Source: Candidatus Eiseniibacteriota bacterium
Lineage (GTDB): Bacteria > Eisenbacteria > RBG-16-71-46
Length of the DNA stretch: 64,000 bases
Direction of reading: 5' to 3'
Assembly (NCBI GenBank): GCA_963717505.1
Contig: OY970342.1
Span: forward strand, 2,432,001-2,496,000
Numbering within the stretch: the first letter of the stretch is position 1; each line of letters starts with the position of its first letter. The notes below the pieces were generated by a model, which saw only the letters and a program-made list of their open reading frames with translations, was not told where the DNA came from and did not search any database. Below, piece after piece: positions 1-64,000 of this stretch. Both the position numbers and the translations under genes were made by a program.

Positions 1-519
1 CTCGAGCGGGCGCGGGAGTGGGTTGCGACTGGCCGATACTTCTGGAACAGCGGCATCTTCGTGTGGCGGGCCGGGGTTTTTCTAGAGGCGCTCGATTCCT
101 CGCGCCCGCTGCTCGCAGGTCCACTGAGGTCGCTGGCGCGCCCGGTGGGGGAGGCCGAGTTTTCTCGGGGGCTCGCCGAGGTCTTCCCAGGATTGGAGTC
201 GATTTCCGTGGATTATGCCGTGCTCGAGCACGCACCCAACACGCTGATGATCGAGGCCTCGTTCGACTGGGACGATCTCGGCTCGTGGAGCGCCTGGGCC
301 CGCCGGCAGCCGCGCGACGAGCGTGGCAACGTGGTCTACGGTCAGGCGCTGGCGGTCGAGTGTGACCGCTGCGTCGTGGTCGGCGACGGCGGACTCGCAG
401 CGGCATTCGGGCTTGCAGATATGGTCGTCGTCCACGTGAATGGCTCGACCCTGACTTGCAAGACTTCCGACAGCGACCAGGTGCGCAAGGTCAGCGAAGC
501 CGTACGGAGGCGTTCATGA
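1..519 (+). CDS. manC: mannose-1-phosphate guanylyltransferase, C-terminal part (5'-truncated by window edge)
   Basis: Frame from position 1 reads LERAREWVATGRYFWNSGIFVW; also ISVDYAVLE and FDWDDLGSW, characteristic GDP-mannose pyrophosphorylase motifs. Confidence 0.9.
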   Translation, partial: LERAREWVATGRYFWNSGIFVWRAGVFLEALDSSRPLLAGPLRSLARPVGEAEFSRGLAEVFPGLESISVDYAVLEHAPNTLMIEASFDWDDLGSWSAWARRQPRDERGNVVYGQALAVECDRCVVVGDGGLAAAFGLADMVVVHVNGSTLTCKTSDSDQVRKVSEAVRRRS

Positions 520-1295
520 CGATTCGCGGCGGGTGCGACCGGTCGCGCGAACGACGCATCCCCGGCGCGATCCTGGTCACGCTGGTCGGCGCGATGCTCT
601 CGCTTGCCGCGTGCGCGCCAATGGCGCCGCAGGCGCCACCAAAGACCCAGCCGGGAGCACCGGCGCCCGGTACGGCGCAGAAGCCGCCGGCGACCACGCC
701 CACGCGCGCGGCCGTCGACAGCACGCCGTCGGCCGATGCGCTCGCCGTGCTCGGCACGATTCCCGAGCCGCTCGCGGCGGGTGAACGCGTGCCGCCGCCG
801 GATGTTCCGGTGCCGTCGGGAACTTCGGTCGCCCCTTCTGTAGGCGGGGGCGCCGACGCGGGATCGGGCGACGTCCCTGTCCCGGCCACCGTGCCGGTGT
901 TGGGCGAGCGGACGAATCCAGCCCTCGATGCCGCGACCGACTCGACGGGCGCCGACAGCGCCGCGGCGCGCACGGTTCCTCCGTCGAGTTCTGCCGCCGG
1001 CTCGTCAGCGTCGGGCTCGCCGCCCGCCTCGTCCGGCGCGCCGCCCAAGCCCGCGGCGACATCGGGGCCCTGTTGGCGGGTTCAATTCGCAGCACCCACC
1101 GATCGCGACGAAGCCGAAGGGCGCCGCAAGGCCGCCGAGTCCCTGTTGCTGGTCCCGATCGTGATCGAGACCGAGCGCGGGCTCCACAAGGTGCGTACCC
1201 GCGACTGCTATCCGCGCGATGCCGCCGACCGCTTGCGCGAGCGCGCGGTGCAGTCGGGTTTCGACGGCGCGTTCCCGCTCGGGGTCCCGAAGTGA
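516..1295 (+). CDS. SPOR-domain lipoprotein
   Basis: ATGA overlap with manC; hydrophobic segment plus lipobox LAAC; long Pro/Ala/Ser linker; C-terminal WRVQFAA...HKVR...GFDGAF SPOR-like domain. Confidence 0.75.
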   Translation: MTIRGGCDRSRERRIPGAILVTLVGAMLSLAACAPMAPQAPPKTQPGAPAPGTAQKPPATTPTRAAVDSTPSADALAVLGTIPEPLAAGERVPPPDVPVPSGTSVAPSVGGGADAGSGDVPVPATVPVLGERTNPALDAATDSTGADSAAARTVPPSSSAAGSSASGSPPASSGAPPKPAATSGPCWRVQFAAPTDRDEAEGRRKAAESLLLVPIVIETERGLHKVRTRDCYPRDAADRLRERAVQSGFDGAFPLGVPK

Positions 1296-2530
1296 GCACC
1301 GCGCTGGTCGTCTTCGAGGACTCGAACTGGCGCGACCTGCGTCCCCTGACCGACGTGCTCCCGGTCCCGGCACTGGCGTTCGGCGCCGGCACGCTGGTTC
1401 AGCGCTGGCGGCGGACGGCGAAGCTGCCGTTGTTCGGGGTCACCGCGCGGCCCGATGCGCTCGCGGCCTGGGATGCGCCGGCCCCCGATCCCCAGGCCGC
1501 CTCGTGCGATCAGATCGTCTCGGTGAATGCGGCGGCACTTCCGGGCCCATGGTTCGACAAGGTGCTCAACGCTCGCCAGCCGGCCCGCTTCGTCGCGGGC
1601 GACGTTCTGGTCGCGGTGCGCATGCCGGCCCAGATGCTGCGGGGCAAGTCGGCCGACGGGTCGAGCGACCTGCCGGAGATCCAGGTCGACGCCAAGCGTC
1701 TCGAGTTCCCCTGGGACTTCGTGGCTGGGAATGCGCGTGCGATCGAGGAGGACCTGACCTTCCTGGCGCCGGCCCGCGAGGGCGAGATCCACCCGCGCGC
1801 CACCCTGATCGTTCCCGAGCGAGTCGCTGTGCGCAGCGGCGCCATCATCGACCCGTACGCGATTCTGGACGCGCGCGGCGGGGCGATCCTGGTCGACGAG
1901 GGGGCGCGCATCCTGCCGCATACCGTGGTGATCGGCCCGTGCGTCGTGGGCGCCAGGACCGAGCTCCTGGGCGGCGTGATCGCGCGCTCGACTTTCGGCC
2001 CCGACTGCCGAATCGCCGGTGAGGTCGAGGACAGCGTGTGGCAGGGCTACGCGAACAAGCGCCATCACGGCTTCGTCGGCCACAGCGTGATCGGCGAGTG
2101 GGTCAACCTCGGGGCGCTGACCACGACCAGCGATCTCAAGAACAACTACGGCAACGTGCGGGTCTGGGTCGACGGCAGCGAGCGCGACACGGGTTCGCCC
2201 AAGGTCGGCTCGTTTCTCGGCGCCCACGTCAAAACCGGCATCGGCACGCTGTTTCCGACCGGCGCCAACGTGGGCGTGGGGTCGAACCTGTTCGGCGGCG
2301 GCCGATTCACGCCCAAGGTTGTACCGCCGTTCTCGTGGTGGGACGGCGAGCGGCTCGAAGATCATCGGATCGACGCATTCATTGCGACCGCGCGCATTGC
2401 CATGGATCGGCGCCGGCGTGCCCTGTCGTCGGCCCAGGAGAACCAACTGAAGGCACTGTTCATCTGGACGGCGGCGGAACGCCGGACCGACCCTCTGGCC
2501 GCAACTGCACATCCGTTCCGCCGGTCTTGA
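1292..2530 (+). CDS. GlmU-like putative sugar nucleotidyltransferase with left-handed beta-helix
   Basis: GTGA overlap; N-terminal 'DLRPLTDVLPV', hexapeptide repeats, 'NKRHHGFVGHSVIGEWVNLGALTTTSDLKNNYG', 'GAHVKTGIGT'. Confidence 0.8.
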   Translation: MSTALVVFEDSNWRDLRPLTDVLPVPALAFGAGTLVQRWRRTAKLPLFGVTARPDALAAWDAPAPDPQAASCDQIVSVNAAALPGPWFDKVLNARQPARFVAGDVLVAVRMPAQMLRGKSADGSSDLPEIQVDAKRLEFPWDFVAGNARAIEEDLTFLAPAREGEIHPRATLIVPERVAVRSGAIIDPYAILDARGGAILVDEGARILPHTVVIGPCVVGARTELLGGVIARSTFGPDCRIAGEVEDSVWQGYANKRHHGFVGHSVIGEWVNLGALTTTSDLKNNYGNVRVWVDGSERDTGSPKVGSFLGAHVKTGIGTLFPTGANVGVGSNLFGGGRFTPKVVPPFSWWDGERLEDHRIDAFIATARIAMDRRRRALSSAQENQLKALFIWTAAERRTDPLAATAHPFRRS

Positions 2531-2622
2531 CCCCCGTCCGACCGACTTCATAGACTCCTACGTTCCCCGTGGGCCGCCGCGGGTTCCCTGGCCCGCGATC
2601 CGAATCCCGCCCGAGGGCATTG

Positions 2623-3633
2623 ATGCCGGAACTGAGGAAGGACCCCGTGGTGGGTCGCTGGGTCATCATCTCGACCGAGCGCAGCCGGCGCCCCACGCAC
2701 TTCACCGCCCCGGCTCACGGCAAGACCGCCTACGCCTGCCCGTTCTGCCCCGGGAGCGAGGACCGCACCCCGCCCGAGGTCTACGCCTACCGGCCCGGCC
2801 ACGAAGCCCCGAACTCGCCCGGCTGGCAGGTGCGCGTGGTGCCCAACAAGTTCCCGGCACTTCAGATCGAGGGCTCGCTCGAGCGCCGCGGCGAGGGGCT
2901 CTACGACAAGATGAACGGCATCGGCGCCCATGAAGTAGTGATCGAGGGCCCGGAGCACGAGCAGGACCTGGCCGACCTCTCGGTCGAGCACCTGCACCAG
3001 GTGCTGCGCGCCTACCGCGAGCGACTGATCGACCTGCACCGCGACCGGCGCTTCCGTTACGTACTGGTGTTCAAGAATCACGGTGCCCAGGCCGGCGCCA
3101 CCCTCGAGCACACCCACACCCAGCTGATCGCGACCCCGATCATTCCGCTGTCGATCCAGGAGGAGCTGAACGGGGCGCTGCGCTACTACGAACTCAAAGA
3201 GCGCTGCGTGTTCTGCGACATCATCGACCAGGAGACCTCGACCGAGAACGGACGGCGCGTGGTGTCGCAGAGCGACGGCTTCGTGGTGATCGAGCCGTTC
3301 GCGCCGCGGTTCCCGTTCGAGACCTGGATCCTGCCGCGCCAGCACGACGACAGCTTCCAGCAGGTCGAGTCCGAGGACGAGTTCCTCGACCTGGCGGGGG
3401 TGCTCAAGGACACGCTGCAGCGGCTGAACCGCGCACTCGATCGGCCGCCGTTCAATTTCGTGATCCACACCGCGCCGATTCGCGAGGGGAAGCTCGAGCA
3501 CTACCACTGGCACATCGAGATCATGCCCACGCTAACCCGGGTCGCCGGGTTCGAGATCGGATCCGGCTTCCACATCAATCCGACGCCCCCCGAGGACGCC
3601 GCGCAGTACCTGAGGGAAATCGCCGTCGATTGA
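2623..3633 (+). CDS. galT: galactose-1-phosphate uridylyltransferase (GalT/HIT family)
   Basis: MPELRKDPVVGRWVII, CPFCPG, VVPNKFP, GAHEVVIE, active-site HTHTQ (HxHxQ), HWHIEI. Confidence 0.9.
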   Translation: MPELRKDPVVGRWVIISTERSRRPTHFTAPAHGKTAYACPFCPGSEDRTPPEVYAYRPGHEAPNSPGWQVRVVPNKFPALQIEGSLERRGEGLYDKMNGIGAHEVVIEGPEHEQDLADLSVEHLHQVLRAYRERLIDLHRDRRFRYVLVFKNHGAQAGATLEHTHTQLIATPIIPLSIQEELNGALRYYELKERCVFCDIIDQETSTENGRRVVSQSDGFVVIEPFAPRFPFETWILPRQHDDSFQQVESEDEFLDLAGVLKDTLQRLNRALDRPPFNFVIHTAPIREGKLEHYHWHIEIMPTLTRVAGFEIGSGFHINPTPPEDAAQYLREIAVD

Positions 3634-3678
3634 GGTCGAGGGCGCGCCGTCTCGCGCCGATCCCTGCGGCGAGGAAAG

Positions 3679-5238
3679 ATGAGCAACCGATTGCGGATCG
3701 TCCATGTCGCGAGCGAGATGGCCCCCCTGGTCAAGGTCGGCGGCCTGGGGGATATGGTTGCAGCACTGGCCGGCGAGCAGGCCCGGCGCGGACATCGCGT
3801 GGTCGTGGCGCTGCCCGGGTACTCGACCCTGGCGACGCCGCCGGACGCCGAACGCGGCGTGGTCGCGCGCTGCCGGGTGCCGTGGGGGATGAGCACCGAG
3901 CCCGCGCGGCTCGAGCTGATCCGCCTGGCGGTGCCGGGCGCCGAGGGCGATGGCGCCTCGGGCGGATCGCTGCAGGTCCTCACCGTCCATCACGAGGGCG
4001 ACCGCCGCTTCTTCGACCGCCCCGGCATCTACGACGACCCGCGCACTGGCGAGGGCTACCCCGACAACGCCGAGCGCTTCCTGTTCTTCTGTCGCGCGGC
4101 GATCGAGGGGCTGGCCCGGCTGGGAGAAGGCTTCGACATCGTTCACGCCCACGACCATCAGGCCGCCTGGGTGCCGTGCTTCCTGCGTACGCACGAAACC
4201 TACGAGCTGCCGTTCGACGGCACGGCCAGCGTGTTCACCATCCACAATCTCGGCTACCAGGGGATCTACGAGCCGTTCGTCCTGGCGCTCGCCGGCTTCG
4301 GCAGCGAGGTGTTCTACGCCACCGGCCCGTTCGAGTTCTTCGGGCGGGTGAACTACATGAAGGTCGGCCTCGGCTTCGCCGACCTGCTCTCGACCGTGAG
4401 CCCCCGATACGCCAAGGAGATCCAGAGCAGCGCCGAAATGGGCTTCGGCCTCGAGGGCGTGCTCGCCCGGCGCAAAGCCGACCTGCGCGGCATCCTGAAC
4501 GGCATCGACACCACCGTGTGGAATCCGGCGACCGATCCCGAGCTGGTGGCCAACTACGACGTGAGCCGATTGGACGACAAGGTGAAGGTGCGCGCGGCGC
4601 TGGCCCAGGAGTGCGGTTTCCCCGCCGATTCGCTGCCGCTGATCGGCATGGTCTCGCGCCTCGCGGAGCAGAAGGGCTTCGACCTGATGGAGCAGGCCCG
4701 CGCCGATCTGCTCAAGCTCGAAGCCCGCTTCGTGATCCTCGGCTCGGGCTCACCGCGCTACGTCGAGCTGATCCGCGACCTGGTGGCCGAGCGGCCAGAC
4801 CGCTTCTATTACCGGCACGGCCACGACGAGCCCTTCGCCCACCGGATCGAGGGCGGGAGCGATCTCTTCTTCATGCCGTCGCGCTACGAGCCGTGCGGGC
4901 TGAACCAGATGTACAGCATGCACTACGGCACGGTGCCCGTGGTGCGCGAGACGGGGGGCCTGGCCGACACGGTGGCCGAATTCGACCCGGTGTCCCGCAC
5001 CGGGACCGGCTTCCTGTTCCACCGCTTCGACGCCGCCGAAATGATCGGCGCCCTGCGCCGCGCGATCGCCATGCATCGCCAGGGCGCGATGTGGCGGCGC
5101 ATCCAGGAAAACGGCATGCGCCAGGACTTCTCGTGGCGGCGCAGCGCCGACGCCTACGACGCGCTCTACGCCGAGGCCCGCGCCCGCGTCGCGCGTGGCG
5201 AACTGCGCACGATCGAGCGGGTGCGGGCCACGATCTAG
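3679..5238 (+). CDS. glgA: glycogen synthase (GT5)
   Basis: SEMAPLVKVGGLGD (KxGGL), HAHDHQ, FTIHNLGYQG, MPSRYEPCGLNQ. Confidence 0.95.
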   Translation: MSNRLRIVHVASEMAPLVKVGGLGDMVAALAGEQARRGHRVVVALPGYSTLATPPDAERGVVARCRVPWGMSTEPARLELIRLAVPGAEGDGASGGSLQVLTVHHEGDRRFFDRPGIYDDPRTGEGYPDNAERFLFFCRAAIEGLARLGEGFDIVHAHDHQAAWVPCFLRTHETYELPFDGTASVFTIHNLGYQGIYEPFVLALAGFGSEVFYATGPFEFFGRVNYMKVGLGFADLLSTVSPRYAKEIQSSAEMGFGLEGVLARRKADLRGILNGIDTTVWNPATDPELVANYDVSRLDDKVKVRAALAQECGFPADSLPLIGMVSRLAEQKGFDLMEQARADLLKLEARFVILGSGSPRYVELIRDLVAERPDRFYYRHGHDEPFAHRIEGGSDLFFMPSRYEPCGLNQMYSMHYGTVPVVRETGGLADTVAEFDPVSRTGTGFLFHRFDAAEMIGALRRAIAMHRQGAMWRRIQENGMRQDFSWRRSADAYDALYAEARARVARGELRTIERVRATI

Positions 5239-5244
5239 CGTCGC

Positions 5245-6804
5245 CTACTGCTTCCCGCCGGTCTGCAGCGCCTCGAGCGCCTGGTCGATCGAGAAGCTGC
5301 CGGGCCTCTGGCTGGGTGGGAACTCCTTGAAGGTGGACAGGAACTGGGCGACGTACGCCTGGGCGGGGTAGAGCAGGAAGACGTGCTCGACGCGCCAGCG
5401 TTCGTAGTCCATGCCTTCGTGGTCGGCGGTCTCGAACGGATCCGAACGCAGGTTGAAGAGCTTGGGCAGGCGCAGCGGCACGAACGGCTCCTCCCACACC
5501 TCCATCCCATGCGCGCGCTGCTCCGCGAACACGACCTTCCATTGGTCGTAGCGCAGCCCGACCAGCGAGCCATCGTCGTTGAAATAGAAGAACTCCCGGC
5601 GCGGGCTCGGCTGCTTGCCGGCGAGTGCTTGGGTCAGGTCGTACCCATCGAGGTGGACCTTGAACGTCTTGGCGCCGGCCTTGTGGCCCTTCAGCAGTTT
5701 TCCCTTGATGTCCGGGACGCCGGCCGCGGCGAGCAACGTCGGCAGCATGTCCTCGTGGGCGAAGATGTCGTTGAGCACGGTGCCAGGCTGGGTCACCCCC
5801 GGCCAGCGGATGGCGCACGGCACGCGATAGCCGCCTTCCCAGTTGGTGTTCTTCTCGCCGCGGAACGGCGACTGCCCACCGTCGGGCCAGGTGAACTTCT
5901 CGGCGCCGTTGTCGGTCGAATACATCACGATCGTGTTCTCGGCGAGTCCCAGCTCGTCGAGGGCCGCGAGCACCTCGCCGACCAGCGCGTCGTGCTCGAC
6001 CATGCCGTCGGGGTAGATGCCGAGGCCGGTCTTGCCTTGGCTCTCGGCCTTGAGCCGGGTCCAGACGTGCATGCGGGTCGAGTTCCACCACAGGAAGAAC
6101 GGCTGGTCCGCGTCTTTGGCTTCGCGCATGAAGCGGATCGCCTCGCGCGTGAACTCCTCGTCGATCGTCTCCATGCGCTTCTTGGTCAGCGGCCCGGTGC
6201 TCTCGATGCGCTGCGGACCCTTGGCGTTGGCCCACGAGTGGATCACTCCGCGAGTGCCATACCGCTTTCGCATCTCGGGGTCCTTGAAGTAGTCCGGATG
6301 CTCCGGCTCGTCCTCGGCGTTCAGGTGGTAGAGCGAGCCGAAGAACTCATCGAATCCGTGCGCGGTCGGCAGGTGCTCGTCGCGGTCGCCGAGGTGATTC
6401 TTGCCGAACTGGCCGGTCCGGTAGCCCTGGGCCTTGAGCAGCTCGGCGATGGTCACGTCGCGCGCCATCAGCCCTTCCTTGGCGCCCGGCATGCCGACCT
6501 TGAGCATTCCGGTGCGGAATCCGACCTGGCCGGTGATGAAGCTCGCGCGCCCGGCGGTGCAGCTCTGTTGCCCGTACCAGTCGGTGAACAGGACGCCCTC
6601 TTTGGCGATGCGGTCGATGTTCGGCGTCTTGTAGCCCATCATCCCCTGGTTGTAGGCGCTGACGTTCCAGAAGCCGATGTCGTCGCCCCAGATGATCAGG
6701 ATGTTGGGCTTGTCCGCGGCGTGCGCAGAAACCGCGCCGATGAGTGACGTTGCCGCGAGTGTGGCGAGCAAAACCGCTGCGGCGATGGCTGATCGTTGTT
6801 TCAT
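5245..6804 (-). CDS. arylsulfatase (Cys-type formylglycine sulfatase) with signal peptide
   Basis: KPNILIIWGDDIG, SCTAGRASFITG (CxAxR), GKNHLG, STDNG; start MKQR at 6804. Confidence 0.92.
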   Translation of the reverse strand: MKQRSAIAAAVLLATLAATSLIGAVSAHAADKPNILIIWGDDIGFWNVSAYNQGMMGYKTPNIDRIAKEGVLFTDWYGQQSCTAGRASFITGQVGFRTGMLKVGMPGAKEGLMARDVTIAELLKAQGYRTGQFGKNHLGDRDEHLPTAHGFDEFFGSLYHLNAEDEPEHPDYFKDPEMRKRYGTRGVIHSWANAKGPQRIESTGPLTKKRMETIDEEFTREAIRFMREAKDADQPFFLWWNSTRMHVWTRLKAESQGKTGLGIYPDGMVEHDALVGEVLAALDELGLAENTIVMYSTDNGAEKFTWPDGGQSPFRGEKNTNWEGGYRVPCAIRWPGVTQPGTVLNDIFAHEDMLPTLLAAAGVPDIKGKLLKGHKAGAKTFKVHLDGYDLTQALAGKQPSPRREFFYFNDDGSLVGLRYDQWKVVFAEQRAHGMEVWEEPFVPLRLPKLFNLRSDPFETADHEGMDYERWRVEHVFLLYPAQAYVAQFLSTFKEFPPSQRPGSFSIDQALEALQTGGKQ

Positions 6805-6920
6805 GGGCGCCTTTCGACGACTCGTGCAGGGGGCACACGGCGATTCCGCCGCGGCGCTGCTCGACCGGAGTTCCGGCAGTGTACATCGCGGCGAGTAGAA
6901 AGCTGCGACTCGCAGTCGAT

Positions 6921-8174
6921 CTACGCTGGTGAGGTCGGCGCCGCCAGGAACGCCTCGTGGAGTGCCCGCACCGCGTCGTCGGTGCGTTCGCCCGCGACGC
7001 GGAACACCAGTGCCGTCGGCGTGACCCTGAGCGCGATCACCGTGATGCCGGCGCGCTCCAGTGCCTCTTCGGCGCGCGCCGCCTCGGCGCCGCCCAGCCC
7101 CAGCCCGACCAGCGAAACGAACCCGCAGCCGTGTTGAACGTCGAGGCGCCATTCCATGCCCGGCCCGCGCAGTTCGTTGAAGCGGGCTTTGAGCGTCTCG
7201 GCATCCTCACGGTTGCCCACCCACACCAGGGCGTGATGAGCGCCACCTTCCTGCTCGTGCGCGACCAGGTCCATCTCGGGCAGCGCGCTGGCGACCGAGG
7301 CGATGATCGACCGGGCCTCGCCGCGCCCCCCGGCGTTGCCTTCGGCGATCGCGATCGAAGCGTCGGCCTGGTGTGCAATGGCGGTGATGGTCGGGGCTTC
7401 GATGGGCTCCATGGATCCTCCGGATTCGTGGGCGCCGCCGGCGCCGTTGGTGACGCGCGTGCCTTCGTGTTCTTCGAACGACGAGCGAACGACCACCGGC
7501 ACGCCGTGGCGCGCGGCGAGATCGACCGAGCGCGCGTGCAGCACGCGGCCGCCCAGGTGCGCGATGGTCGAGCACAGTCGATAGGACAGGCGTGGGACGA
7601 CGCGAGCCGAGGAAACCAGTCGCGGATCGGCGGTCATCACCCCGCGCACGTCGGTCAGGATCTCGCAGGACGAGGCTCCGAGTGCGGCGGCCAGGGCGAC
7701 CGCGGTCGTGTCCGAGCCGCCGCGTCCCAGGGTCGTGATCTCGCGGGTCGTGGGGTTCACGCCCTGAAATCCAGCGACGATCACCACCCGGCGCCGGTCC
7801 AGCTCGGCGCGGATCCGGTCGGGCCGGATGTCGGTGATGCGCGCGGTGCGATGGTGGTCCGAGGTCAGGATGCCGCTCTGCGATCCGGTGAACGAGATCG
7901 CGGCGGTTCCGAGATCCTGAAGGGCCATCGCCAGCAGCGACATCGACACGCGCTCGCCAACGGTCAGCAGCATGTCCAACTCGCGGCCGCTCGGGACGCG
8001 AGCGACTTTGTGAGCGAGTGCCAGCAGCTCATCGGTGGTCTGTCCCATGGCCGAAACCACGACCACCAGGTCGTGACCGGCGCGGCGGGCGGCGGCGATC
8101 CGTTCGGCCACCGCGCGCAATCGCTCGGGGCCGGCCACCGAAGTGCCGCCGTACTTCTGGACGATGAGGGCCAT
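6921..8174 (-). CDS. lysC: aspartate kinase
   Basis: [39 protein letters not shown]; C-terminal ACT-like region. Confidence 0.93.
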
Positions 8175-8193
8175 CGGCAGGAGTTATAAGGGG

Positions 8194-8223
8194 TTGGCTC
8201 CGGAGGGGAAAGCAGGCTATATT
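8194..8223 (+). promoter_or_regulatory. putative sigma70 promoter of tRNA-Gly
   Basis: TTGGCT (8194-8199), 18 nt spacer, TATATT (8218-8223), about 20 nt before the tRNA. Confidence 0.45.
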
Positions 8224-8242
8224 TCCCGCCGCCAAGTTTCGG

Positions 8243-8319
8243 GCGGAAGTAGCTCAGCCCGGTAGAGCTCCACCTTGCCAAGGTGGTTGTCGCGGGTTCA
8301 AATCCCGTCTTCCGCTCCA
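8243..8319 (+). tRNA. tRNA-Gly (GCC)
   Basis: Acceptor stem GCGGAAG/CTTCCGC, D-arm AGCTCAG..GGTAGAGC, anticodon arm CCACC-TTGCCAA-GGTGG, T-loop GTTCAAATC, encoded CCA. Confidence 0.97.
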
Positions 8320-8328
8320 TTTTCCGCG

Positions 8329-8355
8329 ACGGGGCCGGCCTACAGCCGGCCCCGT
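8329..8355 (+). terminator. GC-rich hairpin after tRNA (terminator or processing site)
   Basis: ACGGGGCCGGC-CTACA-GCCGGCCCCGT, perfect 11-bp stem; weak U-tract. Confidence 0.45.
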
Positions 8356-8398
8356 TCGTCACTTGTGCCCCTGGCGGGCCAGCGATCTGGAGGTCCTC

Positions 8399-8950
8399 GT
8401 GTCTCCGGAAAAGGACCGTTCCGCCGCCGAACGCGCGGTTGCCGACCTGATCCGCGCGCTCGGCCTGGATTCCAAATCGGAGCCGGAGCTGGCCGAGACT
8501 CCGGCGCGAGTCGCCGACTTCTATGCCGAGGCGTTCGTCGGCCTCGACCCGGCGGCGGAGCCGGATCTGGCCGTGTTCCCCAACACCGGCACCGGGCGAG
8601 AGCTGGTCGAGGTCCGCGACCTCGAGTTTCACTCGCTATGCGTGCACCACTTCGCTCCGTTCTTCGGCGTGGCGCACATCGCGTACCTGCCGGATCGGCA
8701 CCTGATCGGCATCAGCGCTCCGGCCCGGCTGGTCGAGCGCTACTCGCGCCGGCCGCAGCTCCAGGAGCGCATGGGCCAGCAGATTGCCGAACATCTGACG
8801 CGATTGGCGAAGCCGCGGGGTGTGGCGGTCACGCTGGTGGCGCGACATCTGTGCATGGAAATGCGCGGCGTTCGCCGCCGAGGCGACGTGGTGACCCGGG
8901 TGCGCACCGGCGAGCTGGAGAAACCGGAGTGGTCGTCGCTGTTGCCGTGA
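8399..8950 (+). CDS. folE: GTP cyclohydrolase I (divergent)
   Basis: GGAGG before GTG at 8399; ETPARVA, SLCVHH, AHIAYLP, RPQLQERM, HLCMEMRG. Confidence 0.85.
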   Translation: MSPEKDRSAAERAVADLIRALGLDSKSEPELAETPARVADFYAEAFVGLDPAAEPDLAVFPNTGTGRELVEVRDLEFHSLCVHHFAPFFGVAHIAYLPDRHLIGISAPARLVERYSRRPQLQERMGQQIAEHLTRLAKPRGVAVTLVARHLCMEMRGVRRRGDVVTRVRTGELEKPEWSSLLP

Positions 8951-8960
8951 CGGCGCGCGC

Positions 8961-9881
8961 ATGGCGGAAGCGCTCGAGCTGCTGATCGTCGGCGCCGGCC
9001 CATCCGGCGTGTCGGCCGCCCTGTGGTCCCGGACCCTCGGGCTTGGCGCGCGACTGCTCGAATCCGGAGTGCGGATCGGTGGCCAGCTGCACCTGATCCA
9101 CTTCCATCCGCTCGAGATCCCCGGGGTCGGTGCCGGCGACGGTCCGGCGATCGCCGCCATCTGCGAGCGACAGCTCGCGGAGGCCGGGATCGAGGTTCGA
9201 ACCGGAAGCCGAGCCGTGCTTCTCGAGCGGGCTCAGGGCCTGGGCTGGCGGGTGCACACTGCGAGCGGCGAGACGCACGACGCGCACGCCGTGCTGGTCG
9301 CGACCGGGCTCAGCCGGCGCCGGCTCGACGTGCCCGGCGAGGTCGAGTTCGACGATCGCGGGGTCTCGTATTCGGCGCGCCGGGATCGCGAGCGCCTCGC
9401 CGGGGGAGACGTGGTCGTGGTCGGCGGCGGCGACGGCGCGTACGAGAACGCGCTCTTGCTCGCCGAGGTGGGATGCCGCGTCACCGTCCTGGTGCGCGAC
9501 GAAGTGCGCGCCCGCCCGATGTTTCGCGAGCGGGTTGCCGCGGAGCCGCGCGTCACCGTGGTGCGCGACGCGCGGGTGGTCGGACTCGAGGGGAGGGAGC
9601 GCCTCGAAGTCGTTCGCTATCAGCGCGAAGGCCGCACGGTCGATCAGCCGGCGACCGCGATCGTGATCAAGATCGGGATGGACCCCAATACCGAATGGTG
9701 CTCCGTTCTGGTGCGCGACCCCGACGGCTACGTCGTCGCCGACGCCCGCGGACGAACGTCGGCGGGCGGTGTTTGGGTTGCCGGCGACGTGGCGCGCCCG
9801 CGCCTGCCGAGTGTCTCGACCGCCCAGGGCTCGGGTGCCGTGGCCGCCGCCGACATTCACGCGGCGCTGCGCATCTTCTAA
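8961..9881 (+). CDS. thioredoxin-reductase-like FAD/NAD(P)H oxidoreductase lacking CxxC
   Basis: IVGAGPSG, ATG, RGVSYSARRD (vs RGVSYCATCD), VVGGGDGA, AGDV. Confidence 0.85.
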   Translation: MAEALELLIVGAGPSGVSAALWSRTLGLGARLLESGVRIGGQLHLIHFHPLEIPGVGAGDGPAIAAICERQLAEAGIEVRTGSRAVLLERAQGLGWRVHTASGETHDAHAVLVATGLSRRRLDVPGEVEFDDRGVSYSARRDRERLAGGDVVVVGGGDGAYENALLLAEVGCRVTVLVRDEVRARPMFRERVAAEPRVTVVRDARVVGLEGRERLEVVRYQREGRTVDQPATAIVIKIGMDPNTEWCSVLVRDPDGYVVADARGRTSAGGVWVAGDVARPRLPSVSTAQGSGAVAAADIHAALRIF

Positions 9882-10018
9882 CCCAGGCCACCCCCCGCAG
9901 CCCCATTCCTCAAGGCGGTTTCGCGTTTTGCCGATGACACGCGAGCAGGCTGGCCGCGGCGCGCCCGTAGGGCTTCGCCGCCTTGGGTCGTTTGGCCGGC
10001 CTCGGCGCGGAGAACGGC

Positions 10019-12247
10019 ATGAGACGGCGGTTCCAGACATCGAACGCTACCGGAGGCGAGGAGCGGCTCGCGGCCCCCCGGCCGGGCCGGTCGCTGTCGG
10101 TCTGGTGGGTTGGCGTTCTGGTCGCCATGACCTGTCTGTGGCTCGCCCAACGGGACACGATTTGGCTGCTGCCCGCCGTCCTGGCGGCAGGAGCCCTGGC
10201 GCTGCGCGCTGGGTCTCGCGCGGAATGGCTGTGGTGGGTCCCGGCTGCGGTGGTGGGCGCATCGGTGCTGGAGGTGGTCACGCCGCTCGCTGGAAGCCGG
10301 CGGTGGGGCGACCTGCACCACGTCGAGCTGCTCGCGATCGCGATCGTGGTCGTCGGGCTGGTGCGCGCGATCGCCCGAGAAGAAACGCCGCGTACCCGGA
10401 CCCTGGCCGACCGGCCGTTGGCGGCATTGCTCGGTCTCTACGCCGCGACGCTGCTGATTCCGGGCACCGCGTCCGACCCATGGCGCCTCACCCGCGACGC
10501 GATGACCATGGGGGTCGTCTTCTTCGCGACCGTCGCAATCGCGAACCGCGGCGGGGCGCGCTGGGCCTGGCTCGCGTTCCCGGCGGCGGCAGGACTCGCC
10601 GGGCTCCTCGCGACGTGGGCCGCGTTCAGCGATCCCAAGGGAGTTGCGGGAATCCTCTCCCGCATCGACGCCGCGTGGCGGACCACCGGCGGCGTTTGGT
10701 TCACATTGCTCGTGTCGGTGCCGCTGGGGTTCGGCCTCGCGATGAAGGCCCATCCGCAAGCACTGCGCCACCTGTGCACGGTGCTCGTGAATCTGGGAGT
10801 GATGGGCGCCATTGCCCTGTTCTTCACGGGTGCGCGGCCGGCTGTCGACGTGGCCGTCCCCGACCGTCCGGCGGATCTTGCGCGCTCGGTCCTGCTGGCC
10901 GCCGCACTCGCCGGCCTGGCGGCGCACGCCGAGTGGAACCGGCGGACTCAGCCCGAGCCTTCGCGGTGGCTGGTGCTCGCGGCGATCTTCTCGCTGTCCG
11001 CCGCGGGTGTTCTGGTCGGGCTCCCCCTCGGAGGTCCAGCGGGACTATTGCTCGCGATCGCGGCGGGACTCGTGGTCGGCGTGCCGCAGGAAGCGCCGCG
11101 GGACCAGTCGGTCGCCGTGCCGCAGCCCGTCGAGGCCTCCGGTCCGGTTCCGGTTTCGGTGCGGGCGCAGGCGCCGGCTCCGGCGCCGGCGGGGCTTCCT
11201 GCGACAGCGCCCGCGCGCCCCGCCGCGAATCTAGCGCCGGCGCGTTCCCTGGCAACGCCAGCGCCCGCTCTGGCCGTGCAAGCGCCGGTCCGAGTGCCAG
11301 AATCCGATGCCGTCGCTCCACCCGCCGGAGAGTTTCACCCCCAAACGCTGATCTCGGTGGTCATCGTCGCGCACCGGGCACTCGGCGCCCTCGGCCCGTG
11401 CTTGTCGTCGCTTGCCGCCGCACGCCTGAGCGTGCCGATGGAAGTCGTCGTGGTCGACAACGACTCCTGCGATGGCACGCTCGACTGGATTCGTCGTGAG
11501 CACCCGTGGGTCGGGACAATCGCCAGCTCGACCAACGTCGGCTTCGCCCGCGGGGTCAATCTCGGGGTGACCGAGGCGTGCGGTGATCTGCTGCTCCTGC
11601 TCAACCCGCATTGTGAGGTCAGCGCCGAGGCGCTGGAGGCGATGTGCGAGACGGCGTCGCGCACGCCGGCGCTCGCGGCCGTCGCACCGATGCTGCTCGA
11701 CCACCGCGGCCGGCTGACGCGTTCTTGCGGGCGCTTCCCCGATCTGTGGACGCTGGGTTGCGACCACTTCGGCCTGTCTCGGGTCTTCCCGCGGTCGCGC
11801 TGGTTCGCGAGACACCAGTACGGCGAACGGCCGATCGATTCCCTGGATCAGGTCGATTGGGCTTCGGCGGCCTGCCTGTTGATTCCGCGAGCGGCCTGGG
11901 ACGCAGTCGGCGCGCTCGACGAGAGCATGTTCCTGTACCTGGAAGAGGTCGACTGGTGCCGGCGCGCCGCGCGCACCGGGCGCAACGTCCGGTTCGTTCC
12001 CGCGGCACGCATCGTCCATCACGGCTCGATGTCGTCGAAACCCGTCCCCGGGGATTCCTACCCGAACGATCTGCGCTCCAGCGTTCTCTATTTCCGCAAG
12101 CACTACGGCGGTCCGATGGCTGTCGCCGTCAAAGCAGTCCTGTTGACCAGTCTCGCGATCAAGTGGGGAGTGAGCTCCATGCGGGTGACCTCGCGCCCGC
12201 TCGCCAACCTCTACGCCCGCGGGGTGACCACGGTATGGATGGCATGA
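10019..12247 (+). CDS. multi-pass membrane domain fused to GT2 glycosyltransferase
   Basis: About 10 hydrophobic segments, Pro/Ala linker, then SVVIV..VVVVDNDSCDGT..NVGFARGVNLG..GALDESMFLYLEEVDWC. Confidence 0.75.
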   Translation: MRRRFQTSNATGGEERLAAPRPGRSLSVWWVGVLVAMTCLWLAQRDTIWLLPAVLAAGALALRAGSRAEWLWWVPAAVVGASVLEVVTPLAGSRRWGDLHHVELLAIAIVVVGLVRAIAREETPRTRTLADRPLAALLGLYAATLLIPGTASDPWRLTRDAMTMGVVFFATVAIANRGGARWAWLAFPAAAGLAGLLATWAAFSDPKGVAGILSRIDAAWRTTGGVWFTLLVSVPLGFGLAMKAHPQALRHLCTVLVNLGVMGAIALFFTGARPAVDVAVPDRPADLARSVLLAAALAGLAAHAEWNRRTQPEPSRWLVLAAIFSLSAAGVLVGLPLGGPAGLLLAIAAGLVVGVPQEAPRDQSVAVPQPVEASGPVPVSVRAQAPAPAPAGLPATAPARPAANLAPARSLATPAPALAVQAPVRVPESDAVAPPAGEFHPQTLISVVIVAHRALGALGPCLSSLAAARLSVPMEVVVVDNDSCDGTLDWIRREHPWVGTIASSTNVGFARGVNLGVTEACGDLLLLLNPHCEVSAEALEAMCETASRTPALAAVAPMLLDHRGRLTRSCGRFPDLWTLGCDHFGLSRVFPRSRWFARHQYGERPIDSLDQVDWASAACLLIPRAAWDAVGALDESMFLYLEEVDWCRRAARTGRNVRFVPAARIVHHGSMSSKPVPGDSYPNDLRSSVLYFRKHYGGPMAVAVKAVLLTSLAIKWGVSSMRVTSRPLANLYARGVTTVWMA

Positions 12248-13353
12248 TCGGACCTGGCCGGAACGCGCGGTTCGTCGGGAATCTGGTCGCGATCGTGGCG
12301 GCTCTGGTCGCCTCGTGCGTGGGTGTCGCGAATGCAGCGGCGCCTCCACGGGTCCGGCCCGTGCGCGCGGCGCACCTGCTCCACTACATGCCGGCCGAGC
12401 ACCTGGACGTCCTCGCCGCCAACGGCTTCACCCGCGCATTGATCCTGGTTCATGCCGATTCGCTGCGCGAGCACGATGTGGTTCAGCTGAGGACGTTGGA
12501 CGAACGCGCCCGCGTCTATGGGATGGAACTCGCCCCACAGTTCCAGCTCGAAGCTCCTTCGCGGTTGCAGTCCCGTCCCGAGGACCGCCGTTACACCTGG
12601 GGACGCGACCAGGTCGAGCCGGTCGCCTGCCCCATGGATTCGGTCTGGTGGGCCGATGCCCTGTTGGTGCGCGCCGGGGAGTTCCTGCGCGCGGCACCGG
12701 GCACCATGCGCCTGGCGCTGGACCTGGAGCTGCGCCACGGCCAACGCCAGCACTACGATGCCGGACCCTGCCGCTGCCCGCACTGCCTGCGCGAATACCG
12801 CCCAAACGCGCGCTCGGAGCAACGGGTCCACACCTCTCAGTCGGGGTTGCGCGCGTTCCAGGAGCGGCGGCTCGAGCGGATGCTCGCATCGATCCTGGCC
12901 GACTTCGCCCATCGGCACCCGGGCGTCGAGCTGGGTGTGTACGACCTGGACCTGGATGTGCCGGTCCATCGGGCTCTGGTGCGGGCGCTGGCTCGCGGCC
13001 TGATTCCGGTCGCCGACTACTGCACGCGCTCCTACGAATCCGGCGGCGGTTCCCTGAACCGTGTGCGCGATCGCCTGCATTCCCTGGGAATCGAGCCGGT
13101 GAGCGTGATGGGCGGACTGTGGCTCAAACGGCTCAAGCCGGCGGCCCTCGAGCCCGCGGTCGCCTCGGTGCTGGATCGGGCCGACGGCTACTTCGTGTAC
13201 TCGACCTACAGCCTGTGGCGGGAGCCGCATCAGCTCGTGGGGCCCTACACGCTGCTCGGCGATCAGGACGAGTACTGGTCCGCGCTGCGGCACGCGAACG
13301 GCCCGGCGAGATTTGGTAAGCCACCCATCGCCATCCAGGCCGCGCCCCGCTGA
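12244..13353 (+). CDS. secreted hypothetical protein, possibly glycoside-hydrolase-like TIM barrel
   Basis: ATGA overlap with GT2 gene; signal peptide ending ANA; 'ACPMD', 'LALDLE', CRCPHC motif. Confidence 0.55.
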   Translation: MIGPGRNARFVGNLVAIVAALVASCVGVANAAAPPRVRPVRAAHLLHYMPAEHLDVLAANGFTRALILVHADSLREHDVVQLRTLDERARVYGMELAPQFQLEAPSRLQSRPEDRRYTWGRDQVEPVACPMDSVWWADALLVRAGEFLRAAPGTMRLALDLELRHGQRQHYDAGPCRCPHCLREYRPNARSEQRVHTSQSGLRAFQERRLERMLASILADFAHRHPGVELGVYDLDLDVPVHRALVRALARGLIPVADYCTRSYESGGGSLNRVRDRLHSLGIEPVSVMGGLWLKRLKPAALEPAVASVLDRADGYFVYSTYSLWREPHQLVGPYTLLGDQDEYWSALRHANGPARFGKPPIAIQAAPR

Positions 13354-13412
13354 TCGAAGTCGCAGGGTCTTCAATACCACTGGGCATTCATATCCTGGAT
13401 TCACATTGCATC

Positions 13413-13442
13413 TTGCAGTGTGTTCCGGGGACTTGATACTCT
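13413..13442 (+). promoter_or_regulatory. putative sigma70 promoter with extended -10
   Basis: TTGCAG (13413-13418), 18 nt spacer, TG-A-TACTCT (13434-13442), within a locally AT-rich stretch. Confidence 0.5.
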
Positions 13443-13448
13443 CGTCGT

Positions 13449-13654
13449 ACGTTGGACGGCCTGAACACCGTGCACCCGCATCGGCACGGTGCCCCGGGTC
13501 GCCGCGGCGGCGAAATGCAGTTCAGGTCCCCAGCGCGCCGCCCCTTGCCGCGCGTTGGCCCGCAACATGGATTCCCGCCGCCGCGGCCGAGTGGCTCGGA
13601 ACGCGCTGGCCGATCCCCTTCGGGCCGGCTCGGACTCGGGCCGCTCGTCTTTTT
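13449..13654 (+). ncRNA. candidate structured ncRNA (about 200 nt, rod-like; 6S-like or novel)
   Basis: Nested pairings 13457-65/13619-27, 13480-85/13609-14, 13487-92/13603-08, 13494-500/13593-99, perfect 12 bp 13501-12/13576-87, 13530-37/13551-58; flanked by a promoter and a terminator; no convincing ORF. Confidence 0.55.
13621..13654 (+). terminator. intrinsic terminator
   Basis: CGGCTCG-GACT-CGGGCCG stem (extendable by CGGG/CTCG) followed by TCTTTTT. Confidence 0.55.
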
Positions 13655-13669
13655 GGCCTGCTCGCGGCC

Positions 13670-13689
13670 CGCGCTCCTCGAGGAGCGCG
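13670..13689. repeat. perfect 20-bp palindrome downstream of SPFH gene
   Basis: CGCGCTCCTCGAGGAGCGCG, flanked by GCCTGC/GCAGGC. Confidence 0.6.
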
Positions 13690-13703
13690 ACGGCAGGCGT
13701 GAG

Positions 13704-14579
13704 CTAGCGCTTGAGCGGTACCACCGACTTGTCGTCGAGCCCGAGCACGTTCACCAGCTCCGAGCCCGCCGGCACGATGAACTTGGTCTGATTGGCCAGA
13801 ACGTGGTTGGCGACGTCGAGCCGCTTGCTGATCTCGGCCCGCTCCTTGAAGAACTGCTCGGTGGCGTTCGACACCAGCTCGATCGCCTGCGCTTCGGCCT
13901 TGGCTCGGAGCACGCGCGCCTGAGCGTCGCCCTCGGCTTTGAGGATCTCGGATTGCCGGGCGCCCTCGGCCTCGAGGATCTGCGACTGCTTGACCCCTTC
14001 GGCTTCCAGAATGTTCGCGCGCTTGTCGCGTTCGGCCTTCATCTGCCGCGACATCGCTTCGGTGATGTCCGCCGGCGGCTCGATCTTCTGCACCTCGACG
14101 CGCGTCACCTTGACGCCCCACGTGTTCGTGGCTTCGTCGAGCACCGCCCGCAGGTTTGCGTTGATCATGTCGCGCGCGGTCAGCGTTTCGTCGAGCGACT
14201 TGTCGCCGATCAGATTGCGCAGATTGGTCTGCGCGAGTGTCGTGGCGGCGTAGGCGAAGTTCTGGACTTCGAACGTCGCCTTCACCGGATCGCTGATCCG
14301 GTAGTAGATGACCGCATCGACCGTGACCAGGACATTGTCCTTGGTGATGACCTTCTGCGGCTCGACGTTGATCACGCGCTCGCGCATGTCGACCTTGACC
14401 ATGTCCTCGATCACCGGCACCAGGAACGTGAGGCCCGAGTCGACGGTGGCGCGGTAACGCCCGAGCCGCAGGACCAGCCCCTTCTCGTACTGGGCGACGA
14501 TCCGGGCGGAGCGCGCCAGCGAGACCAGCGCGATGAACAGCACGATGACGAGCAGCACGAATCCCAGCTGACCGATCAT
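13704..14579 (-). CDS. SPFH/band 7 (QmcA/slipin) membrane protein
   Basis: N-terminal TM segment; [46 protein letters not shown]. Confidence 0.92.
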
Positions 14580-14581
14580 GG

Positions 14582-15019
14582 CTACCTCACCTGCAGGGTG
14601 ACGCCGTCCACCGCTTGCACGGTGACCACGGTGCCGGGCTCGAAGGGGCCGGCGCCCGCGACGGGCACCGCCCGCCAAACCTCGTCCCGCACGCGCACCT
14701 GGCCGGGCTCGTGGGCCGCGACCCGCAAGTCGACCCGCGCCTCCTGCCCGATCAGGGCATCGGTGTTGCTCGGCGTCGGCCGATGGCGGATCGCGCGGCG
14801 CACCCAATGGCGGCCCACCGCGATGTAGACGACGCACAGCACGCTTGCCACGATCATGCCGACCGGGGCGCTGCCGGCCATCATGCCGATGCCGCCGCCC
14901 AGGACGAACGAAGAACCGATCAGCACCAGGTCGAAGCCGGCGAAACCGCCAAGGGCCACCTCGACCAGGACCAAGAGCGCACCGAGGACGACCAGAACCC
15001 AGTTCCACTGGACCGACAT
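14582..15019 (-). CDS. NfeD-like (YbbJ) protein
   Basis: Hydrophobic N-terminus; [30 protein letters not shown]-fold; adjacent to SPFH gene; AGGAGG RBS. Confidence 0.88.
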
Positions 15020-15186
15020 GGGGTACCTCCTGCGCGCACCGCGCGCGGGCGCGGACGATAGCATTTCCGTGCGCGCCGTGGAGCCCCGGCGACCGCCTCA
15101 AGCGCGTCCGGTTTTTGGCCGAAAACGATGGAGCCCCCCCGGCCGCCGCTTGCCTCTTTCCCGGGGATCCTGACCAAGGAGTGGAC

Positions 15187-15876
15187 ATGATTCGAAGGGA
15201 ACTTCGGCGTCGATCGACCCAACTCGCGCTACTGGCGCTGGCGGTCTTGGCGGCCATGGCGGGGTGCTCTGCCCCAGTGCGCCAGCAGGCCAAGGCCCCC
15301 GGCCAGAACACCCGGGCGGTGCCCAAGTCCAAGACGGCGCGTCAGCCGACCGCCGTGATTCGCGGAACCCTGGGACTGACCGCGACGGCCATGGCCCCGT
15401 ACATCAACTTCGAGGAATCGGTGGTCTTCGTGGCTGCCGCCCCGAAGTCGCCCGCACATCCCGAGCGGGTCGTGGTCGGGCAGACCACGAAAGCTTTCAC
15501 GCCTCGCGTGAGCGTGGTGGCGATCGGAGACACGGTCGTGTTCGAGAATCGCGATCACATCTACCACAGCGTGTTCAGCGTCTCGCCTGCGCGTCGCTTC
15601 GAAATCGGGAGCTATGGGCCAGGTAACAGGCGTAAGGTCGGCTTCGATCGCGAGGGCAACGTCCGGGTCTTCTGTGACATGCACTCGGCGACCTCGGGCT
15701 ACATCTACGTGGTTCCGAGTCGGGTCGCGGTGCGCCCGACCCCGGCGGGGAAGTGGTCTCTACCGCCGTTGCCGCTGGGGCGCTACCAGATTCGTGCCTG
15801 GCATCCGGACCTGGGCGAGCGCCAGTGGACGATCGATCTCACCTCAAAGGGGCTGACCAAGGAACTGAGGTTCTGA
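15187..15876 (+). CDS. lipoprotein with cupredoxin-like and carboxypeptidase-regulatory-like domains
   Basis: Lipobox MAGC; [32 protein letters not shown]; [13 protein letters not shown]. Confidence 0.7.
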
Positions 15877-15879
15877 GTC

Positions 15880-17676
15880 GTGCGCTTCCCGCTCCGCTCG
15901 CGCATCCTGGTGCTGGCGGTGATTTCGCCGTTGATCATGGCCGCCGGCACCGTATGGCACATCCATCACACGATGGTCAGCCAGGTGAAGCGGGAAGCCA
16001 CCTATTCCCTGGTTCGTGCCTCGCTCGTGCTCGACCACATGCTGAGCGAACGCCGTCGCGGGCTCACCGAGGCCGGCGCGGTCATCGCCCGCGACCCCCG
16101 CTTCTATGCGGCGGTCGCGCTGCCCGGAGGCACCAGCGATCCCGAGGTGAAGGCCACGCTGAAGTTGGTGGCTGCGGAGTTCTCATCCGTCACCCGCGCG
16201 ACCCTGTTCGACGTGCTCGACCGCGAGGGCACGCTCCTCGTCTCGGCACGATCGACGTCGTCCTCCCGTGAAGGGCGGAAGTGGCTGATCCCGCACATCG
16301 TCGGTGGCCGCGCCGCGACCGGGTTCCTGGTCGAGCCCGGGGGTCAGTACCTGGTGGCCGTGACGCCGGTGGTGGTCGATCGCCGCGTGGTCGGCTCGCT
16401 GTTGCTGGGCGACGCGCTCGGGTCCGGACTGGCCGGCGAACTCAAGGTCCTGACCCGCAGCGACGTGACGTTCTTTCGGGACCACGAGGTCACCGGCTCC
16501 ACGCTCGACCACCCGCAAAGCAGCGCGGTGCTCCAGAAAGTGGAACTGGGCCGCGACCTGCCGGTATCGCCGTTCGACGTGCGCTCGGGCGGGGACATCC
16601 TCTTGACCCTCATTCGAGGTCTGCCCGGCGCCGGATCCGAGTACCGGCAGTGGGTGGTACTGCAGCGTTCGCTGGCCGCCGAGACCGTGACGCTGGCCCG
16701 CACCCAGCTCGCGGTTCTGGTGCTCGCCCTCGCCGTGATTGCGATCGCGCTCGCCTTCGGAGTGATGACCGCCAAGCGACTGACTTCGCCTCTGATGCAG
16801 CTGGTGCGCGGCGCCGAGGAGATCGAGAGCGGCAACTACGATCACTCGATCGACATTCGCGGCGACGACGAGTTCGGCTACCTGGCGGCCCGCTTCAACG
16901 CCATGCGCCGGCGGGAGCGCGACTACGTGGCGAGCCTCGAGGAGGCCGCGAGATTGAAGAGCGAGTTCGTCAGCGTCGCCTCGCACGAGCTGCGCACGCC
17001 GATCACGGTGATCCAGGGCTATCACGACCTGTTCCGGCTGGGGACGCTCGGTCCGATGACCGAGGCGCAGCACCAGGCGCTGTCGGCGATGGAGGAGTCG
17101 CTGGCCGGGCTGCTGAGAATCGCCGAGAACGCCGAACGCATGGCGCAGATCGAAGGGGAACGATTGGCGCTGCAGCGGGAGGACAGCGATCTGGCGAGGA
17201 TCATCGGCGAGGCCGTGTCACAGGCGGTGGCCGATGCGCCCGGACGGCGTCTCGAGATCGAGACCGACGTGCCCGAGAACCTGCCCGACTATCACATCGA
17301 CGGAGCGAGGATCCGCCAGGTCCTGGAGAACCTGGTGTGCAACGCGATTCGATTCACACCCGACGGCGGCCAGATCCTGGTGCGCGCGTGGGAGGAGGGT
17401 CCCGGCTTCGCGGTCGAGGTGTGCGACACCGGCATCGGCATCCCCGAGGACAAGCTCGCGCGGCTGTTCGATCGTTCGTTCTCGGTGCGCGAATCGCTCC
17501 AGCACCATTCTTCGACGGTTCTCGACTTCAACTCCGCGGGACTCGGCCTCGGGCTGGGGATCGCACGCGGCATCGTCGAGGCCCACGACGGCACGATTGC
17601 CGTGCGCAGCACCGCGCGCCAGGGAACGACCTTCACGATTCGGATTCCGGGCTGGGCCAAGCCGATGGCGGCCTGA
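15880..17676 (+). CDS. membrane sensor histidine kinase (HAMP-HisKA-HATPase)
   Basis: Two TM segments, HAMP 'DEFGYLAARFN', H-box ASHELRTP, N-box NLVCNAIRFT, DTGIGI, GLGLGI. Confidence 0.93.
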   Translation: MRFPLRSRILVLAVISPLIMAAGTVWHIHHTMVSQVKREATYSLVRASLVLDHMLSERRRGLTEAGAVIARDPRFYAAVALPGGTSDPEVKATLKLVAAEFSSVTRATLFDVLDREGTLLVSARSTSSSREGRKWLIPHIVGGRAATGFLVEPGGQYLVAVTPVVVDRRVVGSLLLGDALGSGLAGELKVLTRSDVTFFRDHEVTGSTLDHPQSSAVLQKVELGRDLPVSPFDVRSGGDILLTLIRGLPGAGSEYRQWVVLQRSLAAETVTLARTQLAVLVLALAVIAIALAFGVMTAKRLTSPLMQLVRGAEEIESGNYDHSIDIRGDDEFGYLAARFNAMRRRERDYVASLEEAARLKSEFVSVASHELRTPITVIQGYHDLFRLGTLGPMTEAQHQALSAMEESLAGLLRIAENAERMAQIEGERLALQREDSDLARIIGEAVSQAVADAPGRRLEIETDVPENLPDYHIDGARIRQVLENLVCNAIRFTPDGGQILVRAWEEGPGFAVEVCDTGIGIPEDKLARLFDRSFSVRESLQHHSSTVLDFNSAGLGLGLGIARGIVEAHDGTIAVRSTARQGTTFTIRIPGWAKPMAA

Positions 17677-17718
17677 CGCCCGATCGAACCGCCGGGCGTG
17701 CCTTCGCGGCCGGCCGCG

Positions 17719-17747
17719 TTGCCCGGTCCCGTGCCAGCCGCTAACGT
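17719..17747 (+). promoter_or_regulatory. putative sigma70 promoter, leaderless transcript
   Basis: TTGCCC-N17-TAACGT, then 6 nt to ATG 17754; no Shine-Dalgarno. Confidence 0.5.
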
Positions 17748-17753
17748 GCCGCG

Positions 17754-18914
17754 ATGCGCAACACGTTCCTGCCCTTCTCGCGACCGCTGATCGGCGAAGC
17801 CGAAATCGCCGGCGTGCGGACCTGCCTCGAGTCGGGCTGGCTGACCATGGGCGCCCTGGTCGGCCGCTTCGAGCAGGAATTCGCAGCATTCACCGGCGCC
17901 CGGCACGCGATCGCGGTCAACTCCTGCACCTCCGCCCTGCACCTGGCCCTCGAGGCGGCAGGGGTGGGGCCGGGCGACGAGGTGATCACCTCGCCCATGA
18001 CCTTCTCGGCGACCGCCGCGGTGGTCGAGCATCTGGGCGCGACCCCGGTGTTCGCGGACTGCGACCCCGACTCGCTCAACATCGTGCCGAGCCGGATCGA
18101 GGCGGCGATCACGCCGCGCACCAAGGTGGTCCTGCCGGTGCACTATGGAGGCGAGGCCTGCGACCTGGATGCAATCCAGGCGATCGCCCGCGCGCGCAAA
18201 CTGACCGTGGTCGAGGATGCCGCGCACGCGATACCCACGCGCTATCGCGGCCGGATGGTGGGAGCGATCGGCGACCTGACCTGCTTCAGCTTCTACGCCA
18301 CCAAGAACCTGACCACCGGCGAAGGCGGGATGATCACCACCGACAACGACGCTTGGGCCGAGCGCATGCGCCTGATGCGCCTGCACGGCATGAGCCGTGA
18401 CGCCTGGAAGCGCTACACGCAGGCGGGGTCGTGGCGCTACGAGATCCTCGCCCCGGGGTTCAAATACAACCTGACCGACGTGGCGGCGGCCATTGGCCTA
18501 CCGCAGCTCGCGCGTTGCATGGAGTTCCACGCGCGCCGGCTCGAGATCGCCGGCCGCTACGACGCGGCCTTCGCCGGGCTCCCCGCGATTCGCCGCATCG
18601 CGGTGCGCGACCACGACGAGCACGCCTGGCACCTGTACGTCGTCCAACTCGAACCGGGTCGGCTGACCCTCGACCGCGACGGTTTCGTGCGCGAGATGGC
18701 GGAGCGAAACATCGGCACCTCGGTTCACTTCATTCCGCTGCACCTCCACCCGTACTGGCGCGATCGTTACCGATTGAGTCCCGAACAGCTCCCGGGCGCG
18801 ACCCGCGCCTTCGAGCGCATCGTTTCGCTGCCGATCTACGCCGCCATGAGCGACCGCGACGTCGAGGACGTGATCGAAGCGGTGACCGAGATCGTCGGCG
18901 CGCACTCGCGCTGA
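17754..18914 (+). CDS. DegT/DnrJ/EryC1/StrS PLP aminotransferase
   Basis: NSCTSALHLAL, EDAAHA, FSFYATKNLTTGEGG, GFKYN. Confidence 0.93.
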   Translation: MRNTFLPFSRPLIGEAEIAGVRTCLESGWLTMGALVGRFEQEFAAFTGARHAIAVNSCTSALHLALEAAGVGPGDEVITSPMTFSATAAVVEHLGATPVFADCDPDSLNIVPSRIEAAITPRTKVVLPVHYGGEACDLDAIQAIARARKLTVVEDAAHAIPTRYRGRMVGAIGDLTCFSFYATKNLTTGEGGMITTDNDAWAERMRLMRLHGMSRDAWKRYTQAGSWRYEILAPGFKYNLTDVAAAIGLPQLARCMEFHARRLEIAGRYDAAFAGLPAIRRIAVRDHDEHAWHLYVVQLEPGRLTLDRDGFVREMAERNIGTSVHFIPLHLHPYWRDRYRLSPEQLPGATRAFERIVSLPIYAAMSDRDVEDVIEAVTEIVGAHSR

Positions 18915-18927
18915 ACCGCCTCGCCGT

Positions 18928-18956
18928 TTGACCGGGTTTCGGCGTTCGCCTAGCGT
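18928..18956 (+). promoter_or_regulatory. putative sigma70 promoter
   Basis: TTGACC-N17-TAGCGT, 10 nt before ATG 18967. Confidence 0.5.
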
Positions 18957-18966
18957 GCGCCGACCC

Positions 18967-21132
18967 ATGCGCCCCGACGACCTGCTGCAGTTCGTTTGGA
19001 TCGCCGACCCGCAGATCTCGCCGGACGGCAAGGCGGTTGCGTTCACGCACGTTTCGGTCGATCGCGAGCAGGACTCCTACCGGACGGCGCTGTGGCTCGC
19101 CGCCGCCGACCCGGCGCCCGGCGGGGCCGCGCCCGCGGCTCGGCCCCTGACCGCGGGGCCGCGCGATGCGCAACCTCGCTGGTCGCCGGATGGTTCGGCG
19201 ATCGTGTTCGTGCGCGCCGAGCAGGCGGGCAAGCCCGGTCAGCTGTGGCTGCTGCCCATGTCGGGCGGCGAAGCCCGCTGTCTCACGCGCCTCGAGCATG
19301 GAGCGTCGTCACCCTGCTGGTCGCCCGACGGGCGGAGGATCGCGTTCCTGAGCGGCACGAATCCCGAAAAGGATCAGCCCGCGAAGACCAAGCCCAAGAA
19401 CGAGCCGGCGCGCGTCGTGACCCGTCCCGAGTTCCGCTGGAACAACGAAGGCTTCGTGGATTGGGATCACCTGGACCACGTGTGGGTGCTCGACGTCGAC
19501 GAAGCGTTGTCCGGCATGGCGCTCCCGGCGCCGGCAGCGACCGAGGCCTCGAAGGCTGCAGATTCGAGCGCGACCGCCGGGGCCGGGACGGGAGGGGAAA
19601 CGGCCGGCACCCCCGCAATCTCCTCACCGGGAGCGCGCGCGCTCATTCGTGGCGACTACAAGGAAGGATCACTCGCGTGGTCACGCGACGGGGCATGGAT
19701 CCATTTCATATCGGACCGGCGTCCGGAGCCGTGGTTCGGCCTCGAGGACAGCGACCTCTTTGCGGTGAGCCCCGATCTCGCGGCACCCACCGACGGCGAC
19801 GGGCTGAAGACGGTGGTCGATTTCCCGGGAGTGATCACGGTCTACGCCGAGTCGGCCGACGGACGCTGGGCGGTGGTCGGCGGCCATCGGCCGGAACCGC
19901 GCTCCTACTACAAGAGCGACCTGCTGGTGTTCGAGGGCTCCGGCGCCACGGCCCGGAATCGCGTGCTGACCCAGGCCTGGGACGCGGACTTCGGCAGCGA
20001 CGACATCGCGGGCGATCAGCATCCGCCGCGCGGCGGCGGTATCAAGCCGCTGGTCTGGAGCCCCGACGGCAGGCACGTCTACGGCGTCGCGTGTCGTCAC
20101 GGCGCCGCGATGCTGGCTCGGGTCGACGCTCAGTCGGGGGTGGTGGAGGAGCTGACGCCGCCCGATCACGACCTGGTCTGCGGCAGTGCCACGCCCGACG
20201 CCACCCGCTTCGCGCTGACCCTCGGCGGGCTCGCCCGGCCCGGCGATCTCTATTTGTACGATTCCGCGCGCAAGGAGCTGCGCCGGCTATGGGCGCCCAA
20301 CGAAGCCCTGTTCGCCGAACGCCGGCTCGGCGAGATCGAGCCCTTCTGGTGCGACGCGTTCGACGGCAAGAAGCTCCACGGCTGGATCGTCAAGCCGCCC
20401 GACTTCGACGCGAGCAAGCGCTATCCGCTCATCCTCCAGATCCACGGCGGGCCGCACGTGGCCTACGGCTTCGGGTTCTTCCATGAGTTTCGCGTGCTGG
20501 CCGAAGCCGGTTACGTCGTGCTCTACATGAACCCACGCGGAAGCACGACGTACGGCCAGGAATTCGGCAACATCATCCAGTACCGCTATCCGGGCGACGA
20601 CTATCGCGACTTGATGAGCGCAGTCGACCATGTGATCGCGCGCGGCTACATCGACGAGAAACGCATGGGCGTGACCGGCGGCAGCGGTGGCGGGCTCTTG
20701 ACCAACTGGGTGATCGCGCACACTCACCGGTTCGCGGCCGCGATCACACAGCGCTGCGTCTCCGAGTGGATGACCATGTGGTACAGCTCGGACTTCGCCA
20801 TGTTCATGCCCTACTGGTTCCGCAAGGCGCCGTACGAGGATCCCGCCGAGTACGCTGCGCGCTCGCCGATCACGCTCGCCGACAAGATCGAGACCCCGCT
20901 GATGGTGATCCACAGCGAGGAGGACTGGCGGACGCCGATCGGTCAGGGCGAGGCGATGTTCCGCGCGCTGCTCGCACGCCGGAAGCCGGTGGTCATGGTG
21001 CGTTTCCCGGGCGAGAACCACGAGCTGTCGCGCAGCGGCACGCCGTCGCGCCGGGTGCAGAACCAGGAGCACATCCTGCGCTGGTTCGACCGCTGGCTCA
21101 TGGGGAAGCCCGCCCCCGAATACCGGGTGTAG
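18967..21132 (+). CDS. S9 family peptidase (dipeptidyl aminopeptidase/acylaminoacyl peptidase)
   Basis: WSPDG propeller repeats, IHGGPH, nucleophile GGSGGG, HSEEDWR, ENHELSR. Confidence 0.92.
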   Translation: MRPDDLLQFVWIADPQISPDGKAVAFTHVSVDREQDSYRTALWLAAADPAPGGAAPAARPLTAGPRDAQPRWSPDGSAIVFVRAEQAGKPGQLWLLPMSGGEARCLTRLEHGASSPCWSPDGRRIAFLSGTNPEKDQPAKTKPKNEPARVVTRPEFRWNNEGFVDWDHLDHVWVLDVDEALSGMALPAPAATEASKAADSSATAGAGTGGETAGTPAISSPGARALIRGDYKEGSLAWSRDGAWIHFISDRRPEPWFGLEDSDLFAVSPDLAAPTDGDGLKTVVDFPGVITVYAESADGRWAVVGGHRPEPRSYYKSDLLVFEGSGATARNRVLTQAWDADFGSDDIAGDQHPPRGGGIKPLVWSPDGRHVYGVACRHGAAMLARVDAQSGVVEELTPPDHDLVCGSATPDATRFALTLGGLARPGDLYLYDSARKELRRLWAPNEALFAERRLGEIEPFWCDAFDGKKLHGWIVKPPDFDASKRYPLILQIHGGPHVAYGFGFFHEFRVLAEAGYVVLYMNPRGSTTYGQEFGNIIQYRYPGDDYRDLMSAVDHVIARGYIDEKRMGVTGGSGGGLLTNWVIAHTHRFAAAITQRCVSEWMTMWYSSDFAMFMPYWFRKAPYEDPAEYAARSPITLADKIETPLMVIHSEEDWRTPIGQGEAMFRALLARRKPVVMVRFPGENHELSRSGTPSRRVQNQEHILRWFDRWLMGKPAPEYRV

Positions 21133-21225
21133 CCTGGTCCCTGGTACGCCGCTTGCGGTTCTGGCCGCGGCACGTCCCGCCGGTCGCCACCGCGTCCGGC
21201 CGAACTCCCAGCCGAGGAGGATCCG

Positions 21226-22038
21226 ATGTCCTTGTCCAGCATGGAGAAACCCGTGATCTGGGCGGCCCTACTCGCCGCCGTTTCGTTTGTAGCCGGGTGT
21301 GGAAAAAGTACAACTCCTGTCGCATCCCAGCAGCCCCCCGCGACCAGCGCGGTCACGCAGACCGCGGCCGACGACATCGCCGCCCAGGTTGGCGTCACCC
21401 TGGCCCGCGACTTTGGGCAGGGGCGGGGTGCGATCACTTCGCTGTCGCGGCCCGCACCCGGCGGAGCGCTCGCGGCCACCCAGGTCGTGACCGATTCGTC
21501 CTCGGGCAGCCTCAGCTACACCGTCGTGGTCACGTTCTACGACGCCAACGGGAACGAGCAGGAAACCTACGATCCCGAGACCACGGTGCGTCTGGCGATG
21601 GAACGCCGCGTGCGCGGCACGCTCGATTCGCCGGAACTCGAAGTCCGCATGGGCGGCCGCGCGACGCTCGACATCCACGGCATCGGTTTCCATCAGGACC
21701 GACTGACCACCAACGGCTCGTCCAAGGACACGCTCGATTCACGCTTTGCGGCGCGCAACGGCCACGCGTCGTCGACCTATCACCTGTCGAGCCAGGGTGC
21801 GTTGCTCGAAGTGGTCCAGCTGAAGCCGACCGAACAACACCCGTGGCCCCTGTCGGGAATGCTGACCATGGACGTCCTGGCGGATCGGCTCGACGTCAGC
21901 GACGCCGGCCGGGTCGAGGCGCGCTACGAGTCGCACTTGAAGGTCACGTTCAACGGCACCGCCTATCCCGAGATCGAATTCGAGGAGGGATGGCGGTATC
22001 GCGTGGATCTGCGCACCGGCGAGGTCGAGCGCGTCTGA
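21226..22038 (+). CDS. hypothetical lipoprotein
   Basis: GAGGAGG RBS; lipobox VAGC; beta-rich body. Confidence 0.65.
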   Translation: MSLSSMEKPVIWAALLAAVSFVAGCGKSTTPVASQQPPATSAVTQTAADDIAAQVGVTLARDFGQGRGAITSLSRPAPGGALAATQVVTDSSSGSLSYTVVVTFYDANGNEQETYDPETTVRLAMERRVRGTLDSPELEVRMGGRATLDIHGIGFHQDRLTTNGSSKDTLDSRFAARNGHASSTYHLSSQGALLEVVQLKPTEQHPWPLSGMLTMDVLADRLDVSDAGRVEARYESHLKVTFNGTAYPEIEFEEGWRYRVDLRTGEVERV

Positions 22039-22056
22039 CCCACGAAGGGAGGGCTC

Positions 22057-22500
22057 GTGAAACGCCTGCCCGTGACGGCGGTGATCGCCGCGGTGGTCTA
22101 CATCGCATCCTGGGTGACCCCGGTGTTGCATGACAAGGCTGGCGACGACGTCTTTGGCTGGGACGCGTTCCGGTTCGCGCTGATGCCGGTCTGGCCGTGG
22201 CGCGGAATGCCGGGCTTCAGGTCGATCCTGGATTTCGTCGGCGTGCTGAGCGCTATGACCAATGTTCTGGTGCCGCTGGCGATCGCTTGGCTGGCGTCGA
22301 CCCGGAAGCGCGGGCAACCCATCGTGTTCGCGACGCTGATCGCGGCTGCCGCCGTCAACACGGTCTGGACCTTCGACAAGGACGTGCGCGAGAGTCTGTT
22401 CGTCGGCTACTTCCTATGGTGGTCCTCGTTCGTGGTGCTCGCCGCCGCGACGCGTCCTAGAACATCGTATAGGTCAGTCCCAGCGCCAGTGTCTCCTTGA
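22057..22500 (+). CDS. hypothetical membrane protein
   Basis: GGGAGG RBS, about 4 hydrophobic segments. Confidence 0.6.
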   Translation: MKRLPVTAVIAAVVYIASWVTPVLHDKAGDDVFGWDAFRFALMPVWPWRGMPGFRSILDFVGVLSAMTNVLVPLAIAWLASTRKRGQPIVFATLIAAAAVNTVWTFDKDVRESLFVGYFLWWSSFVVLAAATRPRTSYRSVPAPVSP

Positions 22501-23470
22501 ACTGCCCTGCCTTCCGCACGTTCTTGTTGACCTCGTTGGTCAGGTCAGCGAACGGTAACGCCAGGTCGACGTTGGCCGCGGTGTCGAACTTGTCGTAGAT
22601 CAGTTGGGCATAGAGTACGACCTGCAGGTACTTGGTGATCTTGCTGGTGAACGTCGACTGCAGGTTGACGTCGGTCGACTTCCAGAAGTCGGCGACGCTC
22701 TCGTGCCCCGGATCCGCAGCCACGGCCAGCGCGTCATAGTCCTCGAGCGCTTCAGCCTTGGAGTAGAACACCGGCTGGAACACCAGCAGCTGGGCCTTGA
22801 ACTCGATCTTCTTGTCGAACATCGGCTGGACGACGTCAGTCTGCCACTCGAAGCCGCCGTCGTTCGCGGTGAACTGATCCTCGATCACCGCCTGCGTCGA
22901 GGAATCGAGCCTCAGGCCGCGCCCGAAGGTCTGGCGCGCGCCGAAGCCCAGGCGGGTGAGCAGTTCCGAGTCCTCGGTCTTGCGCAGCATGCGCGAGACG
23001 CCGGCCGCTTCCTTGAGCTTGACCGGATTCAAGGTCAGTGCGCCCAGGTCGCCGTAGCTCTCGTCGCGAAACTGCGATTCGGCGCGCAGCGACACGTAGG
23101 GATCGAACCGCCGCGGTCCGGTGAAGCGGGCGAGTGACTCGAACAGGATCTGGTCGGTCGACTTGTCGGGGTGATCCCAGGCCAGGTCGCCGTTGGCGTC
23201 GAGGTTCTGCTCGCTGGTCTGACCGAAGGCGACCTTCAAACTGTTCGCGAGATTGAAGCCGGGGTGGAACTGGCGTTCCGCGCCGAGGTCGAAGTTCAGC
23301 ACCCAAGCGATTTGGCCGCGGTCGCCGCCCGACCAGTTCTTGGTGTACGTACTCTGGGTCAGGTTGAGGGCGGAAGTGCCGGTGTACTTCCACGGGCCGG
23401 GTTCGACGACCTCCTGAGCACGAGCCACAACCGGGGCGAGCAAGAGCAGGAACAGCATCACGGCGCGCAT
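22457..23470 (-). CDS. outer-membrane beta-barrel protein (DUF3078-like)
   Basis: Signal peptide ending ARA; 'LNLTQSTYTKNWSGGD', 'DKSTDQI', C-terminal 'QFKETLALGLTYTMF'. Confidence 0.7.
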   Translation of the reverse strand: MRAVMLFLLLLAPVVARAQEVVEPGPWKYTGTSALNLTQSTYTKNWSGGDRGQIAWVLNFDLGAERQFHPGFNLANSLKVAFGQTSEQNLDANGDLAWDHPDKSTDQILFESLARFTGPRRFDPYVSLRAESQFRDESYGDLGALTLNPVKLKEAAGVSRMLRKTEDSELLTRLGFGARQTFGRGLRLDSSTQAVIEDQFTANDGGFEWQTDVVQPMFDKKIEFKAQLLVFQPVFYSKAEALEDYDALAVAADPGHESVADFWKSTDVNLQSTFTSKITKYLQVVLYAQLIYDKFDTAANVDLALPFADLTNEVNKNVRKAGQFKETLALGLTYTMF

Positions 23471-23566
23471 GACGTCTCCCTTGAGGTGTGTTTCCAGCGG
23501 GGAAAACATCGACCCGGTAGCCTGTGAAACCAGACCACCGGGTCGGCGACGATTTCGAATGCGACG

Positions 23567-26026
23567 CTACTTTACTAGGATCATTCGGGTCGAGCGAGCT
23601 TCCTGGGTGACACCGTTCCTGACCACCGCGCGGGCGAAGTAGACCCCGCTCGGCAGCGTGCGGCCCTGGGCGCGCAGTGCGAAGCGATGCGTGCCGGGTT
23701 CGTACCGGCCTTCGGCCAGACGAGCGACCTCACGCCCCGAGACGTCGTACGCGCGCATCGAAACCTCGGCAGCTTCCGGCAGATCGAGCGCCAGCTCGGC
23801 GCCGCGAGTGTAGAAGCGCAGCGCGCGCGGCGAGACGCGGTCGTCGACGTCGAGTGTGACCGGTTGGATCTGAACGGTGAACGTGGCCTCGTCGTAGATC
23901 GGCACCATCACCAGGCCCGCTCCCGGGTCAGCGCCGACGCACTCGACGAAGGCGCCCTCGTGCGAGCCGAACGCCATGACGCCAAAATCCTGGCCAGCGC
24001 CGGGATTGAAGCCCGCGCCGGTGGCGACCACCAGCCGCCCGTCGAGGTCCGCCGCACCCGAGACCGTGAGGTGACTGAACTGGCTGCCGTCGCTGGACAC
24101 CGCAATCCCGAGCTCGCCCTCGGGAAGCTGGAAGTAGTTGCCGTTGATCGCGAGTCCGGTGCCGGCGTCGGGGATCACGATGCCCGAGTTGTAGACGTCG
24201 GCGGTCACGGTGCCGCGTCCGCGTAGGGCGCCCAGAAGCATGAGCCCCTGGGGCACGGTGAGCGAACCGCCTTCGAGCGCCGTCTCGCCCGAGGTCTGGA
24301 GGTAGTCGGTCGCCGGATCCGCGATGAACGCGCCGCCGGTGGTGATCCTGTTCGTCCCCTCGATCGTGATCTGTGCGCCCTTGGCCCGGGTCGTCTTGCC
24401 GCTCTGGGTGATGAACACGGCGCCGGAACCAATCGTGACGTCTTCGAGAGTCGTTTCGCCGTGATTCCGGAACGAACCCGAGCCCGACCCGCTCAGAACG
24501 CCGCCGACGATCTTCGCCGTCGAGTTCCAGCCGAGCAGGACGTTGCCCTCGGCCACCAGCGTGCCGCCGGTGTTACGCACCGCCGAGCCCTGCTCGAAGC
24601 GCGCCTGGCCGGTCGCGGTGGTGGTCAGGGTGCCTTCATTCACGACGTCGACCGTCTTGACCCACAACGTGCCGCGCTTGACGTTCAGCACGTTCTCGTT
24701 CCGGATGCTTCGATCCTGGATCCATAGGACGCCGCCGGTGCAGTCGACGTCGAGCGTGCCCTGGTTGATCAGGTTGGCGGTGATCGTGCCACAGCCGCGA
24801 ATCGTGTGGCCGGCAGCGTTGGTCAACGGGTAGCCCCGCGGCGTGTTCAGCGTGCCGTTTTCGAGCTGCACCACGCCGCTCCCGGAAAACGCGACGCCGT
24901 TGGTCATGGTTCCGTCGGTGTTGATCTGGCCGGTCACCCGCACCAGGCCGTCGTTGATCAGCGAGCTGCCGGCCGCCATCAAGTCAATCTGGCCGTCGAC
25001 CAGGACCACGCCGTCGGCGGCGATGCGCAGGTTCTGCGGGGTCGCCTGCCACAGACGAACCACGCCGGTGCCGCTGGTCCGATGGACGGTGCCGTTGACC
25101 AATGCGTTCGAGCGGATGCGCAGGTCGCCGCCGTCCGACACCAACTCTCCGGTGGACAGGTTGTCGATCGTGCCCGAGTTGCCGAACGGCAAGTTGATCT
25201 CGAACGCGCCGCCGCCGGCGCCGGCGACGATCTCCCCCGAGTTCTTGACCAGCGGGAAGTCGATTTCCACCAGGCTGCTGTTCGTGACCCGCGTGGTCCC
25301 GGAGTTGAGCAGGTATTGCTTCACGCGCAACGTCTGGCCGGCGTCGGCGTGCAACAGTCCGTAGTTGTCGACCGGAACGATGATGGTTCCGGCGCCGCGG
25401 ACCGTGTGCTGATTGCCGTTGGTCAGCCAGAGCGTGGTCTGGGGCACTCCCAGTCCGCATGCCACGCGGCCGCCTTCGAGCAGCAGCGTGCCACTGCCGA
25501 TCAACACCGTGCTCGAAGTCAGGTGGAGCGCGTTCGTCAGCACCGGACCAATGACAATCGTACCGTCATTGGTGATGGTGCCCGCGGTGGTGATCGAGTC
25601 ACCCGGAGCGCAGCTCAGGATGCCGCCCCCCTGGTTGTGGAACTTCGAGCCGTCGAGCACGCCTCGGTATCGGACGACGGTTCCCGAGTTGTAGACATTG
25701 GTGATCGACGTGGTCGAGTAGCCGGCCAGATCGAGGGTAGCCCCACCAGCCAGCGTGAGCGCGTCGATCGACGGACTGGCATCGAGCGTCACCTGGTAGG
25801 CGCTGCCGAGCGTCGGCAGCACTGCGGTTTCGCCCACCGCATCGGGGACGTTGGCCGGATCCCAATTCCCCGGATCGGACCACACGCCACCCGCGGCGTT
25901 GGTCCAGGTGATCGTCACCGCGGCCGCGGTCGATGCTGCGATGGAACCGACACCCAGTGCCGCCAGGACGACGAGCGTGCACAGCCTCACGGGTGAGAGT
26001 GCCCTGGACGAGGACCGATCGGACAT
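23567..26026 (-). CDS. large secreted Gly/Thr/Asn-rich beta-helix-like protein with FlgD-Ig/T9SS-like C-terminal domain
   Basis: Signal peptide, WTNAAGGVWSDPGNW, repeated 'HTIRGxGTI', 'YFQLPEGELGI', C-terminal 'YDVSGREVARL..LPSGVYFAR..RMILVK'. Confidence 0.75.
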   Translation of the reverse strand: MSDRSSSRALSPVRLCTLVVLAALGVGSIAASTAAAVTITWTNAAGGVWSDPGNWDPANVPDAVGETAVLPTLGSAYQVTLDASPSIDALTLAGGATLDLAGYSTTSITNVYNSGTVVRYRGVLDGSKFHNQGGGILSCAPGDSITTAGTITNDGTIVIGPVLTNALHLTSSTVLIGSGTLLLEGGRVACGLGVPQTTLWLTNGNQHTVRGAGTIIVPVDNYGLLHADAGQTLRVKQYLLNSGTTRVTNSSLVEIDFPLVKNSGEIVAGAGGGAFEINLPFGNSGTIDNLSTGELVSDGGDLRIRSNALVNGTVHRTSGTGVVRLWQATPQNLRIAADGVVLVDGQIDLMAAGSSLINDGLVRVTGQINTDGTMTNGVAFSGSGVVQLENGTLNTPRGYPLTNAAGHTIRGCGTITANLINQGTLDVDCTGGVLWIQDRSIRNENVLNVKRGTLWVKTVDVVNEGTLTTTATGQARFEQGSAVRNTGGTLVAEGNVLLGWNSTAKIVGGVLSGSGSGSFRNHGETTLEDVTIGSGAVFITQSGKTTRAKGAQITIEGTNRITTGGAFIADPATDYLQTSGETALEGGSLTVPQGLMLLGALRGRGTVTADVYNSGIVIPDAGTGLAINGNYFQLPEGELGIAVSSDGSQFSHLTVSGAADLDGRLVVATGAGFNPGAGQDFGVMAFGSHEGAFVECVGADPGAGLVMVPIYDEATFTVQIQPVTLDVDDRVSPRALRFYTRGAELALDLPEAAEVSMRAYDVSGREVARLAEGRYEPGTHRFALRAQGRTLPSGVYFARAVVRNGVTQEARSTRMILVK

Positions 26027-26138
26027 GGACTGCCTCCAAGTCGCCGGGTCCCACGCACTCGCGCGTTCGCGTGGTGCGGGAACCGGGCCCTAGACAGTGG
26101 ATCGCGGATCGACGGGGGTCACGACCGCGAGGCCGTCG

Positions 26139-26167
26139 AGGATCGGGCTGGCATGGAGCAGTGTCAA
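26139..26167 (-). promoter_or_regulatory. putative sigma70 promoter for the secreted protein gene
   Basis: Minus strand TTGACA-N17-GATCCT; about 110-nt leader with hairpins and GGAGG RBS. Confidence 0.4.
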
Positions 26168-26267
26168 GAACTTGTCTTTGGACCGAGTGCTCGGCTATCT
26201 GGCCTTCAAACGTGCGATCCGTGCCGAGTGCGTCCGTCGCAATGGCGATTCGGTTGGAGACTTCGAC

Positions 26268-27764
26268 TCAGCGTCCGTAGCGGACGGTCAGCTCCGCGAG
26301 GCGCTCGGCGAGCGCATCGGTCAACGCATCGGCCGCAAACCGCCAACCCCAGTTGCCCTCCATGCGTCCCGGCAGGTTCATGCGGGCCTCGCTGCCGAGA
26401 TCGAGCACGTCCTGGACCGGCACCACCGAGAGGTCGGCGACCGAGGCGTGCGCCAGTCGAATCAGATCCCAAGTGATGTCACTGCCGTCGCGGCCGAGGT
26501 AGTGCCGCACGTGGTCGCGTTCGTCGGCGGTCGAGGACTGCTGGTACCAGCCGCGCGTCGTGTCGTTGTCGTGCGTGCCGGTGTAGACGACGCAGTTGCG
26601 CTCGTAGTTGTGCGGCAGGAACGGATTGCTCGGATCACCGGAGAACGCGAACTGCAGCACCTTCATGCCGGGGAAGCCGAGCGACTCGCGCAGCGCGGGG
26701 ACTTCCGGCGTCAGCTCGCCGAGATCCTCGGCGATGACCGGGAGCGGGCCCAGGGATCGGCCCATGGCGTCGAATACGGCGCGTCCGGGGCCAGGAACCC
26801 ACCGCCCGCGGATCGCGGTTTCCTCGTGCGCCGGGATCTCCCAGTAGGCCGCGAAGCCGCGGAAGTGGTCGATCCGCACCAGGTCCACGGTCGCGAGCAG
26901 CGACCGCATGCGCTCGATCCACCAACTGTAGCCCGAAGCCGCGAGCGCATCCCATCGATACAGCGGGTTGCCCCAGCGCTGGCCGGTGGGGCTGAAGTAG
27001 TCGGGCGGCACGCCGGCAATGACCGTCGGCCGGCCCTGGGCATCGAGCTCGAACAGCTCCGGGTGCGCCCAGACGTCGGCGCTGTCGTAGGCGACGAAGA
27101 TCGGCAGGTCGCCGAGGATCCGGATTCCCGACTCGTGGCAACGCGCACGGAGCGCCGACCATTGTCGCGCGAACAGGAATTGCTGGAAGTGATGGAACGC
27201 GATCGCGGTCGCCAGCTCTCGGCGCGCGCTGGCCATGGCGTCGGGCCGGCGCAGGGCCAGGGCCGGGTCCCATTCGCTCCACGACCTGGACTCGCGCTCG
27301 TGGATCGCCATGAACAGCGCAAAGTCCTCGAGCCACCCGGCCTGCGCCGCAACGAAGCCGTCGAACTCGCTGCCGAGCCGGCCGGGCCCAGCGCTGAAGC
27401 GCTCGAACGCCGCGCGCAGCACGCGACGCTGGAACGAGATCATCGCCCCGAAGTCGACGCGCTCCCGGGGAAACGCCGGCGCTCCGGCGAGGTCGGCCTC
27501 GCCCAGTAAGCCGTCCGCGACCAGCGCTTCGGGGCTGATCAGGTTCGGGTTGCCGGCGAAGGAGGAGAAAGGCTGGTAAGGGGAGTCGCCGAACCCTGTG
27601 GGCCCGAGCGGCAGCACCTGCCAGACCTTCTGCCGGGCGCGCGCGAGAAAACCGACGAACCGGTGCGCTTCGGGTCCGAGATTCCCGACACCGAACCGTC
27701 CGGGGAGCGAGGTCGGATGGAGGAGGACGCCGGCGGCGCGTGGGTGCGGCGAAGCGTCGATCAT
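26268..27764 (-). CDS. malQ: 4-alpha-glucanotransferase (amylomaltase, GH77)
   Basis: GVLLHPTSLP, WQVLPLGP, GVPPDYFS, RIDHFRGF, IAEDLG, YTGTHDN; start could be 27782 or 27764. Confidence 0.95.
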   Translation of the reverse strand: MIDASPHPRAAGVLLHPTSLPGRFGVGNLGPEAHRFVGFLARARQKVWQVLPLGPTGFGDSPYQPFSSFAGNPNLISPEALVADGLLGEADLAGAPAFPRERVDFGAMISFQRRVLRAAFERFSAGPGRLGSEFDGFVAAQAGWLEDFALFMAIHERESRSWSEWDPALALRRPDAMASARRELATAIAFHHFQQFLFARQWSALRARCHESGIRILGDLPIFVAYDSADVWAHPELFELDAQGRPTVIAGVPPDYFSPTGQRWGNPLYRWDALAASGYSWWIERMRSLLATVDLVRIDHFRGFAAYWEIPAHEETAIRGRWVPGPGRAVFDAMGRSLGPLPVIAEDLGELTPEVPALRESLGFPGMKVLQFAFSGDPSNPFLPHNYERNCVVYTGTHDNDTTRGWYQQSSTADERDHVRHYLGRDGSDITWDLIRLAHASVADLSVVPVQDVLDLGSEARMNLPGRMEGNWGWRFAADALTDALAERLAELTVRYGR

Positions 27765-27841
27765 CGGGCGGAAGCTAGACATACGCGCAGCCTTCGGCAA
27801 ACATGCCCGGCGCGTTCACCGCGGGGGACAGGAGGATTCCG

Positions 27842-28441
27842 ATGTCGGGCGATCGAGCGCTCATCGAGTTCGAAGCGGAGCGGGAGCGAGTCGCTCACGT
27901 GACGCGCCTGGGAATCGGCATGCCGATGGCCGGGTGTCTCTACTGGATTGCGGTCGGCTTCCTGCTCGGCGCGTTCAAGCCGGGGGCGGCGCTGGTCTAC
28001 TCGTTCGCGCTCACCGGCGTGGTGTTCCCGGTCGGATTCCTGCTCACCAAACTGGTGGGTGGCGACCTGTTCGCAAAGAGCGCGTCGCTGACCTCGCTCG
28101 GCATCATCCTGGCTGCGATCCAGCTGTTCTATTGGCCGGTGCTCATGGTCGTGTTCAGCCAGGCGCACGAATGGACGCCGTTCGTGCTCGCGGTCCTGTT
28201 CGGCTCGCACTTCCTGCCCTACCTGTGGCTCTACGCCAGCCGGGGGTACGCGGTCCTGGCGATCTCGACCTGCGTCGTGCCGACCATCGCCGTGATCGTT
28301 CGGCGCGATCCGCTCTACCACCACGTGCCGTGGATCGCCGCCGCCTGCTACGCGGTCGCGGTGTTCATCCTGTGGGGAGAGGTGCAGCGCCGGGCGGCAG
28401 CGCAGGCGCCTCAGGCGGCGAGCGTCTCGGCTTCGACGTAG
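27842..28441 (+). CDS. hypothetical multi-pass membrane protein (DUF7010-like)
   Basis: AGGAGG RBS; about 6 TM segments; 'GSHFLPYLWLYAS' motif. Confidence 0.7.
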   Translation: MSGDRALIEFEAERERVAHVTRLGIGMPMAGCLYWIAVGFLLGAFKPGAALVYSFALTGVVFPVGFLLTKLVGGDLFAKSASLTSLGIILAAIQLFYWPVLMVVFSQAHEWTPFVLAVLFGSHFLPYLWLYASRGYAVLAISTCVVPTIAVIVRRDPLYHHVPWIAAACYAVAVFILWGEVQRRAAAQAPQAASVSAST

Positions 28442-29232
28442 CTACGCAGACGCTCCAGCTGATCGCGCGGAACGTAGTCGAACGCGACACCAATGCCGCC
28501 GGATCGCTGCCATCCCGGGTGCTGAACCCGGACCACGCGCGCGGACGCCTCGACGCGGTCGCCGTTCTCCAGCTCGATGTCGAGGTCGAGCCGGGTGCCG
28601 ACCGGGATCTCGCCGTTGGTTTCCAACAGGGCGCCGGTGACGCTGATGTCGACGATCCGCATCGCGGTGCTGCGCGCATCGTGGTGGATGACGCCCAGCG
28701 ACCGACGACGACGGCGGCGGGCCGGCGGGGGATCGGGGCCCGGGTGGGGCGGACGCGAACTGGGCGAGACGGCGCGGATCGCTTCGATCTGTTGCCGGAT
28801 CCGCGTGCACGCCGGCGCCAGGGCCGCGCGCAGAGCGTCGTCATTGCGGGCCCCGTGCTCGACGACGATCAGGTCGAGTCCCGAGGGCAGGAGGAACGGG
28901 ATCGTTCCCGGTTGGACCAGGAACGTGCGGCCGCGACCCAATCGGCCCATGAAGTACGCCGATTGCATCACCACCGTGTCGCGAAACGCGAACGCGTGCG
29001 CCGAGGGGCGTGGGACGTCGCCCGGAGCCAGCACGATCGCGGCGAAGTCGAAACGCCGGCCGCACTCCTCGAGTGCTTCGATCGGTCCGAGCGAGAGCAG
29101 CGTGCGCTCGGGGTTCCAGATCGTGCACTCCACGTCGGATTCGAGGTTGGCCTGGATCGCGCGGGCGATCCCATAACCCGCGGGCGACGAAGAGATGGCG
29201 AACAGACGCGAGCGCGGCAGCACGATCTTCAT
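28411..29232 (-). CDS. CAP12/Pycsar-type TIR-like domain fused to PilZ domain
   Basis: LFAISSS..DVECTIW..FDFAAIVLAPGD..RDTVVMQSAYFMGRLGRGRTF..LPSGL; then RRRRR and DISVTG PilZ motifs, VVRV, GIGVAF. Confidence 0.8.
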   Translation of the reverse strand: MKIVLPRSRLFAISSSPAGYGIARAIQANLESDVECTIWNPERTLLSLGPIEALEECGRRFDFAAIVLAPGDVPRPSAHAFAFRDTVVMQSAYFMGRLGRGRTFLVQPGTIPFLLPSGLDLIVVEHGARNDDALRAALAPACTRIRQQIEAIRAVSPSSRPPHPGPDPPPARRRRRRSLGVIHHDARSTAMRIVDISVTGALLETNGEIPVGTRLDLDIELENGDRVEASARVVRVQHPGWQRSGGIGVAFDYVPRDQLERLRSYVEAETLAA

Positions 29233-29858
29233 GCGATCTTCCGCGACGCGACGCGAACCACTTCGCGGCGCGAGATGCCGTTCGACTTACGCCAGGCCGT
29301 GCTCTCCCGATAGGCGCGCTCGAACTCCTGGACGCAATCCTCGACCCGGACCGGCTTCGGCCATTGTGCGGCTCGTTCCGCGACCGCGCGGGCGTGGACC
29401 GCAGTCGCCGACTGGCCGGGGAGGTGGACCATGGAGTGCCCCGGCCGCTTCTCGAGTCCCGTGTCCTTGGAAGTCGTCCAGCTGTCGCTGTTGCCGTCCT
29501 TCAGATGGCGGCCGATGTCGAACCACTGCCCGACCTGTGGATGCTCGTAGAGCGCTGCGTAGAGCGAGTCGCGGGGGTTGGCCATCAGACGAACCAGGAC
29601 GCCGGGCATCTCCTGGACCTGCCACACACCGCCGTCGAGGTAGCCGAGGCCGCGAAATTCCGCATACGTGGCGTCGGCCAGACCAGCGTTGCGCCACGGG
29701 GCCGGCCCCGCGGCGGACAATTTGATCGTGTCTGGCTGCTTGCCCAGGGCCGCAGCCGCGATCGCACGCCCGCCGACCGCCGCGATGACGAGACGCAGGA
29801 TCGGCTGGAGCAACCAGAGGGCAAGCCAGATCGCCCCCAGAATCAGAATCCACTTCAT
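29229..29858 (-). CDS. hypothetical N-terminally membrane-anchored protein
   Basis: [25 protein letters not shown] anchor; ATGA overlap with the TIR-PilZ gene. Confidence 0.7.
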
Positions 29859-30018
29859 GAGCCCCTCCGTAGGCCCCTCCGAGGCATCCCGGTTATCGGC
29901 CAAAACCCCCACCCGGCTTGAGCCGTCCGTTCACGTCCCGTATTCTCGTTCGCCGCGCGCCCACCGGCCGGCGCGTGGCCGTTCAGGAGCGACTCCCACC
30001 CTTTCAACGGACCGCACG

Positions 30019-31827
30019 ATGAACCGGAACCCGAAGCTCGAAGCATGGGTGCGCGACGTCGCCGCCCTGTGCCAGCCCGAAAGCGTCGTCTGGTGCGACG
30101 GCTCGGAGCAGGAGTACCAGAGGATGCTGAGCCTGATGATCCAGGCGGGCACGGCGATCCCCCTGAATTCCGAGAAGCGGCCCAACAGTATTCTCGTGCG
30201 GTCCGATCCGGCGGACGTCGCCCGGGTCGAGGAGTTCACCTTCATCTGCTCCCGGCATTCCGGCGACGCCGGTCCGACCAACAACTGGCGCGACCCGGAG
30301 AAGACCAAACGCACGCTGACCGAACTGTTCGCCGGCGCCATGCGCGGCCGCATCCTCTACGTGATCCCGTACAGCATGGGGCCGATCGGCTCGCCGATCG
30401 CCGGGATCGGCGTCGAACTCACCGACTCGCCGTACGTGGTCGCCAGCATGCACATCATGGCTCGGGTGGGCTCCCGAGTGCTCGAGGCCCTGAATCAGGA
30501 CGGCGAGTTCGTCCGCGGACTTCATTCCGTGGGCGCGCCGCTCGAGAGCAACGCGCCGGATTCCCCATGGCCTTGCAACGCGAAGACCAAGTACATCGCA
30601 CACTTCCCCGAGACGCGCGAGATCTGGTCGTACGGCTCGGGCTACGGCGGCAACGCGCTGCTCGGCAAGAAATGCCATGCGCTGCGGATCGCCTCGGTCC
30701 AAGCGCGCGACGAAGGCTGGATGGCCGAGCACATGCTGATTCTCGGCATCACCGACCCCAAGGGACGCAAGATCTACGTGGCCGCGGCGTTCCCGTCGGC
30801 CTGTGGCAAGACCAACCTGGCGATGCTCGAGCCGGCGCTGCCCGGCTGGAAGGTCGAGTGCGTCGGCGACGACATCGCGTGGATGAAGTTCGGGCCGGAG
30901 GGCCGGCTGCACGCGATCAATCCCGAGGCCGGCTTCTTCGGGGTCGCTCCGGGCACCAGCATGAAGAGCAACGCCAACGCGATGCGCACCACGGCCAAGA
31001 ACTCCATCTTCACCAACTGCGCGGTGACCTCCGACGGCGACGTCTGGTGGGAGGAGATGACCGAAACGCCGCCGGCAGCGCTGACCGACTGGCTACGCCG
31101 CCCGTGGACGCCGGCGTCCCGGCGCAAGGCGGCACATCCCAACGCGCGGTTCACGACCCCCGCCCGCCAATGTCCGGTGATCTCCTCCGAGTGGGAGAAT
31201 CCGGCCGGCGTGCCGATCTCGGCGATCCTGTTCGGCGGCCGGCGTGCGGGCGTGGTGCCCCTGGTCAACGAAGCCCTGTCGTGGCGCCACGGGACGTTCC
31301 TCGGCTCGATCATGAGCAGCGAAACCACGGCCGCGGCGGCGGGCAAGGTCGGGACGCTCCGGCATGATCCGTTCGCGATGCTGCCGTTCTGCGGCTATCA
31401 CATGGGCGACTACTTCGCGCACTGGCTCGCGATGGGGGAAAAGGCCGACGCCGCCAAGCTGCCGAAGGTTTTCTATGTGAATTGGTTTCGTAAGGATGCG
31501 AACGGCAAGTTCCTGTGGCCGGGCTACTCCGACAACGCGCGCGTGCTCAAGTGGATCTTCGAGCGTGTCACCGGTGGCGGCCAGGCGGTCGACACCCCGA
31601 TCGGGCGACTGCCTGCGCCGGGAGCGCTGGACCTGACCGGGCTCGACCTGACCGACCAGGCGGCGCGCGATCTCCTGCAAGTCGACGTCGAGGGCTGGAC
31701 GGCCGAGCTGCCGGCGATCAAGCAGCACTTCGAGAAATTCGGGGCCAAGTTGCCGGAGGGGTTGCGCGCAGAACTGGCGGCGCTCGAGCAGCGGCTACAG
31801 GTGGCTTCGGTGGCGACGCGCGCCTAG
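30019..31827 (+). CDS. pckG: phosphoenolpyruvate carboxykinase (GTP)
   Basis: [47 protein letters not shown]. Confidence 0.96.
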
Positions 31828-31841
31828 CGTCGCGACGTTCG

Positions 31842-32972
31842 GTGTCGAGGTCGCGATGGCGATGGGCGGCGCTCGGGGTCGGCAGCCTGCTGCTGGTCGC
31901 CGGGGTCGTCGCCGGAGCGGCGAGCTTCCAGCGACACGAAGGCTACTTCAGCCCGGTGTTCTCGCCCGATGGCCGGAGCGTGTACTTCGTCCAGCGCAAT
32001 ACCTCGGGCTTCGTATGGGGCCGCGGCTGGGAGCACTTCACGCCGCCGGCGACGACGTTCGCGCTCGATGACCGCGTCACCCTGCGCGCGATCGACCTGG
32101 CCACGGGACGCGTCGAAATGCTGCAGTCGTGGCCGACGATCGCCCATCGTCGGGCGGTTCCTTCGCGAGTACCGAGGCCGTTCGTTCCAGATCCTGAATT
32201 CGGTGATACGCGCGGATATCGCCGGCGGCGTCGACTACACCATCGGGCTCTCGATCACGCGCATCGGGATCTCCGATCAATACTTCCTTTCGGGTCGCTG
32301 GCACCCGGGGACTCCAACCCACGGAGGCTGGCACCCAGGGTGGTCGCCGCAGTCGACCAGTGAGCCCGTCTTGCACGGCGACAGCGAGGTCATGACGATC
32401 CCCGGTCCGCGAGTCGTTTCCCGTCGGCCCTGGTGGTCTTCGATTCCGGCGGCGTGAGGACGAAGGCGGTTCGCGCCCAACGCGACGTTCGAGCGCCAGC
32501 TATCCGGACGGCGTTCCACCGTCGTTTCTGGTAACGAGCGCTCGCGGCGTCCGGATCTCGAGCGAGCCGCCGAGGTCCAACGGGTCCATGACGAATGGGT
32601 CGCCAAGTTTCGGCGGACGGCGCTGGCGAGAACGAGGCCCTGCTGCGCGCCGGCAAGGAAATGGAACGACTCGGCTACTACCCGCGCTCGGCCTACCTGG
32701 TCGCGCGCGAGATTCGCTCCGAGGCTCGTGCGGACAGCGTCGGCCCGATGTTCGAGATCGCCGCCGAGGAATTCCAGGTCGGCCTGTTCCCGGACCTGGA
32801 ACGCGCGATCGCGCATCCCGGTGAGGAAGTGGACGCCAGCATGGGCGGCTACATCGTCCATCGCGACTTCACGACCAGCGAGCGGCTGAATGCGTTCCTG
32901 GAGCAGGGGGGACGGGTGTTCGAGGTGCGAACCGGCGGCCGGCGCTACGAAGTGACTCTGGTTCGTCCCTGA
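31842..32972 (+). pseudogene. membrane-anchored hypothetical protein broken by several single-base frameshifts (probably sequencing error)
   Basis: Coding-like segments continue across frames: ..FSPVFSPDGRSVYFV..QSWPT | SPIVGRF..TIPGP | ESFP | SALVVFD.. | ..ENEALLRAGKEMERLGYYP.. Confidence 0.6.
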
Positions 32973-32988
32973 GAAGCGCCGAGTCTGG

Positions 32989-34278
32989 TCAGGCGAGAAC
33001 CGCTTCGAGACTCCGCGGTACGCCCGCGGTCAGCACCTCGGGCTCGTCGCGCCGTACGCGGACGTTGTCCTCGATCCGGATGCCGCCGAACTCCTCGAGC
33101 TCGTCGACGCGCGACCAGACCACCGTGTCGCGATGCTCCGCGCGGCGCTCCGGATTGTTGAGCAACGCGGAAATGAAGTAGACGCCGGGCTCGACCGTGA
33201 TCACGTAGTCGAGTTCGAGCGGCAGATCGGTGCGCAGCATGCCCAGCCCGGGCCGCGTGCTGCGGATGCGTCCCGGGAGATAACCGCTGGCGTCGCGCAC
33301 GCCGAGCCCGACCAAATGCCCGAGCCCGTGCGGGTAGAACAGTGCGTGGGCGTCGCGCTCGACCAACTCTTCGGGGTGGCCGCGGAGGATTCCGAGGTCC
33401 ACGAGCCCGGCCGCGATCTCGTACGCTGATTTCATGTGGACGTCACGCCACTCGGCTCCGGGTACGCAGCGCGCGACCGCCCGTTCGTTGACGCCGAGCA
33501 CCAGCGCGTACAGCTCGCGGAAGAAGCCCGGATCGCCGCCGGCAGCGCGGTAGGTGCGCGTGACGTCGCTCGCGTAGCGCTGGACTTGCGCTCCGGCGTC
33601 GATCAGAACGCTGTCGCCTTCGCGGATCACGCGAGTACTCGGCGTGAAGTGGAGGACGGCCGAGTTGGATCCGGCGCCGACGATGGTGTGATACGCGGTA
33701 GCATCGCCGCCGTTTCGCTGGAACGTGGCCTCCAGTTCGATCTGGACGGCGCGCTCGGTGACCCCGGCCTGAATCATACGCTGGGCGGCTTCGAAACCGG
33801 CCGCGGTGGCGGCCGCCGCGCGGCGCATGCGTTCGAGCTCGACCGCATCCTTCGGTCGGCGCGCGTGCATGAGGATCTCGCGCAGCTCCAGGGCGCGCGC
33901 GGTGTCGCCCTGGATTCCCGGCAATGCGCAGCCGAGCGAAATGATCGGTTGCCCGCGGCGCGCTTCGAGCCAACCTGCCAGTTCGTCGAGCGGCGTACCC
34001 GGCGCCTCGGTGCGCCCTTCCCACACGCGTTCGGCCTCGGTCACCGGCGGAACGAAGTCGGTCCAGCCCGATTGGGGATCGAACGCGAGCACGCCGCCGG
34101 GAGTCTCGCGATCGGCGAGATAGAAGTACTCGGCATGACTCATGAACGGATAAACCTGGTCGGCGCCTCCGGGCACCGAGATCAGCTCGCCGGCGCCGAA
34201 CAGGACGACCTCGCGCTCGAGCTTCCAGGCGGCGGCGATGCGCTCACGGCGTCGTTTCAGGTAGTCGGTCATGCGCAT
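32989..34278 (-). CDS. pepP: Xaa-Pro aminopeptidase (M24B)
   Basis: LIDAG..YASDVTRT, PHGLGHLVGL, TVEPGVY, GGIRIEDNV; start could be 34272. Confidence 0.9.
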   Translation of the reverse strand: MRMTDYLKRRRERIAAAWKLEREVVLFGAGELISVPGGADQVYPFMSHAEYFYLADRETPGGVLAFDPQSGWTDFVPPVTEAERVWEGRTEAPGTPLDELAGWLEARRGQPIISLGCALPGIQGDTARALELREILMHARRPKDAVELERMRRAAAATAAGFEAAQRMIQAGVTERAVQIELEATFQRNGGDATAYHTIVGAGSNSAVLHFTPSTRVIREGDSVLIDAGAQVQRYASDVTRTYRAAGGDPGFFRELYALVLGVNERAVARCVPGAEWRDVHMKSAYEIAAGLVDLGILRGHPEELVERDAHALFYPHGLGHLVGLGVRDASGYLPGRIRSTRPGLGMLRTDLPLELDYVITVEPGVYFISALLNNPERRAEHRDTVVWSRVDELEEFGGIRIEDNVRVRRDEPEVLTAGVPRSLEAVLA

Positions 34279-34281
34279 ACT

Positions 34282-35823
34282 CTAGCCGGTCGCGACGCGA
34301 TCGCGAAAACGCTGCAACCGGCCGCGATCGACCTTGCCCAGGTGCGTGCGTGGCAGGGCGTCGAGGAACACGACTTCGCGGGGGTGCTTGTAGGCGTCGA
34401 GCCGGGTGCGCACGAACTCGCGCAGCTCCTCGCCGAGCCCGTCGCGGCGCTCCTTGGCGACCACGAACGCCAGCGGCTTGACCAGCCCATTCGCATCCGC
34501 GACGCCGACCACCGCCGCCTCGCTCACCGCCGGGTGCTGGAGCAGGCAGCCCTCGACTTCGGCCGGGGCCAGCCACTTGCCGGCAACCTTGAGCAGCTCG
34601 TCGCCGCGGCCGCAGTAGGTGACGAAGCCGTCGGCGTCGCGGCGAATCAGGTCGCCCGAGACGTACCAGTCGCCGCGGAAGCCTTGCTGGGTCTTTTCCA
34701 TCTGCTGCCAGTAGGCGATCGCGCGCGCGCCGCCGCGCACCCACAGCCAGCCGGTCTCTCCGGGGGGCAGGTCGCGCCCGTCGTCGTCGCAGACTTTGAC
34801 CTCGAAGCCGGGAACGACCGTGCCGAGTGTCCCCGGACGCGCGGCACCCGGACGGTTCGAGATGAAGATGTGCCACATCTCGGCGGTGCCGAGGCCGTCG
34901 AGCAGATCGACGCCGAAGGTCTCGCGCCAGCGCTCGTGCAGCTCGACCGGCAGCGCTTCGCCCGCCGAGGTGCACACCCGCAGCGAGGACAAGTCCTGCG
35001 CCTTGGCGTCGGGGTGGGACACCATCTTGTGGATCATGGTCGGAACGTTGATCAGGATGGTCGGCCGGAACCGCCGGATACGCTCGAACACGACGTCGGC
35101 GGTGACCGGCTCGGGAAACAACGCCGAGGCGCCGCCGGCCGCAAACGGAAACAGCAGGTTCGAGCCGGTCGCGTACCCGAAGTAGAGCTTGGGGATCGAC
35201 ATCGTGACGTCGTCACGCGAGTAGCCGATCACCTGCCGGGCGTAGCAGTCATTCGTAAAGGCGAACGAGCGGTGCGTCTGGACGACGGCTTTCGGGCGGC
35301 CGGTGGTGCCGCCGGAGAAGAGCCAGATGGCGGCATCGTCCCGATGGGAGGGGAAGGTCTCGAAGTCGGGCGAGGACGCGGCGAGCTTGTCGTCGGTCTC
35401 GCGCTCGCCGATCACCAGGATCGCCTTCACGAAACGCGATCCGTCCGCCGCCTCGCGGAACGTAGCGGCCGTGTCGCGGTGAGCGACGACAACGCGCGCG
35501 CGCGAGTAGTCGAGCAGGTGACGGAGGTCGGAGGCCGGCAGCGCCGGATTCACCATCACGACCACCGCGCCGAGCTCGAGCGTGCCGAACAGCGCGCCGA
35601 CGAACTCGGGGCCGTCCGGCAGCGCGATCAGCACGCGCTGCTCGGGTTCCGCGCCGGATGCGGCGAGCAGGTTCGCGAAGCGGTGGGCCAATGCCTGGAC
35701 ATCGGCGTAGCTCAAAGTGCCGCCGTCGGTGCGCAGGGCGGCGCGCTCGCCGAGTCCTTCGCGCACTCGGGCATCGAGGAACCAGTCGGCGACGTTCAAC
35801 TGTTCCGGCGGATCGAAGCTCAT
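34282..35823 (-). CDS. benzoate/2-aminobenzoate-CoA ligase family protein
   Basis: WLFSGGTTGRPKAV, KLYFGYATG, SAGEALP, DGLGTAEMWHIF, WYVSGD, PRTHLGK; adjacent to the anthranilate cluster. Confidence 0.88.
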   Translation of the reverse strand: MSFDPPEQLNVADWFLDARVREGLGERAALRTDGGTLSYADVQALAHRFANLLAASGAEPEQRVLIALPDGPEFVGALFGTLELGAVVVMVNPALPASDLRHLLDYSRARVVVAHRDTAATFREAADGSRFVKAILVIGERETDDKLAASSPDFETFPSHRDDAAIWLFSGGTTGRPKAVVQTHRSFAFTNDCYARQVIGYSRDDVTMSIPKLYFGYATGSNLLFPFAAGGASALFPEPVTADVVFERIRRFRPTILINVPTMIHKMVSHPDAKAQDLSSLRVCTSAGEALPVELHERWRETFGVDLLDGLGTAEMWHIFISNRPGAARPGTLGTVVPGFEVKVCDDDGRDLPPGETGWLWVRGGARAIAYWQQMEKTQQGFRGDWYVSGDLIRRDADGFVTYCGRGDELLKVAGKWLAPAEVEGCLLQHPAVSEAAVVGVADANGLVKPLAFVVAKERRDGLGEELREFVRTRLDAYKHPREVVFLDALPRTHLGKVDRGRLQRFRDRVATG

Positions 35824-35838
35824 GGTAGGTTGCGCATC

Positions 35839-37098
35839 ATGGACGCGCGATTCCGAGGTGGCAACTCCGGAAGGGCCAACGCGGTCGGTAGCGGAGTCGG
35901 CGCTTCGACGGGGGCTCCGGCGCGTTTCGGCCGGGACCTGCTGAAACTCTGGCCGCTGGACCCGAACATCATCTACCTGAATCACGGCACGGTCGGCGCG
36001 CCACCGCGTCGCGTGCTCGAGGCGCAGCAGCGGATCCGCGACGAAATGGTGCGGCAGCCCTCGCGATTCCTGTTGCGCGAGCTGACGCTGATCGGGGCCG
36101 GAGCCCACCGACCCGCCCTGCCGCGGATGCGGGCGGCGGCGGGTGAGGTCGCCGGTTTCGTCGGCGCACGCGCCGACGATCTGGTGTTCGTCGACAACGC
36201 GACCACCGGCGCCAACGCCGTGCTGCGCTCGTTCGACCTGCGGGCCGGCGACGAGATCCTGATGCTCGAAGGCTGCTACGGCGCAGTCCTCAATACGGCT
36301 CGCTACGTGTCACGGATGCGCCAGGCCGAGGTGCGCATCGTCGAGTTGCCGTACCCGCTGGATGGACCGGACGCGATCACGCGCGCGTTCACCAGCGCGC
36401 TCGGACCCAGGACACGCATTGCCGTGATCGACCACATCATGTCGGAGAGCGCGTTACTGCTGCCGGTCGCCGAGATCGCGGCGGCCTGTCGGGCCCGAGG
36501 TGTGCCGCTGTTGGTCGATGGCGCTCATGCACCCGGCGCGATTGCGTTGGACATTCCGTCTCTGGGCGTGGATTGGTACACGGGAAACTTGCACAAATGG
36601 GCGCAGTCACCACATACGTCGGCGATTCTGTGGGTGTCGCCCGAGCGTCAGAAAGACATGCATCCGGTGGTCATTTCGTGGGGACTCGATCAAGGTTTCA
36701 CGACGGAATTCGATCTGGTCGGCACCCGCGACCCCTCGGCGCATCTCGCCGCACCCGAAGGCATCGCGTTCATGCGCGAGCTGGGCGTGCGCGAGATGCA
36801 GGCTTACAACCATGCGCTGGCCTGGGAGTCGGGCAAGCTGCTGACGCGGCGGTTCGAAACCGAGATCGGAAAGCCGGAGAGTATGGTCGGCACCATGATC
36901 ACGATTCCGCTACCCGAGCGCGCTGGGCGCACGCGCGAGCAGGCTGCGACCCTGCGCGATGCCCTGCTGTTCGAGGATCGGATCGAGGTCCCGATCCACG
37001 CCTGGCGCGAGCGGTTGTGGGTGCGGGTGTCGGCGCAGGTCTACAACGACCTGCGCGACGTCGAGCGATTGGCGGAAGCGCTGGCGGCAAGGGTTTGA
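35839..37098 (+). CDS. class V PLP enzyme (isopenicillin N epimerase/EgtE/cysteine desulfhydrase-like)
   Basis: YLNHGTVGA, DNATTG, VDGAHAPG, NLHKW, GTRD, RVSAQVYN. Confidence 0.85.
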   Translation: MDARFRGGNSGRANAVGSGVGASTGAPARFGRDLLKLWPLDPNIIYLNHGTVGAPPRRVLEAQQRIRDEMVRQPSRFLLRELTLIGAGAHRPALPRMRAAAGEVAGFVGARADDLVFVDNATTGANAVLRSFDLRAGDEILMLEGCYGAVLNTARYVSRMRQAEVRIVELPYPLDGPDAITRAFTSALGPRTRIAVIDHIMSESALLLPVAEIAAACRARGVPLLVDGAHAPGAIALDIPSLGVDWYTGNLHKWAQSPHTSAILWVSPERQKDMHPVVISWGLDQGFTTEFDLVGTRDPSAHLAAPEGIAFMRELGVREMQAYNHALAWESGKLLTRRFETEIGKPESMVGTMITIPLPERAGRTREQAATLRDALLFEDRIEVPIHAWRERLWVRVSAQVYNDLRDVERLAEALAARV

Positions 37099-37216
37099 GC
37101 GACGGGTGGTCCTGGGCTGATACCGAAGAAACAAGGACCAGGCCGTCCCCGGCGAATCCGCGTCGTTTGAAGTGGGATTTCGTCGCGGCGGCTCCGAGAC
37201 GCTAGTCTGGACCGCC

Positions 37217-37987
37217 ATGAGCGCTCCCCAACTCGCCGAACTCACTTGGGAAGAGGTGCGCGATCTCGACCACGCGCGGACCGTGGCGATTCTGCCGGTC
37301 GGCGCGATCGAGGCGCATGGCCCTCATCTGCCGATCGGCACCGACGTCGTGATCGCGAACGCCATGGCGCGCGCCGCGGCCGAAAAGCTTGCGGGCGAGG
37401 GTCGGAAAGCCGTGCTCCTGCCGGCGCTGCACTACACGGCAGCGCCTTTCGGGGCCGCATTCCCCGGAACGATTTCTGTGGCTCCTGCGACGGTCACCGC
37501 TCTGGCTCTGGACATCGCCCGAGAGCTGACGCGACACGGCTTCGCGATCCTGGCCATCGCGAATCCCCATCTCGATCCCACGCATCTCGGGGCGTTGAAC
37601 GACGCAGTCGCGCGCGCGCGCGAGGAGAAACTGCTTCCTGTCGCTTTCCCCGACCTGACCCGCAAGCCGTGGGCCGGACGGTTGACCGAGGAGTTCCAAA
37701 GTGGCGCCTGCCACGCCGGACGTTTCGAGGGCTCGATCGTGATGGCGGAACGTCCGGATCTGGTGCGCAAGGCGATCGCGAGCGGGTTGGCGCCGAATCC
37801 ATCATCGCTTTCGGACGCGATTCGCCGGGGGGATCGCACATTCGAGGCGGCCGGCGGACCGCGCGCATATTTCGGCGCGCCCGCCGAGGCGACGATCGAG
37901 GAAGGTCGAGCGTCGATCGCGATACTCGGCGCGATTCTGGCCGAGTCGGTGCTGATCACGATGTCCGGCGCCGAGGCGCGACCGTGA
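37217..37987 (+). CDS. creatininase-family metal amidohydrolase
   Basis: LTWEEV, PVGAIEAHGPHLPIGTD, ANPH, HAGRFEGS. Confidence 0.88.
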   Translation: MSAPQLAELTWEEVRDLDHARTVAILPVGAIEAHGPHLPIGTDVVIANAMARAAAEKLAGEGRKAVLLPALHYTAAPFGAAFPGTISVAPATVTALALDIARELTRHGFAILAIANPHLDPTHLGALNDAVARAREEKLLPVAFPDLTRKPWAGRLTEEFQSGACHAGRFEGSIVMAERPDLVRKAIASGLAPNPSSLSDAIRRGDRTFEAAGGPRAYFGAPAEATIEEGRASIAILGAILAESVLITMSGAEARP

Positions 37988-39171
37988 CCCTGCTGCTCGC
38001 CGGGCGCGCGGCGGTGGTCACCGGCGGCGGACGCGGAGTCGGCGCCGCGATTGCGGGAGCGTTGGCCGGCGCTGGGGCCCGCGTGGTGGTCGCGGCGCGC
38101 ACCGCGAGCGAGGTCGAGAGCGTAGCCTCGACGATGCGCGCCGAGGGCGCCCAGATCTGGGCGACGACCTGCGACGTCTCGGACGAGGCCAGCGTGCGGG
38201 TACTGGGAGAGACCGCGCGCAAACATGCCGGGAGCATCGACATTCTCGTGAACAATGCCGGGACCGCGGCGTCGGCGCCGCTCGCGCGCATCGGCCTCGA
38301 CGACTGGAACGCCATGTTCGCGGTCAACGCGACCGGCACGTTCCTGTGCAGCCGCGAGTTCGTGCCCGACATGGTCGCGCGCGGCCGCGGCCGGGTGGTC
38401 AACATCGCTTCGATCGCCGGCCTCGAAGGCGGCCGCTACATCGCGCACTACAGCGCCGCCAAGCATGCGGTGGTCGGCTTCACGCGCTCGCTGGCGCACG
38501 AAGTCGCCGGCACCGGCGTCACCGTCAACGCGGTCTGTCCCGGCTACGTCGACACCTCGATCACGACGCGCTCGATCGACCACGTGGTCGCCCGGACTGG
38601 CCGGTCGCGCGACGAGGCGCTGGCCGCCATACTGGCGACCACCGGCCAGTCGCGGTTGATCGCGCCGGGCGAGGTGGCCGAGGCGGTGCTCGCGTTGTGC
38701 GGCGACCGGGCGTCGGAGATCAACGGCAGAACGCAGGTGCTCGAGGGGGTCGTGGGCGAAAGCGGATTCGAGATCGTGAACCCGGCGGAACTGGGCGAAC
38801 CCAAAGGCTGGAGCAATGGCATGCTGGCGCCGGCGCGCGGCCGCTTGCTGCTGATCGCCGGGCAAACCGGCTTGCCGGCGCAAGGCGCCGCCGCAGCGCC
38901 GCCGTTCGTCGAACAATTCGCGCGCGCGCTCGATCGCGTACTGGCGGTGGTGCGCGAGGCCGGCGGCCGTCCGGTCGACATCGGGCGCATGACCGTGTAC
39001 GTCACCGACCTGGCCGCCTACGTCGACAGTCGCAAGGCGCTGGCCGTGGTATGGCGCGAGCGATTCGGGAAGCACTACCCGGCGATGGCGCTGCTCGAGG
39101 TCCGCGGACTGGTCGACGCCGGAGCCCAGGTCGAAATCGAGGCGACGGCGGTGATCGGGGGGAGCGGCTAG
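37984..39171 (+). CDS. SDR oxidoreductase fused to RidA/YjgF domain
   Basis: TGGGRGVG, NNAG, YSAAK; then PKGWSNG..IAGQ..YPAMALLEV..VEIEATA. Confidence 0.85.
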   Translation: MTLLLAGRAAVVTGGGRGVGAAIAGALAGAGARVVVAARTASEVESVASTMRAEGAQIWATTCDVSDEASVRVLGETARKHAGSIDILVNNAGTAASAPLARIGLDDWNAMFAVNATGTFLCSREFVPDMVARGRGRVVNIASIAGLEGGRYIAHYSAAKHAVVGFTRSLAHEVAGTGVTVNAVCPGYVDTSITTRSIDHVVARTGRSRDEALAAILATTGQSRLIAPGEVAEAVLALCGDRASEINGRTQVLEGVVGESGFEIVNPAELGEPKGWSNGMLAPARGRLLLIAGQTGLPAQGAAAAPPFVEQFARALDRVLAVVREAGGRPVDIGRMTVYVTDLAAYVDSRKALAVVWRERFGKHYPAMALLEVRGLVDAGAQVEIEATAVIGGSG

Positions 39172-39974
39172 TGCCGATCGCACCGAAGTCGTTCCTCTAT
39201 TCAGTCGACTCGGCGAGTGGCGTTGCGACCATCACTCTTAACCGCCCCGAGCGCCTGAACGCCCTGACGTTCGAGGTCTACGGCGAGTTGCGCGACACGT
39301 TCCGCGCACTCGACACCGAGCCCGGCGTTCGCGCGATCGTCATCACCGGCGCGGGTCGCGGCTTCTGCTCGGGCGGCGATGTCGAGGACATCATCGGCGC
39401 ACTGTTCGGACGAGACTCCGCAGGGCTCCTCGCATTCACCCAAATGACCTGCGACCTGGTGCTCGCGATCCGGCATTGCTCGCGGCCGGTAATTGCGGCG
39501 CTCAACGGCACGGTGGCCGGCGCCGGTGCGGTGATCGCCACCGCCTGCGACTTCCGGATTGCCGCCGAGTCGGCGAAGATCGCGTTCCTGTTCGTGCGCG
39601 TCGGACTCTCGGGCGCCGACATGGGAGCCTCGTGGCTGCTGCCGCGCATCGTGGGGCTGGGACATGCGACCGAGCTGTTGATGACCGGGGAATTCATCGA
39701 CGCGAAACGTGCGGCCGAGATCGGGCTCTACCATCGCGTGGTGGCTCAGGACCGGGTGGTGGCCGACGCCACGGAATTCGCGGCCCGCCTGGCGCGCGGT
39801 CCGCTCGCGGCACTCGCGGTGACCAAGCAGGCATTGGAACTCGAGGCCGACATGACCCTCGCCGACGCGCTGGCCCACGAGGCTCGTGTCCAGGCCGAGC
39901 TGATGGAGCATCCCGACTACCGCGAGGCCTACGAGGCGTTTCGCGCCAAGCGCGAGCCGAGGTTCGCGCGGTGA
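39171..39974 (+). CDS. enoyl-CoA hydratase family protein
   Basis: [35 protein letters not shown]. Confidence 0.9.
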
Positions 39975-41128
39975 TGCGTATTCCCGACGCCGCGCCGATT
40001 CGCGCGCTGCTCGACCCGGCGCACGTTGCGTTCGCCGGCAAGGTCGGCGCCTTCGCGGCACGCGAAATTTCGAGCCTGCCGGCGCCCGAGAGCGACGACG
40101 CAGCCCGGCGCACCGCGCGCGAGCTGGTCTCGCGGCTCGGCGGCGCCGGGTGGTTCGAGCCGATCCGCCGGCAGGACTGGCGTGCCTGCTGCCTGACGCG
40201 CGAGGCGCTGGCCGCCGCACTGCCGCTCGCCGACGCCGTGTTCGCGCTTCAGGGGTTGGGTTCCCTGCCGATCTTCGCCGCGGGCAGCAACGAATTGCGG
40301 ACAGGCTGGGCCGACGCGGCGATCGAAGGCCGCGCCATGGCCGCCTTCGCAATGACCGAGCGCGACGCGGGCTCCGACGTCGCCGCGATGGCGACCACCG
40401 CGCGGCGCGACGGCGATCACTACGTGCTCGATGGCACCAAGACCTACATCTCGAATGCCGGCATCGCCGACTTCTACACCGTGTTCGCCAAGACCGATCC
40501 CGCCGCCGGCAGCCGCGGCGTCTCTTGCTTCGTGGTGCCGGCCGACACGCCGGGATTGCGTTTCGTCCGGCCGCTGGTGCTCTCGGCGCCGCATCCGCTG
40601 GGCGAGATCGCTTTCGAAGGTTGCCGGGTGCCGGCGGCGAATCGATTGGGCGAGGAGGGCAAAGGATTCGGACTCGGACTCAAGGTGCTCGATCGCATGC
40701 GCGCCACCGTGGGTGCGGCCGCGTGCGGCATGGCCGCGCGCGGATTGTCCGAAGCGCTCGACTACGCTCGCGCTCGAAGGCAATTCGGCAAGCCGATCGC
40801 CGAGTTCCAACTGGTGCAGGAGAAGCTGTCGCGCATGGCGACCGAGCTGACCGCGGCGCGCCTCATGGTCTATCGGGCGGCGTGGGCGGCCGACGGCGGC
40901 GCCGAGCGAGTGACCCTCGAGGCAGCGATGGCCAAGAGCTTCGCGACCGAGGCGGCGCAGCGCATCGTCGACGACGCGGTCCAGGTGCTGGGTGGGGTGG
41001 GACTCATGGCGTCGCACCCGGTCGACCACCTCTATCGCGCGGTGCGCGCGCTCCGCATCTACGAAGGCACGACCGAGATCCAGCACCTGGTGATCGCCGG
41101 GCAACTCTTGAAGGAGGCCGAGGCGTGA
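39974..41128 (+). CDS. acyl-CoA dehydrogenase
   Basis: [45 protein letters not shown]. Confidence 0.92.
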
Positions 41129-43428
41129 AGGCCGTCGCCATCGGCGGCGGGCCGGCCGGCCTGTTCTTCGCATTGCTTTTGAAGAAGGCCAACCCGAAGC
41201 ACGACGTGTCGGTCTATGAGCGGAACCGGCTCGATGACACCTTCGGCTTCGGCGTCGTGTTCTCGGATGCGACCGAGGAGGCACTCGCCCAGGCCGATCC
41301 CGAGACCATCGCCGCGATGGCGGCGGCCTGCCACCGCTGGGACGACATCGAAATCCACTATCGGGGTGAGATGCTGACCTCGACCGGCCACGGTTTCTCG
41401 GGTCTATCGCGGCGAACCTTGCTCGAGATCCTGGCCGGCCGATGCCGGGCCGCAGGTGTCCACCTGTGCTTCGAGCGCGAGATCAAAGACCCCGAGTCGC
41501 TGCGCGACGCCGATCTGGTGTTCGCTGCAGACGGCGTCAACTCGATGGTGCGCGAGCGCTATCGCGAACACTTCCAGCCGGTGATCGACACCCGACCCAA
41601 CAAGTTCGTGTGGCTGGGCACCACCCGGCCGTTCCCGGCGTTCACCTTCTATTTCAAGCCCACCGAACACGGCCTGTGGCGGGTGCACGCCTACCAGTAC
41701 GAGCCGGGCGCCTCGACCTTCATCGTCGAGGCGCGCGACGAGACCTGGCGCGCCGCGGGGCTCGAACGCGCGAGCGAAGCCGACACGATCGCGTTCTGCG
41801 AGCGGCTGTTCGCCGAGGAACTCGACGGTCACCGGTTGGTCTCGAATCGCTCGGTGTGGCGCAGCTTCCCGACCATCCGCAATCAGCACTGGCATCACGG
41901 CAACCTCGTGCTCGCCGGCGACGCCGCGCACACAGCGCACTTTTCGGTGGGTTCGGGGACCAAGCTGGCGATGGAGGACGCGATCGCACTGGTCGCCGCC
42001 CTCGGCGCGCACCGCGACATCCCGGAGGCGCTTGCCGCCTACGAGGCGGTTCGCCGCCCGGGGGTCGAAAGTCTCCAGCGCGCGGCGCAGGCCAGTCTTC
42101 AGTGGTTCGAGGACACCGAGCGCTACATGGATCTCGAGCCGATCCAGTTCGCGTTCACGCTGCTCACGCGCAGCCTGCGGGTCACGCACCAGAATCTGAA
42201 GGTGCGCGATCCCAAGTTCGTCGCCCAGGTCGATGAGTGGTTCGCCGATCGGGCCGACCGACAGGTGGCAGGTAAGAGCGGTTCTTCCGGCGTGAAAGGA
42301 GAGGCCGTTGGCAAGATCTCGGCGGGCACACCGCCCGGGCGCGTGCCGCCCCCGATGTTCACGCCGTTTCGCTTGCGCGACCTGCTGCTCGAGAACCGCG
42401 TCGTGGTCTCGCCGATGTGCCAATACTCGGCCGAGGACGGCATGCCCGACGACTGGCACCTCGTGCATTTGGGTGCGCGCGCGGTGGGCGGCGCCGGGCT
42501 GGTCTACGCCGAGATGACCGACGTCAGCCGTGACGGCCGCATCTCGCCGGGCTGCACCGGCCTCTACAAGCCCGAGCACGTGCCGGCGTGGAAGCGCATC
42601 GTCGACTTCGTGCACGGGAACACCCGCGCCAAGATGGGGATCCAGCTCGGGCACGCCGGCCGCAAAGGGTCGACTCGTTTGTCGTGGGAGGGCGACGTCG
42701 AGCCGCTGATCGCCGAGAACTGGCCGATCGTCTCGGCCTCGGCCATTCCGTGGCGGCCCCACAGCCAGGTGCCGAAGGAGATGACCCGCGCCGACATGGA
42801 TGGGGTGATCGCCGACCACGTGCGCGCCGCGGGCTACGCACTCGAAGCCGGCTTCGACCTGCTCGAAATCCACATGGCGCACGGCTATTTGCTGGCGAGC
42901 TTCATCTCGCCGCTCACCAACCGTCGCACCGACGAGTACGGGGGTACGATCGAGAACCGCATGCGTTTCCCGCTCATGGTGTTCGATGCGGTGCGCGCCG
43001 CGTGGCCCCAGCACCAGCCGATGTCGGTGCGCATCTCGGCGGTCGACTGGTTCCCGGGTGGCCACGACCCGGCCGATGCGGTCGATGTCGCGCGCCTGCT
43101 CGCCGAACACGGCTGCGACATCGTCGACGTCTCGGCCGGGCAAACCGTGCCCGATCAGCAACCGATCTACGGACGGATCTTCCAGACCCCATTCGCCGAT
43201 CGCATTCGCCACGAAGCCGGGATCGCGACCATGGCGGTCGGCAACATCTCGTCGTACGCGGACGTCAACACCATCCTCGCGGCGGGCCGGGCCGATCTGT
43301 GCCTGCTCGCGCGCGCTCATTTGTGGGATCCCTACTGGACCCGACACGCCGCCTACGAACTCGGCTGGCCACTGGCCTGGCCCGATCCCTACGAGTCCCT
43401 GAACACGTTTCGGCCGCGGTTCACCTAG
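41125..43428 (+). CDS. abmA: anthraniloyl-CoA monooxygenase/reductase (bifunctional salicylyl-CoA 5-hydroxylase/oxidoreductase)
   Basis: [38 protein letters not shown] flavin monooxygenase fused to OYE-like [16 protein letters not shown] domain. Confidence 0.9.
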
Positions 43429-43475
43429 ACATTTCGTGCCGCGACGCCAGTCGCCGCGGCGCAGGAGATCGGACG

Positions 43476-44252
43476 ATGACCGTCACCTACGGCAGTTACC
43501 TCAGACTCGACGAGCTGCTCGCGCAGCAGCAGCCGCTCTCGGACGAACACGACGAGATGCTGTTCATCGTCATCCACCAGGTCTACGAGCTGTGGTTCAA
43601 GGAACTGCTGCACGAAATCGATTATCTGAAGAAGATGCTGGAGGCCGGCGACGAGCCGCGCGCGCTGCACACGTTCAAGCGCATCCTGACCATCCTCAAG
43701 GTCGTGGTCGCCCAGATCGACGTGCTCGAAACCATGACCCCGCTCGAGTTCCTGTCGTTCCGCAACCGACTCGAAAGCGGGAGCGGATTCCAGTCGTTCC
43801 AGTTCCGCGAGCTGGAGTTCGTGCTCGGCGCGAAAGACCCGGCGGCGCTCGAGCGCTACCCGAATGGCAGCGCTGCGCGCGGACGACTCGAACGGCGTGT
43901 GGCGGAGCCGACGCTGTGGGACTCGTTCCTGCGCTACCTGGTGTTGCGCGGGCATCCGGTGCCGCGCATGCAGCTCCAGCGCGACGTGCGCCAGCCGGTG
44001 GCGGCCGCGCCCGAGTTGGAGCCGCTGCTGCTGGACCTCTATCGTAGGGACTCGATGGTCCGCACGCTGTGCGAACGACTGGTCGACCTCGACGAAGGCA
44101 TCCAGGAATGGCGCTACCGGCACGTCAAAATGGTGCAGCGCACGATCGGCACGCGGCGCGGCACGGGAGGGTCGGCGGGCGCGGACTACTTGATGCAAAC
44201 GATCAATCGACCGATGTTTCCCGACCTATGGAGCATTCGGACGCAATTCTAG
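43476..44252 (+). CDS. kynA: tryptophan 2,3-dioxygenase
   Basis: TYGSYLRLDELL, HDEMLFIVIHQVYELWFK, SGFQSFQFR, GTGGSAG. Confidence 0.95.
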   Translation: MTVTYGSYLRLDELLAQQQPLSDEHDEMLFIVIHQVYELWFKELLHEIDYLKKMLEAGDEPRALHTFKRILTILKVVVAQIDVLETMTPLEFLSFRNRLESGSGFQSFQFRELEFVLGAKDPAALERYPNGSAARGRLERRVAEPTLWDSFLRYLVLRGHPVPRMQLQRDVRQPVAAAPELEPLLLDLYRRDSMVRTLCERLVDLDEGIQEWRYRHVKMVQRTIGTRRGTGGSAGADYLMQTINRPMFPDLWSIRTQF

Positions 44253-44279
44253 GCCGACACACAACAGGAGGTTCGAAGC

Positions 44280-44501
44280 ATGAACAAGTCCCTGCGGTTG
44301 CTGCCCACTCTCTTGCTCTTTGCCACGTCCGCGCACGCGCATGATGGCCATGGTGTTGTGGAGCGGTCGGGGTCGTGGCTCCACTACGTGCTCGAACCGG
44401 TGCACCTGCCAGTGACACTGCTCGCGGTCGGGATCTTGCTGGTCGGCGGTCGCTGGACGTTCCGGCGCCTCGAACGATCGATGTCCTCCCGCCGCCGTTG
44501 A
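44280..44501 (+). CDS. small His-containing membrane protein
   Basis: AGGAGG RBS; signal-like segment, AHAHDGHG, HYVLEPVH, one TM segment; overlaps the next start. Confidence 0.6.
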   Translation: MNKSLRLLPTLLLFATSAHAHDGHGVVERSGSWLHYVLEPVHLPVTLLAVGILLVGGRWTFRRLERSMSSRRR

Positions 44502-45733
44502 CGCACCCGTCGCCGGCCGCTGGGGCCGTGCATTCCATCGAGTCATTGGCGCGCGACACCAACTCGCTCGCCCCTCTCTACTCTCGGTTCCGCGTCGCCG
44601 ATCGGCTGCTGCTGACCGGCCACTCTCATCAGGCGTGGCCGGACGTGGCGTTCGAGGGCCAGAATCAAGCATGGCTCGATGCCGCTGAATTCGTGGACGA
44701 AAAGTGGTTGCGCGCCGAGCAACAGGCCGACGCGGTTCGCGCGGGGTTCGCGCGGCTGCTCGACGATCGCGACGGCCTGATCGCGCTCGGCACCAGCACC
44801 CACGAGCTGGTGATCCGCTTCCTGTCGGCGCTGCCGCTCGAGCAACGGCCGCGGCTGGTGACCACCGACGGCGAGTTCCACACGCTGCGCCGTCAGCTCG
44901 ATCGTTTCGCCGAGACCGGGCGCATCGAGGTAGTCAAGGTTCCGGCGCTGCCGGCAGCGACCGCTGCCGATCGCCTGGCCGCCGCCGTCAACGATCGCAC
45001 GGCCGCGGTGCTGGCTTCTTCGGTCCTGTTCGCCAATTCGCACATGGTGCCCGGCCTCGGCCGCGTACTCGAGGCCTGCCGCAAGGTCGGAGCGGAGCTC
45101 TTGGTCGACGTCTATCACCAGCTCAATGTCGTCCCGGTGTCGGTGGAGCGAGAACACCTCGGCGGCGCGTTCGTGGTCGGCGGCGGCTACAAGTACTGCC
45201 AGCTCGGCGAGGGCAATTGCTTCCTGCGCGTCCCGCCCGGGCGCGACGAGCTGGCGCCGGTGATCACCGGATGGTTCAGCGAGTTCGGACGCCTCGCCCA
45301 ACGCCCGGAAGGCGCCGTGCCTTACGGGGAAGGTGCCGCACGCTGGGCGGGGGCGACTTACGACCCGACCAGCCACTATCGCGCCGCGCGAGTCTTCAAC
45401 TTCTTCGAGGCGCAGTCGCTATCGCCCGAGTTCCTGCGTGCGGTCAGCCAGAGCCAGATCGGCGTCCTGGCGTCGGCGTTCGATTCGCTCGACCTCGATC
45501 CCAGGATCGTCACGCGCGATCGCGACACGCCGCTCGCGGCAATTGGTGGATTCCTGGCGCTCATCAGTCCGCACGCAGAGGAGCTCTCACTCTTGTTGCG
45601 CGCGCGGGGTGTGGCCACCGACGTACGCGGCCCGCTGCTCAGGCTCGGTCCAGCGCCGTACCTGTCGGACTCACAACTGCGCGACGCGATCGCGGTGCTC
45701 GGCACGGTCGTGCGGCAGGACTTGGCGCGCTAG
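44498..45733 (+). CDS. kynU: kynureninase (atypical type)
   Basis: LTGHSHQAWP, DVYH, GGYKYCQLGEG (PLP Lys), TGWF, LRLGPAPY; next to kynA; start TTG 44498 or GTG 44528. Confidence 0.82.
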   Translation: MTHPSPAAGAVHSIESLARDTNSLAPLYSRFRVADRLLLTGHSHQAWPDVAFEGQNQAWLDAAEFVDEKWLRAEQQADAVRAGFARLLDDRDGLIALGTSTHELVIRFLSALPLEQRPRLVTTDGEFHTLRRQLDRFAETGRIEVVKVPALPAATAADRLAAAVNDRTAAVLASSVLFANSHMVPGLGRVLEACRKVGAELLVDVYHQLNVVPVSVEREHLGGAFVVGGGYKYCQLGEGNCFLRVPPGRDELAPVITGWFSEFGRLAQRPEGAVPYGEGAARWAGATYDPTSHYRAARVFNFFEAQSLSPEFLRAVSQSQIGVLASAFDSLDLDPRIVTRDRDTPLAAIGGFLALISPHAEELSLLLRARGVATDVRGPLLRLGPAPYLSDSQLRDAIAVLGTVVRQDLAR

Positions 45734-45750
45734 GACTCGCGGCCGCGCGG

Positions 45751-46305
45751 TTACCCGGCGGTCGCGGTGCGCTTGAGACGGGACGCGTACTTGGCGCGCA
45801 GCTTCGCCATCTTGGGCCCGATCGTGGCCGCGCAGTAAGGCTGGGTCGGATTCTGCCGGTAGTAGCCCTGGTGATACTCCTCCGCCGGGTAGAACGTGCC
45901 GAGCGGTTCGACTTCGGTCACGATCGGCTTCGGAAACACGTCTTCGGCAGTCAGCGCCGAGATCACCTCGCGCGCAGTCCGTTCCTGTTCGGGCGAGTGG
46001 GTGTAGATCGCCGAGCGGTACTGGGTGCCGACGTCGGCGCCCTGACGGTTGAGCGTGGTCGGGTCGTGAAACGCGAAGAACAGCTCGAGCAGGTCCCGGT
46101 ACGAGATCTTCGCCGGGTCGAACGTCACCTGTACGACCTCGGCGTGCCCCGTGGTTCCGGCACACACTTCCTTGTAACTCGGGTTCGAGGTCCGTCCGCC
46201 GGCGTAGCCGGAGACCACGCCCAACACCCCCTCGAGCGGTTCGAACACCGCCTCGAGGCACCAGAAGCAGCCACCGGCCAATGTCGCGACTTCATGCGTA
46301 GCCAT
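45751..46305 (-). CDS. msrA: peptide-methionine (S)-S-oxide reductase
   Basis: [35 protein letters not shown]. Confidence 0.96.
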
Positions 46306-46394
46306 GACATTCCTCCAACCTCGACCCAGGTAACCCCGTGCGGCAACACGATAACGCAACCGGAGGGGAGATGTGACCGAGGGGGGACGGCGGC

Positions 46395-47189
46395 TTACGC
46401 GGCGCGACGGACGTGCTTGAGCATCTCGTGGTGATGGTGGGTCTTGAGCACGGTCGCGGCGCAATGCTCGGCGAACGAAGCGAGCATCTTCAGGTGCATG
46501 TCGCTGAACGGCTCGCCGGTGGTGCGCGAGACGCTGACCACGCCGATCGGCTGTCCACGGAAGCGCATCGGGACGCACAGCCCGCCGACGATCTTGCGCC
46601 CCTGCTTGCGGTGCTCGTTGAATCGCTTGGCCATCAGTTCCGGCGTGAGATTCAGAGCTTCGCCGGTCGAGAAAACGGTGCCCGCGACACCTTCACCGGG
46701 TTTCACCTGGCCGCCGAGCACCAAGCCGGTGTCGACGCCCGACGCCGCCTTGACCTCGAGCATTCCGGTCGCCTCGTCGTGGAGCATGATCGACGCCTGG
46801 TGCGCATCCAGGCAGGGAATCAGCCGCTGGGCCGCCATGTCGAGCATGCCCTGCAGGTCGAGCCGCAGCTGGAGCTGCGTGCTGGTATCGAACAGGAACG
46901 AAAGCTCGCCGAAGCGGGCCTGTAGCGACGCCTCGCGCACCGCCATGTCGCGCAACTGGGTCTCGAGCTCGGCCAATTGGCGGAACCGGTAGTGGTTGTA
47001 GAGCACGAACAACAGCACCAGCCCGACCAGCCCGACCAGGGTTGGCCAGCGTTGCCCGAAGTTCCACGTGGCCGACTCGCCGTTCCAGCTCATCAGGATG
47101 AGTGCCCCGCACATGGCGGCCATGACCACGCCGCCGAGCGTGGCGATCCGGTTGCGCTGGCGTTCGACCTTCTCGAAACCCTGGGACAT
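46395..47189 (-). CDS. membrane-anchored GAF-domain protein
   Basis: Two TM segments, coiled coil, [28 protein letters not shown]; no output domain. Confidence 0.8.
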
Positions 47190-47290
47190 GTTGGGGATCT
47201 CCGACCCACGGAAAATGTGGGCTCGATCGGTTATCGGTCGAAGCGCAGGCGAACTTGAGTGGCGGGCCGGGCGCTGCGCAGGTGTGGGAG

Positions 47291-47317
47291 GGGGTAGCGA
47301 GCGAACCTCGCTACCCC
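47291..47317. terminator. 11-bp hairpin downstream of BON gene
   Basis: GGGGTAGCGAG-CGAAC-CTCGCTACCCC; no clear U-tract on the minus strand. Confidence 0.4.
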
Positions 47318-47354
47318 TTGTCCCGTTTATCGGCTTCGGTGGAACGAACCTACG

Positions 47355-48410
47355 TCACTTCTGACTGGTCTGCGGACCCTCCATGAGCAGATCGTTCTGG
47401 ACCCGCGCGACGCCCGGAGTCGCGCGCGCGATTGCCACAACGGCGTATCGATCAGAGGCCCGCTGAACCGTGCCGGTCAGGCGCGCCGTCCCGGCTTTGA
47501 CCTCGACCTTCACGTTCGCGCCCTCAATCTTCGCATCGGTGATCCGCTGGCGAACGGCGGATTCCACCTGATCGTCCTTCGCGGTCGCCTGCTTCTTCTG
47601 CGACGCCGCGACCACACGCAGCTCGCGGTTCACCGACTTGACGCCTGCCACTTCGCTCGCCACGCGGACCGCCTTGTCCGAGATCGCTTTGGTCGGCACG
47701 GTGCCGAACAGGGTCACGACGCCTCGGCGGGTGTCCACATTGATGTCGCTCGCCGGGATGTCGGCGTCCGTCATGAAACGCATCTTGGTCTGAGCGGTGA
47801 TCCATCCGTCCGTCACCGCGTTCCTGCTCGCAGGATCGGCCGGCGTGTCGTCATACCAGATTTCGCGATCACTGAACTCGTCCGGGCTTTCGATCTCCGA
47901 GGCGACCTGACGAACGCCCGGAACGACGGAGGCCACTTCGAGTGCCAGCAGGTGATCGGACAGAGTGTTGGCCTTGCCCGCCAGCAGCACCACGCCTTTG
48001 TTGACCGACTTGGTCTGGATCGAGCTGTTGGCGAGTGCCGGCTCGGCCTTCAGGGCGGCATTCACTTCATCCTTGAGTCGGTCGTCGGCGACCTCGACGC
48101 TCTTTTGCCGGCTGTCGGGCACCACCTGGAGCAGGTTGCGAACCGACACGACGCCGGTGCCGGCGCGCGCGATCCGCTCGGCTTCCGTCTTCTCGGCGTT
48201 CGAGGGGACCTTGCCATGCAGCGTCACGCGGCCTTCGTCGGTGTCGACGTCGATCGGGAACCCGCTGACCATCGGCGAGTTCAAGAGCAACATCTTCACT
48301 TTGGCCGAGACCCACGCGTCCGACACGCCCGCCTGAGCCGGAATAGCCCCGATGACGAGCATCGCGGCCAAGCAGGCCATGAGCATCCACGGTTGCATCT
48401 TCGAATTCAT
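47355..48410 (-). CDS. OsmY-like protein with four BON domains
   Basis: Signal peptide ending AQA; four repeats of D..I/V..V..L..I.V...G.V.L.G.V..GV..V.N.L. Confidence 0.88.
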   Translation of the reverse strand: MNSKMQPWMLMACLAAMLVIGAIPAQAGVSDAWVSAKVKMLLLNSPMVSGFPIDVDTDEGRVTLHGKVPSNAEKTEAERIARAGTGVVSVRNLLQVVPDSRQKSVEVADDRLKDEVNAALKAEPALANSSIQTKSVNKGVVLLAGKANTLSDHLLALEVASVVPGVRQVASEIESPDEFSDREIWYDDTPADPASRNAVTDGWITAQTKMRFMTDADIPASDINVDTRRGVVTLFGTVPTKAISDKAVRVASEVAGVKSVNRELRVVAASQKKQATAKDDQVESAVRQRITDAKIEGANVKVEVKAGTARLTGTVQRASDRYAVVAIARATPGVARVQNDLLMEGPQTSQK

Positions 48411-48709
48411 TACGTTTCTCCTTCGATTTCGCGCTACGCGCTCGTCGCGGATTGCGACGGGACGCAAGGCGCTGGGAACTTGATCACGAGGCCGAGCGAG
48501 TAATCGGCGGTGGGGCTCGCAAATCGGTGATGTGGGCTGGTAGGCGTCCTTGCGGATCGGGGACATCACCGCCATCCCAACCAGGTCGTTTGTTACAACG
48601 ACCATGTAGGTTCTAGGGCATCAGCGACATGGCACGCCCCATTCCGGCGCTAACCGACTGTGAATGCACCACTCCTGTAATTGCCTTGGGCTCGGCGCGC
48701 AAGGTATCC

Positions 48710-48724
48710 GCAAGAAGCAGGCCA
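48710..48724 (-). promoter_or_regulatory. possible sigma54 (-24/-12) promoter
   Basis: Minus strand TGGC-CTGCTTC-TTGC (GG-N10-GC), facing the BON gene. Confidence 0.35.
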
Positions 48725-48852
48725 ACAGTGGCTTGGCGGTGGAGTGTGTCGGCATCGCGGCTTGACTCGCCGCCGCGCGCCGCTGAGAGTGCGAACGCAG
48801 AACGATCCTTCTGCGATGGACCGATCGAGGAGCGCCTGGCCATGGGAGGCCG

Positions 48853-50130
48853 ATGATGAACTCGATTCTCGCTCCCGACATTCTCGGCCAGATCGACGAA
48901 ATCAGCTCGGCGGACGTCATCGTCGGCATTCCTTCGTTCAACAACGCGCGCACGATCGGGCATGTGGTTCACGCGGCGGTCACCGGGCTTGCGAAGTACT
49001 TTCCGGACCTGCGCACGGTCCTGGTCAATTCCGACGGTGGCTCGACCGACGGCACCGCCGATGTGGTCGCGGGATCCGAGTTAGGGGGCGCCCAGGCGCT
49101 GCTGCTGCGCCGCGAGGCGCGGCCCGTGCGCAAGGTGATCACTGCGTACCAGGGAATTCCCGGCAAGGGCAGTGCCTTTCGTACGATCTTCGAGATCGCG
49201 CACCGGCTGGGGGCCAGGGCCTGCGTGGTCGTCGACAGCGATCTGCGCAGCATCACGCCCGAATGGTTCGAGCTGTTGCTCGGTCCGGTTCTGCACGACG
49301 GCTTCGACTACGTCTGTCCGCTCTATTCGCGGCACAAGTACGACGGCACGATCACCAACTCGATCGTCTACCCGCTGGTGCGCTCCCTTTACGGCTCGCG
49401 CATCCGACAGCCGATCGGTGGCGACTTCGGCTTCTCCGGCGCGCTCGCCGGGCACTTCCTCGAGCACGACGTGTGGAACACGGATGTCGCGCGCTTCGGC
49501 ATCGACATCTGGATGACCACGACCGCGCTGGTCGGCCGGTTCAAAGTGTGCCAGTCGTATCTCGGGGCCAAGATTCACGACGCCAAGGACCCCGGCGCCC
49601 ACCTGAGCGCGATGCTCATGCAGGTCACCGGCGCGCTGTTCGAGCAGCTCGAGACCCACGAGCGGTTCTGGCAGCCGATCCGGGGATCGGAGGCGGTGCC
49701 GCAGTTCGGTTTTCACTACGCGGTGGGTCTCGAGCCGGTCCCGGTCCAGGTCGCGCGCATGGTGCACGCGTACCGCCAGGGAATTCAGGAGTTCTCCAGC
49801 ATCTATCAGAAATTCCTGTCGGAGGCGACGCGGTCCGAGCTCGAGGAAGTCGCGCGTCAGCCCGACGACGCGTTCCACATGCCGGCCGAGGTCTGGGTGC
49901 GCGTGGTCTACGAATTCGCGGCGGCGGCGCACCACCGGCGCTTGCCCAGCGAACATTTGCTGCCGACGCTGACGCCTTTGTATCTGGGCCGAACCGCCTC
50001 TTGGGTGCACCAGGCGGCGGAGTTCGGCTCCGCGGAAGTCGAACACGAGCTGGATGCTCTGGGCCAGCGCTTCGAAGAGTGGAAGCCATGGTTCGTGGAG
50101 CGCTGGCATGAAGGGAGGAGTACCCAATGA
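48853..50130 (+). CDS. ggs: glucosylglycerate synthase / mannosylglycerate-synthase-like glycosyltransferase
   Basis: VGIPSFNNARTIGHV, NSDGGSTDGT, GKGSA, VDSDL, RQPIGGDF, FGIDIWMT, KIHDAKDP; context of gpgS/gpgP. Confidence 0.75.
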   Translation: MMNSILAPDILGQIDEISSADVIVGIPSFNNARTIGHVVHAAVTGLAKYFPDLRTVLVNSDGGSTDGTADVVAGSELGGAQALLLRREARPVRKVITAYQGIPGKGSAFRTIFEIAHRLGARACVVVDSDLRSITPEWFELLLGPVLHDGFDYVCPLYSRHKYDGTITNSIVYPLVRSLYGSRIRQPIGGDFGFSGALAGHFLEHDVWNTDVARFGIDIWMTTTALVGRFKVCQSYLGAKIHDAKDPGAHLSAMLMQVTGALFEQLETHERFWQPIRGSEAVPQFGFHYAVGLEPVPVQVARMVHAYRQGIQEFSSIYQKFLSEATRSELEEVARQPDDAFHMPAEVWVRVVYEFAAAAHHRRLPSEHLLPTLTPLYLGRTASWVHQAAEFGSAEVEHELDALGQRFEEWKPWFVERWHEGRSTQ

Positions 50131-50828
50131 ACTCGGACTATTCTTCGATCTGGGCACCGCTCGAGCGGTTCCTGGAGCGCAGCGCGGCGCTGGTGCCGGT
50201 GATGATCGCCGTGCTGGTCGTCCTGTCCGCCGGGCTGGTGGTGGCGCTGTTGCTCGAGAACCTGGTGCGCTGGCTTTTGAACTCCATCGGCTTCGACCGC
50301 CTCGGGCGCGGCCGGCACGTGGCCGAGGTGTTGCGCCGTACCAGCCTCCGACAGACCCCGTCGGCCATGGCGGGGCAAGTGGTTCGCTGGCTGGTGGTGG
50401 TGTTCACGCTGCTCGGTGCGTTGTCGATCCTGAGCGCCGAGGCGACCGACACCGTGCTGACCGCGATGGTCCACTACCTGCCGCGTCTGGCGGCGGGACT
50501 GTTGCTGATCGCCCTGGGCTGGGCGGTGGGCACGTTCGCGACCCGCAGCGTATTGATCTGGGCGGTCAACTCGCGACTCCAGGGCGGGCCGTGGCTCGCG
50601 GCCGGCGTACGGATTCTGGTCAGCGTGTTCTTCCTGGCGCTGGCGCTCGAGAACCTGGGTTTCGGGCGCGACATCGCGCTGGTGGTGCTCGCCATCCTGC
50701 TCGGGGGCGGCGTGCTCGCGGCGGCATTGGCGTTCGGTCTCGCGGGCAAGGACCTGGCGCACACCTACCTCGAGAAGATGACGCGCGATCTGTCGGAGGA
50801 AGATCGCGACACGTTGTCGCACTTGTAG
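50127..50828 (+). CDS. mechanosensitive-channel TM-helix protein (CmpX-like)
   Basis: GFDRL, YLPRLAAGLL, ALAFGLAGKD; several TM segments. Confidence 0.7.
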   Translation: MNSDYSSIWAPLERFLERSAALVPVMIAVLVVLSAGLVVALLLENLVRWLLNSIGFDRLGRGRHVAEVLRRTSLRQTPSAMAGQVVRWLVVVFTLLGALSILSAEATDTVLTAMVHYLPRLAAGLLLIALGWAVGTFATRSVLIWAVNSRLQGGPWLAAGVRILVSVFFLALALENLGFGRDIALVVLAILLGGGVLAAALAFGLAGKDLAHTYLEKMTRDLSEEDRDTLSHL

Positions 50829-50836
50829 GCCTGGCC

Positions 50837-52042
50837 ATGAGCGACTTCTTCCAGAACGGCGTCATCGCCACGCTCCACCGCCTCGGCCGGCCGAACCCGG
50901 ACGCACTCGAGGAGCGGCTGATCGCACATGCGCGCGTCATGCCCACGGCCCTGGTACTGCCCTGCCTGATCGGTGAGCTGGACGGTCCGGCCCTGGGCCC
51001 GATCGTCGACACGCTGGCGCGCAACCGCTACTTGAGCGAGATCGTCATCGCGCTCGGGCGCGCCGATCGGCGGGACTTCGAGCGCGCTCGCAAGTTCTTC
51101 GAACCGCTCGGATCGCGCGCCATGATCCTGTGGATCGAAGGTCCACGGGTCCAGGAGTTCGTCCGGCAGCTCGACGACAACGAGCTGGACATCGGCGCAC
51201 CCGGCAAGGGGAGGGCGACGTGGCTGTCGATCGGCTGCGTGCTCGGCGGCCGCTGTACCGCCATGGTGCTGCACGACGCCGACATCCTGACCTACGACCG
51301 CAATCTGCTGGCGCGGCTCTGCTACCCGATCATGGATCCCAGCCTCGGGTACGAGTACGTCAAAGGCTACTACAGCCGCGTCACCGATCGGCTGCACGGT
51401 CGCGTGACCCGTCTGTTCCTGACGCCTTTGATTCGAGCCTTGGTCCACGTCATCGGCTCGACCCCGTTCCTGCGCTACATGGACAGCTTCCGTTACGCGC
51501 TGTCCGGCGAGTTCGGCATGACCGTGGACCTGGCCCGCTCGATTCGTTTTCCCGGGGACTGGGGACTCGAGGTCGGCGTGCTCGCCGAGGTCTATCGCAA
51601 CACCGCCATGCGCCGGGTGTGCCAGGTCGACGTGCTCGACAACTACGACCACAAGCACCAATCGCTGTCGCCCGAGGACGAATCCACCGGGCTCAATCGC
51701 ATGACCCGCGACATCGCCAAGTCGCTGCTGCGCACCATCACCATGGAAGGGTTCGCCTGCCCCGAGGGGTTCTATACGGCGCTCAAGGTCACGTATCTGC
51801 GCATGGCCGAGGACGCGGTGCGCACCTATCACGACGACGCGATCGTCAACGGCCTGCAGTTCGACCGGCACTCCGAGACTCTTGCGGTCGAAGTGTTCAC
51901 GCGCTCGCTGTCGCGCGCGTGCGACGAGTTTCGGGAAGCGCCGCTCGCCTATTTCGGTTTGCCCAACTGGAATCGCGTGACGTCGGCGATTCCCGGCGTG
52001 CTCGAGCACTACCGGGGAGCCATCGAAAAGGACAATGCCTAG
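50837..52042 (+). CDS. gpgS: glucosyl-3-phosphoglycerate synthase
   Basis: MSDFFQNGVIATLH, GKGRATW, HDADI, KGYYSR, GRVTRL, YALSGEF, DWGLEVG, YDHKHQ. Confidence 0.85.
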   Translation: MSDFFQNGVIATLHRLGRPNPDALEERLIAHARVMPTALVLPCLIGELDGPALGPIVDTLARNRYLSEIVIALGRADRRDFERARKFFEPLGSRAMILWIEGPRVQEFVRQLDDNELDIGAPGKGRATWLSIGCVLGGRCTAMVLHDADILTYDRNLLARLCYPIMDPSLGYEYVKGYYSRVTDRLHGRVTRLFLTPLIRALVHVIGSTPFLRYMDSFRYALSGEFGMTVDLARSIRFPGDWGLEVGVLAEVYRNTAMRRVCQVDVLDNYDHKHQSLSPEDESTGLNRMTRDIAKSLLRTITMEGFACPEGFYTALKVTYLRMAEDAVRTYHDDAIVNGLQFDRHSETLAVEVFTRSLSRACDEFREAPLAYFGLPNWNRVTSAIPGVLEHYRGAIEKDNA

Positions 52043-52901
52043 CGCCGCAGGGGGGCCGCGCGAACCGCAGGCCAGCCCGCCGTTGATCGTGGTGTTCAGC
52101 GACCTGGACGGCACGCTGCTCGATCACGACACCTACGACGCGGCTCCGGCGCGCCCGGCGCTCGATCGGCTCGCCTCGCTCGGGGCGATCGTCGTGCTCG
52201 CGAGCAGCAAGACTCGCGCAGAAATGGAAGCGTGGCGCGAACGGCTCGGCCTCGGCGGTCCGTTCATCAGCGAGAACGGTGGTGCCCTCTACGTGCCGGC
52301 CGGAGGTGTCGCGGGATCGTGGCCGGGGGCGGAGCGCGAGGGTGACTTGTGGTGCGTCGCGATCGGCACGCCGTACGCCGAACTGCGCCGCGCGCTTCCC
52401 GAGTTGGCCGCCGCGGTCGGCGCCAGGCTCACCGGCTTGGGCGACCTGTCGGTCGCCGAGGTCGCCGCGGCCACCGGGCTCACCCTCGCCGACGCCCTTC
52501 TCGCCCAGCGGCGGGAATGGGACGAGCCGTTCACCAGCGACCGCATGCTCGGCGGCGACGATCTACGCACGCTCGAGCGCGCGGCTCGAGCCCGCGGGCT
52601 CAGCGTGACCCGCGGCGGGCGCTTCCATCACCTGGTGGGACCCTCGAGCAAGGGGGCTGCGGCTCGACGGTTCCTCGCCGGACTCGACACCGGTGGCCGC
52701 CGGGTGCAAACGCTCGGGTTCGGTGACGGGCCGAACGATCTCGAGCTGCTCGAGGTCGTGGAGCGGCCGGTCGTGGTTGCGCGGCCCGACGGTTCACACG
52801 ATCCCGACCTGCGCGCGGCACTTCCCGTCGCGACGTTCACGCGCGCCCCCGGAGCGCGCGGCTTCGCCGAAGCGATTGCCGCGGAACTGCCTCAGGGATA
52901 G
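52035..52901 (+). CDS. gpgP: glucosyl/mannosyl-3-phosphoglycerate phosphatase (HAD IIB)
   Basis: SDLDGTLLD, SSKTRAE, ENGG, REWDEP, GGRFHH, KG, GDGPND. Confidence 0.88.
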   Translation: MPSAAGGPREPQASPPLIVVFSDLDGTLLDHDTYDAAPARPALDRLASLGAIVVLASSKTRAEMEAWRERLGLGGPFISENGGALYVPAGGVAGSWPGAEREGDLWCVAIGTPYAELRRALPELAAAVGARLTGLGDLSVAEVAAATGLTLADALLAQRREWDEPFTSDRMLGGDDLRTLERAARARGLSVTRGGRFHHLVGPSSKGAAARRFLAGLDTGGRRVQTLGFGDGPNDLELLEVVERPVVVARPDGSHDPDLRAALPVATFTRAPGARGFAEAIAAELPQG

Positions 52902-54211
52902 ACCAGCACCACCACCAGATCGTTGACGTTGGTGCCGCTGGCTCCCGGGCGCCACGCGTCGCCGAGTTTCGCGAAGAAGGTCGCGGTGTCGTTGTCGGCG
53001 AGGGCGGCGTCGGCGAAGAGACCGAGGGATCGCGCGCGCGCCAACGTGTCGCCGGTCGCCACCGCTCCGGCGCTGTCGCCGCTGCCGTCGATGCCGTCGG
53101 TGGCAAAGCTCAGCACCGCGACTCGATCCAGGCCGGCGATTTCGAGGGCTGAACCCAGCGCCAGTTCGCTGTTCCGCCCGCCGCGGCCCTGGCCGCGGAC
53201 GGTCACCGTGGTTTCGCCGCCGAACACCAGACACGCAGGCGCGGCCAGTGGCACGCCATGCGTGCGCATGGTGCGGGCAACCCCGCCGATCACCCGCCCG
53301 GCCTCGCGCGCCTCGCCGCGCAGGAACAGGCTCGCGATGCGCGCGCGAAACCCGAGCGACTCCGCATGATGGCGCACGGCCTCGACCGCGATCCGGTTCG
53401 ATCCGACCATCACAACGGTCGCCTCGGGGGCCGCCGCGGCCACGTCCTTGCGCGCCGCATCGAGTGCCGACACCAGATCGGGATGGCCGGCCGCGAGGTC
53501 GTAGCGAACCAGCACGGCCCGCGCTTCCTCGGGTCCGGTGGGCGAGGGGACCACCGGGCCCGAGGCGATGGCGGCCGGATCGTCGCCGACCACGTCGGAG
53601 AGGAGGAGCGCAACCACCCGTGCTGGTGCTGCCAGACGCGCGAGCCCGCCCCCCTTGATGCGCGACAGCGCACGCCGCACGGTGTTGAGCTCGTGAATGT
53701 CAGCCCCGGCGTGCTGGAGCGCCTGAGTTCCCGCGCGCAGCCGTTCGAGCTCGATGCCGGGGAGGGGCAGCTCCATCAGTGCCGATCCGCCTCCCGAGAC
53801 CAGCACCAGCACGACGTTCTCGGGCTGTCCGTCGGCCAACATCGCCGCAACCGATCGTCCGGCCTCGAGACTCCCGGCGTCTGGCAAGGGATGGCCGGCG
53901 CCGACCATGCGCACGCGCCCCGTGATTCCTTCGACCTTGGCTCCATGCGGACAGGCGACGAGTCCGGCGGTCACGCGATCGCCGAGGACGTCGAGTGCCG
54001 CGCGTGTCATTCCCGGCGACGCCTTGCCCAGAGCGATCAGCGACAACCGGGCGTCCGGCGTCAGCTCGATGCTCGCGCCTCCGGCACCGAGCACGCGGCC
54101 GTCCCAGGTCAGGTGGCGGCGCACCGCCGCTGCGGGATCGGCGGCGTCGAGGGCCGCGCGATGTAGCGCTTCCAGGTGTTGGGGGAGTGAGGACCAGGCG
54201 GGATCCGACAT
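52892..54211 (-). CDS. glycerate kinase (MOFRL/DUF4147 family)
   Basis: LGKAS, GHPLPD, SGGGSAL, IASGP, GGETTV, GGRNSE, TDGIDG, GTNVND. Confidence 0.92.
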   Translation of the reverse strand: MSDPAWSSLPQHLEALHRAALDAADPAAAVRRHLTWDGRVLGAGGASIELTPDARLSLIALGKASPGMTRAALDVLGDRVTAGLVACPHGAKVEGITGRVRMVGAGHPLPDAGSLEAGRSVAAMLADGQPENVVLVLVSGGGSALMELPLPGIELERLRAGTQALQHAGADIHELNTVRRALSRIKGGGLARLAAPARVVALLLSDVVGDDPAAIASGPVVPSPTGPEEARAVLVRYDLAAGHPDLVSALDAARKDVAAAAPEATVVMVGSNRIAVEAVRHHAESLGFRARIASLFLRGEAREAGRVIGGVARTMRTHGVPLAAPACLVFGGETTVTVRGQGRGGRNSELALGSALEIAGLDRVAVLSFATDGIDGSGDSAGAVATGDTLARARSLGLFADAALADNDTATFFAKLGDAWRPGASGTNVNDLVVVLVYP

Positions 54212-54318
54212 TCCGCGCAGCCTAGCACGGTCGTGGACGATGACCGCGCGTGTCGACCGGCCGCGCGTGATCCGGTGTTTCCACGTCCGTGATATTCTCC
54301 ACCGTTCAGGTTTCCCCT

Positions 54319-55941
54319 ATGACCCTTCATCTCTCCGGCACCGTCAACGGCGAATTCCAGAGCTGGGTCCTCGATCGGCCCCGCATGGCGATCGGCCGTG
54401 CCTCAAAGAACGACATCCAGCTCGCGGACGCCACGATCTCCAAGGAACACGCAGAGATCCTGGTCGAGAACGGGCGGGTTCGGATCCGCGACCTGGGGAG
54501 CCGAAACGGCACCCGGGTGAACGGGGCGGACGCGAAAGCGGCGCTGCCGATCCAAGCCGGCGACCGGGTCGAGATCGGCCACCTGGCGATGGCGGTTTCG
54601 GTCGACGCTCCGAGCCGGCCGCTGTCGCTCAATGACCGCACGGTGCTCGGCTCCTCGCACCGCATCCATCTCGATCACGTGCTCGAACGGCGCACCCAGA
54701 ACTCGGCGAGCGCTCGCACGATCGTGCAGCTCCTGGCCGAGGCCGGGCAGGTGCTGGTGCTGCCGCGGCCGCTCAAGGAGACCTGCGAGCAGATCCTCGA
54801 GATCGCAGCCAGGGCGGTGCCGGCGTCGCGCTACGTGGTGTTGTTCGGCAGCGAGCCCGACGCCGACCCGGTGCAGATCGCCGCGCGTATGGCCGAAGGG
54901 ATGACCGACAAGCCCCTGATCCTGTCGCGCTCGATCATGAGGGCGGTGCTCGATGAGTGCACGTCGGTGTTGACTGCCGACGCCGCGTCGGACATCCGCT
55001 TCGCGGGGCAGGAGAGCATCATCGCGCAGGCTGTCCACTCCGCGATGGCGGTGCCCCTGTTCGACAACGAACGGGTCCTCGGGCTGATCTACGTCGACCG
55101 ACAGGATCGGAGCGGACCGTTCGATCACGAGCAGCTCGAGCTGCTCACGCTGCTCGCCAACATGGCGGCGGTCAAGATCCGGAACGCGCAACTGCTCGAC
55201 GCCGAGCGCGCCTCACAGCAAATGGCGCAGCAGCTCGAGACCGCGGCGTCGATTCAGCGCGGATTGCTGCCGGGCGCCCCGCCGTCGGTGGATGGCTGGG
55301 AGTTCGACGCGTTTCTCGAATCCTGCTACGCGGTGGGCGGCGATCTCTACGACTTCTACCGGCATCCGGACGGCCGGCTGGTGTTCCTGGTCGGCGACGT
55401 GTCGGGCAAGGGGCTCGGGGCTGCACTCCTCATGTCGTCGCTGATCTCGGCGGCTCGGGTGCTCTACCCGACCTGCGACAGCGTCTCCGAGCTGGCGAAC
55501 CAGATGTCGGCCGCGGTGTTCCGGAGCAGCGATCCCGGACGCTTCGTGACCGGTGTCGTGGGCTGCCTCGATCCCGCGAGCGGCTCGCTCCACTACGTCA
55601 ATGCCGGACATCCGCCGCCGTGCATCGTTTCGCGCGGTGAGATCACCGAGCTGGCAGCGACCGGCGTCCCGTTCGGGGTGCTGCCCGGATTTCGCTACGA
55701 AGTGCGTGACGCCACGATGTCCCCCGGGGATCTGCTCGCGGTGTTCAGCGACGGCATCCCCGAAGCGCAGCGCGGCGAGGAATTCTTCGACGAAGCGCGA
55801 GTCCACGAAGCCCTGCGCGAGGCGGCACTGGCGCCCGACCTGGCAACGGCGCGCCGCGCCCTGGTCGCGCGCGTGGACGCATTCGCCTCGGGCGCCGGAC
55901 GCGGCGACGACCTGACCTTGTTCCTGGCGCGGCGCAAGTGA
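54319..55941 (+). CDS. FHA-GAF-SpoIIE (PP2C) phosphatase
   Basis: IGRAS..ISKEHA..DLGSRNGT (FHA); GAF domain; VGGDLYD, GDVSGKG, NAGHPP, SDGI, DDLT. Confidence 0.9.
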   Translation: MTLHLSGTVNGEFQSWVLDRPRMAIGRASKNDIQLADATISKEHAEILVENGRVRIRDLGSRNGTRVNGADAKAALPIQAGDRVEIGHLAMAVSVDAPSRPLSLNDRTVLGSSHRIHLDHVLERRTQNSASARTIVQLLAEAGQVLVLPRPLKETCEQILEIAARAVPASRYVVLFGSEPDADPVQIAARMAEGMTDKPLILSRSIMRAVLDECTSVLTADAASDIRFAGQESIIAQAVHSAMAVPLFDNERVLGLIYVDRQDRSGPFDHEQLELLTLLANMAAVKIRNAQLLDAERASQQMAQQLETAASIQRGLLPGAPPSVDGWEFDAFLESCYAVGGDLYDFYRHPDGRLVFLVGDVSGKGLGAALLMSSLISAARVLYPTCDSVSELANQMSAAVFRSSDPGRFVTGVVGCLDPASGSLHYVNAGHPPPCIVSRGEITELAATGVPFGVLPGFRYEVRDATMSPGDLLAVFSDGIPEAQRGEEFFDEARVHEALREAALAPDLATARRALVARVDAFASGAGRGDDLTLFLARRK

Positions 55942-58900
55942 AGGCAGCGACCCCGCGGCCGCGCACCCCCACGATCCCGGCCTGGGGTGCCTGGTGTTTC
56001 CTGGCCTCCGGTGCCGCGGCGCTGATCTACGAAGTCGTGTGGTTCAAGCAGCTCTCGTATCTGCTCGGGAACTCGTTGCACGCGGTGGCGACCGTGGTCG
56101 CGGCGTTCCTGGCCGGGCTGGCACTCGGCGCGCGCTTTCTGGGGACACCGCTCGCCCGGCGCGGCGAGGGTGCGAGGATGTACGGGTTGCTCGAGCTGGG
56201 AGTCGGACTGATCGGCTTGGTCTCCATGCCCGGACTGCGCGCGCTCGATCCGGTGATCGGCACGCTGTATCAAAGCCTGGGGGGCGAAGGCACCGCGTTC
56301 GGGTTTGCCCGACTCGGCCTGATGTTCGTGCTGCTGGTGCCGCCCGCGGCCCTGATGGGCGCCACCCTGCCGGTGCTGGTCGCTCATTTCGAACGCGGCA
56401 AGCTCGGCCCCGGGCTCGCGCGGCTCTATGCGATCAACACGTTCGGAGCCGTGGTCGGCTCGGTCACGGGCGGCTTCCTGCTGCTGCCCAATCTGGGACT
56501 GCTGGCGACGACCTGGGTCGCCGCAGGACTCAACTTCCTGGTCGCGCTGGTGTCGTGGCGCGCGGCGGGTCCGCGTGCCGCGCCTGTGGCACGCGAGGCC
56601 GCGCGCGAAGCCGAGGTGCCTCCGATGATCGAGGGCGCCATCACCGGAGGCGCGCGTGCCGTTTTCGCCTTTGCATTTGCGCTCTCCGGGTTCGCGGCAC
56701 TCGCGTTCCAGATCGCGTGGGTCCGTCTGTTCAGCCTGACCTTCGGCTCTTCCGTCTACTCGTTCGCCGCGGTGCTCGGCATCTACCTCACCGGACTGGC
56801 CCTCGGCGCCGCCGCCGCCTCTGGTCTGCTGCGTCGTGGCGTGCGGCTCGCCGATTTCGCACGCCTCGAGCTGGCGCTCGCCGTGCTCGCCGCGCTCATG
56901 TTGCAAGCGTTCCAGCTCCTGCCGCAGTGGATGTACGAGCTGGTCGAGCGCTCGGGCACCAACTGGGGTGCGGTGATGATCGGCGAGATGATGCTGGTCG
57001 CCGCCCTGATCCTGGTGCCGTGCGCCCTGCTCGGGGCGGTGTTCCCGGTGGCGACGCGGCTGCTGCAGGTGCGCGACGGCGGCCACGCCGCGGGTCTCGC
57101 CTACGCGGTGAACACGGCGGGGACGATCGCCGGCTCGCTGGTCGCCGGCTTCGTGCTGGTCCCGACGTTCGGCGTCCAGGGGACGCATCTGACTGCGGTG
57201 GCGGTCACGATGGTGACCGGGCTGGTCGTCCTCGGGCTCGCCCGGATGCGCCGCGAATCCACCGGGGCTGTCGACCTGGCCTGGGGCGCGAGCGCGGTGG
57301 TGGTGGCCGGGGCCCTGGCGTTCATGGCCCCGCGCTGGGATCCGGCGCTCATGTCCGCCGGACTCTTTCGTCCCATCCAGGCGCGCACGGTTTCGACCCT
57401 CGCCCGCCAGGCGCCGCAGGAGGCGCGCGCCGTGTGGCGCGCCACGCGCGACGAGCGGGTCCTGTTCTACCGCGACGGAATCAACGGCTCGGTGCTGGTT
57501 GCGACCGATCCGATGGAGAGTGCGCGCTGGCTGCGGGTCGGCGGCAAGGTCGACGCCAGCACCAACGACATGGAAACGCAGGTGCTGATCGGACTGATTC
57601 CCGCGATGCTCGCCGATTCCGGCGCCCGCACGCTGGTGATCGGCCATGGCTCCGGAATCACGGCCGCGGCCGTGCTCGCGGGTGGGGCGGGCCCGACCGA
57701 GATCATCGAGATCGAGCCGCACGTGATCGAGGCGTCGCGCTTCTTTCACGCGCCGGGCGAAGATCCGCTCGACGATCCGCGCGTGAAGGTGATCCTCGGC
57801 GACGCGCGAACCCATCTCCTTCACGCCGGCCGACGCTACGACGTCATCGTTTCGGAGCCGACCAATCCCTGGATCAGCGGCGTGAACAGCCTGTTCACGG
57901 TGGATTTCTATCGGCGCGTGCGCGACCGACTGGAACCCGGCGGTGTCTTCGGCCAGTGGATGCAGCTCTACGAGCTGTCGCCCGAGACCTTCCGCTCCTT
58001 GGTGGCGTCGCTGATCGAGGTGTTTCCCGAAGGCCAGGTGTTCGCGGTCTGGCGCGCGGTGGACGTCTTGTTCGTGGTGGTTCCTCCCGATCGCCGCCTG
58101 GCGGTCGAGCGACTCGACACGCCCGCGGGAGCGCGAATGCTCGAACGTGCACAGATCCCTTCGGTGGATGCCCTCGCCGCCTACTACGCCGGGCCGTTCG
58201 CAGCCATGCGCTCGAGTATTCGCCAGGCCACGCTCAACCGGGACGATCGACCGTACGTCGAGTATCGAGCGCCACGCGACGTGATCGAAGTCGGCCGCGC
58301 CGCACTGTTTGGCGATCCCCAGGTGATGGCGCTCCTGCCTTTCGCCGAGGGGCCGCCCGAAGGCCCGCTGTTCGCCGCATGGCCGGCGGATCGCTGGTAC
58401 GAGGCACGCGCGCACTTTCTCGCCCAGCAGGGCGACGTGACCCGGGCGATGATGACGGTGCGTTATGCGCGCGAGGCGGGCTTTCCTGAATCGGCGGATC
58501 GACTGAAGGTCGAAGTCGAGGCCCTCGAGCGTCGTCGACAAAGCGCGGAGGCGTTCGACCGGTCGCGGATGCTCTCCCAGTCCAACCCCACTGAGGCGCT
58601 GGCCGCGCTCGAGACCGCGGTCGAGATCGATCCCACCCACATTCGGGCGTGGCTGGTGCTCGGGGACAAGCGCCGCCAGGCGGGGGACCTGGATGGCGCC
58701 GAAGCCGCGCTGGCCCAGGCCGGCCACAGCAAGGATCCCGGGATTCTGGCCGAGGTGGCGATCATCGGCGGTCTGATCGAGATCGCCCGCGGGCATCCGT
58801 CGATCGCAGCCGAACGATTCCGCGAGGCGCAGCGACTGACGCCGGATCGCGCAAAACCCTACGCGCTCGAGGCGCGAGCGCGGTACGCATCCGGCGATGC

Positions 58901-58997
58901 TGCCGGGGCCGCGGACGCGCTCCAGCGCGGACTGGCTGCGGTCCCGAACGACCCGGAACTGGTGGCGACCCAAAAGGAGATGTCGCGGCAGCGTTGA
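55938..58997 (+). CDS. fused membrane (MFS-like)/spermidine-synthase-like methyltransferase with C-terminal TPRs
   Basis: SGAAALIYEVVW, GATLP, LYAINTFGA; LVIGHGSG, EIEP, DVIVSEPTNPW; TPR-like helices. Confidence 0.85.
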   Translation: MKAATPRPRTPTIPAWGAWCFLASGAAALIYEVVWFKQLSYLLGNSLHAVATVVAAFLAGLALGARFLGTPLARRGEGARMYGLLELGVGLIGLVSMPGLRALDPVIGTLYQSLGGEGTAFGFARLGLMFVLLVPPAALMGATLPVLVAHFERGKLGPGLARLYAINTFGAVVGSVTGGFLLLPNLGLLATTWVAAGLNFLVALVSWRAAGPRAAPVAREAAREAEVPPMIEGAITGGARAVFAFAFALSGFAALAFQIAWVRLFSLTFGSSVYSFAAVLGIYLTGLALGAAAASGLLRRGVRLADFARLELALAVLAALMLQAFQLLPQWMYELVERSGTNWGAVMIGEMMLVAALILVPCALLGAVFPVATRLLQVRDGGHAAGLAYAVNTAGTIAGSLVAGFVLVPTFGVQGTHLTAVAVTMVTGLVVLGLARMRRESTGAVDLAWGASAVVVAGALAFMAPRWDPALMSAGLFRPIQARTVSTLARQAPQEARAVWRATRDERVLFYRDGINGSVLVATDPMESARWLRVGGKVDASTNDMETQVLIGLIPAMLADSGARTLVIGHGSGITAAAVLAGGAGPTEIIEIEPHVIEASRFFHAPGEDPLDDPRVKVILGDARTHLLHAGRRYDVIVSEPTNPWISGVNSLFTVDFYRRVRDRLEPGGVFGQWMQLYELSPETFRSLVASLIEVFPEGQVFAVWRAVDVLFVVVPPDRRLAVERLDTPAGARMLERAQIPSVDALAAYYAGPFAAMRSSIRQATLNRDDRPYVEYRAPRDVIEVGRAALFGDPQVMALLPFAEGPPEGPLFAAWPADRWYEARAHFLAQQGDVTRAMMTVRYAREAGFPESADRLKVEVEALERRRQSAEAFDRSRMLSQSNPTEALAALETAVEIDPTHIRAWLVLGDKRRQAGDLDGAEAALAQAGHSKDPGILAEVAIIGGLIEIARGHPSIAAERFREAQRLTPDRAKPYALEARARYASGDAAGAADALQRGLAAVPNDPELVATQKEMSRQR

Positions 58998-59073
58998 GGT
59001 AGTGCTTGAGCGGGGTTCAGCCGGAGCGTACGCTGATGGAGTTCCGATCTCTCCGGCCGCGAGGTCGTCCGAC

Positions 59074-59982
59074 ATGCCGAACCCGACGCAGCCCATTTCG
59101 CCCATCTCCGGCGCCGAAACGCCCCCGGTGACGCCCCGTGCGGTCACCGTCGAGGTCGCGGCGTTGACCGACCGCGGCCGTGTCCGTGAACGCAACGAAG
59201 ATGCGTTCGTCATCTATCGCCTGCGCCGGCTGCTCGAGCAGGTCGAGAGCAGCATCCAGGGGCCGGGCCTGCTCGAGCGACACGAGGATGCCGGCTACCT
59301 GATGATCGTGGCCGACGGCATGGGCGGGCACGCGGGCGGCGAAGTCGCCAGCCGTGAAGCGTTGACCGCAATCATCCAGTTGACGGTCCAGGCTCCCAAG
59401 TGGGTGCTGCGCTTCGACGACCCGGCCACCCGTGAACGTGAGATCGCGGAAGTGTTCAGCCGCGGCCGCGAACGCCTGGCCCGCGTGCACCAGCTCCTGC
59501 GTGAGCAGGCCGCGGCCGATCCCGAGCTGGCCGAGATGGGCACCACCCTCACCGGCGCGTACACCGCCGGGACCGATCTGTTCGTGCTGCACATCGGCGA
59601 TTCCAAGGCCTTCCTGCTGCGGAACGGCGTGCTGTCGCCGATCACCCGCGACCACACCATGGCCCAGGAGTACGCCGACCTCGGGCTGATCTCGCAGGAG
59701 GAGGTCGGCACCCATGCGATGAAGCACGTCCTGACCCGCGCGATCGGCGGTCCCGAGGACCAGATAGCCGTGGATATGCAGCATCGCGCGCTCCAGAACG
59801 GCGACCGCGTGCTGCTCTGCTCCGACGGTCTCACCGACATGGTGGATCGCGACGAAGTCGCGCGCCTGCTCCAAGCCCACCCCGGGAGCGCCGAGGCCTG
59901 CCGCGCGTTGATCGATCGAGCCCTCGAGCGCGGCGGTCGCGACAACGTGACGGTGATCGTCGCGCGTTTCACGGTGGCGTGA
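59074..59982 (+). CDS. PP2C-family Ser/Thr phosphatase (PrpC/Stp1)
   Basis: TDRGRVRERNED, VADGMGGH, MGTT, GDS, LCSDGL, GGRDNVT. Confidence 0.93.
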   Translation: MPNPTQPISPISGAETPPVTPRAVTVEVAALTDRGRVRERNEDAFVIYRLRRLLEQVESSIQGPGLLERHEDAGYLMIVADGMGGHAGGEVASREALTAIIQLTVQAPKWVLRFDDPATREREIAEVFSRGRERLARVHQLLREQAAADPELAEMGTTLTGAYTAGTDLFVLHIGDSKAFLLRNGVLSPITRDHTMAQEYADLGLISQEEVGTHAMKHVLTRAIGGPEDQIAVDMQHRALQNGDRVLLCSDGLTDMVDRDEVARLLQAHPGSAEACRALIDRALERGGRDNVTVIVARFTVA

Positions 59983-61040
59983 CGCGGCCGCGGGCCAGGC
60001 CCCCGTGGTTGGGGCCGGTTCTGGCGGCGGGAGCACTCGCCACTCTTCTGGTTCTCATCCTCGAAGTTTCCGGCGATCCGGTGCGCGGGCTCGAACGCCG
60101 CGCGCGCCCGGTGATTACGGTGTTGCGCGACGACGCCCCCGATCTGGGTCCTCGAGTCGAACGCTGGCGCATCGTGCTCGCCGGAGGCGACACCGTGCGG
60201 GCCCTTTGGCGGCGCGCCCCGGACCACGTGATGCGGCCGTGGACGGTCGTGCTCATGGGCGGATTGCACACCGGGGATCGCGCGGCACTGGTGTTGCCCG
60301 ACGACACGCCGGCCAACGCGCTCGCGGTCGACTGGCCGTGGCGCGGTCCGCGCAAGATGAGCGTGATGCGCTTCGTGTTCAGCCTGCCGGCGATCCGCGA
60401 GGCACTTCTGTGTTCGCCCGCGGCCATGGCTTCGGGGCTCGAGGCGGTTGCCCGAAGCGGGGAAGTGGATACGAGTCGTATCGTGGCCCTGGGCGCGAGC
60501 ATGGGTGCGCCGGTCGCGCTGGCCGCGCTGCGCGTGTCGAACGATGCCCGAGCACTGGTCCTGATCGACGGCGGCGCGGGCCTGGACGTTCTGCTGCGGG
60601 CGGAAGCGGCTCGCTACTTGCCCGCGTGGGTGGCCGCGTGGGCGGGGCCGCTGGCCGCGTGGCTGGTCCGGCCGCTCGAGCCGGCGCTCCATGCGCCGGT
60701 GGCGCGCACACTGCCGACGCTGTTGATCAATGCGCGCGCCGATGAGCGTCTGCCGCCAGGCGTCATCGAGCGGCTGCACGCGGCACTGCCGAATGCCGAG
60801 GTGCGGTGGCGGGAGTCGCAGCACATTCGTCCGGATCGGTCGGAGATGATTCGGGAGATGACGGCGGGAATCGTGTCCTGGCTCGATGGGGTCACGGCGC
60901 GTGCCTCGTCCAACCTCATGCCGCCCCGCGCCGCAGGATTCGCGAGTCAGCACGCGCCGCTTGATCCTGCTGCGCTAAGACCCGCTTCGCTCCGGGGTAC
61001 GCGAGCGGCCCTGCCCGAGCAGCGCCCCAAACCCTTTTGA
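59979..61040 (+). CDS. alpha/beta hydrolase
   Basis: N-terminal TM segment; nucleophile elbow GASMG; GTGA overlap. Confidence 0.65.
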   Translation: MTRPRARPPWLGPVLAAGALATLLVLILEVSGDPVRGLERRARPVITVLRDDAPDLGPRVERWRIVLAGGDTVRALWRRAPDHVMRPWTVVLMGGLHTGDRAALVLPDDTPANALAVDWPWRGPRKMSVMRFVFSLPAIREALLCSPAAMASGLEAVARSGEVDTSRIVALGASMGAPVALAALRVSNDARALVLIDGGAGLDVLLRAEAARYLPAWVAAWAGPLAAWLVRPLEPALHAPVARTLPTLLINARADERLPPGVIERLHAALPNAEVRWRESQHIRPDRSEMIREMTAGIVSWLDGVTARASSNLMPPRAAGFASQHAPLDPAALRPASLRGTRAALPEQRPKPF

Positions 61041-62051
61041 ATCCCGCGCGCGAATGGCCCCGACGATGCGGTCCAGGGCCTCGCGAATCCGCTCGATCGC
61101 CTGCGCCGAGTGCGGATTCATGACCTGGATCTCGTAGTAGACGTCCGGGCTTTCCCGCACGACCTTCGCGGCCAGGGACTCGAGCGCCTGAAACGTCGTG
61201 CTGCGCACCGGATGCTCTGCCTCGGGCAGCGCCAGGGCGAATGCGATGGCGGTGGCATGCGCCAGGCTCAAGAGATCGGCCATGATGCGGTCGTGGTCGG
61301 CGAGCGGCAGGCGCACGAGGTGCGCGGTCGTCGGCTCGAACAATCGCTCGACCGCCAAGGTGGCCTCGGCATCGCCGGTGTCGCAGATCACCACGTCGGC
61401 ATCGCGTAACAACACGGCCGAAGGGCCGAACATGGGATGGATCGACGCCACGCGGCCGCCCGCGCGTTGGAGTGTCCGGATCGGCTCGATCAGCGGCGTC
61501 TTGATGCTGGCGATGTCGACGACCACGCCCGACGGGGGATTGCGCGACCACTCGCGGTAGAGCGTGGCGGTGGACGCCGGCGGCGTGGAGCAGACGATGA
61601 GCTCTGCGGTCGGCAACACCGCGCGCGCGCGTAGGGTCTCCTCGCGAGCCGCGGCCGGATCGAGAATGTACGTCGCGTATCCCTGCGCCGACAGGAAGCG
61701 CTCCATCCAGCGCCCCATGCGGCCGGCGCCGCCGACCACGATCGCGCTCTGGCCGCTGCCCATGGCCGCAACACGGAGCCGGTCCTCGTCCTGCGCCGTG
61801 ACCGAGGCCCGGATCAGCCCCGCGAACAGCTCCTCGGCGACTCCGGGGTCGAGCCCGCGTTCCCGAGCCACGGTGCGCGCCCGGTCCAACACCACGCGTT
61901 CCTGCGCGTAGTCCACGATCGGCAACTCGAGCTGACGCTTGAGTTCCCCCAGCTGCCGCGCGAGCCTCACGCGTTCCGCCGTCCGTTCCAGAAGCTCGAG
62001 GTCGAGCTGCCGGATCCGATCGCGCAGTTGCTCCAGGTTCGGCTCGGACAT
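60975..62051 (-). CDS. tyrA: bifunctional chorismate mutase/prephenate dehydrogenase
   Basis: LEQLRDRIRQLD (AroQ); GGAGRMG, DIASIK, HPMFGP, HDRIMA. Confidence 0.9.
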   Translation of the reverse strand: MSEPNLEQLRDRIRQLDLELLERTAERVRLARQLGELKRQLELPIVDYAQERVVLDRARTVARERGLDPGVAEELFAGLIRASVTAQDEDRLRVAAMGSGQSAIVVGGAGRMGRWMERFLSAQGYATYILDPAAAREETLRARAVLPTAELIVCSTPPASTATLYREWSRNPPSGVVVDIASIKTPLIEPIRTLQRAGGRVASIHPMFGPSAVLLRDADVVICDTGDAEATLAVERLFEPTTAHLVRLPLADHDRIMADLLSLAHATAIAFALALPEAEHPVRSTTFQALESLAAKVVRESPDVYYEIQVMNPHSAQAIERIREALDRIVGAIRARDSKGFGALLGQGRSRTPERSGS

Positions 62052-62058
62052 CGCGATC

Positions 62059-62995
62059 CTAGTTCCCGGCCGGTTTCGCGGCCTCGGCCCGCCTTCGGAA
62101 TCGGTCCGCGTACTCGCGCGTGAAGCACGCCCCGATCAGACAGCAGGTGCGCCGAGTAGGAGATCCAGAGCAACAGCACCACCACGGCGCCCGCCGCGCC
62201 GTAGAGCGAGGCCAGCATGTTCTTGCGCAGCAGAGTCGCGAGCAGGGTGTTGCCGGCGGTGAACGCGAGCGCGGTCAGCACTGCCCCGATGCGCACGTCG
62301 CCCCAGCGCACGCCGGCACGCGGGCCGTACCGGTAGATCAATCCCAGCAGCAGGGTCATCAGCAGGAACGGCACCACCGCGCGGCTCACCGGCCAGGCGG
62401 GCGCGTTGGGTGGCAGCAATTGCTCGACGATCGGGGCGACCAGCGTATGCAGGAACGAGAACGCCATCAGCAGCATTCCCGCGGCGACCGCTCCCGGCAC
62501 GATGATCAGTGAAATGAGCCTCTGTACCAGCAGGCCGCCCAACCCGGCGCGCGGGGGAACATCCCAGATCCGGTCGAGGGCGGCGCCCAACTCATGGAAC
62601 ACCGCCGAGGCGAAGTACGCCATGATCAGGACGCTGAGCACGGTCGCGATCGCGTTGCCGCGCGCGTCGACGATCATCTCGACCGTGGCGCGCAACGCCG
62701 GAGTCAGGGCTGGCTCGCCCAAGGCGTCGATCGCGGCGAACAACCTCGTGCGCGCCGCATCCGAGCCGAGCACCGTGGAGGCACCGCTCAGCACCAGGAG
62801 AAGGAGCGGCGCCAGCGACAGGAGCGCGTGGAACGCGATGGCCGCCGCCAGTCCCGGCACGTTGGCGAGCATGGTCCGGCGTGACGTGGCGACCACGAGT
62901 CCCGAGAGATCGACCAGAAACTGCTGGAACCCGGTGAGGATTCCGGCGAGCTTCCGGCGGGAAGCGGAATGAGTCGTTCGCGCGTCGCGTGCCAC
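62059..62995 (-). CDS. YihY/virulence factor BrkB family membrane protein (apparent +1 frameshift near 62140)
   Basis: LAAAIAFHALLSLAPL, LDRIW, SLYGAAG..LLWISYSA; removing one base gives LLLIGACFTREYA and a stop at 62059; start uncertain. Confidence 0.8.
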
Positions 62996-63139
62996 GGCTA
63001 CCTCGTCGCATGCGGCCGCGGCTCATCCGCAACCGGCCCCGCGAGCCTAGAAGCCATCGACCGCCGCGGCAAGGTCGCGGGCCGACACGCGAGGCGCTAT
63101 GCTCCGAACTCCTTCCGACCCCCACCTGGAGAATCCTCG

Positions 63140-63955
63140 ATGCCCGCGCCCGTCTCGACCACCGCCGCACCGCAGCATCAGCTCGCGGTGTTCATCGATT
63201 TCGAGAACATCGCGCTCGGCCTCAAGGGCGACGGGCGTTTCGACGTGCGCCGGGTACTCGACCGCCTGCTCGAGAAGGGCAAGGTGATCGTCAAAGTCGC
63301 CTACGCCGACTGGAACCGCTTCCGCCAGTACACCCAGTCGCTGCACGAGCACGGCATCGAGCTGATCGAGATTCCCGGCCGCGCCACCAGCGGCAAGAAC
63401 TCGGCCGACATCCGCCTGTGCGTCGACGCCATGGACCTGAGCTGGAGCAAGGAACACATCGACACCTTCGTCATCATCTCGGGCGACAGCGATTTCTCGC
63501 CGCTGGTCTCCAAGCTCAAGGAGAACGGCCGGCGGGTGATCGGGCTCGGCATGAAGGGATCGACCTCGCCGCTGCTCGCCAACGCGTGCGACGAGTTCGT
63601 CTACTACGAAGAGATCGAGTCCGGCGGCGGTGGACCGGCGGCCGAGAAGCCGGGGCGCAACGGCGAGGACGCGTTTCACCTGTTGGTCGATACGGTGCGC
63701 GCGCTCCAGCGCGAAGGCTTCGACCTGATCCAGGCGTCCCTGGTCAAGGACACCATGAAGCGCAAACGCCCGGCGTTCAGCGAATCGGCGCTCGGCTATG
63801 GCAGCTTCAGCGACCTGCTCGAAGCGGCCGAAAAGGCCGGGGTCGTTGAGCTGCGCCAGGACGAGCGCAGCGGGACCTACGTGGTCACCGGGGTCAGCGA
63901 GCGACCGATTCGAGCCGCGCGATCCAGCGCGCCTTCACGCCGCCGGCGGTCCTAG
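63140..63955 (+). CDS. NYN-domain (LabA/DUF88) protein with C-terminal OST-HTH/LOTUS
   Basis: VFIDFEN, AYADW, KNSADIRL.VDA, SGDSDF, ACDEFVYY, FSESALGYGSFSDLL. Confidence 0.9.
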   Translation: MPAPVSTTAAPQHQLAVFIDFENIALGLKGDGRFDVRRVLDRLLEKGKVIVKVAYADWNRFRQYTQSLHEHGIELIEIPGRATSGKNSADIRLCVDAMDLSWSKEHIDTFVIISGDSDFSPLVSKLKENGRRVIGLGMKGSTSPLLANACDEFVYYEEIESGGGGPAAEKPGRNGEDAFHLLVDTVRALQREGFDLIQASLVKDTMKRKRPAFSESALGYGSFSDLLEAAEKAGVVELRQDERSGTYVVTGVSERPIRAARSSAPSRRRRS

Positions 63956-64000
63956 TTCGGCGGCGTGAACACGAACGGCGTCTGGAAGGAGGTCGAGCCT
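63952..64000 (-). CDS. 3' end of a gene running off the window
   Basis: Minus frame GSTSFQTPFVFTPPN* ends at a TAG overlapping the NYN stop. Confidence 0.3.
   Translation of the reverse strand, partial: GSTSFQTPFVFTPPN

Follow-up and report, generated by a model that had tools for sequence, protein, structure and literature searches.

A TIR-PilZ protein in a Candidatus Eiseniibacteriota genome: a putative c-di-GMP receptor with a TIR domain that has lost catalytic residues

Effectors that combine a sensor with a TIR domain are already known, and in one of them, TIR-STING, the TIR is activated by c-di-GMP, the signal coming from a dedicated cyclase. Ligand-driven filaments of TIR-STING complete the TIR active site with D110 of the neighbouring subunit, and the NAD pocket of SfSTING consists of F6, S10, W33, F37, L47, R78, N80 and E84, plus that D110 of the partner subunit (PMC9402430, excerpt). 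PycTIR is generally held, and in excerpts of PMC10118264 described, to sense cUMP/cCMP and to be partnered with a cyclase.

The protein considered here (Table 1) is encoded in a 64,000-nucleotide stretch of a Candidatus Eiseniibacteriota genome (“the window”; contig OY970342.1, positions 2,432,001 to 2,496,000), and it resembles each of several described systems in part. With TIR-STING (Cap12; SfSTING, 7un8; 9lmq, 9lmr) it shares the TIR subfamily, PF10137, and the arrangement of an N-terminal TIR and a C-terminal sensor in one chain, with c-di-GMP as the ligand (predicted, for the window protein); but its sensor is a PilZ barrel rather than a STING domain, four residues of its NAD pocket, the catalytic Glu among them, are substituted, and its gene has no CD-NTase nearby or found in the genome and lies in housekeeping surroundings rather than a defence island. 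Like PycTIR (8jsj), it is a single chain of sensor plus TIR, but in the solved PycTIR chain the TIR match is C-terminal (residues 152-301), after a separate N-terminal part; in the window protein the TIR comes first, a PilZ domain serves as sensor, and there is no cyclase partner.

The PilZ fold is common to YcgR, MotI/DgrA, MrkH, PP4397, Alg44 and the window protein. As in the two-domain PilZ receptors, an RxxxR motif leads into the barrel, a DxSxxG motif lies in the barrel, and the N-terminal domain is joined through a ligand-binding linker (again predicted, in the window protein). That N-terminal domain, however, is a TIR rather than PilZN/YcgR-N, and the locus has no flagellar, pilus, polysaccharide or DNA-binding context, unlike those receptors. 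CapV, a patatin-like CBASS phospholipase, has a different effector chemistry and is not a relative of the window gene. No description of the TIR-PilZ architecture, or of PilZ as a TIR sensor, was found in the literature searched; surveys of PilZ proteins and their supplementary tables could list it. On balance, the window gene probably encodes a two-domain c-di-GMP receptor that arose from a family of c-di-GMP-gated TIR NADases and has lost NAD cleavage.

Table 1. Features of the TIR-PilZ gene and its upstream neighbour, in window coordinates
Feature	Position	Strand	Basis
TIR-PilZ gene	28411..29232	-	273 codons + stop; open frame; both Pfam domains above cut-offs
TIR-like domain, residues 6-156	28765..29217	-	PF10137 match; family profile; structural alignment of model
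Gln90 codon CAA, at the position of the catalytic Glu (SfSTING E84)	28963..28965	-	alignments to solved chains
Gly118 codon, at the position of SfSTING D110 (Asp completing the partner's active site)	28879..28881	-	alignment to 7un8; PMC9402430 (excerpt)
Pro-rich interdomain linker, residues 157-171	28720..28764	-	sequence
Arg run RRRRRR with PilZ RxxxR motif, residues 172-177	28702..28719	-	sequence
DISVTG, the PilZ [D/N]xSxxG motif, residues 195-200	28633..28650	-	sequence
PilZ domain, residues 172-273	28414..28719	-	PF07238; structural alignment of model
Upstream gene, 209 aa from ATG, N-terminal membrane helix	29229..29858	-	stop overlaps TIR-PilZ start (ATGA)

Domain architecture and the NAD pocket

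An earlier note on this DNA had described a TIR domain of the CAP12/Pycsar type, joined by a Pro linker to a PilZ domain with intact motifs and carrying Gln in place of the catalytic Glu; the present analysis agrees on each of these points, and the domain and motif observations are far beyond chance. The TIR domain matches PF10137 (CAP12-PCTIR_TIR; Pfam) over residues 13-109 at E 9.4e-10, with 39 bits against a cut-off of 24.7, and two PADLOC models, the CBASS TIR effector PDLC00731 at 2e-22 and PycTIR at 2.5e-18. Among solved structures the best sequence match is PycTIR 8jsj (E 6.8e-7 with the single protein, 6.5e-29 with the family profile), which spans the whole TIR domain; the profile also matches the Cap12/TIR-STING chains 9lmq and 7un8, both at ~1e-28. 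The N-terminus models as a TIR fold, with pLDDT mostly 88-96 and dips to 70-79, and structural alignment superposes the model on TIR-STING over 130-142 residues: Z is 14.7 for 7un8_A (rmsd 2.8 A, 130 residues), 14.7 for 9lmr_B and 14.6 for 9lmq_A. The linker is Pro-rich in sequence, and pLDDT in the predicted model is <50 at residues 159-175; the Arg-rich RxxxR segment falls within this flexible connection between the two domains.

The catalytic position was placed by aligning the protein pairwise, with HMMER, to 8jsj, 9lmq and 7un8, and with each of these solved chains RDTVVMQ of the window protein aligns with the RDNVxFE motif, putting Gln90 on the catalytic Glu. The family alignment places Gln90 there as well, and the same residue is found in the closest relative (P0002) and in a related metagenome contig, there with codon CAG. 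At five of the nine NAD-pocket positions the SfSTING residue is kept (F11, S16, W39, L54 and R84); the remaining four carry T44 (for F37), T86 (for N80), Q90 (for E84) and G118 (for D110). The window protein is therefore without the catalytic Glu of helix alpha-C (SfSTING E84) by which a TIR NADase is recognized. Inactivity does not follow from the Gln alone, and the domain may have some other chemistry.

The PilZ domain matches PF07238 over residues 177-267 (E 3e-12, 47.2 bits against a cut-off of 22.5; Pfam). R172, R175, S197 and G200 do not vary across 50 sequences, R173 hardly varies, and a further invariant motif, Q237, P239, W241, G245 and G246, is proper to this PilZ subtype. The modelled barrel aligns with MotI 5vx6_B (Z 13.7; Foldseek E 2.8e-4), MrkH 5ejl (Z 13.4, rmsd 2.1 A, 99 residues), 4xrn_C (Z 12.2), Alg44 4rt1_B (Z 12.1) and YcgR 5y6f (Z 11.6), the alignments overall having rmsd 2.1-2.8 A over 94-99 residues. 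Neither the single PilZ part nor a 9-sequence PilZ profile matched any solved PilZ chain by sequence, so that assignment to the PilZ family depends on three things: the Pfam profile, both motifs and the fold of the model.

The same PilZ subtype, 45-53% identical to that of the window protein, forms the C-terminus of three CapV-like proteins (P0051, P0053 and P0055), which PADLOC's model of the CBASS phospholipase effector recognizes at 1e-104 to 1e-106; two distinct effector modules of CBASS type have therefore become fused to this PilZ. The CapV-like PilZ proteins keep their catalytic patatin motifs, GxSxG and DGG (read by eye), whereas the window TIR has lost catalytic residues. Known relatives of these CapV-like phospholipases respond to cGAMP (PMC6042076, excerpt), and this company, together with the subtype's own invariant motif and the lack of a sequence match to any solved PilZ, would be in keeping with a PilZ that does not read housekeeping c-di-GMP at all, but responds to a different signal, binding another nucleotide (cGAMP or another cyclic dinucleotide) or none. 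This seems rather unlikely: the two canonical c-di-GMP motifs are complete and do not vary across the 50 sequences, c-di-GMP-bound PilZ structures align with the modelled fold at Z 11.6-13.7, and GGDEF enzymes are present in a genome in which no CD-NTase was found.

The TIR-PilZ family and repeated loss of the catalytic Glu

The collection of homologues proposed in the earlier note recovered ~50 clusters of the TIR-PilZ architecture at 90% identity. In the resulting alignment (A1), PF07238 is found in 50/50 proteins and PF10137, at E <= 0.001, in 40/50; the catalytic Glu is kept in 27 and absent in 23. Each of the nine pocket positions is kept in 24-27 of the 27 Glu-keeping members, 24 of which have D at the equivalent of SfSTING D110. 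TIR-PilZ is a small, unstudied family, and its intact members look like c-di-GMP-controlled NAD-destroying enzymes. In a 63-row tree the Glu has been lost at least twice, one of the clades without it comprising 25 rows, with its located members in Acidobacteriota genomes. Among other PF10137 representatives it is kept in 125 of 126, and, as far as these sequences go, its loss is specific to the TIR-PilZ architecture.

The earlier note had also held that this TIR family is normally fused to STING or cNMP-binding sensors. This is not so among the 38 nearest TIR-only representatives: 29 have no other Pfam domain, and the partners in the other nine are HTH, HEAT, AAA_28, methyltransferase, SnoaL, TIR_2, DUF6879, RimK and aminotransferase domains. 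The PilZ subtype of the window protein also occurs as a stand-alone protein (P0079 and P0087), and a PilZ-only search of a 5.8-billion set gave no new architecture. On the viral side, the two patterns used to search viral contigs turned up no relative, and PHROGs gave no match.

The lineage of the window protein has a branch of 1.59 changes per column. Its TIR is on average 39% identical to those of ten Glu-keepers, which are 58% identical among themselves, while for the PilZ domain the corresponding figures are 51% and 58%; in these comparisons, change in the TIR is accelerated in the window lineage. The closest relative, P0002, is full-length and 84% identical to the window protein (87% in both domains).

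One way of reading this history is that the window protein is still an enzyme, a glycosidase or NAD-processing protein in which Gln90 or another residue stands in for the Glu, acting as a c-di-GMP-triggered growth-arrest or anti-phage effector as its Glu-keeping relatives would. The five remaining pocket residues, the strong conservation of the TIR part with respect to near relatives and a TIR fold that is predicted to be intact are all compatible with this. It is nevertheless improbable, given a Gln where nearly all other PF10137 representatives and every Glu-type TIR-PilZ have kept the Glu, the additional loss of the N80, F37 and D110 equivalents, and a burst of change that fell mainly on the TIR, a pattern that fits release from catalytic constraint followed by a new constraint.

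Genomic setting and selection

The genome consists of one contig and is rated 86.7% complete. The earlier note had seen no cyclase gene nearby, and none has emerged: the 17 ORFs scanned, over ~14.5-37 kb of the window, have no GGDEF, CD-NTase or nucleotide cyclase domain. The locus thus has neither the CD-NTase in the effector operon that defines CBASS nor the adjacent pyrimidine cyclase gene that defines Pycsar. No match to the SMODS CD-NTase family (PF18144) was found in the whole genome, and there was no CD-NTase at the four other TIR-PilZ loci whose neighbours were scanned (L081, L083, L085 and L091). The c-di-GMP enzymes of the genome comprise six GGDEF loci (four with intact GG[D/E]EF), one EAL locus and six HD-GYP-type loci.

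The genome has no second PF10137 protein, and the window ORF is its only PF07238 match at E <= 0.001. The idea that it is the sole PilZ of the genome was nonetheless rejected: a small PilZ gene, which relatives carry after RNase R, is present at G000:C1:3204177-3204687, read in two frames.

The genes flanking TIR-PilZ are housekeeping genes, and its GC by codon position (0.72/0.52/0.85) is similar to that of its neighbours. The PEPCK-adjacent regions of four relatives (L160-L163) contain no MalQ, DUF7010, upstream gene or TIR-PilZ, so that no insertion boundary can be drawn. No repeats were found flanking the locus, simple scans gave no promoter-like sites, and the one terminator-like site (28110-28126) is inside the DUF7010 gene, with no more such sites than in shuffled sequence. 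A look-up of RNA data listed no set that contains the locus.

The upstream gene encodes a protein with 11 homologues found but no family in Pfam, NCBIfam, PADLOC or PHROGs, and it is not beside any other TIR-PilZ locus examined. For the 73% identical upstream-gene homologue and for the closest TIR-PilZ relative alike, the longest contig is 40,939 bases. The model of the upstream protein is confident (pLDDT 90.7, pTM 0.81), but Foldseek against the PDB gave nothing at E <= 0.001, and the best VIA-align score against 48,161 chains, Z 5.4, is at an uninformative level. Prediction of a complex between TIR-PilZ and the soluble part of this protein (residues 40-209) gave scores of 0.00 and 0.00, uninformative either way.

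The TIR-PilZ gene has an undamaged frame, and purifying selection acts on it, including its TIR part. Metagenome contigs ~96% identical to the gene have 15 synonymous and 5 non-synonymous changed codons and keep Q90; the excess has a binomial p of ~1e-5 against 27% of sites being synonymous. Overall pN/pS is ~0.12, and in the TIR part, with a ratio of 8:1, ~0.04, an estimate from one run at a contig depth of ~2.9, using tool-listed differences only, with three of the five non-synonymous changes only 32-43 bases from a contig end.

None of the 60 relatives' genomes searched contains the gene, which is therefore accessory rather than core. This absence, the loss of catalytic residues and the long branch are also what might be expected of a defence gene acquired horizontally and now decaying, with no present function, but such a remnant is very improbable here: the frame is open throughout, synonymous changes are in marked excess, the base composition matches that of the neighbours, and there is a second full-length copy, P0002, 84% identical. 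With homologues in other genomes, the gene is not the lone decaying copy that the earlier note had allowed for.

A different possibility is a buffer or decoy for c-di-GMP, soaking up the messenger or capping active TIR assemblies, with no downstream partner of its own. A dead TIR beside an intact PilZ, in a gene of patchy occurrence, would suit such a role. It has to be thought distinctly unlikely, since the genome has no other PF10137 TIR to cap, strong purifying selection in the TIR (8 synonymous changes to 1 non-synonymous) would be unexpected if only the PilZ domain mattered, and a stand-alone PilZ of the same subtype would serve more cheaply.

Proposed role and wider meaning

The earlier note had offered two alternatives. 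The first, an immune-derived TIR repurposed under c-di-GMP control and probably non-catalytic, is favoured by the loss of four pocket residues, the purifying selection on the TIR and the fact that both folds model as expected. The second, a working effector that reads housekeeping c-di-GMP, fits the Glu-keeping relatives better than the window copy. The best reading may accordingly be put as a c-di-GMP receptor whose output or assembly module is a domesticated, non-catalytic TIR.

Such a receptor could work as follows. The messenger would be made by the cell's own GGDEF enzymes rather than by a dedicated cyclase, and would be held by the Arg linker on one side and the PilZ barrel on the other, the arrangement of receptors of the YcgR, MrkH and PP4397 type. 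Binding would order the linker and alter the placement or self-association of the TIR domain, which would act as a non-enzymatic assembly or docking surface relaying the signal to a partner. The equivalent switch in the Glu-keeping relatives may bring their TIRs together as an active NADase, much as c-di-GMP assembles TIR-STING.

A broader and decidedly more tentative possibility is that TIR-PilZ and the CapV-like patatin-PilZ proteins together make up a class of single-gene effectors, so far undescribed and without a cyclase, in which killing modules of CBASS type (NADase, phospholipase) are run by housekeeping c-di-GMP. The window gene and, separately, the 25-row clade might then be domesticated descendants, with the enzyme disarmed and the c-di-GMP switch and TIR scaffold kept for new signalling. 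If this were true, biofilm and motility signalling would be tied to NAD+ depletion, dormancy or phage defence. Should the Glu-keepers prove to be NADases gated by c-di-GMP, destruction of NAD+ would come under the direct control of a housekeeping messenger: how, then, would self-killing be avoided in cells that use c-di-GMP for ordinary signalling? The TIR-PilZ family is small and should be readily testable, with two domains, ~270 residues and clear point-mutant controls. Loss of the catalytic Glu on at least two occasions, with the PilZ motifs untouched, would make it a natural example, within bacteria, of an immune enzyme converted to a signalling scaffold, parallel to the non-catalytic TIR adaptors of animals.

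Domain folds and the NAD pocket

Sequence and fold place the window protein in PF10137; profile, motifs and fold likewise make it a PF07238 protein. An HMMER check with both profiles, proposed in the earlier note, puts it above the curated cut-off for each (see the table). Residues 7-153 also match the PADLOC models for the CBASS TIR effector (2e-22) and PycTIR (2.5e-18); the NCBIfam Cap12 equivalogs match the TIR part alone, far under cut-off, as expected because the architecture differs.

Coordinates of the TIR-PilZ gene, its domains and its neighbors
Feature	Position	Strand	Details
TIR-PilZ gene	28411..29232	-	open frame, 273 residues
TIR, CAP12/Pycsar, PF10137	residues 13-109		Pfam E 9.4e-10, 39 bits, curated cut-off 24.7
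PilZ, PF07238	residues 177-267		Pfam E 3e-12, 47.2 bits, curated cut-off 22.5
Gln90 codon	28963-28965		CAA
Upstream gene	29229..29858	-	209 aa, N-terminal membrane helix; ATGA overlap with TIR-PilZ start codon
MalQ	26268..27800		neighbor of TIR-PilZ gene
DUF7010 membrane protein gene	27803..28441	+	convergent with TIR-PilZ; 3' ends overlap 31 bases

An AlphaFold2 model built from 50 family sequences (mean pLDDT 85) has two well-modelled domains and a disordered linker (residues 159-175, pLDDT <50). Over residues 6-156 it superposes on the TIR domain of Sphingobacterium faecium TIR-STING (SfSTING, a Cap12; 7un8_A, Z 14.7, rmsd 2.8 Å, 130 residues), as on 9lmr_B (Z 14.7) and 9lmq_A (Z 14.6): the earlier worry about an N-terminus that fails to model as TIR thus does not apply. 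Residues 170-273 match solved PilZ domains that bind c-di-GMP: MotI (5vx6_B, Z 13.7), MrkH (5ejl, Z 13.4, rmsd 2.1 Å), 4xrn_C (Z 12.2), Alg44 (4rt1_B, Z 12.1) and YcgR (5y6f, Z 11.6), with Foldseek concordant. The RxxxR and DxSxxG motifs are intact, as first read from the sequence, and R172, R175, S197 and G200 are invariant among 50 aligned members.

Pairwise alignments to PycTIR 8jsj and the Cap12 chains 9lmq and 7un8 place Gln90 at the Glu of the RDNVxFE motif, as had been claimed. According to Morehouse et al. (2022; PMC9402430), the SfSTING NAD+ pocket is formed by F6, W33, F37, L47, S10, R78, N80 and the catalytic E84, and D110 of the partner TIR enters it upon filament formation. Mapped through pairwise and family alignments, these positions are retained in the window protein as F11, S16, W39, L54 and R84, and changed at F37 (T44), N80 (T86), E84 (Q90) and D110 (G118). 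The difference between LPSGL and LPSDL remarked on earlier is thus real: it is G118, at the place of the trans-acting D110, and it is a second functional loss rather than a detail. P0002, the closest TIR-PilZ relative, has the same Q90 and G118, and Ser at position 86. The pocket is disarmed; weighing the changed positions against those retained, residual or altered enzyme activity of the TIR is unlikely.

Family, tree and selection

The window protein had 65 matches in a 5.8-billion-protein search, and so is no lone copy: 38 have both Pfam domains precomputed, and further ones align at full length with a degenerate TIR. Among 1.84 billion representatives of 50% identity clusters, searched exhaustively, ~16 full-length ones were found. 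Among the 50 aligned members PilZ is matched in all and PF10137 in 40; the catalytic position is Glu in 27, Gln in 11, Arg in six, Pro in four and Gly in two. Since Glu is present in 125 of the 126 other PF10137 representatives (by pattern in 123, by eye in two; the remaining one has Ala), this residue was lost rather than gained in TIR-PilZ, on a tree that is itself unrooted. In that quick maximum-likelihood tree of 63 rows, one 25-row clade (support 100) lacks Glu in every row; the window protein and P0002 are placed apart from it, among the relatives with catalytic Glu (Glu-keepers), where their branch is 1.59 changes per column long. P0073, read by eye, has Glu, so there were at least two independent losses.

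Identity between the window protein and ten Glu-keepers averages 39% in the TIR and 51% in the PilZ domain, against 58% for either domain among those ten; the excess divergence thus lies mainly in the TIR. Identity to P0002 is 87% in each domain. Constraint on this TIR may have been relaxed and then imposed again. A metagenome run (X2) holds contigs ~96% identical to the gene, with 20 codons differing, 15 synonymously and five non-synonymously (eight and one in the TIR part); pN/pS is ~0.12 with 27% of sites synonymous (binomial p ~1e-5), for listed differences alone in a single run at contig depth ~2.9, three of the non-synonymous changes lying close to a contig end. The Q90 codon there is CAG, retaining Gln. 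At codon level this shows purifying selection: the decaying copy considered in the earlier note is very unlikely on such sequence evidence, and a relic without function is highly improbable.

Genomic setting and other members

The neighbors of the gene are ordinary (sensor kinase, aminotransferase, S9 peptidase, GTP-dependent PEPCK, M24 peptidase, acyl-CoA synthetase), and its base composition is like theirs. The domain scan of surrounding ORFs found no cyclase, in keeping with the initial reading, and no defense or mobile-element genes. The 819-aa product of 23567..26026 (-) has an N-terminus like a signal peptide, contains Gly/Thr-rich repeats and hits no Pfam family at E <= 1e-5. The ATGA couples TIR-PilZ translationally to the upstream gene, which belongs to a very small family (11 homologues found). 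For the homologue at 73% identity the longest contig measures 40,939 bases, as it does for P0002, which suggests that the pair is conserved in P0002's source; the upstream gene was not found beside the other TIR-PilZ loci examined. Its protein is modelled with confidence (pLDDT 90.7), but no solved fold matches it clearly (best Z 5.4).

The genome, one contig rated 86.7% complete so that its absences mean "not found" only, yielded no SMODS CD-NTase and no second PF10137 match. It has six GGDEF loci (four with intact GG[D/E]EF), one EAL locus and six HD-GYP-type loci, housekeeping c-di-GMP enzymes beside which a PilZ ligand other than housekeeping c-di-GMP seems improbable. The only EAL domain (G000:C1:1264821-1265529) is split over two overlapping frames, as is a small PilZ gene found after RNase R in relatives (G000:C1:3204177-3204687); either real frameshifts or assembly indel errors would account for these. 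TIR-PilZ was not found in 60 relatives' genomes (36 of the same family, 13 order, 11 class), which gave one TIR-only and one weak match; in its lineage, then, the gene is accessory. One of the 60, G038, is an unpublished genome, and no conclusion depends on it by itself.

The Glu-less 25-row clade would be a second, independent domestication. Its located members (L001, L002, L003, L007, L038) are Acidobacteriota, with a synteny of futalosine-pathway menaquinone genes (mqnE/D/C-like), DUF167, TIR-PilZ, DUF6159 and a PD40 protein. This order was seen in Acidobacteriota genomes and metagenome contigs (L002, L007, L038, L087, L094-L097, L103, L105), and it occurs in seven of 81 genomes around G062, G062 itself counted; the TIR at such loci lacks Glu and is partly deleted. 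No cyclase was found at four loci with readable flanks, too few to generalize: L081 and L083 (Glu-keepers), L085 and L091 (Pro-type). On the metagenome contig L081 the TIR-PilZ gene is preceded by another PilZ ORF (L081:1-423, +) and followed, on the opposite strand, by a gene for a 307-aa RelA/SpoT-domain protein (L081:3824-4747, -); such a neighborhood could be a link between two nucleotide messengers.

The PilZ subtype of the window protein also stands alone, in P0079 and P0087. At 45-53% identity it forms the C-terminus of full-length CapV-like patatin phospholipases (P0051, P0053, P0055, P0057); PilZ is therefore joined to two different CBASS-type effector modules. The phospholipase fusions reach ~1e-104 with the PADLOC model for the CBASS phospholipase effector, have GxSxG and DGG motifs, and look like candidate c-di-GMP-gated phospholipases.

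Possible mechanism and significance

In YcgR, MrkH and PP4397-type receptors, c-di-GMP is bound at linker and barrel. By analogy with these, and with TIR-STING (PMC9402430), c-di-GMP would be seated between the Arg-rich linker and the PilZ barrel, fixing the linker and altering TIR orientation or self-association. In the Glu-keepers, on the same analogy, the NADase site would be completed in trans upon binding. The window protein has Gly for the completing Asp and Gln for Glu, so its output would have to be non-enzymatic, e.g., docking, scaffolding or assembly. The proposal of a repurposed, non-catalytic TIR under c-di-GMP control is thus favored by the disarmed pocket and intact PilZ motifs, and the switch with non-enzymatic output is, by analogy, reasonably probable. 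That the protein is a mere buffer or decoy is unlikely.

The window protein resembles TIR-STING in carrying a (predicted) c-di-GMP sensor and the same TIR subfamily on a single chain. It differs from CBASS and from Pycsar on two counts: no cyclase partner was found among the ORFs scanned around the gene, and catalytic residues are replaced. It is for these reasons a member of neither. The literature searched held no description of TIR-PilZ or patatin-PilZ, although an entry in a domain-architecture table is possible; both domains of P0002 are already named by one source's automatic annotation. The window's copy is a disarmed form, and what is said of its function is throughout what we infer; the TIR-PilZ family, if small, is real, testable and conceptually attractive.

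Follow-up and report, generated by a model that had tools for sequence, protein, structure and literature searches.

The locus described here raises the question of which enzyme removes the formyl group between tryptophan 2,3-dioxygenase (TDO, the product of kynA) and kynureninase (the product of kynU) when no canonical KynB is at hand. In the window, by which is meant the whole 64,000-nt stretch of DNA that was analysed, genes for these two enzymes lie at 34282-45733 together with an aryl-CoA ligase, an AbmA-type enzyme, an acyl-CoA dehydrogenase, an enoyl-CoA hydratase and an SDR-RidA protein. This clustering was the starting point of the original prediction, and domain assignment with Pfam and NCBIfam models bears it out (Table 1). 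We propose that the cluster is a catabolic operon, taking L-tryptophan to anthraniloyl-CoA and on into the aerobic 2-aminobenzoyl-CoA (Abm) route. Pfam finds no cyclase-family (PF04199) or alpha/beta-hydrolase domain among the cluster genes, again in line with the prediction. The cluster does include a creatininase-family gene; this is the best candidate for the missing formyl-removing step of a widely conserved bacterial tryptophan-via-anthranilate operon, and its product is probably the operon's arylformamidase.

Table 1. Genes of the proposed tryptophan-catabolic cluster, in positions of the 64,000-nt window
Gene product	Position	Strand	Model matches
Aryl-CoA (anthranilate-type) ligase, 513 aa	34282..35823	-	AMP-binding + AMP-binding_C; TIGR02262 benzoate-CoA ligase family, 474 bits (cut-off 375)
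Class-V PLP enzyme (C-S-lyase or cysteine-desulfurase-like), accessory gene	35839..37098	+	Aminotran_5, E 4e-13, C-terminal half
Creatininase-family metal amidohydrolase, 256 aa, candidate arylformamidase	37217..37987	+	PF02633, E 1e-53, 182.7 bits (cut-off 31.3)
SDR-RidA fusion	37984..39171	+	adh_short 204 bits + Ribonuc_L-PSP 55 bits
Enoyl-CoA hydratase-family protein	39171..39974	+	ECH_1 190.7 bits; NF006107 365.8 bits (cut-off 330)
Acyl-CoA dehydrogenase	39971..41128	+	Acyl-CoA_dh_1, _M and _2 domains
AbmA-type bifunctional aryl-CoA monooxygenase/reductase (FAD monooxygenase + OYE domain)	41125..43428	+	NF006101 1148.3 bits (cut-off 1078); FAD_binding_3 + Oxidored_FMN
Tryptophan 2,3-dioxygenase (TDO, kynA)	43476..44252	+	PF03301 207 bits; TIGR03036 282.9 bits (below equivalog cut-off, 390.7)
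Divergent kynureninase-family PLP lyase	44375 or 44528 (GTG, start uncertain) to 45733	+	KYNU_C 23 bits (below cut-off, 27)

From the creatininase-family gene through the kynureninase, the genes form a translationally coupled operon, beside a divergent ligase whose ATG (35823-35821) directs transcription away from it. The stop of the creatininase-family gene overlaps the SDR-RidA start by 4 nt (GTGA), as had been noticed; downstream, the AbmA-type gene has a GTG start with AAGGAGG just upstream, and the TDO gene an ATG start preceded by AGGAG. The creatininase-family gene had also been taken for the first of the operon, which is not the case: the class-V PLP gene, overlooked in the original prediction, precedes it on the same strand, between it and the ligase. 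This PLP gene has a single in-frame start, an ATG at 35839, separated by 15 bp from that of the ligase; among PDB entries, its product best matches those of the class-V aminotransferase/cysteine desulfurase type (9AZB, E 2e-29) and the Egt2 C-S lyase. An orthologue is present in none of 80 related loci; in one of five relatives searched (G061) it adjoins the creatininase-family gene, directly upstream. A nearby M24 peptidase, with an aminopeptidase-P N-domain and not the creatinase one, is also present in 0 of the 80.

The predicted kynU needs some qualification. The protein has no NCBIfam match and, as a single sequence, no PDB match; with the sub-threshold KYNU_C score, this marks it as a divergent form. 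Its place in the kynureninase family stands nevertheless: a profile of 20 sequences gives a full-length match to 1QZ9, the kynureninase of Pseudomonas fluorescens (E 4.4e-17, positions 10-395 against 12-400), in which GGGYKY falls on the CTYKY lysine motif.

The creatininase-family protein falls below the NCBIfam equivalog cut-offs. Its top model is that of MftE, the mycofactocin peptidase (TIGR03964), which belongs to the same Pfam family and scores 100 bits against a cut-off of 172; the creatininase model (TIGR04448) gives 85 against 235. No mycofactocin-system model rises above its cut-off in any of the ten cluster proteins scanned with NCBIfam. The predicted structure (pLDDT 83.9) matches creatininases in Foldseek with TM 0.64-0.70. 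Seven residues, E32, H34, D43, H118, D120, H166 and E171, are invariant in 22/22 orthologues, and the metal ligands align with the creatininase motifs EQHGHH..D, NGHYE and EHGGVFE.

We infer the following order of steps and, with it, the substrate of this enzyme. TDO would open the indole ring to give N-formyl-L-kynurenine; the creatininase-family enzyme would hydrolyse the aryl-formamide bond, releasing formate, at a predicted two-metal centre made of E32/H34/D43 and H118/D120, with H166 and E171; the divergent kynureninase would then yield anthranilate and alanine; the divergently transcribed ligase would form anthraniloyl-CoA; finally, the AbmA-type enzyme would dearomatise the ring, and SDR-RidA, hydratase and dehydrogenase would process the product. 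The substrate of the hydrolytic step is most likely N-formylkynurenine, converted to kynurenine; alternatively, the enzyme may act after the lyase, on N-formylanthranilate.

Such a role supposes that KynB is missing from the genome and not just from the cluster, and a search for kynB was part of the original proposal. In the 4.16-Mb genome, TIGR03035 has no match anywhere at E 1e-10; PF04199, the other KynB-type model used, has one, far from the window, which reads QSGTQWD where two aligned KynB-like proteins have HTGTHAD and HLGSHVD. Judged by sequence, the genome is without a canonical KynB; a formamidase of the alpha/beta-hydrolase or amidohydrolase type may still be encoded elsewhere in it.

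An anti-correlation with kynB was also expected, and is found in part. Within the phylum, 206 genomes were sampled (threshold for KynB-like genes E<=1e-30); they are related, hence the counts are not independent: the creatininase orthologue is present in 66, TDO in 84, a KynB-like gene in 45 and AbmA in 67. All 66 carriers of the orthologue have TDO, and 3 have a KynB-like gene. Eighteen genomes have TDO and no orthologue; three of these are partial or of low completeness, and a KynB-like gene is present in 8 of the remaining 15. In other phyla, where genomes were searched for 50 of the 80 related loci, TDO is again nearly constant (49/50), and a full-length KynB-like gene (130-195 bits) is present in 11 of the 50 carriers. 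For nine of these 11 the context was fetched, and no kyn gene lies within about 8 kb; such orphans may supply the genuine formamidase in trans. Genome G003 has both arrangements: of its two TDO genes, one belongs to a cluster with ACMSD, kynureninase and KMO and is immediately followed by a KynB-like gene, and the other belongs to the creatininase locus. Of the 66 carriers within the phylum, 63 also have AbmA; the orthologue, TDO and AbmA are passed on there nearly as a unit, and therefore most of the co-occurrence does not separate a role in the upper pathway from one in the lower.

A second perspective supposes that the creatininase-family enzyme acts in the lower (Abm) pathway with SDR-RidA; the original prediction had allowed for hydrolysis of an Abm intermediate. 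The translational coupling, the adjacency (SDR-RidA directly follows the creatininase gene in 63/71 loci) and rare creatininase-SDR fusions of 525 aa, which make up four 90%-identity protein clusters, point towards this. So does a weak family-level match to IolN (NCBIfam: 3-dehydro-scyllo-inosose hydrolase; E 1e-8), as well as genus g2, where TDO and kynureninase occur without Abm genes and the creatininase gene is absent. However, Abm clusters can do without the gene. Among 72,556 plasmid records, tblastn finds no creatininase homologue at E 1e-20, whereas 240 records carry AbmA. Neither of two records inspected, from Ralstonia and Phyllobacterium, has a gene for TDO, kynureninase or creatininase; both carry AbmA together with MarR, hydratase, dehydrogenase, ligase and RidA. 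SDR and RidA are annotated as separate genes in Phyllobacterium, and RidA alone in Ralstonia. Genome G145 (93% complete) has an Abm cluster of this type, with SDR and without the creatininase gene, alongside TDO and a canonical kynU-kynB operon. Its absence from the AbmA plasmid records and from this cluster places the creatininase-family gene outside the Abm core. It is present, moreover, where the genome has no AbmA (genome G009; locus L017, creatininase-SDR-RidA-TDO-kynureninase). Where clusters are split, it often stays with ligase, kynureninase or TDO: it adjoins one of these with no Abm genes nearby in L030 (ligase / creatininase-TDO-kynureninase), L007 (TDO-kynureninase-ligase / creatininase), L034 and L046 (both kynureninase-ligase / creatininase) and L056. 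A lower-pathway role is thus weakened, and we consider it unlikely.

The ligase suggests a further possibility: a feeder amidase, independent of TDO, whose substrate would be a different amide (an N-acyl-anthranilate or anthranilamide, for instance) and whose product would be anthranilate or a similar aromatic acid. The divergent ligase is the commonest neighbour of the creatininase gene (56 of 64 loci with >=2 kb upstream, or 57 with L078, in which they share 2 nt), and L056 and L044 retain just this pair. Yet a TDO-independent feeder does not predict the near-universal TDO of the carriers; five loci (L017, L043, L059, L068 and L070) have no ligase in reach, and across the related loci the creatininase gene has no conserved neighbour that encodes an importer or another amide-related function. 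This makes a feeder role distinctly improbable. Finally, deformylation might be spontaneous, or the work of an enzyme encoded away from the cluster, whether an orphan KynB-like cyclase, an alpha/beta hydrolase or a second creatininase paralogue; the clustered gene would then be unrelated or accessory. Four genomes of genus g2 (G155, G165, G166 and G167; 90-99% complete) have TDO and the same divergent kynureninase type beside an MFS transporter (65-69% identical in G155, G166 and G167, whose loci were fetched), with no creatininase orthologue, KynB-like gene, full AbmA or ligase orthologue; so the TDO-kynureninase pair can exist without the creatininase-family enzyme. The antimycin pathway, in the part of a review that treats it (PMC3869250), likewise comprises TDO and kynureninase with no formamidase mentioned. 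A second PF02633 paralogue is indeed present in the genome (G000:C1:2588369-2588839), but it follows an Alternative Complex III operon and has no kyn genes nearby. The clustered gene, for its part, is about 55-76% identical among at least five phyla and occupies a constant place in the operon; such conservation speaks for a role specific to the pathway, and a bystander seems very unlikely.

Replacement of KynB by an unrelated formamidase, the core of the original prediction, remains the leading explanation on comparative-genomic grounds: the gene accompanies TDO, is missing where an AbmA cluster includes neither TDO nor kynureninase, has few KynB-like companions and has a precedent in BrbF, described below. 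Genus g2, the creatininase-SDR fusions and the orphan KynB-like genes speak against it. Each of the 80 related loci, which come from several phyla, has the orthologue, mostly with the same neighbours, an arrangement far beyond chance.

KynB converts N-formylkynurenine to kynurenine and formate between KynA and KynU, the very reaction and position proposed here; it too is a metal-dependent hydrolase, and in G003 and G145 it adjoins TDO or a canonical kynureninase. In family and fold, however, the cyclase-type KynB (PF04199, TIGR03035) is unrelated to this PF02633 member, which has no PF04199 match and to which the HxGTHxD motif is irrelevant. The fold is instead that of the Pseudomonas putida creatinine amidohydrolase (1J2T, 1Q3K, 3A6J; Foldseek E 2e-13, TM 0.64-0.68), with metal-ligand motifs conserved, although identity is 22-27% and the surrounding operon is unconnected with creatinine. 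ArfB, the formamidase of archaeal riboflavin biosynthesis, belongs to the creatininase superfamily, and the Methanocaldococcus jannaschii control genome has a PF02633 match. For SMc02977 (BrbF) of Sinorhizobium meliloti, whose annotation is creatininase, aryl-formamidase activity is proven: it deformylates an N-formylaminopyrimidine (Km 152 uM), and in the tree of the study it groups with the creatininase of P. putida (PMC9478397). The bond type is the one proposed for the window protein, an N-formyl group on an aromatic (there pyrimidine) amine, the likeness being one of annotation and reaction. BrbF and ArfB serve riboflavin biosynthesis, on a phosphorylated ribosylaminopyrimidine, whereas the substrate and pathway proposed here differ. 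Gene clusters for the aerobic 2-aminobenzoyl-CoA (abm) route are known from Azoarcus evansii. Those of Ralstonia and Phyllobacterium share with the window the AbmA-type enzyme, aryl-CoA ligase, hydratase, dehydrogenase and RidA (and, in Phyllobacterium, SDR); the proteobacterial clusters have MarR and lack the upper genes, whereas in the window SDR and RidA form one protein, and the cluster also includes the creatininase gene and an upper module for tryptophan.

The creatininase-family enzyme is most likely an arylformamidase of the upper part of a tryptophan-to-anthraniloyl-CoA pathway, an assignment drawn from genomic context and held with slightly better than even confidence. Its substrate would be N-formylkynurenine or, less likely, N-formylanthranilate. 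When bacteria degrade tryptophan, the gene that, to our knowledge, is most frequently 'missing' is the one for deformylation. As the G+C content of the window is ~68%, genes were assigned by codon-position G+C together with Pfam and NCBIfam profiles.

Features of the tryptophan-to-anthraniloyl-CoA cluster and its upstream neighbors (window coordinates)
Feature	Position	Strand	Remarks
M24 peptidase	32989-34278	-	aminopeptidase-P N-domain; NCBIfam match prolidase-like
Benzoate-CoA-ligase-family aryl-CoA ligase	34282-35823	-	TIGR02262, 474 bits (cut-off 375)
Class-V PLP enzyme	35839-37098	+	between ligase and creatininase gene
Creatininase-family protein	37217-37987	+	PF02633, 182.7 bits
SDR-RidA fusion	37984-39171	+	
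Enoyl-CoA hydratase	39171-39974	+	NF006107, above cut-off
Acyl-CoA dehydrogenase	39971-41128	+	
AbmA-type bifunctional monooxygenase/reductase	41125-43428	+	NF006101, 1148 bits (cut-off 1078)
Tryptophan 2,3-dioxygenase (TDO)	43476-44252	+	PF03301, 207 bits
Kynureninase-like protein	44375 or 44528 to 45733	+	

The AbmA-type enzyme (NF006101) and the benzoate-CoA-ligase-family ligase (TIGR02262) together identify an Abm-type anthraniloyl-CoA cluster. From the creatininase gene through AbmA, each of the best start-codon candidates shares 1-4 nt with the stop of the gene before it. The original prediction placed the creatininase gene at the head of this operon; that has to be corrected, as the class-V PLP gene, overlooked at the time, precedes it on the same strand, its ATG separated by 15 bp from that of the ligase. 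In the PDB the class-V enzyme best resembles class-V aminotransferase/cysteine desulfurase entries (9AZB, E 2e-29), along with the C-S lyase Egt2. A counterpart with 65% identity sits directly upstream of the creatininase gene in one relative (G061); tblastn found the class-V gene in none of 80 related loci. The M24 Xaa-Pro-peptidase-like gene, which begins against the ligase, 3 nt from its stop, is probably co-transcribed with it, and is likewise found by tblastn in 0/80 loci. A creatinine/creatine pathway, made up of the creatininase and the M24 protein as a 'creatinase-like' peptidase, was considered and rejected on this distribution and on the aminopeptidase-P N-domain and prolidase-like match of the M24 protein. 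Third-position G+C is ~0.76 in the creatininase gene, lower than in the genes after it (~0.85-0.95), perhaps a sign of a distinct history or level of expression.

The last two genes stand at some distance from the standard models. TDO scores 283 bits against TIGR03036, under the equivalog cut-off of 391, and passes PF03301. The kynureninase has no NCBIfam match, a sub-threshold KYNU_C score and, as a single sequence, no PDB match; a profile built from 20 orthologues aligns over its full length with Pseudomonas fluorescens kynureninase 1QZ9 (E 4.4e-17), bringing the YKY lysine motif into register, and the link to 1QZ9 is recovered by the profile only. On these scores, both proteins belong to their families but do not qualify as equivalogs. 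Operons of this type, in the window and among loci L003-L078, L087, L088 and L094, encode a kynureninase from a widespread divergent subfamily missed by standard models.

The creatininase-family protein covers positions 1-236 of the 238 of PF02633, well above the gathering score (31.3). Its AlphaFold2 model (pLDDT 83.9) has the creatininase fold; with the model as query, all 26 Foldseek matches at E<=0.001 (TM 0.64-0.70) are creatininase-family structures, and so the search does not discriminate between substrates. The motifs align with those of creatininase (EAHGPH..TD with EQHGHH..VD, NPHLD with NGHYE, CHAGRFE with EHGGVFE), one metal ligand being Asp where creatininase has Glu. Residues E32, H34, D43, H118, D120, H166 and E171 are invariant in 22/22 orthologues; we take the two-metal ligands and catalytic His of the Pseudomonas putida enzyme to be E34, H36, D45, H120, E122 and H178. 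Scores fall below the equivalog cut-offs for creatinine amidohydrolase (TIGR04448, 85 bits against 235) and MftE (TIGR03964, 100.1 against 172), and there is no match to PF04199, the KynB family. The retained metal-site motifs, the fold and the sub-cut-off scores point to a two-metal amidohydrolase, presumably active, of a distinct subfamily. A first search scored 7999 candidates and gave 3151 relatives at E<=1e-10, and metagenome relatives of ~255 aa with 67-76% identity are very numerous. The ESM Atlas offered only clusters automatically named 'creatininase family protein', and no functional lead. The genome carries a second PF02633 paralogue (140 bits; G000:C1:2588369-2588839, positions 6343-7059 of locus L114), which immediately follows an Alternative Complex III operon (molybdopterin/4Fe-4S subunit, NrfD, ActD, cytochrome c); as a functional clue it was set aside, the neighborhood being uninformative.

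A pattern scan across species representatives yielded 596 confirmed genomic relatives, of which the best 80 loci were retained; they come from Gemmatimonadota, Candidatus Eisenbacteria, Planctomycetota, Acidobacteriota, Casimicrobiaceae and others. The window proteins were compared with them by tblastn, counting only loci with enough flanking DNA. A divergent ligase lies <=1 kb upstream in 56/64 loci with >=2 kb of upstream sequence (57 with L078, where the overlap is 2 nt), and SDR-RidA lies directly downstream in 63/71. AbmA is present in 39 of the 49 loci with >=6.5 kb downstream, and TDO or kynureninase in 33 of the 40 with >=8.5 kb. Exceptional loci, checked with Pfam, keep various parts of the set. 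In L030 the ligase lies on one side and creatininase-TDO-kynureninase-IS1595 transposase on the other; L007 has TDO-kynureninase-ligase opposite a creatininase gene followed by unrelated genes; two planctomycete loci (L034, L046) pair kynureninase-ligase with the creatininase gene.

The search of the genome for kynB, suggested originally, finds no canonical KynB in the 4.16-Mb single contig (no TIGR03035 match at E 1e-10) and one PF04199 match, 1.6 Mb from the window; a formamidase of the alpha/beta-hydrolase or amidohydrolase type may still be encoded elsewhere in the genome. This protein reads QSGTQWD where two KynB-like proteins of related genomes read HTGTHAD and HLGSHVD. It is 332 aa long (L001 1291-2289, minus strand; G000:C1 ~4.10 Mb), adjoins a 367-aa ORF and, with Gln for two motif histidines (QSGTQWDALAH), may be a non-metal or altered-metal member of the cyclase family.

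Among 41 relatives, counting the window's genome, the same 10 have the orthologue, TDO and full-length AbmA; KynB-like matches of >=130 bits occur in 17, of which only G076 belongs to that set of 10. A sample of the phylum (n=206) contains 66 genomes with the orthologue (carriers), 84 with TDO, 45 with a KynB-like gene (E<=1e-30) and 67 with AbmA (E<=1e-150). TDO is present in 66/66 carriers and a KynB-like gene in 3/66 (G214, G076 and G132), counts that overstate the independent evidence, since the cluster passes as a unit through genomes that share ancestry. G036 and G076 are marked as unpublished, and neither genome by itself decides any conclusion. In carriers of other phyla, 11/50 genomes have full-length TIGR03035 matches of 130-195 bits, none in the 50 reaching the curated cut-off. 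These 50 genomes represent 50 of the 80 loci, picked for long contigs and so that typical as well as exceptional arrangements are covered; TDO is present in 49 and AbmA, whole or fragmented, in 48 (all except G003 and G009). In the phylum sample AbmA accompanies 63/66 carriers, and G255 is a 64th, with AbmA broken by frameshifts. Its locus (L099, G255:C11:358000-374000) contains the whole operon, with AbmA, dehydrogenase, TDO and SDR-RidA in pieces in different frames; the splits look like assembly indel errors rather than decay.

Eighteen TDO-positive genomes of the sample lack the orthologue: one (G074) has a partial copy, two (G152, G248) are 58-60% complete, and 8 of the remaining 15 have a KynB-like gene. 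Such genes also occur in 34/122 TDO-negative genomes (TIGR03035 130-242 bits), and are therefore not reliable kynurenine-pathway markers here. Fourteen KynB-like contexts (L100-L113, from 11 carriers and 3 non-carriers) contain no TDO, kynureninase, KMO or ACMSD within ~8 kb; these cyclases probably have a TDO-independent function. A different TDO cluster is found in G136, G144, G095 and at the second TDO locus of G003: an ACMSD-type amidohydrolase, canonical kynureninase (KYNU_C 90-98 bits), a KMO-like FAD monooxygenase and TDO. In G003 a KynB-like gene directly follows this cluster, then RidA and aldehyde dehydrogenase; one TDO is thus paired with KynB, and the other lies in the creatininase locus.

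Other roles can be considered for the enzyme. A hydrolase of the lower pathway working with SDR-RidA is unlikely, though the two proteins do keep company: 4 of 6 longer matches, each a protein cluster (P0124-P0127), are creatininase-SDR fusions of 525 aa, equivalent to the window's two genes with their 4-nt overlap. One indel at the overlap would be enough to produce such a protein, though the fusion ties the creatininase protein to SDR all the same. Two other long matches (P0128, P0129) were dismissed as fusions, having no second domain, and their length probably stems from gene calls that run too far. Among the longer matches none joins the creatininase domain to TDO, kynureninase or ligase, an absence that counts for little given that long candidates displace one another in the search. 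The Abm core also occurs alone. AbmA is found in 240 plasmid or megaplasmid records, and a creatininase homologue at E 1e-20 in 0/72,556. A Ralstonia record (AbmA, MarR, hydratase, dehydrogenase, ligase, thioesterase, RidA) and a Phyllobacterium record (AbmA, SDR, MarR, hydratase, dehydrogenase, ligase, RidA) both lack TDO and kynureninase; G145 (93% complete) has a proteobacterial-type Abm cluster (AbmA, SDR, hydratase, dehydrogenase, ligase, RidA) lacking the creatininase gene, together with TDO and, separately, a canonical kynU-kynB operon. These clusters indicate that the core (hydratase, dehydrogenase, ligase, RidA, usually SDR) works without the creatininase gene, which comes along with the TDO/kynureninase add-on. 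An amidase feeding the ligase is less likely still; the ligase and creatininase gene stand by themselves at L056 and L044 (the latter with an MFS transporter beside the ligase), and an acidobacterial locus (L017) has creatininase-SDR-RidA-TDO-kynureninase-alpha/beta hydrolase and no ligase.

Least probable is an accessory role, deformylation then taking place by other means. Along with the SDR fusions, two observations count against a formamidase role. Orphan KynB-like genes of carriers could act in trans; and four genomes of one genus in the window's own family (G155, G165, G166, G167; 90-99% complete) have TDO and no creatininase orthologue, KynB-like gene, full AbmA or ligase orthologue. 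Three loci of this genus (L087 in G166, L088 in G155, L094 in G167) have an MFS gene on one side and TDO-divergent kynureninase-HTH-NnrS on the other, the kynureninase 65-69% identical to the window's; this minimal locus could serve to harvest alanine, the aromatic product being exported. A re-ordered pathway, itself improbable, would have kynureninase cleave N-formylkynurenine to N-formylanthranilate and alanine, and the creatininase-fold enzyme, as an N-formylanthranilate deformylase, pass anthranilate to the divergent ligase. That order would explain why the ligase is the creatininase gene's commonest neighbor, why the kynureninase is so divergent, and why the genus keeps TDO, kynureninase and exporter without formamidase or ligase.

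If the arylformamidase assignment is true, the creatininase fold adds one more type of kynurenine/aryl formamidase, unrelated to those known. Genes labelled 'creatininase family protein', which are very numerous and occur in bacteria of soil and water (Gemmatimonadota, Eisenbacteria, Planctomycetota, Acidobacteriota and others), would gain a function. The assignment would also complete the tryptophan-to-anthraniloyl-CoA operon, by which these phyla, most of them uncultured, appear mainly to catabolize tryptophan, and mend an annotation that now points to creatinine metabolism.

No literature linking the creatininase family to kynurenine formamidase was found, in a search lying mostly outside subscription journals. 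ArfB is, we take it, a member of the creatininase superfamily. The Arthrobacter Rue61a genome supports a CoA-dependent anthranilate route (PMC3534580), and a review of antimycin biosynthesis gives, in its excerpted text, a TDO and kynureninase route with formamidase unmentioned (PMC3869250). SMc02977 (BrbF) of Sinorhizobium meliloti, a creatininase by annotation, deformylates 2-amino-5-formylamino-6-ribosylaminopyrimidinone phosphate with a Km of 152 uM and, according to its authors, is without sequence similarity to ArfB (PMC9478397). The BrbF substrate is an aryl-type formamide, as is N-formylkynurenine. Relative to the literature searched, the assignment is new, although fold, reaction type and pathway are each familiar and it is a variant of them.
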